Shown: positions 1 through 32,000 of the stretch, piece after piece | Position numbering within the stretch: the stretch's first letter is position 1 | Layout: every line of letters begins with the position of its first letter | Assembly (NCBI RefSeq): GCF_000010625.1 | Contig: NC_010296.1 | Coordinates: 3,330,001 to 3,362,000, forward strand | Direction of reading: 5' to 3' | Origin: Microcystis aeruginosa NIES-843 | Lineage (GTDB): Bacteria; Cyanobacteriota; Cyanobacteriia; Cyanobacteriales; Microcystaceae | Length of the DNA: 32,000 bases | Program-made: the position numbers and the translations under genes | The notes under the pieces: model-generated | The model's database searches: none | Seen by the model: only the letters and a program-made list of their open reading frames with translations | What the model was told of the DNA's origin: nothing

Positions 1-337
1 TCCCTACTATGTGGTTTTCAGTCGCTATACTAACCAACTTCAGGCGTTTGAACTGATAGGTGGTTATTACCAACCCGTGACTTTAGTGGAGGGACGCTTA
101 CCGATTCCTCAACTAGAATTGAGCTTAGGTTTGTGGCAAGGTTCCTATCGGGGAATTGAGCGGCTATGGTTACGCTGGTTGACGCTGGGGGGAGAGTTGA
201 TTCCCCTGGCCGATGAGGAGTTAATTGCGGCCAAACAAGAGGCTTTTGCGGCTAAACAAGAGGCTTCTGCGGCTAAACAACGAGCAGAACAACTAGCGGC
301 ACGATTGCGGGAATTAGGGATAGATCCTCAAACCTGA
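1..337 (+). CDS. Uma2-family (DUF820-like) endonuclease, C-terminal part; 5' end lies outside the window
   Basis: The ORF is open to the window edge. The Ala/Gln/Lys-rich coiled tail ends in AEQLAARLRELGIDP, which I recognise as the typical C-terminus of cyanobacterial Uma2/DUF820 proteins. Confidence 0.55.
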   Translation, partial: PYYVVFSRYTNQLQAFELIGGYYQPVTLVEGRLPIPQLELSLGLWQGSYRGIERLWLRWLTLGGELIPLADEELIAAKQEAFAAKQEASAAKQRAEQLAARLRELGIDPQT

Positions 338-352
338 AGGCTCAAAAACCCC

Positions 353-390
353 CCAAAAAAAGAGAGAGGAAACCCGCGCCTCCTCTCTCT
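353..390 (-). terminator. Intrinsic terminator: perfect 10-bp hairpin plus U-run on the minus strand
   Basis: agagagagga (361-370) pairs perfectly with tcctctctct (381-390) across a 10-nt loop. On the minus strand a T7 run follows (complement of 354-360). It sits just after the stop codon of the PEP-CTERM remnant, and a weaker homologous hairpin follows the intact PEP-CTERM gene at 15802-15825. Confidence 0.55.
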
Positions 391-396
391 GGGACA

Positions 397-534
397 TTAT
401 TTTCTCGCTTTGCGGACAGTACCCCCTAGTAGCATTAAACCGCCCAGTGTGATATAACCAAGAACACCCGTAGGTTCGGGGACACCCACAGCAGCAGAAG
501 CGACGGTCAACAAATGCCGAGAGATTTTTTGAGA
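397..534 (-). pseudogene. Remnant of a PEP-CTERM protein gene (C-terminal sorting domain only)
   Basis: The minus-strand frame reads SQKISRHLLTVASAAVGVPEPTGVLGYITLGGLMLLGGTVRKARK*, giving the PEP motif, a hydrophobic helix and a basic tail. It is nearly identical in design to the C-terminus of the 15026-15790 protein. An in-frame TAA lies immediately upstream and there is no ATG. Confidence 0.55.
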
Positions 535-609
535 TTATTCATACATTGAATAATTGGCTCTACGAATAAAGTTAAGTAGTCGTGCAAAATTAATTTCCTA
601 GTGAAGATA

Positions 610-639
610 GGCAAGAGGCAAGAGGCAAGAGGCAAGAGG
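610..639. repeat. Heptamer microsatellite (GGCAAGA) x4
   Basis: Direct reading gives ggcaagaggcaagaggcaagaggcaagagg. Confidence 0.9.
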
Positions 640-766
640 TGGTTAGATATGTGTAATTAATTTTGCTTAGGTACTTATGTGTAGATTTTAGAAGCAATTT
701 GATTGAAGTCAACATAAAACTAGAGGATTTTACTCTATCATTAACTTATTTTAATTTTCGATGTAC

Positions 767-1008
767 CTAGGATTTGCTGAATAAATCTAACAACCTTGTT
801 GGATAAGGTTTTTAGACTTTTTTTCCCTCAAAAAGTGCCGACCATTGGAGTGATTGGGGGGAAAATTCCGGGACTTTTTCCCTGAAAATTAGGTAATTGA
901 CCACCTGAAAATCGGTAAAACCCCACACCCCACCTGCCCCCCCGATGTCGGGGGGGTTGGGGGGGCCACACCCTACCCCCACGAAAAACTTTTTGCCGCA
1001 AACCCTAC
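767..1008 (+). mobile_element. MITE-like dispersed element, copy A (inverted copy at 28127-28351)
   Basis: About 170 bp align by eye to the reverse complement of 28127-28351 (ctagg(a/g)tttgctgaataaatcta...ttgttggataag...ccctgaaaattaggtaattgacc...aaaatcggtaaaaccccacacc). The ends are imperfect inverted repeats (ctaggatttgctgaa ... gcaaaccctac). It has an internal CCCCACA-type heptamer array. Copy A also carries an extra G/C hairpin at 937-956. Confidence 0.6.
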
Positions 1009-1100
1009 CTACACCCTACTAGACTACTGGTCTGTCAAAGTTGGAAATTGATGGATACAATTTAGTTAATTTGATCCGAGCATCGACCGTAATAAAATCT

Positions 1101-2384
1101 ATGGAATTTATCGCTGTTTTACTGGGAGTTTTCGGTTTAGGCACAGGTGCGGGTTTATTAGTCATCCGTAACTATTACCATATCTGTCAACCGAGCGAAG
1201 TCTTAATTTTTGCCGGCAGTCGTCGTCCCACGGCCACGGGCAAAACCATCGGTTATCGTTTGGTAAAAGGGGGCAGCAGTATTCGTTTACCTATGCTAGA
1301 ACAAGTGTATCGAATGGACCTGACCAACATGATCATCGATCTCAGGGTGGTTAATGCCTATTCTAAGGGCGGTGTGCCGTTGATCGTCACCGGGGTGGCG
1401 AATATTAAAATTGCCGGGGAAGAACCGATTATTTATAATGCGATCGAGCGTTTATTGGGCAAGAAACGCAAGGAAATCGAACAATTGGCTAAAGAAACCC
1501 TAGAGGGCAATTTGCGCGGTGTCTTGGCCAATTTAACCCCAGAACAAGCGAACTCCGATCAGATCGCTTTCGCTAAAAGTCTCCTGGAAGAAGCGGAACA
1601 GGATCTAGAAAAATTGGGTTTAGTTTTGGATAGTTTGCAGATCCAGAATATCTCCGATGAGGTGCGTTATCTCGATTCGATCGGACGGAAGCAAAAAGCC
1701 GAATTACAGAGAGATGCCCGGATAGCAGAAGCAAAAGCCCGAAAAACATCGATTATCAAGGATTCCGAGAATCTACGCCTAACCGCTTTGCGTCGTATCC
1801 AAAAAGATTTAGAAATAGCCAAAGCTGACGCAGAAAAACGGGTGCGCGACACTCAAACTAAGCGTGGCGCCATGATTGCTGAGGTAGAATCGGTGGTTAT
1901 GTCGGATTTAGCTAAAGTACAGGCCGAAGTGGCGGTACAAAACGCCCGAATTAAGCAGGTGAAACAGCAATTACAAGCAGATGTGATCGCCCCTGCGGCA
2001 GCGGAATGTCAACAAGCGATCGCAAAAGCCCGGGGGGAAGCGGCCAAAATTATCGAACAGGGGAAAGCGCAAGCGGAAGGAACCAAAAAACTGGCGGCAT
2101 CTTGGCAAGGAGCGGGAAATAACGCTAAAAACATCTTTTTATACCAAAAATTGGAGTTATTGCTGAAATTAATGGTCGCTAGTGTCCCAGAAGTGCAGGT
2201 GCAAACGGTGACGGTAGTGGACGGAGGTGATGGTAATCTTGTCCCGAAAATGACTGCCTTTGCTGAACAATTGCGTCAAGCTACCGGGGTGGATCTGGTA
2301 CAAATGGCTAATCGCCTAGCACAAACCGAGCCATCTGTCAAGGGAAAAGAGACAAATTTTGATTTTAAACAATTGCCCTCCTGA
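1101..2384 (+). CDS. Flotillin / SPFH (band 7) family membrane protein
   Basis: It has an N-terminal TM helix, an SPFH-like core, and then a long Ala/Glu/Lys/Gln-rich coiled coil typical of bacterial flotillins. I prefer the ATG at 1101 over the TTG at 1041 in the same frame. Confidence 0.8.
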   Translation: MEFIAVLLGVFGLGTGAGLLVIRNYYHICQPSEVLIFAGSRRPTATGKTIGYRLVKGGSSIRLPMLEQVYRMDLTNMIIDLRVVNAYSKGGVPLIVTGVANIKIAGEEPIIYNAIERLLGKKRKEIEQLAKETLEGNLRGVLANLTPEQANSDQIAFAKSLLEEAEQDLEKLGLVLDSLQIQNISDEVRYLDSIGRKQKAELQRDARIAEAKARKTSIIKDSENLRLTALRRIQKDLEIAKADAEKRVRDTQTKRGAMIAEVESVVMSDLAKVQAEVAVQNARIKQVKQQLQADVIAPAAAECQQAIAKARGEAAKIIEQGKAQAEGTKKLAASWQGAGNNAKNIFLYQKLELLLKLMVASVPEVQVQTVTVVDGGDGNLVPKMTAFAEQLRQATGVDLVQMANRLAQTEPSVKGKETNFDFKQLPS

Positions 2385-2386
2385 AT

Positions 2387-2492
2387 CAGTTATCAGTTAT
2401 CAGGAGACAGGATACAGGATACAGGAGACAGGATACAGGATACAGGAGTCAGGAGTCAGGACACAGGATACAGGATACAGGAGTCAGGAGTC
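2387..2492. repeat. Heptamer microsatellite block (CAGTTAT, CAGGAGA, CAGGATA, CAGGAGT variants; about 15 units)
   Basis: Read directly. It starts 2 nt after the flotillin stop codon (2382-2384). Confidence 0.9.
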
Positions 2493-2514
2493 AATAGATT
2501 ACTTTATTTATTCT

Positions 2515-2650
2515 CCCCATCACCCCATCACCCCATCACCCCATCACCCCATCTCCCCCATCTCCCCCATCACCCCATCACCCCATCACCCCATCACCCC
2601 ATCACCCCATCACCCCACACCCCACACCCCACACCCCACACCCCACACAC
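2515..2650. repeat. C-rich microsatellite: 12 CCCCATCA-type octamer units, then 5 x CCCCACA heptamers (2613-2647)
   Basis: Read directly. The spurious ORF 2359-2688 (PHHPITPS repeats) is just this array translated. Confidence 0.9.
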
Positions 2651-2717
2651 CTTTAGCTAATAGCTGCAAACCAGAGATTGTCCACTAGAATGTTAATCAA
2701 GTTTGGAGACCACCGCC

Positions 2718-3095
2718 ATGGATGACTTAATTAATGCTCCCTCCCCTTCTCCCCAAGACCTAGAAATGACGCGGACTCCCCCCTGGGGAACGGTGACGGT
2801 ATTGGAGGAAGGTCCGCGGTATCGCATCAATCGCATTGTCATTAAACCCGGCCATCAGATGAGTACCCAAATGCACTACCATCGCAGTGAACACTGGATT
2901 GTCGTCTCCGGTACAGCGCGGGTAATTTGTGATGAAAAAGAAACTCTCCTCAAACAAAAAGAATCTACATACGTTCCCATGAATACCCGTCATCGGGTGG
3001 AAAACCCCGGTTCTATTCCTCTGGTGATGATCGAGGTGCAAAATGGCGAATATTTAGGAGATGATGATATTCACCGTTTTGATGATCGAGAATAG
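2718..3095 (+). CDS. Cupin-domain protein (mannose-6-phosphate isomerase type II C-terminal cupin-like)
   Basis: It shows the cupin motifs HYHRSEHWIVVSGTARV and H..ENPG..PLVMIEVQ.GEYLGEDDI. The ATG at 2718 lies in the same frame as the TTG at 2703. Confidence 0.8.
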   Translation: MDDLINAPSPSPQDLEMTRTPPWGTVTVLEEGPRYRINRIVIKPGHQMSTQMHYHRSEHWIVVSGTARVICDEKETLLKQKESTYVPMNTRHRVENPGSIPLVMIEVQNGEYLGDDDIHRFDDRE

Positions 3096-3143
3096 GACAG
3101 TTTTCTCCCGTATATACTGTAGTTATTTGCCAAAATCTCGATC

Positions 3144-3695
3144 GTGGATGAAAAAATTATCCTAGTTACAGGGGCTGCCCGTTCTGGGAAAAGTGAATGG
3201 GCCGAATATTTAGCCAAAATCAGCCAAAAACCCGTTATTTATATCGCCACCTCCTCGGTGGATGAAAAAGATCAAGAATGGTGCGATCGCATTGAAAGAC
3301 ACCGGCAGCGACGTTTACCCCAATGGCAAACCCAAGAAATTCCCCGACAATTAAGCGAAACTATTGATAATAGCCCATTTACTCACTGTTTATTGATCGA
3401 TTCCCTCGGTACTTGGGTAGCCAATTGTTTAGAAATGTCGGCAGCTGAATGGTTAGAAATTAGCGATCGATTCTTGTATTCCCTCAAAAACGCGGCCGTT
3501 GATGTTATTCTGGTAGCGGAAGAAACCGGTTGGGGTGTGGTTCCCGCTTATCCCCTCGGTCGTCTGTTTCGCGATCGTTTAGGCGATCTCTGTCGTAGAA
3601 TTGGCACAATAGCAGACGCGGTTTATCTAGTTACCGGCGGCCATGCTCTTAATTTAAGTCAATTGGGTCAGTCTTTGTCGATAATTGGGCAATAG
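3144..3695 (+). CDS. cobU: Bifunctional adenosylcobinamide kinase / adenosylcobinamide-phosphate guanylyltransferase
   Basis: It has the N-terminal P-loop ILVTGAARSGKSEWAE, a length of about 183 aa, and the overall CobU/CobP pattern. The start codon is GTG. Confidence 0.8.
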   Translation: MDEKIILVTGAARSGKSEWAEYLAKISQKPVIYIATSSVDEKDQEWCDRIERHRQRRLPQWQTQEIPRQLSETIDNSPFTHCLLIDSLGTWVANCLEMSAAEWLEISDRFLYSLKNAAVDVILVAEETGWGVVPAYPLGRLFRDRLGDLCRRIGTIADAVYLVTGGHALNLSQLGQSLSIIGQ

Positions 3696-3700
3696 AGAAG

Positions 3701-4495
3701 ATGAGCAACGATTATCAGCGTCAAGTAATTGATTTTTATGCCCTTCGTCACGATTACGATAACGATTTTACGCAAGCTCGCGCCCTTAAATTAGTAAATT
3801 ATCTCTATTTACAAAAAAGCCAATCTGTGCTAGACGTGGCAACGGGAACGGGATTTATAGCGGTCGCAATTGCCCCAAAAGTGAAAAGTGTCATCGGGGT
3901 TGATTTCACGCCGGAAATGATTGCCAGAGCCGAAAAAAAGCTAGAAGCATTAAATATCGAGAATATTGACCTAATTAACGCCGATATAGCTGCTATTGAC
4001 TTTGCCGAGTCTAGTTTCGATCTGATCACCTGTTCTCTGGCGATCGCACTTTTCCCCGATATCCCGCAAGTGCTGGCAAAATGGTATCAATGGTTAAAAA
4101 AAGGCGGTTCGATCGCTTTTTCCTGTAATAATTTAGAATCCCACTTCCTACCCTTGATCAGTGGTGTTTGTCGCGAAACCTATGGTTTTGAGTTGCCTAA
4201 TCTGCACACTCCCATCGCCACCCCAGAAAAATGCCATCAATTGCTGGAAAATGCGGGATTTACCAATATATCGGTCAATGTCGAACAACTAGGTCGATAT
4301 TTGCCCCTAGAAACCGCCAAAAACTTCTGGTATGGGCAGTATTTTTATCCTCAGCATAACCCTTTCGACCGCCTATCGGCTGCCGAAATTGCGACTCTAG
4401 TGAACAATTATCGCCGAGAAATCGAGAAAAATGCCACCGATCAGGGAGTATGGCAAGATGCAACCACTTTTTTTGTTACTGCTAGTAAAAGTTAG
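3701..4495 (+). CDS. Class I SAM-dependent methyltransferase
   Basis: Motif I is VLDVATGTGFIAV. An acidic residue lies after beta-2 (GVDFTPEM), and motif IV-like is DLITCSLAI. Confidence 0.8.
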   Translation: MSNDYQRQVIDFYALRHDYDNDFTQARALKLVNYLYLQKSQSVLDVATGTGFIAVAIAPKVKSVIGVDFTPEMIARAEKKLEALNIENIDLINADIAAIDFAESSFDLITCSLAIALFPDIPQVLAKWYQWLKKGGSIAFSCNNLESHFLPLISGVCRETYGFELPNLHTPIATPEKCHQLLENAGFTNISVNVEQLGRYLPLETAKNFWYGQYFYPQHNPFDRLSAAEIATLVNNYRREIEKNATDQGVWQDATTFFVTASKS

Positions 4496-4504
4496 AAAAA
4501 GATC

Positions 4505-5095
4505 ATGAGTCAAGTTAAAACCATCTCCGGACGAGCTTTACCCTTGCGAGGCAACGATATTGACACCGATCGCATTATTCCGGCTCGTTTTTTGCGTTGT
4601 ATCACCTTTGAAGGTTTAGGCGAACAAGTGTTCGCTGATGATCGAGCGGCTTTACAGGGGAGTCATCCTTTTGATCTACCCCAGTACCAAGGGGCGAAAA
4701 TTTTGGTAGTCAATGGTAATTTTGGTTGTGGCTCTTCTCGGGAACACGCACCGCAAGCGATTTTACGTTGGGGAATACAAGCAATTATCGGGGAAAGTTT
4801 CGCCGAAATATTTTTTGGCAATTGTATCGCTAATGGGGTTCCCTGTGTCACTGCCGAGGCAAAAACCATCACCCATTTACAGGATTTAATTACAGCTAAT
4901 CCCGAAATTCCCGTCGATCTTTCCTTGACAACCATGACAGTGGAATGGGGGGATTTTGTCGCTACCGTCTCTATGAATGAAGGTTCCCGACAGATGTTAA
5001 TAGAAGGGGGTTGGGATACCTGCGGGCAGCTGTTACAAAATCTCGATCTGATTCAATCTACCGCGCAAAAGTTACCCTATTTAAGTTTCGTCTAG
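4505..5095 (+). CDS. leuD: 3-isopropylmalate dehydratase small subunit
   Basis: [17 protein letters not shown] and [15 protein letters not shown] are hallmark LeuD/aconitase swivel-domain motifs. Confidence 0.9.
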
Positions 5096-5196
5096 GAAAA
5101 CAATCTAGGCTGAGGGTGCGTTAGTAATAGATTAACTTACCCCGGCAAGGATTTTGTTTGAGATGCAGCGGCTGTAAATATTAAAAAATCTGCCCT

Positions 5197-5373
5197 ATGA
5201 TTAATCCTGATAATAATCTCCAAAATATCCAAGAACCGATTTTAAACGCTCCCGAAGATGTGCGAAAAATCATCGATCGAGTTTTAAAATTGGAAAGAGA
5301 TAAGTTATACCAGCGCAATCCTCGCAATATCAATGATGATGTTTTAACGATTATTAAAGAAGTAATCCAATAA
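5197..5373 (+). CDS. Candidate small ORF (58 aa), below the ORF-track cutoff
   Basis: ATG at 5197 to TAA at 5371-5373 encodes MINPDNNLQNIQEPILNAPEDVRKIIDRVLKLERDKLYQRNPRNINDDVLTIIKEVIQ. The composition is non-repetitive, helical and charged. It is co-oriented with the DndD-like ATPase gene and upstream of it. I recognise no homology. Confidence 0.35.
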   Translation: MINPDNNLQNIQEPILNAPEDVRKIIDRVLKLERDKLYQRNPRNINDDVLTIIKEVIQ

Positions 5374-5388
5374 TTAGCTTTTAGCTAT

Positions 5389-5456
5389 CAGGAGTCAGGA
5401 GATAGGGTGATAGGGTTTTGGGGTGATAGGGTGATAGGGATTTAGGGGTTTAGGGA
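5389..5456. repeat. G-rich microsatellite block (CAGGAGT, GATAGGGT and TTTAGGG-type units)
   Basis: Direct reading gives caggagtcaggagatagggtgatagggttttggggtgatagggtgatagggatttaggggtttaggg. Confidence 0.85.
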
Positions 5457-5506
5457 AATTTCCTCCAAATGCTCCACTTCCCCCCGCAACGCGCACGAAG
5501 TGGTCT

Positions 5507-5574
5507 CCCCACCTCCCCACTTCCCCACCTCCCCACTTCCCCACCTCCCCACCTCCCCACCTCCCCACTTCCCC
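5507..5574. repeat. C-rich octamer microsatellite (CCCCACCT/CCCCACTT, about 8 units)
   Basis: Read directly. It ends 11 nt before the ATG at 5586. It generates the spurious N-terminal extension of ORF 5469 and the antisense ORF 5395-5712. Confidence 0.9.
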
Positions 5575-5585
5575 TCTATATAAAT

Positions 5586-7658
5586 ATGAAACTACTATCA
5601 ATAAAGTTATGTAATTTTCGACAATTTTATGGCAAGACTCCCGAGATACATTTAGCGGCAAGTTCTCGCAATACAACGGTAATTTATGGCAATAATGGTG
5701 CGGGAAAAACAACCATTTTAAATGCTTGTACTTGGGTACTTTATGAAAAATTTACAGCAGCTTTTGCCGAACCAGAGTTATTAGTTAATAAACGGGCAAT
5801 TACCGAAGTAAGCACGGGAACTTCCATAGAATGTTCCGCAGAAGTAAACTTTGAACATGAAAATAAACGCTATCAGGTAAAACGAAAATTTTTCGCCTAT
5901 CAAGATGTAAATAGTAAAATTAAATACGGTCAAAATAGTTTATATATGCTCTACGCTGGTGATGATGGCAATTGGTACACACCCAATCAACCACCAGAGG
6001 ATATTATTAATCAAATTTTACCCGAAAGTTTACACCGTTATTTCTTTTTTGATGGGGAATATATCGATCATCAATTTCGCAGTAGTAGCCAAGGTAAAAT
6101 CGCCGAGGATACAAAAGAATTATTGGGAGTTAAAGTATTAGATCGAGCGATCGAGCATTTAAAAAAAGCTAAAAAATCTTTACAAGATGAGCTTAAAGAT
6201 TTAGGAGAATCGGATTTAAAAAAGTTATTGAAACAGGAAAGTAAAATCGAGCAGGATTTCGAGAAATTAAAACAGCGTCAGCAGGATATTATTAACCAGT
6301 TATCCCAGCAGGAAGAATTAAAAAAAGCCGTGACTAATCGCTTATTAGAGTTAAGTGGTGCCGAGGAATTAAAACAGTTAAAAGAAAAATTAGAACAACA
6401 GGAAAGAAATCTGCGGCAAGATTTAGTGAGAACTAAGGATAAGTTAAAGAAATTAATTTCCCAGCAAGCTTATCAAGTCTTTTTAAAAGAAATTAATCAA
6501 AATTTTCAGCAATTAATCGATCGCCTGCGACAACAAGGGGAATTACCCAGTGGTATCAAACAGCAATTTGTCCAACAATTATTAGAGCGGAAAAAATGTA
6601 TTTGTGGCCAGGAATTACAGGAAAATAGCCAAGCTTATTTAGAGGTACAAGACTGGATGAATAAAGCAGGAATGGCCGATGTGGAAGAAGCGGCCATTCG
6701 CTTATCTTCCACAGTCAGAGAAATAGATAAACGGGTGTTAGATTTTTGGCAAGAAGTGGATAGTTATCAAGCTAATATTCACCAGTGGCGCTTAGAATTA
6801 TCTTTGGTAGAATCAGAATTAGATGAAGTTCGGGATAAATTTCGCCATTATCCCGATGAAGATATTAAAAATCTGCAATCTCGTTTAGATGCGATCGAGG
6901 ATTCCCTCAAAGATTTACGATTGGAACAGGGCAGCAATAAAAATCAACTAGATATCTATGAAAAAGAGTTAGAATCCCTGCAAAAACAGGTACAAAAACA
7001 GCAACAAAAAGAGGAAAAATCTAATTTAGGACAACGACGTAGTTTAGCGACTCAAGAGGCAATTAATCGCATTAGTGAGGTAAGACAGAGATTAGAAAAT
7101 CAGTTTCGTTTGTCCTTAGAAAAACGGGTACAGGAAATCTTTAACTCAATTTCTTTTACTCCCTATATTCCCCGTATTAGTCCCGATTACGAGGTAAGAC
7201 TATTAGAAAATACGACAGGATTCGCCATTCCCGTGGCAGCTTCTACCGGAGAAAATCAGATTCTCAGTTTATCTTTTATCGGGGGAATTATTGATCGAGT
7301 GCGAGAATGGAGTCAGAAAAATACTTTGATGGGAATTGATAGCAGCACTTTTCCTCTGGTGATGGATTCTCCTTTTGGTAGTCTTGATCATATCTATCGT
7401 CGGCAAGTTGCGATCGCTATTCCTAAATTAGCCAATCAGTTAATTGTTTTAGTGACAAAAACTCAATGGAGAGGAGAAGTAGAAACCGAGATTTCTCCCT
7501 ATATTGGTAAAGAATATGTGTTAGTTTATAATTCTCCGAAAGCGGATTGTCAAGAGGATTTAATTAATCTTCATGGTGTTGATTATTCTCTAGTGAAACG
7601 CAGTCCTAATAATTTTGAATATACGGAAATTATCGAAGTTAATCGATTTTCCTCCTGA
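5586..7658 (+). CDS. DndD-like SMC/ABC-type ATPase (AAA_23/RecF-Rad50 fold), orphan
   Basis: The N-terminus is MKLLSIKLCNFRQFYG and the Walker A is YGNNGAGKTTILNA. A roughly 330-aa coiled coil is interrupted by a CxCG hook-like motif (KKCICGQEL). The signature-like segment is STGENQILSLSFIGG. The Walker B/D-loop is PLVMDSPFGSLD, which matches the DndD pattern IDTPLGRLD. I chose the ATG at 5586 because the upstream part of the ORF is repeat-encoded. Confidence 0.75.
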   Translation: MKLLSIKLCNFRQFYGKTPEIHLAASSRNTTVIYGNNGAGKTTILNACTWVLYEKFTAAFAEPELLVNKRAITEVSTGTSIECSAEVNFEHENKRYQVKRKFFAYQDVNSKIKYGQNSLYMLYAGDDGNWYTPNQPPEDIINQILPESLHRYFFFDGEYIDHQFRSSSQGKIAEDTKELLGVKVLDRAIEHLKKAKKSLQDELKDLGESDLKKLLKQESKIEQDFEKLKQRQQDIINQLSQQEELKKAVTNRLLELSGAEELKQLKEKLEQQERNLRQDLVRTKDKLKKLISQQAYQVFLKEINQNFQQLIDRLRQQGELPSGIKQQFVQQLLERKKCICGQELQENSQAYLEVQDWMNKAGMADVEEAAIRLSSTVREIDKRVLDFWQEVDSYQANIHQWRLELSLVESELDEVRDKFRHYPDEDIKNLQSRLDAIEDSLKDLRLEQGSNKNQLDIYEKELESLQKQVQKQQQKEEKSNLGQRRSLATQEAINRISEVRQRLENQFRLSLEKRVQEIFNSISFTPYIPRISPDYEVRLLENTTGFAIPVAASTGENQILSLSFIGGIIDRVREWSQKNTLMGIDSSTFPLVMDSPFGSLDHIYRRQVAIAIPKLANQLIVLVTKTQWRGEVETEISPYIGKEYVLVYNSPKADCQEDLINLHGVDYSLVKRSPNNFEYTEIIEVNRFSS

Positions 7659-7687
7659 CTGCTAAATTCTCTTGTCATAACTAAATT

Positions 7688-9925
7688 TTAACTTCTAATA
7701 AAACGATCGATTGCTGTGTTCATTACCCCCACACGACTGGATAATTCCACAAGTTCCGTGGTGACAATATTATAATCCCCTAAATATTTATGGAGATTAG
7801 TTCCCTCTTGTTGATTGCCAATTTCTACTAACCTTTCCTCTCGCAATTCCTGCAAATGATCGAGGACTTCTTCTAAAGTATCTTCGAGGGGAGGTAAGGG
7901 AAGAGGAGGATTATTTGTTTGCAAAGCTTGGGTTAATTGCGTCAAAGCTTGGGTTATTTGTTGCGTGAACAGACTCAGATTAGGATGGGGAGGACTACCT
8001 CGATATTGTTCCAATTCCGTCAACAAAACTGTCACCCCGCGACCAAAACGGGGAATATAATTACTTAAAGTGATTGCCGGTTCCATTTGTGGAAAAGGTG
8101 TGCTAGGATCATCAATTAATCTTTGTAGGGCCGTTTGCATAGTTGTATTTGCTCGTCGAGCTTTATTGCGATGGGAAGATAAAATTGCAGTTTGATAGGA
8201 TGATTCTCCCAAATAAACTGCCATAACTGACTGAAAAAATATTTGATTAGCTTCTAATGCTTTAATGGCAGCGAGGGAAAAACGTTCATCTTCATTAAAC
8301 CGTAAAAAACCGAAGGAAAGTGCAAAGGCTAAAGCACTACCGATTAAAGTATAAACTATTCTGATATACTCTAAATTAATACCGTCATTGCTGGCATCCA
8401 GACGACTGATGATTAAAGCAAAAATTGTGATAAAAAATACGGCCAAACTATAGTGAAATCGCACCAAAGCTAAAGCGATCGCTATAGAAATCATCCCAAT
8501 AATTTCTAACCAGATCGGATTATCTATAATTGGCAACAATGCCAAAACAAAAAACGAGCCTAAAATCGTGCCAAACACCCGATTAAAAAAGCGTTGAAAA
8601 GTCAAGCTAAAATCTGGTTTTAACACAATAACTAAGGTTAAACCAATCCAAAAACTATGGGTAATTCCTAGCTTATGGTAAATCAAAACTCCTAGCGCAC
8701 TTCCCAAACCCAAGCGTAAACCATGGCGAAATAGGGGCGATTCTAGATTAAAATTAGATTTTAATGGTTCCCACCAAGCTTTTTCTTGACTGTACTCTTT
8801 TTCTATACCTTCAAAGTTCCGCTGCCAGGGATTTTTTTTATCGGAAAAGTTCTCGCTTTGCCGCAAATGTTGCGCTGTTTCACTGGCTATTTTTAGCTGT
8901 TTAAATAATTTTTTTAAACGATTATTTAATTGCGAAATTGCCACATAACTGCTATAATCATCCTGGGCATTTTCTAAAACTTTAGCTTGCAGGTTTTTTT
9001 GTTGCTCGATCGCCTTGAGTAATAGCTGCAAGCGCTCACAATCCGGTCGTTTATTTCTACCCAAAATTAACCAGGCAATATCTTCGCTAATTTCCGCCAC
9101 TTGCACGAGAATATCTTCTAATAAAATACCCACCGTGGTCAGTTGTGGCAAGGGATGAAGATGAAGCAATTCTCGCAGCGCGATTAAGCTGGTATTAATG
9201 CGATCGCTATCTTCGATCAAGACGATTAACAATTCCCGCAGCTCACTTTTTCCCCAACGTCCCCGACGCGTCAAGGTGACAGTTTTCCTAGAACGGAGCA
9301 ACAGTTGGCGGATTTTGTCAAAATATGGCTCCTCATTAGCATTAGAACGAGAGTGTAAGGGCAAAGAGCGGAGATAAGTGGCGATACCCTGAAAATTTTC
9401 CGCCGTTACCTGACGTAAAGGCTGATTAGGGCGAAAAGGCCAGATAAACAGGGCTAAAAAAATTGTCCATCCCCCTCCCAACACAGCGATTCCGGCCCGT
9501 TGTAAAGCGACGACAATATCTCCCGATGGCAAAGAAACAGCAAAAAGCAGCAATAAACTAATTACTACCCCAGCTAACGCCCCATTTTCCCCGTAAACCG
9601 TCAAATAACCCGCTAGAAACAACCCGCAAAAAACTATCACTACGGTCAATCCTAGCCAAGCACTGGCTAATGTGCCGATAATCAAAGCTAGAGCCATCCC
9701 GATAGTCGTAGCGACTAGGGTTTGCGCTCTCAGGCAGTAAAGTCCCCCTGCATCGGCTAAAATCAAGATTTGAGCCGCTAAACCGACCATTAACCCCAAT
9801 TCTGACTGATCTAAAATATCACCGATAATAATCGGTACCGCAATCGCTAATAAAGTCCGAATCCCCCGCTCGATCTCGATATCGCCACTAGGACGCAATA
9901 AAAAAGCAAATCGCTGAAGTAGCAT
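7688..9925 (-). CDS. FUSC-family (fusaric-acid-resistance-like, YccS/YhfK-type) integral membrane protein
   Basis: Two blocks of about 5-6 TM helices are separated by a long soluble helical linker and followed by a C-terminal soluble domain. This is the architecture typical of FUSC/ArAE proteins. Confidence 0.7.
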   Translation of the reverse strand: MLLQRFAFLLRPSGDIEIERGIRTLLAIAVPIIIGDILDQSELGLMVGLAAQILILADAGGLYCLRAQTLVATTIGMALALIIGTLASAWLGLTVVIVFCGLFLAGYLTVYGENGALAGVVISLLLLFAVSLPSGDIVVALQRAGIAVLGGGWTIFLALFIWPFRPNQPLRQVTAENFQGIATYLRSLPLHSRSNANEEPYFDKIRQLLLRSRKTVTLTRRGRWGKSELRELLIVLIEDSDRINTSLIALRELLHLHPLPQLTTVGILLEDILVQVAEISEDIAWLILGRNKRPDCERLQLLLKAIEQQKNLQAKVLENAQDDYSSYVAISQLNNRLKKLFKQLKIASETAQHLRQSENFSDKKNPWQRNFEGIEKEYSQEKAWWEPLKSNFNLESPLFRHGLRLGLGSALGVLIYHKLGITHSFWIGLTLVIVLKPDFSLTFQRFFNRVFGTILGSFFVLALLPIIDNPIWLEIIGMISIAIALALVRFHYSLAVFFITIFALIISRLDASNDGINLEYIRIVYTLIGSALAFALSFGFLRFNEDERFSLAAIKALEANQIFFQSVMAVYLGESSYQTAILSSHRNKARRANTTMQTALQRLIDDPSTPFPQMEPAITLSNYIPRFGRGVTVLLTELEQYRGSPPHPNLSLFTQQITQALTQLTQALQTNNPPLPLPPLEDTLEEVLDHLQELREERLVEIGNQQEGTNLHKYLGDYNIVTTELVELSSRVGVMNTAIDRFIRS

Positions 9926-9981
9926 AAATTCACTGAAAACTTAACTCTTGAACCTGATAACGTAGCTACCGATCAATAATT

Positions 9982-11427
9982 TTAGGGCAGCCAACGGGGT
10001 TTAAAACCGGCGTTGAGTTCTTGAGGTAAAATTTTCGGGGTGCTATTGGGACTGAATTGATCGGGGAGTGGTAATAACCAGAGACGACCATCGGCAATGC
10101 TCGACCCCTCCCCGGTGACTAAATCATTTCTGACTCCAAAGGGTGTGGTTGCTAACTGATCAAATAATAAGGCCACGCCATCGGGAGACATACTCATCTG
10201 CACGTCACGATAATTAGGTAAGGCCAGCAGGGGGATCATTTTACCCGTTTTTAGCTCAATAATCGCTAAAAATGGTTCTTCTTTCACCTTGCCATCGCTG
10301 CCCATAACCAGATCGCTTTTCAGACAGTAAAGGGTTTTTTCCTGTCGCGGTTCAAATTCACAGCTAATAATCGGATTAGCTGTTCTTAATAGTAGTCTTG
10401 ACTCTCCCTGATCATTGAGCAAAAATAGCGATCGCTGATTATCTGGTTCCGATTTCACCATGAGTTTTTGGCGACCATCCCGGGAAAAAGCGAGTATTTT
10501 CTCGTAGGTAGGCAAAAATTGCGGTTTTCCCCCTTGCACATCCAAAGGAATCACCGCTACCCCTCCCGTTTGACTGACAACCGCTTTTTTACCGTCGGGA
10601 GATAGTAAAAAAATATCCCCTTGTATTCCTAACGGTCGCGATTGTCCATCATCGCTGATTACCCATAAACTGGCATCCCCCGGATTCCCGTGATTGATTC
10701 TCTGCACGATTAGGGTTTTGCCGTTATCTGAGAGATCAAAGCGCAGATTTTGATAGGTTTTCGCATCTAAAAACCTTTCTATACGACCAATGGGCAAATT
10801 TTGACCATTTTCGTCATGATTTAAACCCGTGGTCATCGTGTAAAGTTGCTGTTTCGGGGTGTCTCGTCCTAAGTCAGAGCGATCGAAGGCCGAGAATAAA
10901 ATTCTCTCTCCCCTCGGATAGATTTGAAAATCCGTGACCACCAGATCCGCAGGGGTAAGGATGGTTTTTTTCAGTTCTGTGACGTTATTTGCCCCCTGAA
11001 TGATATTACAGACGATTAAACGACCTCTTTCCTCTTGGTTGACTCCAATATAGGCAAAAGCTCGATCGTGGGTGTAAAATTCCCCGATAAAGTCCTCACC
11101 TTGAGCAATGGGTAACTTTACTTGATATTTTTTGCCGTAGATGGGCAATTCCGTCAAGGTATAGGTCAAGCGATCGCCAGACCAGCTAATTTTACCCGGC
11201 AAGGGAGGATCGATCACCAGTCCGGTTTCTATGTCGGAACGGTCAATCGGTCGATTAAAACTTAAAGTAAAATAATTGTCCCTAACGCCGATTTTTCGTC
11301 CTTGCCAGCTAAAATTCTCCCCTCGGGTAGGAACTTGATTTCCCTGGATCAAAATCGACGATATCCCGGCAATTAAGGCCAAAATAGTCGCTAACACTAA
11401 GCGATCGAACCAAGCTAATCTTTTCAT
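9982..11427 (-). CDS. Membrane-anchored hypothetical protein with Ig-like N-domain and TolB/WD40-like beta-propeller repeats
   Basis: It has an N-terminal TM helix, recurring SPDG/SDNG/SRDG beta-propeller blade motifs, and a long uninterrupted ORF with normal composition. Confidence 0.7.
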   Translation of the reverse strand: MKRLAWFDRLVLATILALIAGISSILIQGNQVPTRGENFSWQGRKIGVRDNYFTLSFNRPIDRSDIETGLVIDPPLPGKISWSGDRLTYTLTELPIYGKKYQVKLPIAQGEDFIGEFYTHDRAFAYIGVNQEERGRLIVCNIIQGANNVTELKKTILTPADLVVTDFQIYPRGERILFSAFDRSDLGRDTPKQQLYTMTTGLNHDENGQNLPIGRIERFLDAKTYQNLRFDLSDNGKTLIVQRINHGNPGDASLWVISDDGQSRPLGIQGDIFLLSPDGKKAVVSQTGGVAVIPLDVQGGKPQFLPTYEKILAFSRDGRQKLMVKSEPDNQRSLFLLNDQGESRLLLRTANPIISCEFEPRQEKTLYCLKSDLVMGSDGKVKEEPFLAIIELKTGKMIPLLALPNYRDVQMSMSPDGVALLFDQLATTPFGVRNDLVTGEGSSIADGRLWLLPLPDQFSPNSTPKILPQELNAGFKPRWLP

Positions 11428-11548
11428 CAGTTATCAGTTATCAGTTATCAGTTATCAGGAGTCAGTCAGGAGTCAGTCAGGAGGCAATAGGCAATAGGCA
11501 ATAGGCAATAGGCAATAGGCAATAGGCAATAGGCAATAGGCAATAGGC
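11428..11548. repeat. Microsatellite block: (CAGTTAT)x4, (CAGGAGTCAGT)-type units, (AGGCAAT) about x9.5
   Basis: Read directly. It begins at the nucleotide adjacent to the ATG (complement 11425-11427) of the 481-aa gene. Confidence 0.9.
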
Positions 11549-11569
11549 AGCTTTATTCTCCCCACACCC

Positions 11570-12354
11570 GTTACAGTAGAGCAGGAAGTCGCCTTCCCAC
11601 CCCCTGCTTCAAAACCGGACTTACGACTTTCGCCGTATCCGGCTCCTGAGTAACTAGGCTACTGTCATTAGTAGAATAATAATGGGAATTATTATTTCCT
11701 TGTCTATTCAACCCTCTTGGCTGTATCCCCACCAGACAAGATTGTTGGTTTTAGGGCGTATATGACCGTTGATTGTTGCTTAGACTTCCTAGTTACCCGT
11801 CCTTTGTCAGCATATCTTTGATATTACTCAAAGCCTTGGCTTTTAAGGACATCCTCTCCCTCTATTGACTTGCGGATGGTTTCCTACTGCCCCGAACGGG
11901 CAGAGTCAATCAGGGTTACTTCGTTCCCTATAACCATTGGTTGAACCCTTAGGATGATACTGTCCACAACAGAGTAACGGGAATGCCTTACTGATAGTGG
12001 TATGAGCTATCAGCCCCAACTCTGTTAACTTTTGTTTCGAGCCTGTCAGCCTTTTGGCTCGTGGGTGTTGACGATGGTTAATTCGTATCTTCGCCCCAGG
12101 GCTATCCATAGGTTCTGGCTCAACGGGTTTCTGATTTAGGCTATCAGATACCGCTTTTTTTTCCTCGCTCACTACCTCAGATGTACCAAGTCTAAAGCAG
12201 CAGGAAATGCCGTCACTCTAGGCATCTAGAGGACAGGACTAAGGTTATTACTAACCCGCACCTGTAGGGTTATAAAGTTATCAAGGTACTACATTTACCA
12301 AGCGGCTAATCCTCTAAACGTCTTACTGTCTAGTTTCTAGCCAACGAATCGCAC
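11570..12354 (-). mobile_element. ORF-less group II intron ribozyme, copy 1 (785 nt)
   Basis: On the minus-strand RNA the 5' end is GUGCGAUUCG (from 12354). A perfect 11-nt GAAA-tetraloop receptor is formed by GAACC-UAUGG (12115-12106) and CCUAAG-GGUUC (11953-11943). The candidate EBS2 is ACACCC (12068-12063). The candidate EBS1 is CAUACC, in the loop of the hairpin CUGAUAG/CUAUCAG (12013-11991). A minimal domain IV hairpin lies at 11675-11696. Domain V is GAGCCGGAUACGGCGAAAGUCGUAAGUCCGGUUU (11645-11612), followed by a domain VI helix GCAGGGGGU/ACUUCCUGC. The 3' end is ...CUACUGUAAC. Confidence 0.85.
11612..11645 (-). ncRNA. Group II intron domain V (copy 1)
   Basis: The element is 34 nt. 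The lower stem GAGCCGGA/UCCGGUUU contains the AGC catalytic triad. There is a 2-nt AG bulge on the 3' strand, and the upper stem UACGGC/GUCGUA is capped by GAAA. This matches the canonical domain V architecture. Confidence 0.9.
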
Positions 12355-12375
12355 CACACCCCACACCCTACACCC
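12355..12375. repeat. 21-nt micro-exon between the two introns, made of three heptamer units (minus strand GGGTGTA GGGTGTG GGGTGTG)
   Basis: Direct reading gives the plus strand cacaccccacaccctacaccc. Confidence 0.85.
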
Positions 12376-13160
12376 GTTACAGTAGAGCAGGAAGTCGCCT
12401 TCCCACCCCCTGCTTCAAAACCGGACTTACGACTTTCGCCGTATCCGGCTCCTGAGTAACTAGGCTACTGTCATTAGTAGAATAATAATGGGAATTATTA
12501 TTTCCTTGTCTATTCAACCCTCTTGGCTGTATCCCCACCAGACAAGATTGTTGGTTTTAGGGCGTATATGACCGTTGATTGTTGCTTAGACTTCCTAGTT
12601 ACCCGTCCTTTGTCAGCATATCTTTGATATTACTCAAAGCCTTGGCTTTTAAGGACATCCTCTCCCTCTATTGACTTGCGGATGGTTTCCTACTGCCCCG
12701 AACGGGCAGAGTCAATCAGGGTTACTTCGTTCCCTATAACCATTGGTTGAACCCTTAGGATGATACTGTCCACAACAGAGTAACGGGAATGCCTTACTGA
12801 TAGTGGTATGAGCTATCAGCCCCAACTCTGTTAACTTTTGTTTCGAGCCTGTCAGCCTTTTGGCTCGTGGGTGTTGACGATGGTTAATTCGTATCTTCGC
12901 CCCAGGGCTATCCATAGGTTCTGGCTCAACGGGTTTCTGATTTAGGCTATCAGATACCGCTTTTTTTTCCTCGCTCACTACCTCAGATGTACCAAGTCTA
13001 AAGCAGCAGGAAATGCCGTCACTCTAGGCATCTAGAGGACAGGACTAAGGTTATTACTAACCCGCACCTGTAGGGTTATAAAGTTATCAAGGTACTACAT
13101 TTACCAAGCGGCTAATCCTCTAAACGTCTTACTGTCTAGTTTCTAGCCAACGAATCGCAC
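12376..13160 (-). mobile_element. ORF-less group II intron ribozyme, copy 2 (785 nt; identical by eye to copy 1, offset 806 bp)
   Basis: It carries the same motifs as copy 1, shifted by +806 (domain V at 12418-12451). The embedded 88-aa ORFs in the two copies are amino-acid identical. Confidence 0.85.
12418..12451 (-). ncRNA. Group II intron domain V (copy 2)
   Basis: It is the same 34-nt sequence as 11612-11645. Confidence 0.9.
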
Positions 13161-13233
13161 CACACCCTACACCCTACACCCCACACCCTACACCCTACAC
13201 CCCACACCCCACACCCCACACCCCACACCCCAC
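13161..13233. repeat. Heptamer microsatellite (CCCTACA/CCCCACA, about 10 units), forming the 5' exon flank of intron copy 2 on the minus strand
   Basis: Read directly. Confidence 0.9.
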
Positions 13234-13360
13234 TTTCTTATCAGCTTTAGTAATGATTGTCATCGGTTTTTTCAATCGAATAAATAAAAACGCCCCCAAA
13301 AAGGAAGCGTTTTTTAACTTATCATGAGGACTTAGCAAAATGTGTGCAGAGTTAGAACGC

Positions 13361-13396
13361 GGATGTTGGATGGGGATCCAGCATCTGTTTATTTTT
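13361..13396 (+). terminator. Orphan intrinsic terminator-like hairpin
   Basis: gatgttggat (13362-13371) pairs with atccagcatc (13376-13385), giving 10 bp with one G-U and a GGGG loop. It is followed by tgtttattttt. No annotated plus-strand gene ends here. Confidence 0.45.
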
Positions 13397-13737
13397 AACC
13401 ATTGATCGCCGCTGCCGTCAAGGCCATGGGGATAGCATCACCGGAAGCTAAATCGAGGGGGAAGTTATACGTTCAAGTGTATTTACAGCCCCCGCAATTG
13501 TCTCCCTTTTTTGGGTTTATTTATTTCAAAAATTATCTCTTTATTTGTATATTTTTAAACTTGTATAAAATTGATTTAAGTTTTGTAAAAAGTAGTTGAC
13601 AAAATCCGATCGAGATCAAGGATAACCCTATCCTTAAGGTGGACAAAATATGGTAAGGTGGACTGAGTAATAAAACTTATCACTAACCTATTATCAGTGA
13701 CAAGTGCCAAATTCACCAGAGAAGGCTAAATATAACT

Positions 13738-13965
13738 ATGTCCAAACGGTTTAAATTCGACTCCTCCGAGATGATTTATCTCACCGATAAACTGATGAAT
13801 GCGGCCAGCAATCGTTACTCGATCGTCGTGCAAGTCGCTAGACGGGCCAAACGCGTCCGCTACGATACCGTAGAAAATATCGATGACCCGATGATTAAAC
13901 CCGTCCAACGGGCCCTGATGGAAATGACCGACGAATTAACCGAACCGGAATTATTACGCGATTAA
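13738..13965 (+). CDS. rpoZ: DNA-directed RNA polymerase subunit omega
   Basis: The 75-aa protein contains AASNRYSIVVQVARRAKRVRY...PMIKPVQRALMEMTDELTEPE, which closely matches the cyanobacterial RpoZ pattern. Confidence 0.9.
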   Translation: MSKRFKFDSSEMIYLTDKLMNAASNRYSIVVQVARRAKRVRYDTVENIDDPMIKPVQRALMEMTDELTEPELLRD

Positions 13966-13992
13966 TCCCCTAAAATTGCCTGGAACCCACCC

Positions 13993-14160
13993 TTACATTT
14001 CATCGGGGTTGATACCCAGTGATCTTAGTCTTTCCGCTAGTCGTTGGGCTTTTTGTTCCGCTTCCTCTTTGGCTAAACGTTCTTGCTGGGCGAGCGCCGC
14101 AGCTGCCCTCGCCCTTTCCTCTGCGGTTAAATAACGATTTCCCGATACTGGGAAGAAGGC
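13993..14160 (-). pseudogene. Probable C-terminal remnant of a Uma2-family endonuclease gene
   Basis: The frame reads ...FFPVSGNRYLTAEERARAAAALAQQERLAKEEAEQKAQRLAERLRSLGINPDEM*. This is the same tail type as the 1-337 protein. There is no credible N-terminal domain or ATG, and the ORF-track start is a TTG inside the upstream gene's stop region. Confidence 0.45.
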
Positions 14161-14210
14161 GATTTTTGTGTAGGAAAGGTTAACCATAGCGATTGTTTTG
14201 ACTAGGGAAA

Positions 14211-14834
14211 TTACCAAGTATTCGGTTGAAAGTCGGCATCATTAATAATGGCCACCGTATCCCCAGAGGGTTTAATCACAAATAGACCTTTTTTATAAGC
14301 GTATCGATCGATCCCCTCGTTGATTTCAATTCCCGCCACCGCACCGTAAGCTCGATAGTTTTTATAATGGGGAAAAGCGATTTTAAAACGAGTCAATTTT
14401 TCAATAAATTCATCCACATCATCTTTAGATAATCTAGATTTACATTCCACCACCACGAGATCGGTATCATCTACCGCTAGGATATCAATTTCCATGGCGA
14501 TGCCCTGACGCTTGACTCTAGCGCGGGGATAAACTTCTTTAATATCGATACCTTTTTCCTGAAAAAGCCGTAAAACCGCCGGTTCTACCAATTCTTCCAC
14601 AAATCGACCCCAGCGAGTGGTGAGACTATCTACCGCTTTGCTGGTTCGTTCAACCGTCCGTTTCAGTTCTGCCATCGAGCGATCGCTTTCTAGTTTAGAT
14701 TCGGCGAGGAGGTTCTCTATTTGGACTCTATGGCGATCATATTCCGCCTTGGATTCGGCAGCCCGGCGATCATATTCCTCGGCGGAAGCGCGGAATAGCT
14801 GGTAAATATCCTCAAGAGTTACCGGTTCACTCAT
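14211..14834 (-). CDS. PD-(D/E)XK nuclease-fold protein with N-terminal coiled coil (DUF3782-like family)
   Basis: An N-terminal repetitive coiled coil (AEEYDRRAAESKAEYDR...) is followed by the core EIDILAV...DLVVVECKS (D...E-x-K). The C-terminus resembles the family I recall as DUF3782/PD-(D/E)XK from cyanobacteria and Thermus. Confidence 0.7.
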   Translation of the reverse strand: MSEPVTLEDIYQLFRASAEEYDRRAAESKAEYDRHRVQIENLLAESKLESDRSMAELKRTVERTSKAVDSLTTRWGRFVEELVEPAVLRLFQEKGIDIKEVYPRARVKRQGIAMEIDILAVDDTDLVVVECKSRLSKDDVDEFIEKLTRFKIAFPHYKNYRAYGAVAGIEINEGIDRYAYKKGLFVIKPSGDTVAIINDADFQPNTW

Positions 14835-14940
14835 AGACTTACCTCTAAAACACCCCTCATCATTTTAGCGATTCCGTCGAGAAGCCGGACGAAAGCGAGA
14901 GAGCAAAACGGAAAGGAATATTAAGAATTGTGTAAAAGAC

Positions 14941-14968
14941 TTGACAAATGTGCGGGGGGGGGTAAGGT
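14941..14968 (+). promoter_or_regulatory. Candidate sigma70-type promoter for the PEP-CTERM gene
   Basis: TTGACA (14941-14946) is followed by a 16-nt spacer and TAAGGT (14963-14968), about 60 nt upstream of the GTG at 15026. This is a pattern match only. Confidence 0.3.
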
Positions 14969-15025
14969 TTACTTGGAATTTTTGATTTTGTTCCAAAACT
15001 TACATAATCCTTACAACAATTTTAC

Positions 15026-15790
15026 GTGAAACTACCCATTATCGGCATCCTATCAGGAGTTGCCCTTGCGACTCTAGGCATCTCTGGCGTTGCAGAAGCG
15101 GCAATCCTTCTCCCTTCCCTTCCACCAGGGTCTGAGTATCGCTTGGTATTTGTTACCAGTGGAACCAGAGATGCGACTTCGAGCGATATCGCGGATTACA
15201 ATACTTTCGTTCAGAATGCGGCGCGTGGCTCTTCTGTTCTCAATACGGCGTTGACTGCGGCGGGATTTAACCCATTATCGATTAGCTGGACGGCGATCGC
15301 TTCGACGAGCGCTGTGAATGCACGAGTCAATACTCAGACTCAAGCAACGGATACCTCGCGCCCGATCTATCGTTTGGATGGGGCGCTGGTTGCCACGTCT
15401 TACACGGACTTGTGGGATGGCTTTATCGGATATCCCATTAATGTCACGGAATCCGGTACATCAATTGCTGGGACTCCCGGGACTGCTGTCTGGACTGGGA
15501 CTCTTCAGGACGGGACGAGCCCTGGTTCTCAATTAGGTTCCCTAGGGGCGGTGTCTGTCCGTGGATTCGTAGGCTTCGTTCTCGGTACTAATGTACTGGT
15601 CGTGGATTTTCGGTGGGTCAATACCGGTGCCGAGCCGTCCAATAATTTCCTCCCGGTGTACGGTATCTCTTCGGTGCTGGCGGTTCCCACCGCTCCCCCC
15701 GCAGCCACCCCGGAACCCTCTAGCCTTCTCGGTTTTATCACCTTGGGCGGATTAATGCTAGGGGGTGCCGTCCGCAAAGCGCGGAAGTAA
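15026..15790 (+). CDS. PEP-CTERM sorting-domain secreted protein (exosortase substrate)
   Basis: The signal peptide is MKLPIIGILSGVALATLGISGVAEA. The C-terminus is TPEPSSLLGFITLGGLMLGGAVRKARK, giving PEP, a TM helix and a basic cluster. Confidence 0.85.
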   Translation: MKLPIIGILSGVALATLGISGVAEAAILLPSLPPGSEYRLVFVTSGTRDATSSDIADYNTFVQNAARGSSVLNTALTAAGFNPLSISWTAIASTSAVNARVNTQTQATDTSRPIYRLDGALVATSYTDLWDGFIGYPINVTESGTSIAGTPGTAVWTGTLQDGTSPGSQLGSLGAVSVRGFVGFVLGTNVLVVDFRWVNTGAEPSNNFLPVYGISSVLAVPTAPPAATPEPSSLLGFITLGGLMLGGAVRKARK

Positions 15791-15898
15791 TACCTACAAG
15801 GGAGAGGAGGCGAGGGTTTCCTCTCTCGAAGCGGAGGTTTTCGATACTTTATTTGGTATCATCAAGTAAGAGAAGCTTGATTTATGTTGGTACAGAAA

Positions 15899-16110
15899 TG
15901 ATGAATCAAATTACTGCTATTTTCAATGGAGAAGCTTTTTATCCTACTGAAACCTTTAATCTTAAGCCGAATACTAAAGTAAAATTGACAATAGAAACTC
16001 AATTAATTGATGAAGAGCAATTGCAAATAATGGCAGATGATCAGGATATTTTAGGAGAAATCGCTACCATTAATCAGGAGTTTATGGTCTCTGAAATGGA
16101 CGGTTTGTAG
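15899..16110 (+). CDS. Antitoxin, DUF104 / AF2212-like family
   Basis: MMNQITAIFNGEAFYPTETFNLKPNTKVKLTIE matches the DUF104 pattern (I.A.Y.NG.F.P.E...L.EG..V.I). The stop codon lies 3 nt before the MazF start. I prefer the ATG at 15899 over the upstream TTG at 15853. Confidence 0.6.
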
Positions 16111-16113
16111 AAA

Positions 16114-16461
16114 ATGACTATCGCAAGAGGTGAAATTTATTTCGTTAATCTTAACCCGATTCAAGGAAAAGAGCAAGCAGGAACTAGACCAGTTTTAGTA
16201 TTATCTATTGATGTGATCAATCAGTTACCCTTAGTGGTGATGGTAGTGGTGGGGACGAAAGGAGAAAATATTCGCCAAGATTATCCGACTAATGTTCGCG
16301 TTTCGACTGATGAAAGTGGGCTTCCTTTAGAAACAGTCTTTCTTGGTTTTCAAATTCGTTCAATTGATAAAAATCGCTTCCCCTCGGCACCAGTTGGGAA
16401 ACTATCCGAAGAAAAAATGCAAGAAATTGAAACGGCAGTCCGATATTGCCTAGGATTGTAA
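16114..16461 (+). CDS. mazF: Type II toxin, PemK/MazF-family endoribonuclease
   Basis: RGEIYFVNLNPIQGKEQAGTRPVLVLS is the hallmark MazF/PemK N-terminal motif, and the length is 115 aa. Confidence 0.85.
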   Translation: MTIARGEIYFVNLNPIQGKEQAGTRPVLVLSIDVINQLPLVVMVVVGTKGENIRQDYPTNVRVSTDESGLPLETVFLGFQIRSIDKNRFPSAPVGKLSEEKMQEIETAVRYCLGL

Positions 16462-16659
16462 GGAGATTTTATATTTTTGGTACGGCGTTTATCCATAGCT
16501 CCTGCAAGCGTGGCGTTTGATTGATGCCAATTCTAGCAGATAGCCTCCAGACCCTCTGACCAAGGCAGTCCTGGCACCGATAACCACAGCGCTCAACTTC
16601 CGCGAGAATGCTAATATAAAAAAGCTATTGGCTAATTTTTTCTTATTTTAACTCGCAAT

Positions 16660-17082
16660 ATGCTCCCGTCTAATCTCGATCGCATCGTCGAACGCCTCAA
16701 ACGTCGTACCGATCCTAAGCAAAAATACGAACAATTACTAGCTTTTGCTAAAAAACTAGAACCAATACCAGAATCTGCCAAAATACCCGCTAATAAAGTT
16801 CATGGCTGTGTATCCCAAGTTTATATCACTGCCGACCTCGAAAATGGCCAGGTTTGGTACAAAGGGGATTCCGACGCGCAATTAGTCAAGGGTTTAGTTG
16901 CTTTGTTAATCGAGGGTTTCAATGGACTGACTCCCACGGAAATCCTGCAAGTCACCCCGGATTTTATCGAAGAAACTGGTTTAAAAGTCAGCCTTACTCC
17001 TTCCCGCGCCAACGGCTTTTATAATATTTTCCAATTAATGCAGAAAAAAGCTCTCGGTTTTCAGTTGGGAATGTCCGCTTAG
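16660..17082 (+). CDS. sufE: SufE-family cysteine desulfuration (sulfur acceptor) protein
   Basis: It contains the KVHGCVSQVYI active-site Cys motif and has a length of 140 aa. Confidence 0.85.
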   Translation: MLPSNLDRIVERLKRRTDPKQKYEQLLAFAKKLEPIPESAKIPANKVHGCVSQVYITADLENGQVWYKGDSDAQLVKGLVALLIEGFNGLTPTEILQVTPDFIEETGLKVSLTPSRANGFYNIFQLMQKKALGFQLGMSA

Positions 17083-17086
17083 ATGC

Positions 17087-17638
17087 CTAGTTTTCCAGTT
17101 CCGGTTCCTTTGATTCGGGAATCTCGCAGTTTTGGAAACGAGTATCCACCAGCGAACGCGTACAACCCCAATTACTCGGTATTCCCGACGGCCAACCCAT
17201 CCGCAAAGCTTCCGGACAGATGGCCATCACCGTTAACTGACAGTCAATTAACTGAAAACCCTCTTTCTCACACTGTTTGAGACTGTGTTTGAGAATGGAA
17301 TCATTGTTAAATTCAATGGTTTTATTGCACTGAATACAGACCAAATGATGATGGTGGTGGGGATAGGGTTGATTGAGTTCGTAGTGTTTATGACCCTCGG
17401 CCAATTCCAACTCCCGCAAAATTCCCATCCGCGACATCAGTTTAACACTGCGGTAAATTGTCGATAAACTAATTCCTTCCCCCCTTTTGTCCAGCAATTC
17501 CTGCAATTCTTCGGCGCTGAGATGATTGCCTTTCGGTAAATTCTGGAAAACGTGCAGAATTTTCTCTCGCTGGGGAGTTAAGCGCCACCCCCGCGCGTTG
17601 AGTTCCGCTTTCAGGGAGGAAGCAGTGTAGGCAGACAT
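17087..17638 (-). CDS. fur: Ferric uptake regulator, cyanobacterial FurA type
   Basis: SLKAELNARGWRLTPQREKIL..., LSTIYRSVKLM, HKHYELNQPYPHHHHHLVCIQC and the CxxC pairs closely match my memory of Synechocystis/Anabaena Fur. Confidence 0.9.
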   Translation of the reverse strand: MSAYTASSLKAELNARGWRLTPQREKILHVFQNLPKGNHLSAEELQELLDKRGEGISLSTIYRSVKLMSRMGILRELELAEGHKHYELNQPYPHHHHHLVCIQCNKTIEFNNDSILKHSLKQCEKEGFQLIDCQLTVMAICPEALRMGWPSGIPSNWGCTRSLVDTRFQNCEIPESKEPELEN

Positions 17639-17671
17639 AAGCGATCAACTCTCAATAAAAGCTATTTAATT

Positions 17672-17690
17672 GACAATGATAGTCGTTTCG
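17672..17690. promoter_or_regulatory. Candidate Fur box in the fur-dnaJ divergent intergenic region
   Basis: GACAATGATAGTCGTTTCG matches the classical GATAATGATAATCATTATC consensus at 13 of 19 positions. It lies 34 nt upstream of the fur start codon. Confidence 0.3.
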
Positions 17691-17743
17691 GCGAGCCATT
17701 GGCAACAATTTTCAGTAGTTGAAAATTCCCCCCGCATTCAAGT

Positions 17744-19009
17744 ATGAAAAATTACTATGAAATCCTGCAAATTCCCCGTCATGCCAGTAATAATCAGATA
17801 AAAGCCGCTTTTCGTCGTCTGGCCCGGCAATATCACCCCGATTATAATCCCAATGATCCAGAGGCAGTGACAAAATTTCGGGAAATTGAACAAGCTTATC
17901 GGGTTTTGAGCGATAAAGAGAAAAGAAAAGAGTATGATCGCAGTTTATCCCCAGAAATACCCACTTTTAACCCCAGTGCCGAGGATTTTTATCAACAGGG
18001 ATGGCACTACGCTCAAGAGAAAAATTATCAACTAGCGATCGCATTTTACCAGCAAGCGATCGCAATTAATCCGCAATTTTGGCAGGCCTATCTGCAACGG
18101 GCGGAAGTTTACTACCATAATCAGCAGGATCGGCAAGTTTTAAGCGATTGTCGCCAAGTTTTGCAGTTAAAACCCGATTGTTCCCAAGCTTACTATTACC
18201 TCGGTTTATCCCGTCAACGACTCGGTTACACCCAATCCTCCCTAGAAGCTTATAGAAAAGCAATCGCCATTGACCCAGATAACCCCCAATTCTATTATCA
18301 AAGAGGATTGGCTCTAGAGGAACTCTCGGAACTGCCGGCAGCACGAAAAGATTTCCAAATAGCGGCCAAGAAATTCAAGCAACAGGGAAATTTTCGCCGC
18401 TATCATGCCATTGCAAATAAATTAAGAGACCCTCATAAAAGTTATCGACAACGGCAATCGATCAAGTGGTCAAAAACTCTTTTTATTGTTTTTAATTTGC
18501 TGAAAATCTCTGGCTCATCTTTGCTCAAACCCAAGACCGGTCTAGCAGAGGCTTTTTTAAAGCTTAACCGTAATCAGGCTTTGGCTACGGGTGTATTTGC
18601 AGCAATCATCAGCAGTTTTTTCATCGCTTTTACTTGGCAAAACTGGACAGTTAAATCTGATTTTTTGCTGTTATTAGGCTGGGCAGTATTTCCTTTTATT
18701 ATTCTGACTTTATCTAGTTGGTTAGGCAGAAAATTAAGTAATAAATATGGTAGTCTCACCGGCGATATATTTTTAGGTGGCTTGATAATTTTGCCCTTTT
18801 CCCTCGTCATTTTGCTCACTTCCTATTTATCCATAAATGGCGATATTGTCGGCGCAATTATCGGTGTAACCGGCGGTTATCTAACCGGAATGCTCTACTA
18901 TGGTTATCGCCATTTATCCAACATTCCTTGGCCGATCTCTTTACTTTTAGTCCCTTTTGTGCTAGGGTTTCTTACTGTCAACATCTGGGGAGTTTATTAT
19001 TATCTCTAA
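17744..19009 (+). CDS. J-domain protein with TPR repeats and C-terminal multi-TM domain
   Basis: The N-terminus YYEILQIPRHAS...YHPDYNP carries the HPD motif. It is followed by TPR-like repeats (AIAFYQQAIAINP, AYRKAIAIDP) and four or more hydrophobic helices. Confidence 0.8.
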   Translation: MKNYYEILQIPRHASNNQIKAAFRRLARQYHPDYNPNDPEAVTKFREIEQAYRVLSDKEKRKEYDRSLSPEIPTFNPSAEDFYQQGWHYAQEKNYQLAIAFYQQAIAINPQFWQAYLQRAEVYYHNQQDRQVLSDCRQVLQLKPDCSQAYYYLGLSRQRLGYTQSSLEAYRKAIAIDPDNPQFYYQRGLALEELSELPAARKDFQIAAKKFKQQGNFRRYHAIANKLRDPHKSYRQRQSIKWSKTLFIVFNLLKISGSSLLKPKTGLAEAFLKLNRNQALATGVFAAIISSFFIAFTWQNWTVKSDFLLLLGWAVFPFIILTLSSWLGRKLSNKYGSLTGDIFLGGLIILPFSLVILLTSYLSINGDIVGAIIGVTGGYLTGMLYYGYRHLSNIPWPISLLLVPFVLGFLTVNIWGVYYYL

Positions 19010-19576
19010 ATCTTCCGGGGTATTACAGTTAAATAAAATCTCGGAATTATCGATGATTAATTCCTCCACCACGGAGACATTTAACCATTTTTGAAAAGAA
19101 GTTCCCCCTTGCTGAATATAAGTCTGCAAAGATTCTAAACAACGACGATGATAGAAACCACAGAGAGGCTCCCAACGAGAGCCGCGGCGGGGAACCAAAG
19201 CGATGGCATTTTCTGGTACAGTGGCTAATAATCTTGACCATTCTTGCATAATTGAGGAGGTTAATAAAGGTAAATCGCAAGCGAGCAATAAAACCCAATC
19301 GCTTGATACAAAAGTTAATGCCAAGGCAAAGGCCAATAAAGGCCCCCCAGTGGGGAGAGGTTCCCTAATTATCCGGCAGCATGGGGGAATGATCAGTTCA
19401 TAACGTTCCGGCCAAGGCGTAATCACAGACACTTGTACTGCACAATCTTGGGCAATTAAACAAGTATTCTCTAGAAAAGAGACACCCTGAAAAGATAACA
19501 AAGCTTTATCTTCTCCCATCCTGGAACTTTGCCCACCAGCCAGAATTAACGCCGTTAAAGCGGGAAAATCACTCAT
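18962..19576 (-). CDS. mobA: Molybdenum cofactor guanylyltransferase
   Basis: It contains the LILAGGQSSRMGEDKALL motif and the ACDLP motif. I prefer the ATG at 19576 (MSDFPAL...). The 3' end overlaps the convergent J-domain gene by 48 nt. Confidence 0.8.
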   Translation of the reverse strand: MSDFPALTALILAGGQSSRMGEDKALLSFQGVSFLENTCLIAQDCAVQVSVITPWPERYELIIPPCCRIIREPLPTGGPLLAFALALTFVSSDWVLLLACDLPLLTSSIMQEWSRLLATVPENAIALVPRRGSRWEPLCGFYHRRCLESLQTYIQQGGTSFQKWLNVSVVEELIIDNSEILFNCNTPEDLEIIINSPDVDSKKP

Positions 19577-19840
19577 AATCACCAGTTCTATCGGACAAAT
19601 ACCATGATTAATCACGATCTTTTCGGCGATCGCAGATTAGACCAAATCCGTTTTTAATAGTAGGATTAACTCCCAATCTAACTTTAAAAACCCAATTGCA
19701 GGATTAAGGATAAACCACAGAGGCACAAAGGACACGGAGAAGAAGACAGAAAGGACAAGAGAGCCTACTAATCTAGCCAAGTTGCTCAAATCTATGCTAG
19801 TCTCTTGACAATTAATAATGTCTCCATAAACAAGCACTAG

Positions 19841-20980
19841 ATGAATTCCCATTTAATCAAAGTTCCCTTTGTCGATTTAACTTGGCAAAATCAGCCCCTA
19901 CAAGCAAAAATTACCGAGGCAATCCAAACAGTTACCGACCGGGGAGATTTTGTTTTAGGCCAAGCTTTAGCCGAATTTGAAACCGCCTTTGCCCAAGCTT
20001 GCGGAGTCGAGTATGCTGTGGGAGTAGCTTCTGGCACTGCTGCTCTTGCCCTGGCTTTACAAGCTTACGGCATCGGTGCCGGGGATGAAGTGCTAGTCCC
20101 CGCTAATACCTTTGTCGCTACCCTCATGGGTGTTATTCAAGCGGGGGCCAAACCAGTTTTAGTTGATTGTCACCTCGATACGGCCTTAATTGACCTCGCG
20201 GCGGCTGCCCAAAGAATTACCCCCAACACCCGCGCCATTCTCCCCGTACACCTGTACGGACAGATGGTATCACCCCAACAATTACAGGATTTTGCCCGCA
20301 GCTATAATCTGATTATCTTTGAAGATGCGGCCCAGGCCCATTTAGCCAGTAGAGAAGGTTATCGCGCCGGCAGTGTCGGTGTGGCGGCGGGGTTTAGTTT
20401 TTATCCCAGTAAAAATTTGGGTGCTTTTGGCAATGGCGGAATGTTAGTGAGCAATGATCCCGAAATTAGCCAAAAAGCCCGCAGTTTAAGAAATTATGGC
20501 GCACCGAGCAAGTATTTCCACACCGATATCGGCACTAATAGCCGTTTGGATAGCATACAAGCCGCCATTTTAAACATTAAATTACCCCATCTGGAAAGCT
20601 GGAATCGCTCCCGTCATCGAGCGGCAAGACAATACGACAGGCTTTTGGCTCCTTTAGCCGATCAAGGCATTTTACCCGTACGAGACGAAACCGAGACCGG
20701 TCATGTCTATCATCTCTACGTTATTCGCATTCTCCCCCATTGTCCCGTTGAGCGCCAACAACTACAAGAACAATTAACTGCCGTCGGCATTCAAACCGGC
20801 ATTCATTATCCGATTCCTTGTCATCTGCAACCGGCCTATCGCTACCTCGGTTATCAACAGGGAGACTTTCCTCATGCAGAGATTCTCTGTGAAGAAATTG
20901 TCTCTCTCCCCATGTACCCCGGCATCAGCGAGGAGCAAATTGAAATGGTTGTTGAACAGATTACTGCGATCATCGGGTAA
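19841..20980 (+). CDS. DegT/DnrJ/EryC1/StrS-family PLP-dependent sugar aminotransferase
   Basis: FVLGQALAEFE, the GTAAL motif, and the FSFYPSKNLGA segment with the PLP lysine are all present. Confidence 0.85.
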   Translation: MNSHLIKVPFVDLTWQNQPLQAKITEAIQTVTDRGDFVLGQALAEFETAFAQACGVEYAVGVASGTAALALALQAYGIGAGDEVLVPANTFVATLMGVIQAGAKPVLVDCHLDTALIDLAAAAQRITPNTRAILPVHLYGQMVSPQQLQDFARSYNLIIFEDAAQAHLASREGYRAGSVGVAAGFSFYPSKNLGAFGNGGMLVSNDPEISQKARSLRNYGAPSKYFHTDIGTNSRLDSIQAAILNIKLPHLESWNRSRHRAARQYDRLLAPLADQGILPVRDETETGHVYHLYVIRILPHCPVERQQLQEQLTAVGIQTGIHYPIPCHLQPAYRYLGYQQGDFPHAEILCEEIVSLPMYPGISEEQIEMVVEQITAIIG

Positions 20981-21017
20981 CATAAATTCAGAATTTGTCA
21001 CTAAATCGCTCCGTCCT

Positions 21018-21923
21018 ATGGGTATTAGTCCTTCCCTATCCCCCGTCTCCCACAAAAATCGGCAATCTTGGCTGATGATCGGTTTCTTGGCGGTTATCTA
21101 TGGTCCGGTGATCTTTCACTGGTACGATGGTTGGCTGAATAAATCGATCGGCATCGAACACGAATACTTTAGCCACGGCTTGATTGGCCTTCCCTACGCC
21201 GCCTATATTGTCTGGCAGAATCGCAAAAAATGGCAACGCCTCGAAGATCGCTCCCATCCCCTCGGAGCCTTTTTGTTAACCCTAGGAGCGATTTTTTATC
21301 TCCTCGGTTCCTCTCTTTGGGTTAGTATGTCTTTCCCGATTATGTTAGCGGGAATCTGTCTCTGGTTAAAAGGAACGGAAGGTTTTAAATTACAGGGATT
21401 TCCCATACTTTTAACAGCCTTAGCGACTCCTAATCCCATCCCCTACCTGATTGCTCCCTATACCCTACCCCTACAGGTTTTTATTGCCGCTTGCGCTGGT
21501 TTTATTCTCCAGCAAGCAGGCTTAGATGTCTCCGTTGACGGTATCTATGTAGCGGTAGAAGGTAGGATGGTGGAAGTCGCTCCCTACTGTGCGGGGCTGA
21601 AAATGTTATTCACCAGTCTTTACGTCACCCTCCTGCTGCTCCATTGGACTGATACCATCGAAAACGGTCGTAAAACCCGCTTTATGCTCCTCAGTGCCTT
21701 TGGAATTAGTGTCGGGGCTAATATCGTTCGTAACGCGCTTTTAGCTTGGTTTCACGGCACAGGACAAGAGGCAAACTTTAAATTACTCCACGATAGCTGG
21801 GGGGGTGATTTGTACTCGGTCTTTATGTTATTACTGATCCTTTTGGTCTTCCAAATCATGCAGTATCGCGAGGCGGTCAAGAAACAGTCCCCGGCTCAAG
21901 AGGAAGGTAACCAGGATGATTAG
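21018..21923 (+). CDS. crtA: Cyanoexosortase A (exosortase/EpsH family transpeptidase)
   Basis: It is a polytopic membrane protein with the exosortase catalytic motifs APYCAGLKM (Cys), NIVRN (Arg) and a conserved downstream His. I chose the ATG at 21018 because the longer ORF start at 20874 lies inside the DegT gene. Confidence 0.75.
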   Translation: MGISPSLSPVSHKNRQSWLMIGFLAVIYGPVIFHWYDGWLNKSIGIEHEYFSHGLIGLPYAAYIVWQNRKKWQRLEDRSHPLGAFLLTLGAIFYLLGSSLWVSMSFPIMLAGICLWLKGTEGFKLQGFPILLTALATPNPIPYLIAPYTLPLQVFIAACAGFILQQAGLDVSVDGIYVAVEGRMVEVAPYCAGLKMLFTSLYVTLLLLHWTDTIENGRKTRFMLLSAFGISVGANIVRNALLAWFHGTGQEANFKLLHDSWGGDLYSVFMLLLILLVFQIMQYREAVKKQSPAQEEGNQDD

Positions 21924-22662
21924 TCAAAAAATTCCAGCCGAGGTAACTTTAGTGTTAGATAAAGTCAAAAAAAAGCTCCCGGGTAATTATTTAGTGCTGT
22001 TGTGCCTGCTGCTGCTATTGATTTTAGGGGGTATCTTGCCCAATTTAATTTCTGGCCAGTGGTCTTGGGTGGATCAACCGAGAATCAGTAATATGCAGAA
22101 AATGCTGGCCCTACAAGAATCGGGAATCAAGTTCTCTGACCTGAAAACCATCGACCAGATCCAAGGTGAAATCGGTGAGGGAAAATGGTCGGTACAAGTG
22201 GTGGAAACTCCTGAAGGCAAGAGGATCACCGTGCTTTTAAAGCCACAGGTTTACTATAAAAATCAACCGGGATTAGAATGGTCGGATATCACTTCGATTA
22301 GTCGTTGGAATCAGGGGGAAACAACCGAGCTATTAATCCCCACCCAGTCGGGAGGAAAGGCCACGGCTCGATTCTATCGTGCCTGGACAAAAAACACCTT
22401 TGCCGTGGTGCAATGGTATGCTTGGCTAGGTGGTGGTCATTACGATCCCTCTGTTTGGTATTGGCTTGACCAATGGGCGCAATTAAAAAGACAGAGAGTA
22501 CCCTGGATAGCCGTTTCCTTGATGATTCCCTTAGACCCGACCAAAGAACTGCAAACTCTCACCCCCTTTGCTCTCAATCTCGCCAAGGAAGTTCAAAGTA
22601 ACTTAGAACAAAATGTCTTAAGTCAATTAACTTCTCTGCCTGAGACCAAAAAAGAAAAGTAG
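21916..22662 (+). CDS. Cyanoexosortase A system-associated (EpsI-like) protein
   Basis: It overlaps the exosortase stop by 8 nt, which suggests translational coupling. It has a single N-terminal TM helix. Position and size fit the exosortase-associated family. The assignment rests mainly on context. Confidence 0.55.
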   Translation: MISQKIPAEVTLVLDKVKKKLPGNYLVLLCLLLLLILGGILPNLISGQWSWVDQPRISNMQKMLALQESGIKFSDLKTIDQIQGEIGEGKWSVQVVETPEGKRITVLLKPQVYYKNQPGLEWSDITSISRWNQGETTELLIPTQSGGKATARFYRAWTKNTFAVVQWYAWLGGGHYDPSVWYWLDQWAQLKRQRVPWIAVSLMIPLDPTKELQTLTPFALNLAKEVQSNLEQNVLSQLTSLPETKKEK

Positions 22663-22782
22663 TTTTTCTGCTCCCAACTATCTGTTTAAAAAAAACTAGC
22701 TCAAGGCACTTTTCTAGTCCTTAATAGCTTCTTTGTTCCTCTCCCACTAGATAACTCTCAGAAAATAAATTGATATATCTGT

Positions 22783-24009
22783 ATGATTCCACCAATGCTC
22801 AACAAGTTTTTGCCAGTTAGTTTATTCAGAACCGGGGCCATAGCCTTATCAGGGTTGAGTCTGACAGGGTTATTATGGGTAATTCACTCCGAGAGACTCA
22901 AGGCCCAGGGTCCTTTGTCCATACCCCAGACTCAACCAGGAGCCGGGTTGGAATTTTTGCCCCCCCAACCCCCTAATCCCACCTTTCCTGAAAACACGAT
23001 TCCCCCCGCTGGCTACAGTCCTCCGGTTTACTCTCCCAATAATCCCCAATCCCGACAAATTCAGACCTATCGACTCGATATCGGCGATCAAATTACTGTC
23101 TCGGTTCCCGATTTTCCCGAATTTAATTCCACAGGGCCAGTGGATCCCGATGGGAATTTTCTGGTGCCGATTTTAGGGCGTATTCCGGTGCTGGGCTTGA
23201 CTTTAGACGAAGTGCAAACTAAGATCCGCCTCGAATTGGGGAGAAAATACCTGCGGGAGGAACCGGAAGTGATTGCGGTTTTAACCACTGCCCGGCCCGT
23301 CCAGTTAACCATTCTGGGAGAGGTACAGCGGCCGGGGTTTTATAGTATTGCTCCTAATACTTCCCTAGCACAGGTAATTTTGGCGGCGGGGGGTGGCACT
23401 CCCAGAGCCGATCTGCGTTCGATCCTTGTCCGTCGGGTTTTAGTCGATGGTACAGTGTTAGAGGAGAAACTTGACCTTTATACTCCCTTAATTAAAGGGG
23501 AACGCTTGCCAGATCTGCGTCTGCAAGGGGGCGATGCCGTGATTGTTTCCAAGTTAGAAGTCGGCCAAGAGACGGGATATAATCGCACACTGGTGGCTAG
23601 AACCACCCTCGCCCAGCAGAATATCACCGTCAGGGTTTTAGCTCCCTCAATTCCTTCAGGAATTTCCCTGAGAAATGTTTCGATTCCTAATGGCAGTAGC
23701 TTCCTTGATGTAGTGGCTAGTTTACCGGTTTCCGATCGCCTGCGGATTAATGTCAATGAAGTGTCCCTGCTCCGTTTTGATAGTGCCAAAGGGGGAATTG
23801 TTAGTCAAACTTTGAGTCCGATAGCGGCAGTTAGGGGAGATATCTCCCAAAATGTCCCCTTAGAAGATCAGGACGTAATTATCGTCACCCGCACCCTATT
23901 AGGGGAGATTTTCGCCGCTTTTAATATTATTACCCAACCCATCCGGGATATTTCCAGTTTTACCAATACAATTCTCGACTTTGGCAATCAATTCAATAAC
24001 TTCCAATAA
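22783..24009 (+). CDS. Polysaccharide export protein (Wza-like; Poly_export plus SLBB domains)
   Basis: YRLDIGDQITVSV...DPDGNFLVPILGRIPVLGLTLDEV matches Poly_export. LTILGEVQRPGFY matches SLBB. The N-terminus has a signal/TM segment and a Pro-rich linker. Confidence 0.8.
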   Translation: MIPPMLNKFLPVSLFRTGAIALSGLSLTGLLWVIHSERLKAQGPLSIPQTQPGAGLEFLPPQPPNPTFPENTIPPAGYSPPVYSPNNPQSRQIQTYRLDIGDQITVSVPDFPEFNSTGPVDPDGNFLVPILGRIPVLGLTLDEVQTKIRLELGRKYLREEPEVIAVLTTARPVQLTILGEVQRPGFYSIAPNTSLAQVILAAGGGTPRADLRSILVRRVLVDGTVLEEKLDLYTPLIKGERLPDLRLQGGDAVIVSKLEVGQETGYNRTLVARTTLAQQNITVRVLAPSIPSGISLRNVSIPNGSSFLDVVASLPVSDRLRINVNEVSLLRFDSAKGGIVSQTLSPIAAVRGDISQNVPLEDQDVIIVTRTLLGEIFAAFNIITQPIRDISSFTNTILDFGNQFNNFQ

Positions 24010-24126
24010 TTGAGGGGCAACTTGCTCCCTTCACTCCTTAACACAACTTCATAAGCTAGGATTTCAAGGGCGAGAATCACTCTTGACCGCTAAAATGTAA
24101 AGAATCTGGGAATACATTAAAAAGCT

Positions 24127-26349
24127 ATGGCTCTACCAATTGTTAAACGATTTCTCATCTCGCTAGATCAGAACAAATTTGTGGGAATATTCGTCTTCCT
24201 CGTCTGTTTAGGTGGTTCTGTGATCTTTGCTCTCCTACCCGATCCTGAGAAACCCCCCACCTTTTATCGGGCGGTGGGACAATTGGCCTACCGGGTGCCG
24301 CCGCCAGCTTTTACCAGTACAGGAAGCCAACTGCAAGAACAAGGGCGGGCTATTGACCGCGATTTACTGCTGTCTCCCCGGGTATTGGTCAGTGCCGCCA
24401 AAAAATTGCAATTTAATCAGGAACAGATCGTTGAAATTCGCGATCGAGATTTGAAAATCACCTTCCCCGGTGAAGCGGAGGGACAAAAAAATAATACCAA
24501 TCGGTCTACAGGAACCGACCAACCCCAAGAGATACTTTTAGAGTTAACGGCCGACTCCCAGGCCAAGGCGGAGTTAATTCTCGAAACCTTGATGAAGGAA
24601 ATGGTGGAATACAGTCGCTGGCTGAATACTTCCCAGTTACGGGCCCGCATAGAAGCTCTCAGTGTCCGACTTAACGAAGTCCAAAAAGATTTAACCAGAG
24701 CCGAAGAAAAGTTTTATCGCTACATTAGTACCCAGGGTTCAGATTTATTGGCGATTCAAGATGGGAGTTTATTCACCGCTATCACCAGTAGTCAACAGCA
24801 ACAGCGAGAAATTCGCCTAGAACTGCAAGGCATTCAAGGACAGATTAATAGTCTGAGTGAACAACTCGATTTAACCCCCGATCAAGCTTACACCTCCTCG
24901 GCCCTTAGTGCCGACCCGATTATTGCCAGTATCCGAGCGCAGATCTTGGACACGGAAACCCAATTGGAGCGACTACAGAAGGATTTACGTCCCGAACATC
25001 CCACCGTAGTTAAATTACGCAAACAACAGGAAGTTAACGAATCTCTCTTACAAAAAAGAGCCGCCGAGGTGATCGGAAAAGATGGCATCCTGACCGATCT
25101 TCCCAGCAGTCGCATCCGTCAGCAAAGTAATCTCGATGCCACCCGTCAACAACTAGCGGCTCAATTAGTCACCCTGCAAACCCAGCGCGAGGGTTTAATG
25201 AAACAATTAGAATCCTTAGTGACTCAGGAACAGCAATTACGCTCCCAATACGAGAAATTCCCCGATAAACAGCTACAGCAAGCTCGTTTAACCCAAGCCG
25301 TCGCCTTTCAACGGGGTATCTACGAGAATATTCTCAATGCTCTGGTGGATGCTCAGGCTGCAGAAGCGGAAACCGTGGGTAGTCTCACCGTCGCCCAAAC
25401 GCCAGTTGCTCAACCGATCGAACAGGTGTTTAACCGCAAGAATCGTACCTTGATTCTCTTGGTGGGTGCTGGTTTGGGAACTTTAGCCGGATTGGGTACG
25501 ATTCTCCTGTTAGCAGTGATCGATGATCGCCTGCACAGTCCCCAAGAATTGCGGGAAGCTTTGGTTAGTCGGGATATACTACTCTTAGGACAATTGCCCA
25601 TTGTCCGGAATTTAGAGGGCGAGGAAATCGAGCCGATTCTCGCCGATGCTAATGCCAATTATCTCCCCTACTACGAACGTTTACGCAGTACCCTGCGACT
25701 TGTGGGCGGCGGCGAAACGGTGAAAGTGGTTGTTGTCACCAGCATTACTGGCGGAGAGGGGAAAACCGCCACTGCCTATAATCTGGCGATTGCAGCATCT
25801 TTAGCGGGCCGACGGACTCTGTTAGTCGAAGGAGATCTGAGAAGTCCCTCTAAGGCCGAAGAAATCGGAGTCACTCCCGATCCCAATTCTTTCCGAGAAC
25901 CCCTACTTTACTACGGGGCAAAAAGTAAATCGATCCGGCTGGCCCCAAATATAGAAAACCTTTCCATTTTGCCTAGTCCCGGTCCGCAAAAACAAGCGGC
26001 AGCCATCATTGAATCGAGCGAATTACAATTAATTCTCAAAGATTCTCGCGGCCGTTTCGATCTGGTGATTGTCGATACTCCTTCTCTGTCTAGCTGTAAT
26101 GATGCGCTGCTCTTAGAAGAACTAGCGGACGGGATTATTCTGGTAACGCGCCAGGCGATAACTCGTTCTAGTCTCTTGAGTGAGGCAACTGACCAGTTAA
26201 TAGAAGCGGAAGTGAAAATTTTAGGGGCGGTGATTAACTACGTCGATATTACACCAACTCTCAACACCGCCGAACCGGAACTGCCGCCTTTGATAGTCCC
26301 CCCAACACAGGAAAAAACAGAGACAGAGGAAGTGAAAGTGGAGGTATAA
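24127..26349 (+). CDS. GumC/Wzc-like polysaccharide co-polymerase with C-terminal BY-kinase-type P-loop domain
   Basis: An N-terminal TM helix is followed by a long periplasmic coiled coil and a second TM helix. The Walker A is VVVTSITGGEGKT, the Walker A' is LLVEGDLRSP and the Walker B is DLVIVDTPS. Confidence 0.8.
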   Translation: MALPIVKRFLISLDQNKFVGIFVFLVCLGGSVIFALLPDPEKPPTFYRAVGQLAYRVPPPAFTSTGSQLQEQGRAIDRDLLLSPRVLVSAAKKLQFNQEQIVEIRDRDLKITFPGEAEGQKNNTNRSTGTDQPQEILLELTADSQAKAELILETLMKEMVEYSRWLNTSQLRARIEALSVRLNEVQKDLTRAEEKFYRYISTQGSDLLAIQDGSLFTAITSSQQQQREIRLELQGIQGQINSLSEQLDLTPDQAYTSSALSADPIIASIRAQILDTETQLERLQKDLRPEHPTVVKLRKQQEVNESLLQKRAAEVIGKDGILTDLPSSRIRQQSNLDATRQQLAAQLVTLQTQREGLMKQLESLVTQEQQLRSQYEKFPDKQLQQARLTQAVAFQRGIYENILNALVDAQAAEAETVGSLTVAQTPVAQPIEQVFNRKNRTLILLVGAGLGTLAGLGTILLLAVIDDRLHSPQELREALVSRDILLLGQLPIVRNLEGEEIEPILADANANYLPYYERLRSTLRLVGGGETVKVVVVTSITGGEGKTATAYNLAIAASLAGRRTLLVEGDLRSPSKAEEIGVTPDPNSFREPLLYYGAKSKSIRLAPNIENLSILPSPGPQKQAAAIIESSELQLILKDSRGRFDLVIVDTPSLSSCNDALLLEELADGIILVTRQAITRSSLLSEATDQLIEAEVKILGAVINYVDITPTLNTAEPELPPLIVPPTQEKTETEEVKVEV

Positions 26350-26355
26350 ATGCGG

Positions 26356-27804
26356 TTACTTATGACAAAATCTTCTGGCTCGATCGAATTGTGGTTCTTG
26401 CCAAGAAAAAGCAAAATGACTGATACTATCTATGGTGGGAAAGGCTAGGCGAATCGCTTCCATTTGCACTTCTAAGGAGGGACGATTGTTATAGGGTTGT
26501 CCCCATAAACCCGCTAAAGCCGGGATCACAGCAGTTTGATTTCCCCTGCTTGCCACTACTCTTTTGATCTGATTAACCACACAGGTGGTATCGTTACAAT
26601 TAGCGTAGGACATGGGATGCCATTCTAGGGAAGCGGGAAAACTATCCCAAGCTTGTAAACGGGAATCAAAACCTTGATTACCCACAAGACGATTTCCATC
26701 AGGAAAAAACACTGCCCCGGCGGGAATTCCCTGACGTTCCACTAGGGCAGAAAAATAACTAATATAATCAATTACACCCTGGGCAGCATGGGCAACCGCT
26801 AGGAACCAAAGTTCTAATTTGAGGCGATCAAAACGACTTTTAACTGATTGTTTCATCTCCTCTTCTAAGGGGATTCTACCCTGCCAAAGAGGGGCGGTTT
26901 CTTGGGGATAAAGGCGATCGGCTTCGACGATATCATGGGGGGAAATTTGGCCGCGAGTCAGATAGCGATCGATTAAAAATTTGCCCTTATTATTCAATCC
27001 TCGATTAATTAAAGCTTGTCGGGATGCCGGACTAAAAATCCATAAATCTTGGACATTATCAGCCACGGAATCGACTCCTGTTCCTCTGGGATAGCGAATA
27101 TAATCAAATAAAACTCCATCGGGACGACGTTGTAAAATGGCTTCTAGGAGAATTAAATAATCCTGTCGCGCTTGATTGCTGTAGGGATCGACAAAAGTTT
27201 GGGATCGATCATCGACAAAAGAGGTGCTATCCTGTCCTTTACCATTGCGTGCTAACACCTCCTGTCGCTCGGGTTTTAAGCTATAAGCATAGCCAAAATT
27301 GAGGCTAAATAACCAAGCATAAACCTTTAAACCGCGTTTATGTCCCTGTTCGATCGCCTGTGCTAATAAATCCACATTTCCCGCACCGGGATTTTTAATC
27401 ACGCTATCCCAAACGGTGGGATTATTGTTAGGAGGTAATAGGACTTGACCATCGGCAAAAACTTCCAGATAAACTGTATTATAACCTTTGGCCACGATGC
27501 GATCGAGGATACTTTCTATCGATCCGGGACGGGTATCACAGGAGTAGAGACGTAACCAGATTGCCTGTTCCTGTAACCAGTGTCGGGAACGGCAAAAGCG
27601 CAATTGTTCAGCATATTTCTGCAATAAAATGTTATATTCTTGGGGGGAAGTTTGACGCAGATTTTCTTGTTGTTTGATTTCCGATTCGGACAGTTGACAA
27701 TTATCATTGACTGCGAGGCTAGGGTTAATCCCTAGGGAACTACTCCAGAGGATTATAGCGAGGAAACAGGATAGCGATCGCAGATAATTGACTTTTTTTA
27801 ACAT
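26356..27804 (-). CDS. Secreted glycoside-hydrolase-like protein (GHL10/DUF187, YngK-type TIM barrel)
   Basis: It has a signal peptide. GYNTVYLEVFADGQVLLP, VYAWLF and DGVLFDYIRYP are patterns typical of the family annotated as family 10 glycosylhydrolase/DUF187. Confidence 0.65.
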   Translation of the reverse strand: MLKKVNYLRSLSCFLAIILWSSSLGINPSLAVNDNCQLSESEIKQQENLRQTSPQEYNILLQKYAEQLRFCRSRHWLQEQAIWLRLYSCDTRPGSIESILDRIVAKGYNTVYLEVFADGQVLLPPNNNPTVWDSVIKNPGAGNVDLLAQAIEQGHKRGLKVYAWLFSLNFGYAYSLKPERQEVLARNGKGQDSTSFVDDRSQTFVDPYSNQARQDYLILLEAILQRRPDGVLFDYIRYPRGTGVDSVADNVQDLWIFSPASRQALINRGLNNKGKFLIDRYLTRGQISPHDIVEADRLYPQETAPLWQGRIPLEEEMKQSVKSRFDRLKLELWFLAVAHAAQGVIDYISYFSALVERQGIPAGAVFFPDGNRLVGNQGFDSRLQAWDSFPASLEWHPMSYANCNDTTCVVNQIKRVVASRGNQTAVIPALAGLWGQPYNNRPSLEVQMEAIRLAFPTIDSISHFAFSWQEPQFDRARRFCHK

Positions 27805-28126
27805 AGTTGTTCACGGCAAAAGTAGCAAAGGAGAAATTTTCTTAGTTTGCTATTTTTTTAGAGCAGTTATCTTAATGGTGAGGTATAATGTTTTCGGTTT
27901 GGGGATAGGAGAGACAGGAGACGATTCTCAGTCAGATTATACTTCACCTTGATCGAAAATTTGGGTTGAAAACCCCGGCAAAATTTTGCCACCAACCAAC
28001 CCAATCAACCGATCAGATGTTTCCCTTCAACTAATTTCTAAGCGCGAGTAGAGAGTTTCTTCAGGCTAGAAGCTAACCGCTCAATCTTCTTCCTTTGCAA
28101 GGCAAGATAGGAAGATGGAAAATTAG

Positions 28127-28351
28127 TTAGGGTCTGCTGAAAAAGTTTTTCCTAGAAGCAGGGTGTAGGGTGTAGGGTGTAGGGTGTGGGGTGTGGGGTT
28201 TTACCGATTTTGAGGGGGTCAATTACCTAATTTTCAGGGAAAAAGTACCTGAATTTCCCCCTGATCACTCCCATGCCAGGCACTTTTGGATTTCAAAAAG
28301 GTCTAAAAGTCTTATCCAACAAGGTTTTTAGATTTATTCAGCAAACCCTAG
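28127..28351 (-). mobile_element. MITE-like dispersed element, copy B (inverted relative to 767-1008)
   Basis: The terminal inverted repeats are TTAGGGTCTGCTGAA (28127-28141) and TTCAGCAAACCCTAG (28337-28351), which match at 13 of 15 positions when one is reverse-complemented. It has an internal (GGGTGTR) heptamer array at 28161-28198. The body is homologous to copy A. Confidence 0.6.
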
Positions 28352-28373
28352 TTAACCTTTTGGCAATTGCTCG

Positions 28374-29129
28374 ATGACTAAAAATAAAAGAGTGCTGATT
28401 TTAGGGGGAACGGGGGAAGCGGCGGCATTAGCGGCTAAAATTGCGGCAATTCCGGGCATAGATGCCATCGCTTCTTTGGCAGGTCGCACGAGAGAACCGA
28501 TTACTCTCACAACTCCTTCTCGCCGGGGGGGGTTTGGTGGTGCCGCCGGGTTAGCCAATTATCTGCGCCAAGAAGGCATTGATTGTTTAATTGATGCCAC
28601 CCATCCCTTTGCCGCACAAATTTCCTTTAATGCCGCTCAAGCCGCCTCGGATTGTGGTATTCCTCGATTAATGTTAAGTCGTCCAGCTTGGGAAAAAGTA
28701 TCTGGAGATAATTGGATTGAAGTAGAAAACAATCAAGCGGCGGCGAATATTTTACCCGGGTTAGCACCGCGGATATTTCTCACTATTGGTCGGCAAGAAC
28801 TGGCCAGTTATGCACATCTAAACAATATCTGGTTTTTGATGCGGATGATTGACCCACCGGCAGCGGATGCCATCGTACCGGTTGGAAAATTATTGTTGGA
28901 ACGGGGTCCTTTTTCTTTGCAGTCAGAGCGCTCTCTTTTGCAAGAATATAAGATTGGGGCGATCGTGAGTAAAAATAGCGGCGGTGATGCCACTTACGCC
29001 AAAATTATCGCCGCTAGAGAGTTGGGAATAACCGTGGTCATGGTGCAACGTCCACCTGTACCTGAAGGAGAAAAAGTGGCGGATGTTAAAAGTGTCCTGG
29101 CATGGTTAGAAAAAAGATGGCTCTCTTGA
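28374..29129 (+). CDS. cobK: Precorrin-6A / cobalt-precorrin-6A reductase
   Basis: It has the VLILGGTGEA N-terminal nucleotide-binding motif, DATHPFA, and SKNSGG near the C-terminus. Confidence 0.85.
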   Translation: MTKNKRVLILGGTGEAAALAAKIAAIPGIDAIASLAGRTREPITLTTPSRRGGFGGAAGLANYLRQEGIDCLIDATHPFAAQISFNAAQAASDCGIPRLMLSRPAWEKVSGDNWIEVENNQAAANILPGLAPRIFLTIGRQELASYAHLNNIWFLMRMIDPPAADAIVPVGKLLLERGPFSLQSERSLLQEYKIGAIVSKNSGGDATYAKIIAARELGITVVMVQRPPVPEGEKVADVKSVLAWLEKRWLS

Positions 29130-29184
29130 TTTTTCTGGGAAAATCATCGGTAAGGTTTGTTGAAAAAGTCAATTGTCTGGTGAT

Positions 29185-29257
29185 GGGGTTTTAGGGTTTT
29201 AGGGTTTTAGTTGAAATTCCCCACTTCCCCACTTCCCCACTTCCCACTTCCCCACCC
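29185..29257. repeat. Composite microsatellite: (GGGTTTTA)-type G-rich units, then (CCCCACTT) C-rich units
   Basis: Direct reading gives ggggttttagggttttagggttttag ttgaaatt ccccacttccccacttccccacttcccacttccccaccc. The layout is the same as at 5430-5574. Confidence 0.9.
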
Positions 29258-29269
29258 AATCTAGGAAAA

Positions 29270-30457
29270 TTACACTTTCACCACGTTGCTAAAAGAGATT
29301 TTCAGGTAATCATCTTCCATTTTTGCTCCGGAAGGTTTCAGGGCTGCTAAAGCTTGGGGTAAGACTAAATTACGACGGTGATTACCGATGCGAATATTTA
29401 ACTCGTCTCCAGTTTTATTTAGCTGTATTTGTTCCTTGGGTATGCCGGGTAAATATAATTCCAGACTGTAATGATTTTCCTGTTGAACTACCCGAATGGT
29501 GTTTTCTTGGTAATAAACCTTAGTCGGATCTTCCCCAGCAAAAAGAGTTTCTTTCAGTCTTTCCAAAGCGGGTAAACCACACATTTCTTCCGAGTAGAGA
29601 GGAACTTCCTTAACCGGTAAGGGATGAAAATTATCGTAAATTTCCTGTTTATAACCCTGTTGATTTTCTTTCCAACGAGCAAAGAAAGGATCGGTTACTT
29701 TGTCGGGAATAATCCGATTAGCAATAATCAAATCGGTGGAAACATTATAGAGACTTAGGTAGGCATGGGCGCGTAAAGACTCCTTAATCACCATTTTTTC
29801 GGGGTTTGTCACCAAACGTACCGAGGTTTGAGTATTATCGGTCAAAACCTTTTCTAAAGCCTCGATCTGCTCATAAAACTCGTAGGGAGCGTCCATAACT
29901 TCCTTGTCCGGTAGGGAAAAACCGGCGATCGGTCGAAAAAAGGGTTCCACCAGTGGTCGCAATGCCACCGACATTCCCTGTAAAGGTTTGTAAAATCTTC
30001 TCATGTACCAACCGCCCACTTCTGGCAAACTCAGCAATCGTAAGGCTGTACCCGTGGGTGCGGAATCGATAATCAACACATCATAAGTACCCTCATCGTA
30101 GTGGCGTTTCATGCGAACTAAGCCGAAAATCTCATCCATTCCGGGTAAAATCGCTAATTCTTCCGCTTGCACTCCATCTAAACCCCTAGCTTGCAATACC
30201 TGAGTAATGTAACGTTTTACTGCGCCCCAGTTGCCTTCCAATTCCATTAGTGCGTCTAATTCTGCCCCCCAAAGATGGGGACGTACCAAACGAGGATCGT
30301 GACCTAATTCGAGATCGAAACTGTCAGCGAGAGAGTGAGCGGGATCGGTGCTGAGAACTAGGGTTTTATAGCCAAGTTCGGCGCAGCGGAGTCCTGTAGC
30401 GGCGGCGACGGAGGTTTTACCCACGCCTCCTTTACCGGTCATGAGAATTACACGCAT
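29270..30457 (-). CDS. ArsA/Get3-family ATPase with C-terminal alpha-crystallin-like domain
   Basis: It has the deviant Walker [10 protein letters not shown], the STDPAHSL motif, DSAPTG, and a roughly 90-aa C-terminal beta-rich segment ([38 protein letters not shown]). Confidence 0.9.
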
Positions 30458-30531
30458 GGGGGCTGATTCTAAGAAAATTTACATTACTTATTCTTATTAT
30501 GACGGGAAAGTTAACAAATTGAGGACAAGAA

Positions 30532-30951
30532 TCAGCATTCTTGGCTAGAAAATTCCACTCCCCGACCATCACCCCGGGGAATTAGGCTCTGTTCAAAAAA
30601 TTGCTGACAGCGATTTTCGGCATCAGCGACGAGAACTTTAGCAAAATGACCCTTTTCGAGAACTTCTTGCCTCGGACGTTGTTCGTAGGCATAGATAATC
30701 AAAATATCTCCTGGTTGACAGAGCAGAGCCGCACCACCGTTGGGGCAAATTTCCCCGGTGTGGCCGGGAAAAACGTAGGTGGAAAAGCGCTTACCATTGC
30801 TAAGATTGACCACATCCACCTCTTCAAGGGGCAAAATACCGACCCGCTCAATCAATTCTCGATCGATAGTGATACTGCCGACATAATCGACGTTAGCCTC
30901 GCTGACGCGCACTCGATGGAGTTTGGCGTGCATTAATCGAATTGTTCCCAT
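30532..30951 (-). CDS. panD: Aspartate 1-decarboxylase (pyruvoyl-dependent)
   Basis: It contains [21 protein letters not shown] (the self-processing G-S site), NGKRFSTY and NGGAA. Confidence 0.9.
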
Positions 30952-30988
30952 GTATTTTTTCCTATTTCCCCCAATTACTTCAATTATT

Positions 30989-31816
30989 ATGCTCTCCCAG
31001 TGGGAATGTTTACTAAAAAATCTCGGTCAATGGCAAGGTTCTTTTACCCGTCTGTCTCCCCAAGGCGATCTGATCGAAGATACCCCGACTTTGGTATCTT
31101 TGCAAGGCGTTAATAATAATCGATCAATTCGTCAATTGGTCCGCCGTCTCTACAGCGATCGAGTGCCAGAAGATTTGATTTTAGAGTATAGTTCTCTCCA
31201 TCAGGGTATTCTATTTAGCCAGACGGGAGCTTTTTGCCAAGGTTCTCTATATTTTAGTAGTTTTTCCTCACAATTCGGGGCAGAATTTGGGTTAATCTCT
31301 GGAGAAAGACGATTAAGAATCGTACAGTTATTTAATGAGCGCTGTGAGTTCGATCGCTTGACTTTAATTCGGGAAAAGTTAGTGGATTCTCAGTCACCAG
31401 AAAGACCGATGTTATCGGTGGAGCAATTACTGGGTCAATGGCGAGGACAGGCGGTGACAACGGGACGCGATTTTTATAATTCTCCTGCCTATTCTACCCA
31501 TGTATCGATCGAGCGTCAGGGGGATAATTATCTCTCGCAAACTTTGACTTTTGGCGATAGTCAAATTACTTCTAGCGCTCGTATTGAGGGACAAAGATTG
31601 TTGTTTGAAAATAGTCCGCTGCCGATTCAAATCCTGCTGCTGCCCGATGGAGCCTCCTGTAATACACCTCTGAAAATTACTGCCGGTCATCGTTTTGTTT
31701 TAGAGGTGGGTTGGTTACTTTCTCCTACTCAAAGACAGCGCTTAATTCGTTCTTATAACGAGAAGGGAGAATGGACAGGTATTACTCTGGTGACAGAGGA
31801 AAAAGAAAGCTATTAG
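30989..31816 (+). CDS. DUF3598-family cyanobacterial/plastid-lineage protein
   Basis: [26 protein letters not shown] is the typical DUF3598 N-terminus as I recall it. The ATG at 30989 is in frame, whereas the longer start at 30923 would overlap panD. Confidence 0.65.
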
Positions 31817-31944
31817 CCGTCAGCCGTCAGCTAGATTGATAATAAAAAGGAAATTGACTAATTACACTGAAAAATATCGGGTTTCTCCTAAACATGAATT
31901 ATAAGTAAGTAGTTATAATTAAATTGAAGATAGATTTTGCCTCA

Positions 31945-32000
31945 GATCCCCCCTGCCCCCCTTGATAAGGGGGGTGCCGATAGGCGGGGGGATCCCCCCT
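31945..32000. repeat. G/C-rich palindromic element (runs of C6-7 and G6-7), truncated by the window end
   Basis: The sequence is gatcccccctgccccccttgataaggggggtgccgataggcggggggatcccccc. It has the same style as the hairpin ccccccc-gatgtc-ggggggg at 937-956. Confidence 0.7.

Follow-up and report, generated by a model that had tools for sequence, protein, structure and literature searches.

Two adjacent ORF-less group II introns in a heptanucleotide repeat array of Microcystis aeruginosa NIES-843

Spliceosomal introns and non-LTR retrotransposons are presumed to descend from group II introns, and a central question about group II introns is how they multiply without causing the death of their host. 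Homing to a harmless motif that recurs in the genome, as proposed below for an intron of Microcystis, is also found in class C (IIC) introns, which home after intrinsic terminators or in attC sites, in RmInt1, which homes to ISRm2011-2, and in EcKTE56.groEL. The targets of these introns are structured motifs or unique sites in a repeated element and, to our knowledge, none of them is a simple-sequence tandem repeat with phased, overlapping sites. Targets of the latter kind are used by TRAS1 and SART1 of Bombyx, telomeric-repeat-specific non-LTR retrotransposons that insert at a fixed position in a short G-rich repeat unit and accumulate in arrays; they recognise (TTAGG)n by a protein endonuclease and encode their own reverse transcriptase (RT). 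EcKTE56.groEL is a group II intron located at the groEL stop codon (PMC12584367).

Among cyanobacteria, Thermosynechococcus elongatus harbours IIB1 introns, including identical ORF-less copies that are mobilised by the RTs of other introns (Mohr, Ghanem & Lambowitz 2010, PMC2882425). The Microcystis intron is similar to the TeI3 introns of this species: both are cyanobacterial introns of class IIB (a candidate assignment for Microcystis) that have lost their ORF, are present in multiple identical copies and use EBS/IBS recognition, and their copies are mostly intergenic or inside other repeated elements (PMC2882425). The targets of the TeI3 families are unique, namely an RT ORF (in twintrons), an IS200-type element and single intergenic sites (PMC2882425), whereas in Microcystis EBS1 and EBS2 would both recognise the repeat unit of a tandem heptanucleotide array, making side-by-side insertions possible. 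Trichodesmium erythraeum also has ORF-less group II introns that rely on trans-encoded factors, with several introns per transcription unit, and abutting or nested introns need sequential splicing (Pfreundt & Hess 2015, PMC4649490). These introns interrupt protein-coding genes, their splicing is documented in vivo and the twintron is nested (PMC4649490), whereas the Microcystis introns are adjacent, intergenic and known here from DNA alone.

The window, that is, the whole stretch of DNA that was analysed, comprises 32,000 nt of M. aeruginosa NIES-843 (NC_010296.1, positions 3,330,001 to 3,362,000), and all coordinates below are window positions. The initial annotation described two identical, ORF-less group II introns placed head-to-tail on the minus strand, and our analysis bears this out: copy A (13160..12376) and copy B (12354..11570) are each 785 nt long and identical at 785 of 785 positions. 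In the covariance-model check that had been proposed, domains V and VI of both copies match Rfam RF00029 (Intron_gpII) over the full model (55.0 bits, gathering score 40, E 2e-8; 12376-12453 in copy A). The RF01999 D1-D4-2 model gives 26.7 bits, under its 36-bit threshold. The features that had been picked out by eye were likewise recovered. Both copies have the expected GUGCG 5' end and read GUGCG...CUGUAAC, in agreement with the GUGYG...AY boundary consensus, and their first 12 nt (GTGCGATTCGTT) are invariant across 24 family members. Domain V (12418..12451 in copy A, intron nt 710-743; 11612-11645 in copy B) has the canonical 34 nt with AGC triad, 2-nt AA bulge and GAAA loop. The two halves of the 11-nt tetraloop receptor in domain I are exact, with UAUGG near nt 245, CCUAAG near nt 402 and a GAACC/GGUUC helix, and the presence of both motifs suggests a zeta-zeta' contact between the GAAA loop of domain V and this receptor. 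The domain VI-like helix (12379..12413, intron nt 748-782; 11573-11607 in copy B) has a GCGA loop and is supported by Rfam and, in copy A, by the minimum free energy (MFE) fold. It precedes the AY end and contains the candidate branch point, an A that bulges out of the helix at nt 778, eight bases from the 3' end when the last base is counted as the first (predicted at 12383 and 11577). Finally, the 9-bp AU hairpin reported at the domain IV position is present at nt 659-680 (12481..12502 in copy A) and lies in an apparently truncated domain IV, where relatives carry their RT ORF.

The folding analyses agree with these assignments. Compared with shuffled sequences, the z-score of the MFE fold is -5.1, and the fold contains separate helical domains at nt 470-705, between domains I and V, with domains II-III seen in the fold only. 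An RNAalifold consensus of 24 sequences has 101 pairs in domain I, 71 of them with compensatory changes. To judge from these models and motifs, both copies are genuine ribozymes of the group II type and would be capable of splicing. They do not form a twintron, in which one intron is nested in another, as two complete copies stand next to each other.

The intron has no RT/maturase ORF in domain IV, and its total length is 785 nt; in relatives, the aligned position is taken up by an RT of ~600 aa. Homology in domain I links it to an RT-encoding intron on the Fremyella plasmid AP018240 (63.5% identity over 455 nt, E 2e-24), and domain I also aligns with ~20 metagenomic relatives. The RTs of the relatives consist of RVT_N, RVT_1, GIIM and HNH domains, and their closest solved homologue is the TeI4h RT (6ME0, E 2e-108). 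The alignments place the Microcystis intron in one family with RT-encoding cyanobacterial introns and suggest that it is a deletion derivative of such a lineage; the RT domains of the relatives and their homology to TeI4h make it a candidate IIB intron of the chloroplast-like type. A degenerate domain V pattern searched over genome contigs retrieved unrelated introns from many phyla, with no close relative among the matches listed, and a scan of viral contigs with the intron 3' end gave no match.

The earlier statement that the window contains no RT gene is upheld by tblastn with the family RT (no similarity at E<=1e-5) and by Pfam scans of 20 window ORFs, including all of at least 200 aa, in which no RT domain was found. 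Beyond the window, tblastn with the family RT had no match on any of the Microcystis loci examined, and a metagenome scan for an RT-encoding parent in Microcystis with the 5' 22-mer returned only ORF-less Microcystis-type copies. The best 120 homologues of the Fremyella RT belong to Nostocales and Oscillatoriales, with none from Microcystis, and in a plasmid protein search Microcystis was absent among the listed matches and the top genera. Seven group II RTs are known from the genome of M. aeruginosa NIES-843 (PMC8934634), and we infer that the mobilising RT acts in trans and is encoded at another genomic site.

At least 11 other loci in Microcystis-type contigs carry this intron at 98.6-100% identity, and the sites all fit the EBS sequences, as is the case for TeI3-type copies. 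At every locus the junction reads ...GGGTGTR GGGTGT(G/A)|GGG(T/A)G..., in the same register and always inside a GGGTGTR array. The guide loops were identified by comparing, in a fixed register, the homologous loop of each relative with the 5' exon that belongs to it. Cognate EBS1 pairs match at 5.35 of 6 positions and non-cognate pairs at 2.55 (p 4e-11), and for EBS2 the values are 4.0 of 5 and 1.96 (p 1e-8), so that both loops covary with the exon in relatives. In copy A, EBS2 is ACACCC (12869..12874, intron nt 287-292), the complement of GGGUGU in the penultimate heptamer, and EBS1 is CAUACC (12805..12810, intron nt 351-356), whose pairing to GGUGUG at -6..-1 includes one G.U. The d3 hairpin (12797-12819) holds EBS1 in its 9-nt loop; this loop is unpaired in the MFE fold, and the stem of the hairpin is backed by covariation. 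The same sequences occupy 12063-12068 (EBS2) and 11999-12004 (EBS1) in copy B. Both loops of the Microcystis intron match the heptamer at 6 of 6 positions at every junction with G at -1; three of 14 distinct 5' junctions have A at this position, which gives a C.A mismatch with EBS1. The gap of 2 nt between IBS2 and IBS1 is wider than in textbook IIB introns, and the relatives have the same spacing. An alternative EBS2 register adjoining IBS1 (CCCAC/GUGGG) was rejected, as it fits neither the junctions with A at -8 (copy A and locus L123) nor the register of the relatives.

As both EBS1 and EBS2 pair with the heptamer, the predicted target is a pair of adjacent GGGTGTR units plus the GGG behind it, and about n-1 targets in register are to be expected where an array has n units. 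Two introns can lie side by side since the guide sequences of both fit a tandem repeat of 7 bases; with the heptamer array as the homing site, most of the oddity of the tandem arrangement disappears. Perfect 17-nt targets are plentiful, with 17 in the window and 35 in other loci of Microcystis totalling 102 kb, and most are empty, so that mobility is either rare or needs more than the 17-nt motif. A literature search, which was not exhaustive, gave no report on this intron of Microcystis and none that ties heptamer arrays to group II introns.

The two introns sit in the divergent intergenic region between an rpoZ-like gene (13738..13965, plus strand; RNA_pol_Rpb6), which is transcribed away from them, and a 481-aa ORF (9982..11427) without Pfam match, which is on the same strand as the introns and has its ATG 143 nt past copy B. 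Upstream on the minus strand, the 5' exon of copy A is a GGGTGTR array of 10 units (13161..13233; period 7 and 10.6 copies according to TRF). Its last two units provide IBS2 (GGGUGU at -14..-9) and IBS1 (GGUGUG at -6..-1), and it contains eight further, unoccupied matches to the 17-nt target. The spacer between the copies (12375..12355) is 21 nt long, reads GGGTGTA GGGTGTG GGGTGTG and serves both as the 3' exon of copy A and as a full IBS2 plus IBS1 for copy B. It had been called a micro-exon made of microsatellite units; the units are confirmed as three GGGTGTR heptamers, but the spacer is intergenic repeat and part of no gene. The 3' exon of copy B (11556..11569) is the last heptamer plus the array end, GGGTGTG GGGAGAA, which equals the array end in empty-site orthologues. 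Further arrays, outside the introns, occupy 11426..11549 on the minus strand (CCTATTG x9.7, the 11-nt CTGACTCCTGA x2.6 and a TAACTGA-type repeat x4.7). They are located between the introns and the start codon of the 481-aa ORF, and their length differs among strains.

The locus is intron-free in all 10 other Microcystis assemblies examined, in which the rpoZ/481-aa region has a continuous array. In two of them (loci L203 and L195) the array is uninterrupted and its final units, given by their last base, are A,G,G,G(,G), followed by GGGAGAATAAAG, which corresponds to the window without 11570..13160, apart from array length. Conversely, a dispersed repeat at 28124-28350 is intron-free in the window, and its homologous copies at loci L155 and L124 hold the intron exactly within the array. 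The arrays as part of the mobile unit were considered and rejected, as intron-free arrays are common and the 785-nt intron is precisely what empty sites lack, both orthologous and paralogous ones. In the assemblies compared, the locus is thus polymorphic for intron presence, with precise empty sites.

On this basis, we consider it likely that this is a multi-copy ORF-less group II intron of Microcystis with a microsatellite homing site, and that the tandem reflects two insertions in one array, probably by retrohoming and probably independent of each other. In the proposed model, the intergenic rpoZ/481-aa array was struck twice in the strain's ancestor, 21 nt or three units apart, and each insertion would have proceeded via reverse splicing and reverse transcription, with the RT supplied from elsewhere in the genome. 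The outcome would be two identical introns in head-to-tail orientation, each with its own IBS2/IBS1 and a G-initial 3' exon. If the minus strand is transcribed, independent splicing of both copies would restore a continuous 14-unit array.

A different route to the same arrangement is a single insertion, after which a block of 806 bp, the intron plus three units, was duplicated by unequal crossing-over or replication slippage between the flanking arrays. The complete identity of the copies and a spacer that is an exact multiple of 7 would fit, arrays at this locus do expand and contract among strains, none of the 12 assemblies compared has a single copy at the locus, and the Microcystis genome has been described as highly repeat-rich and plastic (PMC4679880). 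However, a fresh 806-bp copy should show period-806 identity over at least 806 nt, and the exact match spans 798 nt (11564-12361 = 12370-13167) with a heptamer mismatch on each side. With site B as the source, the upstream array should end A,G,G like the spacer, but it ends A,A,G; with site A as the source, the downstream array should read A,G,G,G, but only G is seen. From the span of identity and these mismatches it follows that duplication needs at least one extra change within ~27 nt of array while 1570 nt of intron stayed unchanged. Two hits need no extra event, as the spacer plus the last unit equals the tail of intron-free orthologous arrays, where the unit order A,G,G,G followed by GGGAGAAT recurs. 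We therefore regard duplication as unlikely.

The one strain that shares the tandem bears on several of these points. The window is 99.7% identical to the chromosome of Microcystis NIES-102 (AP019314.1), with 14 substitutions in 11.4 kb and flanking DNA that is 0.12% different, by substitutions only. NIES-102 has two complete copies at the locus, with a spacer of 0 nt compared with 21 nt in the window, and this 0-nt spacer speaks against two-hit insertion, of which the simple version does not predict it. The different spacers might also signal an assembly artefact, in which one intron was wrongly expanded to two: identical 785-bp repeats beside a microsatellite are hard to assemble, and the tandem is never present in short-read contigs. 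Against this, two complete copies are found in both the window and AP019314.1, the latter of which was assembled from long reads with Canu (PMC6930136), making an artefact highly improbable.

The initial annotation had proposed a very recent event, and the absence of the introns at this locus from the 10 other Microcystis genomes lends support to this view. The copies could instead be dead relics or co-opted plain DNA, for example a spacer or a promoter-bearing insert upstream of the 481-aa ORF, that have ceased both to splice and to move, with their identity due to gene conversion or very recent common descent. No RT partner was found in the Microcystis loci examined, most targets are empty and some copies (L142, L151) are broken by other insertions. 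Orientation relative to the neighbouring genes varies by locus, with the intron at L125/L126 antisense to both neighbours, and this inconsistency implies that many copies may never be transcribed in sense. Domain IV contains a weak sigma-70-like motif, but the count of promoter-like motifs is not above that of shuffled sequence. All catalytic and tertiary motifs are intact, and eight copies from different loci and samples are 100% identical over 785 nt, whereas the dispersed repeats in which they reside are only 86-93% identical. Together with the 0.12% flank difference, the presence polymorphism within the species indicates recent insertion and argues against relics, which we judge to be the case with an even lower probability than duplication of the block.

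Returning to two retrohoming events in one array, a more far-reaching and tentative extension, which we think rather doubtful, is that of a currently active protein-less intron lineage for which a G-rich heptanucleotide microsatellite of the G-quadruplex type has become a specialised safe haven in the genome, and which may also home into its own 5' exon-intron junction. The latter is conceivable because a resident intron begins with the same G as a normal 3' exon. If true, homing into the own junction would produce abutting intron concatemers, such as that with the 0-nt spacer in NIES-102, with an obligatory 5'-to-3' splicing order. An active, array-specialised lineage would represent a bacterial, RNA-guided counterpart of eukaryotic repeat-specific retrotransposons and a route for introns to pile up in non-coding DNA. 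The similarity to TRAS1 and SART1 is a functional analogy and not one of family, since recognition on the Microcystis side would rely on RNA-DNA pairing and no protein is encoded.

The basic understanding of group II introns is unchanged by these findings; the kind of mobile ribozyme is well known, and the new twist is a microsatellite apparently targeted through both guide loops. Having both loops on one 7-nt unit may be seen as a clean example from nature of how an intron is retargeted to a sequence that is harmless, highly repeated and hypervariable, and targeting of arrays would explain how introns end up in tandem. With a matching RT, a small intron (785 nt) with a simple, predictable target could serve as a model or tool. 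For the bloom-forming, toxic Microcystis, the intron is a so far unannotated repeat class that adds to the structural variation among strains and causes some of the breaks in assemblies. No ORF exists across the intron-intron junction, and a 53-aa intron ORF is absent from the records searched. The longest intron ORF has 88 aa and no Pfam match; as had been anticipated for gene callers, this ORF is annotated as a gene on seven public contigs, where the ribozyme is miscalled as a hypothetical protein.

The two elements proposed in the initial annotation lie head to tail on the minus strand as copy A (13160..12376) and copy B (12354..11570), each 785 nt long and identical at every position, with a 21-nt spacer of three heptamers (GGGTGTA GGGTGTG GGGTGTG) between them. 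As that annotation had anticipated, both copies match the Rfam Intron_gpII model (domains V-VI) over its full length, scoring 55.0 bits where the gathering score is 40; the Rfam D1-D4 models score 26.7 bits, below their threshold of 36. The features that had been picked out by eye are likewise present, namely the 5' GUGCG and 3' AC ends, a 34-nt domain V with AGC triad, 2-nt bulge and GAAA loop, a domain VI helix with a bulged A eight bases before the intron end, the 11-nt tetraloop receptor of domain I in exact form (UAUGG/CCUAAG) and the 9-bp AU hairpin. The domain VI helix is capped by GCGA, and the hairpin lies within a much shortened domain IV. Folded as a whole, the intron RNA is more stable than shuffled sequence by 5 sd. 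By its RNA features, the element is classified as an ORF-less group II intron and is predicted to splice. It was also correctly foreseen that there is no space for a protein and that the window holds no reverse transcriptase (RT) gene: nothing RT-like occurs across all 32 kb, and the longest candidate, an 88-aa ORF in domain I (11906-12172 and 12712-12978, minus strand), is ribozyme sequence without a family match. This ORF has been annotated as protein-coding on seven public contigs (L121-L127), the very miscall that had been predicted, and is a spurious, recurrent mis-annotation, which can be used as a handle for locating intron copies.

Every one of these seven contigs carries the same intron (99.7-100% identity), and a metagenome scan yielded seven additional Microcystis-type copies (98.6-100% identity). 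When loci are counted by their flanks, there are at least 11 in addition to the two copies in the window. In the copies examined, all junctions read GGGTGTR GGGTGT(G/A)-intron-GGG(T/A)G, share one register and lie on the G-rich strand; some host arrays have just three or four units, with two full units upstream in every case, and the 3' exon always starts with G. Perfect 17-nt targets greatly exceed introns in number: the window has 17, counted in all registers, and 102 kb of other Microcystis loci have 35. Some Microcystis-type copies are decaying, as two types are interrupted by unrelated insertions: in L142 (12470-14652) an element that has a transposase-like ORF splits the intron at nt 140, and in L151 (3295-4700) and L179 the break, at nt 115, is due to 1.2 kb of inserted DNA containing a 165-aa ORF.

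Chloroplast-like IIB introns are typical of cyanobacteria. Domain I is a homologue of domain I in RT-encoding introns, aligning with that of a 2.4-kb Fremyella diplosiphon plasmid intron (63.5% over 455 nt, E 2e-24), whose domain IV carries an annotated RNA-directed DNA polymerase, and around 40 further relatives, the majority of about 2.5 kb with an RT of about 600 aa, were found in the metagenome scan using the first 22 nt of the intron. RNAalifold on 24 family sequences gives a predicted domain I of 101 pairs, 71 of which show compensatory double changes, and the window intron fits this consensus. The RT of the relatives has RVT_N, RVT_1, GIIM and HNH domains, and its closest solved homologue is the Thermosynechococcus TeI4h RT (6ME0, E 2e-108); on this RT similarity only, the family is provisionally grouped with the chloroplast-like IIB introns. 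A 1129-nt relative on Nostoc sp. UHCC 0926 plasmid pn1 (L138, 3501-4629), retains a fragment of the RT ORF that covers the YADD motif region; this relative seems to represent a halfway stage in the loss of the ORF within the family.

Two domain I loops are hypervariable in the family alignment, one following a conserved CAUCGUNA and the other being the terminal loop of the d3-equivalent hairpin, and in the relatives both are complementary, in a fixed register, to the intron's own 5' exon. The d3 loop matches exon positions -6..-1 at a mean of 5.35/6 for cognate versus 2.55 for non-cognate pairs (p 4e-11), and the first loop matches positions -13..-9 at 4.0/5 versus 1.96 (p 1e-8), which identifies them as EBS1 and EBS2, respectively. 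In the Microcystis intron, the EBS1 position is occupied by CAUACC (nt 351-356), which pairs with GGUGUG at -6..-1 with one G.U, and the EBS2 position by ACACCC (nt 287-292), which pairs with GGGUGU at -14..-9. Both guides are thus complementary to successive units and would read one 7-nt word, which would explain why the intron is always found in a GGGTGTR microsatellite. The (GGGTGTG)n arrays (13161-13233, 12355-12375 and others) also match a G3-N4-G3 G-quadruplex pattern on the strand of insertion, and one may speculate that such a structure exposes the target for the intron.

Group II introns are known to home to harmless motifs that recur, such as terminators, attC sites, IS elements or a stop codon. 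Mobility requires an RT. No RT gene was found near any of the intron copies, and among the Microcystis-type contigs of the metagenome scan none had an intron that shares this 5' end and carries an RT. Candidate helper RTs do exist in the species, as seven group II RTs have been reported in M. aeruginosa NIES-843, six of them near-identical and carrying a fused HNH-type domain (PMC8934634). T. elongatus (PMC2882425) and Trichodesmium (PMC4649490) provide well-documented cases of identical group II introns that lack an ORF and are mobilised in trans; our literature search gave no account of a group II intron targeting a simple-sequence tandem repeat, or of this Microcystis intron, and the description of Microcystis heptamer arrays does not mention introns (PMC4679880). 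We therefore file the element as an ORF-less group II intron with a new kind of target, a finding that is useful for annotation and merits a short report and that leaves the concepts of the field unchanged.

Looking up the rpoZ-like protein that borders the region led to the same locus in ten other Microcystis assemblies, and none of these ten loci holds the intron. In two of them (L203 and L195) the array is uninterrupted, running AAGAAAGTGGGAAGT G GGGTGTA GGGTGTA GGGTGTG GGGTGTA and on through GGGTGTG GGGTGTG GGGTGTG GGGTGTG GGGAGAATAAAGCTGCCTATTG; other strains have shorter arrays or another heptamer (GGGGACG) at this position. These empty sites show that the introns were inserted. Removing both copies in silico leaves a perfectly phased 14-unit GGGTGTR array ending GGGAGAATAAAG, and the tail of the L203/L195 array (A,G,G,G..., then GGGAGAAT) repeats the unit order of the window spacer plus the last unit. 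The tandem is most simply accounted for if a single array was hit by retrohoming twice, at sites three units from each other, which would leave the spacer as ancestral array and make further change unnecessary. The main alternative, in which unequal exchange between the arrays on either side duplicated the DNA, fits less well and is improbable: the tandem has a period of 806, yet the exact match at that period spans only 798 nt (11564-12361 = 12370-13167), taking in the intron together with 6 and 7 nt of adjoining heptamer. If such an exchange had begun with one copy, at whichever site, a spacer-like outer array would be expected, and neither is seen, the upstream array ending A,A,G against A,G,G in the spacer and the downstream one being a single G unit, so an extra change limited to the heptamers would be needed, with 1570 nt of intron left identical. 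Because arrays mutate fast, this alternative keeps some probability. Each copy is predicted to be fully equipped for its own splicing, since the spacer supplies a full IBS2 and IBS1 to copy B and a G-start 3' exon to copy A. The pair is unlikely to stem from faulty assembly, since both copies appear in two different assemblies.

The second of these is the chromosome of M. aeruginosa NIES-102 (AP019314.1). Across 11.4 kb it shares 99.7% identity with the window, from which it differs by 14 substitutions and a single 21-nt gap, and it encodes an identical product of the 481-aa ORF adjoining the introns. Its copies (L128, 3289-4858, equivalent to window 11570-13160) abut directly, CTGTAAC being followed by GTGCG; the outer arrays are identical and the missing 21 nt are the sole indel. 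The lost spacer may be a long-read consensus error (Canu plus polishing), or it may be a real deletion or polymorphism. Alternatively, an intron may have homed into the junction between the 5' exon and a resident copy, a site that retains IBS2 and IBS1 and at which the first intron base is G, as in the usual 3' exon; such insertion is conceivable because, for the related RT of TeI4h, Mohr et al. saw no selection at 3' exon positions (PMC2882425). If so, the upstream copy would have to splice before the downstream copy could.

The introns lie outside any gene, in a 2.3-kb region between the divergent rpoZ-like gene (13738-13965, plus strand) and the 481-aa ORF, which is on the intron strand with its ATG at 11427, 143 nt downstream. 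Nearly all of these 143 nt are short tandem arrays (11426-11549, minus strand), with 4.7 TAACTGA-type units directly before the ATG, a pattern described upstream of start codons by MacGregor 2015 (PMC4679880), and the 11-nt CTGACTCCTGA repeat and 9.7 CCTATTG units further upstream. Array length and even the repeat unit vary greatly among strains at this locus (L195-L204), L204 having some 45 units of CCTATTG, and L197 and L201 carrying arrays of GGGGACG and CCCTAAAT. Promoter and terminator scans of the intron region gave no signal above shuffle background except one bidirectional terminator-like hairpin plus T-run at 13286-13314 (AAAAACGC...GCGTTTTT; minus strand, also plus), separating the heptamer array from the sequence upstream of rpoZ; this hairpin, if functional on the minus strand, would restrict read-through into the introns. 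Both copies have a sigma-70-like motif, TAGACA N16 CATTAT, in domain IV (minus strand, at 12485-12512 and at 11679-11706) that points to the 481-aa ORF; it is only a hint of a possible outward promoter, as such motifs are no more frequent in the region than in shuffles.

Elsewhere in the window, a composite array at 2540-2660 (minus strand; five GGGGTGT, six GGGGTGA, then GGGGGAGAT units) contains three perfect intron targets, all empty, and is overlapped by a probably spurious 109-aa ORF (2359-2688, plus strand). Another feature is a dispersed repeat, some 160-230 bp long, at 28124-28350 (plus strand), with a partial second copy at 768-930 (minus strand). The copy at 28124-28350 opens with a GGGTGTR array followed by GGGTTTTACCGATTTTGAGGGGGTCAATTACC; this array, of five units (28161-28195), is without an intron, and in the homologous copies L155 and L124 the 785-nt intron sits exactly within the array. 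With copies elsewhere (L124, L155, L141 and L142) that are 86-93% identical and in some cases hold the intron, this repeat looks like a MITE-like element spreading intron targets.

Follow-up and report, generated by a model that had tools for sequence, protein, structure and literature searches.

An ORF-less group II intron of Microcystis with a heptamer microsatellite as its probable insertion target

A 2015 review distinguished three target specificities among bacterial group II introns: some use specific homing sites, some insert at transcription terminators and some at the attC sites of integrons (PMC4424553). The TeI3/TeI4 family of the cyanobacterium Thermosynechococcus elongatus (subgroup IIB1, chloroplast-like [CL]; PMC2882425; 6ME0) comprises compact ORF-less introns that derive from a IIB intron with an ORF and are multicopy, nearly identical and mostly intergenic or lodged within other mobile DNA; their target is set by EBS1, EBS2 and EBS3 pairing, with IBS2 reaching to about -14. 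In this family, ORF-less copies are mobilised in trans and no 3'-exon nucleotide is selected for TeI4h (PMC2882425). RmInt1 of Sinorhizobium meliloti (IIB3, class D; PMC4075523) similarly reads its 5' exon through EBS2 and EBS1 and its 3' exon through one EBS3/IBS3 pair. Group IIC introns and the nested introns of Methanosarcina acetivorans, which target other introns, home to abundant, non-coding, recurring motifs that provide harmless and self-renewing sites (PMC4424553). Outside bacteria, the microsatellite- and telomere-repeat-specific non-LTR retrotransposons of animals are retroelements specialised to tandem simple repeats as a safe harbour. These elements recognise their target by a protein endonuclease and not by RNA-DNA pairing. 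Repeated DNA is also the natural target of RmInt1, in the form of the insertion sequence ISRm2011-2.

The window, as we call the whole 32,000-nt stretch of the Microcystis aeruginosa NIES-843 genome that was analysed (NC_010296.1, positions 3,330,001 to 3,362,000), carries on its minus strand two 785-nt ORF-less group II introns, which a script comparison found to be 100% identical with 0 mismatches and which repeat with a period of 806 nt (Table 1). The native DNA target of this ORF-less IIB intron is very probably the boundary that follows two consecutive units of an intergenic (GGGTGTR)n array. Each copy starts with GTGCG and ends in ...CTACTGTAAC, and both display the hallmarks of group II introns: GUGCG...AC ends, a match to the Rfam domain V-VI model RF00029 (55 bits against a gathering score of 40) and a bulged A in domain VI. 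Domain I spans about 430 nt, and among the Rfam D1-D4 models only RF01999 gave a match, partial and below threshold (26.7 bits against a gathering score of 36). The intron is presumably competent to splice. A promoter scan returned promoter-like sites in numbers not above those of shuffled sequence.

Table 1. Features of the intron pair and of the heptamer arrays in the window. Positions are window coordinates; where a feature occurs in both introns, copy B is given first.
Feature	Position (copy B for paired features)	Copy A	Strand	Remarks
5' exon array (GGGTGTR)x10	13161..13233		(-)	ends GGGTGTA GGGTGTA GGGTGTG
Putative IBS2 GGGUGU (-14..-9) and IBS1 GGUGUG (-6..-1) of copy A	13174..13161		(-)	last 14 nt of array
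Copy A, ORF-less group II intron		12376..13160	(-)	785 nt, GUGCG...GUAAC
Spacer, GGGTGTA GGGTGTG GGGTGTG	12355..12375		(-)	21 nt; 3' exon of A and 5' exon (IBS2+IBS1) of B
Copy B, ORF-less group II intron	11570..12354		(-)	785 nt; same sequence as copy A
Candidate alpha AUGCCU	12220-12225	13026-13031	(-)	complement of alpha'
Candidate EBS2 ACACCC	12063..12068	12869-12874	(-)	intron 287-292; single-stranded junction 5' of hairpin P1
Hairpin P1 (CGAGCC...GGCUCG)	12038..12061	12844-12867	(-)	directly 3' of EBS2; paired in 10/10 introns
Id3 terminal hairpin CUGAUAG-CUCAUACCA-CUAUCAG	11991..12013	12797-12819	(-)	
Candidate EBS1 CAUACC	11999-12004	12805-12810	(-)	intron 351-356; within 9-nt loop CUCAUACCA
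Candidate alpha' AGGCAU	11983..11988	12789-12794	(-)	just 3' of EBS1 hairpin; relatives' covariation by eye
Candidate EBS3, C393 in GUGGACAGU	11962	12768	(-)	single covariation event
CCUAAG strand of 11-nt-type tetraloop receptor (zeta)	11948..11953		(-)	paired with UAUGG 12106-12110
Domains V and VI	11570..11647	12376-12453	(-)	RF00029 match
Bulged branch A	11577	12383	(-)	intron A778, 7 nt from 3' end
3' exon of copy B, GGGTGTGGGG	11560..11569		(-)	last heptamer + GGG; +1 = G, candidate IBS3
Unoccupied array (GGGTGTR)x5	28161..28195		(+)	orthologue in metagenome contig L125 holds intron between penultimate and last units
Unoccupied array (GGGTGTG)x4	2616..2643		(-)	octamer repeats follow it

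The original prediction held that both copies sit exactly at a heptamer phase boundary of the minus-strand array, and reading the flanks bore this out: when both introns are deleted in silico the heptamer array is back in phase, and copy B is followed by GGGTGTG GGGAGAA. The predicted 5' exon, GGGUGUA GGGUGUG, is that of copy A but not of copy B, where -14 to -8 reads GGGUGUG. This substitution has no effect on the proposed pairing.

Which parts of the intron could read these exons? As predicted, CAUACC lies inside the 9-nt loop of the CUGAUAG/CUAUCAG hairpin, and ACACCC is complementary to GGGUGU at -14 to -9. The former is the sole 6-mer of the whole intron that pairs with GGUGUG at no more than one G-U, and its pairing as EBS1 includes one such G-U; the latter is the sole perfect complement of GGGUGU in the whole intron. 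The chance of finding such a partner in a random 9-mer of the intron's composition is about 0.005 for EBS1 and about 0.0007 for EBS2. For the 3' exon, position 393 is U in relatives with A at exon +1 and C in Microcystis with G at +1; on this one covariation event, EBS3 is tentatively C393, which would pair with the G at +1.

We compared the intron with nine cyanobacterial introns of the same class (10 introns in total), those from Hormoscilla and Okeania having come from a domain V pattern scan of genome contigs. The local architecture around the EBS segments is common to the nine: over the 10 introns, helix P1 is paired in 60/60 cells, P2 in 30/30 and P3 in 50/50, with compensatory changes. 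Such changes are many in the EBS1 stem and in the hairpin that directly follows EBS2 on its 3' side, both of which are paired in every intron. RNAalifold recovers P1 and P3, with compensatory changes in 8 of the 11 predicted pairs and both EBS segments unpaired, and in a single-sequence fold the 9-nt EBS1 loop has a paired probability of at most 0.07. Thus, of the expectation that the two segments occupy Id3- and Id(iv)-type loops, the EBS1 hairpin loop and the unpaired state of both segments stood, but EBS2 lies in a junction 5' of a hairpin and not in a loop. The single-sequence fold also paired the CCC of EBS2 with GGG at 258-260; we rejected this pairing because, in an alignment judged by eye, the relatives' GGG sits in a small local hairpin.

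The segments at these positions also change with the exons. Contiguous pairing of the loop, counted from -1, averages 6.2 pairs for the cognate exon and 2.6 for non-cognate ones; the junction at the EBS2 position gives 5.0 and 3.5, so that covariation is weaker for EBS2 than for EBS1. Cognate examples are CAAGCAU/GUGCUUG in L132 and UGUAAUU/AAUUACA and AUACCA/UGGUAU in HorD; in the more distant HorA family of Hormoscilla, the best complement to the conserved flank TAACCT, sought by eye, lies elsewhere in the intron. Within Microcystis, the complete copies L121 (99.7% identical) and L125 (98.6%) carry the same EBS1 and EBS2. Conservation of -14..-9 is not fully separable from membership of an array, the target being a repeat in its own right. 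Elsewhere in the intron, a GAAA tetraloop is present together with a matching UAUGG/CCUAAG motif, which corresponds to the established 11-nt-type receptor; this receptor (zeta) would dock the GAAA loop of domain V.

Judged by its sequence, the intron probably belongs to subgroup IIB and to the chloroplast-like type: it has an EBS2, and its EBS1 occupies the terminal loop of Id3 next to alpha'. Its closest ORF-containing relatives encode proteins with RT, maturase (X) and HNH domains, whose best match among solved structures is the T.el4h RT (6ME0; E=1e-117), with LtrA at 1e-36. Because these proteins resemble the RT of a chloroplast-like IIB intron, the mechanism is likely to be ordinary EBS/IBS-guided retrohoming. 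Neither the window nor the Microcystis loci that were retrieved gave an intron-encoded protein or cognate RT in tblastn with a relative's protein, and a metagenome scan with the intron's first 25 nt gave no ORF-containing Microcystis copy with the same 5' end; a homology search with a relative's protein gave 7,975 strong matches, with no Microcystis among the best 120. Seven RTs of group II introns have been reported from M. aeruginosa NIES-843; six are near-identical and have an HNH/McrA domain (PMC8934634).

The metagenome scan, queried with these same 25 nt, placed the intron at further unrelated Microcystis loci (L121, L122, L124, which is the same locus as L129, L125, L128 and L130), making seven independent loci and eight insertions with the window included. 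The 5' flank ends in GGGTGTR GGGTGTG in L121, L122, L124/L129, L125 and L130, and reads GGGTGTG GGGTGTA in L128, where the A at -1 would leave a C-A mismatch with EBS1. The 3' flank starts with GGG, hence a G at +1, in all four cases in which it is known. Survey of the flanks had been proposed as a check of the original prediction, and it came out in favour: GGGTGTR units lie in phase at every locus found. Beyond 14-21 nt upstream, the sequences are unrelated between loci, and L124, L125 and L130 have just two perfect units, the length that EBS2 and EBS1 together would read. Two heptamer units would thus be sufficient as the 5' target. Copies across loci and strains are 98.6-100% identical.

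Intron-free orthologous alleles exist at two loci. At the rpoZ-linked locus, L143, L151, L152, L144 and L148 have the array without the intron, and the occupied site of L125 corresponds to the empty five-unit array of the window. Intron presence or absence differs between closely related strains, and the heptamer array itself is hypervariable between strains. Near-identical copies at EBS-matching sites at seven loci together with intron-free alleles are a hallmark of mobility. The same 14 nt followed by G occurs, however, at about 100 unoccupied sites against 9 occupied ones in 217 kb, and occupied sites, where their 3' flank is known, lie at the 3' end of the array. It may therefore be that the target is defined by more than pairing, or that mobility is rare. 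The suggestion that every array of this type is a multi-site target accordingly stands for potential but not for occupancy. Pattern scans of viral contigs gave no match to the intron 3' end or to the EBS1 hairpin; the domain V pattern scan of genome contigs returned 120 loci from many phyla with no Microcystis among them, the pattern being too general.

What could be the mechanism of insertion? In the model that we consider, the penultimate unit would be read by EBS2, whose ACACCC pairs with GGGUGU at -14..-9, and the last unit by EBS1, whose CAUACC in the terminal loop of Id3 pairs with GGUGUG at -6..-1; the G at +1 would be the partner of one EBS3 nucleotide, probably C393. The excised RNA would associate with an RT/maturase that an ORF-containing intron at another genomic position provides in trans; the bound RNA would then reverse-splice into the site and be copied into DNA (retrohoming); both retrohoming and the trans-acting protein are what we infer for this intron. 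Because the 14-nt target stands at every phase boundary of every array, a genome would offer hundreds of harmless non-coding landing sites. The T. elongatus ORF-less copies are similarly moved in trans by a "driver" protein, the Microcystis driver being putative, but their targets are unique sites, in an IS200-type element or the ORF of another intron, whereas the Microcystis target is a tandem simple repeat with many sites per array. RmInt1 differs in intron class, in a protein without endonuclease domain and in a target that is an IS element and not a microsatellite. Compared with the IIC and M. acetivorans introns, the Microcystis intron recognises its site by ordinary EBS1 and EBS2 sequence pairing. 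The animal non-LTR elements differ in being eukaryotic, in not being ribozymes and in not splicing out.

How did two copies come to lie in one array? Because the 14-nt target recurs within an array, one array can take more than one copy, and two insertions into the same array are therefore the most likely origin of the pair in the window. Alternatively, the pair may be a duplication of one intron with flanking heptamers, by unequal crossing-over or slippage, or an assembly artefact of a repeat-flanked repeat. The perfect identity of the copies and their 806-nt period are compatible with such an origin, heptamers on both sides of the intron could mediate unequal exchange, and the array is hypervariable. 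Also in its favour, in a near-identical record from NIES-102 the two copies abut and the 21-nt spacer is absent; since the two records differ exactly at this junction, one of the two assemblies may be wrong. We nevertheless find duplication or artefact improbable. The intron-less A/G pattern ..AAG.AGG.G matches that of the empty alleles L143 and L151 (AAGAGGGG), so the spacer units look like original array units, and after a crossover the spacer should read A,A,G, as at the end of the upstream array, whereas it reads A,G,G. Abutting copies as in NIES-102, for their part, cannot arise by heptamer-mediated exchange; they have been made experimentally by retrohoming, as head-to-tail tandem insertions of RmInt1 derivatives with EBS3 = C, in which this C pairs with the intron's own first G as IBS3 (PMC4075523).

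Other explanations concern the link between intron and repeat as a whole. It could be one of descent, the intron having landed once and then spread with its heptamers by recombination or in a larger mobile unit, or the heptamers could have been generated at the intron ends. Flanks common to all copies would also be expected of co-mobilised flanks, and mobile and repetitive DNA forms mosaics in the intergenic regions of Microcystis. Yet the common flank can be as little as 14 nt 5' and 3 nt 3' of the intron, with length and composition varying by locus; arrays free of the intron lie at orthologous positions; and the common flank is exactly complementary to the intron segments at the relatives' covarying EBS positions. 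Moreover, retrohoming is not known to create target duplications or repeats. Descent is on these grounds very unlikely. We rejected, as next to incredible, that this is a terminator-targeting (IIC-like) intron placed by an upstream hairpin and not by the heptamers: a terminator-like hairpin (13314-13286, same strand) does precede the array by about 50 nt, but the other insertion sites have no hairpin immediately upstream, an EBS2 is present in the intron, whose domain I is large and shows IIB features, and its relatives' proteins carry HNH and match the T.el4h RT, whereas IIC introns have no EBS2 (PMC4075523) and their proteins no endonuclease domain (PMC4424553). Somewhat less remote, although still rather unlikely, is that the copies are immobile relics, which once homed into the repeat but now have no partner protein, are passively inherited and may or may not splice. 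That no intron-encoded protein turned up nearby would agree with this, as would the many empty candidate sites and the damage seen in some copies (L122 and L124 are interrupted by IS elements, and the receptor region of L125 is altered); the near-identity of copies across loci and strains, their variable presence between closely related strains and the multicopy group II RTs reported in Microcystis genomes (PMC8934634) argue against it.

In comparison with these alternatives, homing into the heptamer boundary presumably follows the textbook EBS/IBS mechanism, the unusual part being the multicopy microsatellite target. We lean towards a broader proposal, in which an ORF-less IIB lineage has specialised on a G-rich heptamer microsatellite (which could form G-quadruplexes) as a multicopy, self-renewing safe harbour. 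Two units would provide IBS2 and IBS1 and the next G IBS3, and because the intron's own first base is G, an occupied site would remain a target, so that spaced or directly abutting copies could stack head to tail within one array; in addition, the copies would favour the 3' edge of an array. Such an intron would be the first bacterial retroelement that is guided by RNA and specific to a microsatellite, and its target would be the fourth kind for group II introns of bacteria. Literature searches of incomplete coverage turned up neither a simple repeat as the homing site of a group II intron nor any work on the group II intron RNAs of Microcystis.

Because the heptamer arrays of Microcystis are hypervariable, intron presence or absence could serve as a cheap additional strain marker, and such repeat-flanked repeats probably cause breaks and mis-joins when bloom metagenomes are assembled. 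How much specificity the 5' exon gives by itself, and whether an occupied site can be invaded again, are questions for which the system would be a natural test. If the proposal is true, a simple tandem repeat would be a further way for a retroelement to spread without damage to its host, in parallel to the microsatellite-specific non-LTR elements of animals, with recognition by RNA instead of protein.

The intergenic region between a divergent rpoZ-like gene and a gene for a 481-aa protein is a mosaic of heptamer repeats on the minus strand, in which two ORF-less group II introns, copies A and B, are embedded. The two copies differ at 0 positions, run from GUGCG at the 5' end to ...CUACUGUAAC at the 3' end, contain no long ORF and each score 55 bits with the Rfam group II domain V-VI model (gathering score 40). 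As originally proposed, both sit at a phase boundary of a (GGGTGTR)n array: the flanks and the spacer consist of such units, copy B is followed by GGGTGTG GGGAGAA, and the heptamers stay in phase once both introns are deleted in silico. The sequences named at the junctions also lie where they were described, with one correction: the penultimate unit before copy B is GGGUGUG and not GGGUGUA.

Features of the intron locus (window coordinates)
Feature	Position	Strand	Remarks
rpoZ-like gene	13738-13965	+	divergent; one border of the mosaic
terminator-like hairpin	13359-13388	+	
terminator-like hairpin	13286-13314	-	
(GGGTGTR)x10	13161-13233	-	5' flank of copy A
copy A	13160..12376	-	785 nt
spacer	12355-12375	-	21 nt, GGGTGTA GGGTGTG GGGTGTG
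copy B	12354..11570	-	785 nt
481-aa gene	11427-9982	-	other border of the mosaic

The arrays between these genes (11426-11549, 13161-13233) mix heptamers and octamers, among them CCTATTG, CTGATAA, GGGTGTR, GGGGACGT and CCCTAAAT, and differ in nearly every strain across the rpoZ-linked loci compared (L143-L152); two of these loci (L144, L150) also carry an IS605/TnpB-type gene and L152 a gene with a Photo_RC domain (PF00124). The two terminator-like hairpins, ~45 nt apart, precede the array by ~50 nt; should the one on the minus strand be functional, little read-through transcription may reach the introns.

Is the same junction used elsewhere? Scanning metagenomes with the 25 nt at the 5' end of the intron returned 12 loci, seven of which (L121, L122, L124, L125, L128, L129, L130; L124 and L129 are one locus) hold the same intron, with 98.6-100% identity over the stretch present. 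All are flanked by in-phase GGGTGTR units, and the loci show no relatedness further upstream. With the window, the flank survey gives seven loci and eight insertions at one junction of 14 nt plus G (3' flank known for L121, L125, A and B). Two perfect units suffice at occupied sites, which is exactly the span that EBS2 and EBS1 would read. At L128, exon position -1 is A, mismatched to C351 of EBS1 as read in intact copies; the L128 sequence stops at intron position 107, before its own EBS1. Two copies are themselves interrupted: in L122 (12607-14652) an IS encoding a 400-aa transposase, ISL3-like by eye, lies at about intron position 137, and in L124 (3410-4556) a 1.1-kb insertion lies at position 115, positions 113-115 are duplicated, and the intron is cut again after position 228.

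Exon sequences flanking copies of the intron
Insertion	5' flank	Start of 3' flank
copy A		GGGTGTA
copy B		GGGTGTGGGGAGAA
L121	...GGGTGTA GGGTGTG GGGTGTG	GGGAGATT
L122	...cttgaaaga GGGTGTA GGGTGTG GGGTGTG	
L124/L129	...ggggaagta GGGTGTG GGGTGTG	
L125	...GGGTATA GGGTGTA GGGTGTG	GGGTGTGGGGTTTT
L128	...GGGTGTG GGGTGTA	
L130	...GGGTATA GGGTGTA GGGTGTG	

The exon-binding sites suggested earlier were found where expected: CAUACC (intron 351-356) inside the 9-nt loop of the CUGAUAG/CUAUCAG hairpin, and ACACCC (287-292) upstream. No segment of the intron other than CAUACC can pair with GGUGUG when one G-U at most is allowed, and only ACACCC is a perfect partner of GGGUGU. We compared the intron with ORF-containing relatives from the same metagenome scan that have only the 5' end in common with it (L131 and L126, from an Oculatellaceae MAG, and L132) and with Hormoscilla and Okeania introns from a domain V pattern scan. 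Ten introns share one order of elements in domain I: a variable 8-9-nt junction, hairpin P1, a small hairpin P2 with an AAAA loop, and a long stem ending in P3, the Id3 terminal hairpin, followed 3' by the alpha-alpha' segment (complementary to an upstream loop) and the 3' strand of the tetraloop receptor. Pairing is complete over these introns (P1 60/60, P2 30/30, inner five pairs of P3 50/50 cells), with several pair types at most positions. RNAalifold on nine introns independently predicted P1 and P3, left the junction and P3 loop unpaired and found compensatory changes in 8 of 11 predicted pairs.

The junction of the Microcystis intron is CA-ACACCC-A, and its P3 loop is CUCAUACCA. For the relatives, the pairings read from the sequences match each loop and junction to its own 5' exon: in L132, loop CAAGCAU with GUGCUUG and junction GUCUA with UAGGC (-13 to -9); in L126, GCAGU with ACUGU and AUGUCA with UGGCAU (-12 to -7); in the Hormoscilla intron HorD, UGUAAUU with AAUUACA and AUACCA with UGGUAU (-13 to -8); and in Okeania, loop CAUAAG with CUUAUG, all loop partners ending at -1. 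Over all intron/exon combinations, the loop forms a mean of 6.2 contiguous pairs from -1 with its own exon versus 2.6 with foreign ones, and the junction 5.0 versus 3.5. These scores make a strong case for the P3 loop as EBS1 and a good one for the junction 5' of P1 as EBS2. Hence the predicted placement held for EBS1, in the Id3 loop, but EBS2 would lie in a junction and not in a hairpin loop. Both sites are identical in the complete copies at L121 and L125. Thermodynamic folding of the single sequence leaves the EBS1 loop open (paired probability at most 0.07) and half-pairs EBS2 with a GGG that forms a local hairpin in the relatives.

A separate intron family of ~870 nt, too short for an IEP ORF, has proliferated in the Hormoscilla MAG OZ001293.3 (at least nine copies, all chance recoveries, on L043, L058, L060, L065, L076, L081 and L118). 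Its junction flanks are TAACCT(N3-4)..GRKTCT; EBS1, AGACUC, is clear, and the best complement of TAACCT overlaps the tetraloop-receptor strand, away from the usual EBS2 junction.

On the 3' side, +1 is G in every known 3' exon of the Microcystis intron. A conserved GUGGAYAGU lies 3' of Id3, with U in relatives whose 3' exon starts with A (L132, L131, HorD, Okeania) and C, at position 393, in the Microcystis intron. C393 is therefore a tentative candidate for EBS3, forming a IIB-type EBS3-IBS3 pair with +1 G, tentative because a single change supports this covariation.

Using the conserved rpoZ product, we located orthologs of this locus in ten further Microcystis assemblies. After AAAGCTGATAAGAAAG, five of these loci, representing four alleles (L143=L151, L152, L144, L148), have intron-free (GGGTGTR)n arrays, and the others have different heptamers or octamers at that spot. 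Moreover, the occupied site of L125 is the ortholog of an empty array at window 28161-28195, with the same unique sequence on both sides. Thus, the intron is an insertion polymorphism at at least two loci.

How did the tandem pair arise? Once the introns are removed, the A/G pattern of the window array reads GGGGAAGAAG.AGG.G, ending in AAGAGGG, a tail that agrees with the empty alleles L143 and L151 (AAGAGGGG). The three spacer units thus appear to belong to the original array, and two separate insertions are favoured over the alternative, duplication by unequal exchange. A further record, AP019314.1, which we take to be Microcystis viridis NIES-102, encodes an identical 481-aa protein and differs from the window over 9.4 kb by 14 substitutions and one 21-nt indel. 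All 14 substitutions fall within ~1 kb of a FUSC-family gene (8000-8993), which resembles a short tract recombined between very closely related strains. This record agrees with the window in its ten upstream units and in the unit downstream, and its introns abut without a spacer (GTAAC|GTGCG, L133:3073-3074); the 21 nt may truly have been deleted, one of the two records may be misassembled, or the abutting pair may stem from an independent event or from re-invasion of an occupied site. Abutting head-to-tail insertions, the arrangement of this record, have an experimental counterpart in retargeted RmInt1 with EBS3 = C, where the first G of the intron pairs with EBS3 (PMC4075523). The same logic would apply here because an inserted copy restores the GGGTGTG|G junction at its 5' end.

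Most target sites are empty: in the 217 kb of Microcystis sequence surveyed, where intron-bearing loci are over-represented, the 14-nt motif plus G is empty at 100 sites and occupied at 9. Copy B and the copies at L121 (6305-7088) and L125 (2161-2944) have at most one full unit downstream, and copy A only the three spacer units, with up to 25 empty sites upstream. Mobility may be rare, arrays may grow on the 5' side after insertion, or another restriction may act on the site, candidates being protein contacts, replication polarity and secondary structure of the G3N4 repeat. In (GGGTGTR)n at 13161-13233, 28161-28195 and 2616-2643, 4 nt separate successive GGG runs on the intron-sense strand, as in a canonical G-quadruplex motif; this predicted potential could influence which units the intron reaches.

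The proteins of the relatives (578-591 aa) contain reverse transcriptase, maturase and HNH domains, and among solved structures they best match the Thermosynechococcus T.el4h RT (6ME0, E=1e-117), far ahead of LtrA (1e-36). One of these relatives, at L126 (11700-11826), splits an apparent pdxJ coding sequence, with ...AELAGADGITV at the junction, and so occupies a housekeeping gene, not intergenic DNA. By eye, the Microcystis intron retains relative-like domain IV sequence around the former start codon, as would be expected if the ORF had been deleted and the protein could still bind. Among parallels, the T. elongatus family has been studied most; its ORF-less introns derive from one deletion and are mobilised in trans by 'driver' proteins, and for TeI4h no nucleotide of the 3' exon was selected (PMC2882425). 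Bacterial introns that lack an ORF are uncommon, and related copies with an ORF nearly always accompany them (PMC4424553). Homology searches of the window and of the fetched Microcystis loci found no IEP, and the driver protein is the weak point of the retrohoming reading; for M. aeruginosa NIES-843, seven group II RTs are reported, of which six are near-identical and carry an HNH/McrA domain (PMC8934634).

Given the proteins of its relatives and the T. elongatus parallel, the Microcystis element is probably a retrohoming intron of the ordinary IIB kind, with two microsatellite units as its homing site. We infer, with considerable confidence, retrohoming guided by EBS/IBS pairing as the mechanism. 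The flank survey and the structure model, both named beforehand as tests, support pairing of the intron with its heptamer target; seven loci at one junction, together with the EBS structure and covariation model, favour the microsatellite as homing site.

A 2015 review lists three target specificities of bacterial group II introns: homing sites, terminators and attC sites (PMC4424553). Our literature search turned up neither a simple repeat described as the target of a group II intron nor any work on the intron RNAs of Microcystis, which is weak negative evidence in both cases. Mechanistically the Microcystis case belongs in the homing-site class, but its strategy has more in common with that of introns aimed at abundant harmless motifs and that of the repeat-specific non-LTR retrotransposons of animals (PMC4640811). 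Its interest would rise if a genome census, a driver protein and re-invasion of occupied sites were borne out; the machinery is standard, and the target unusual and instructive.
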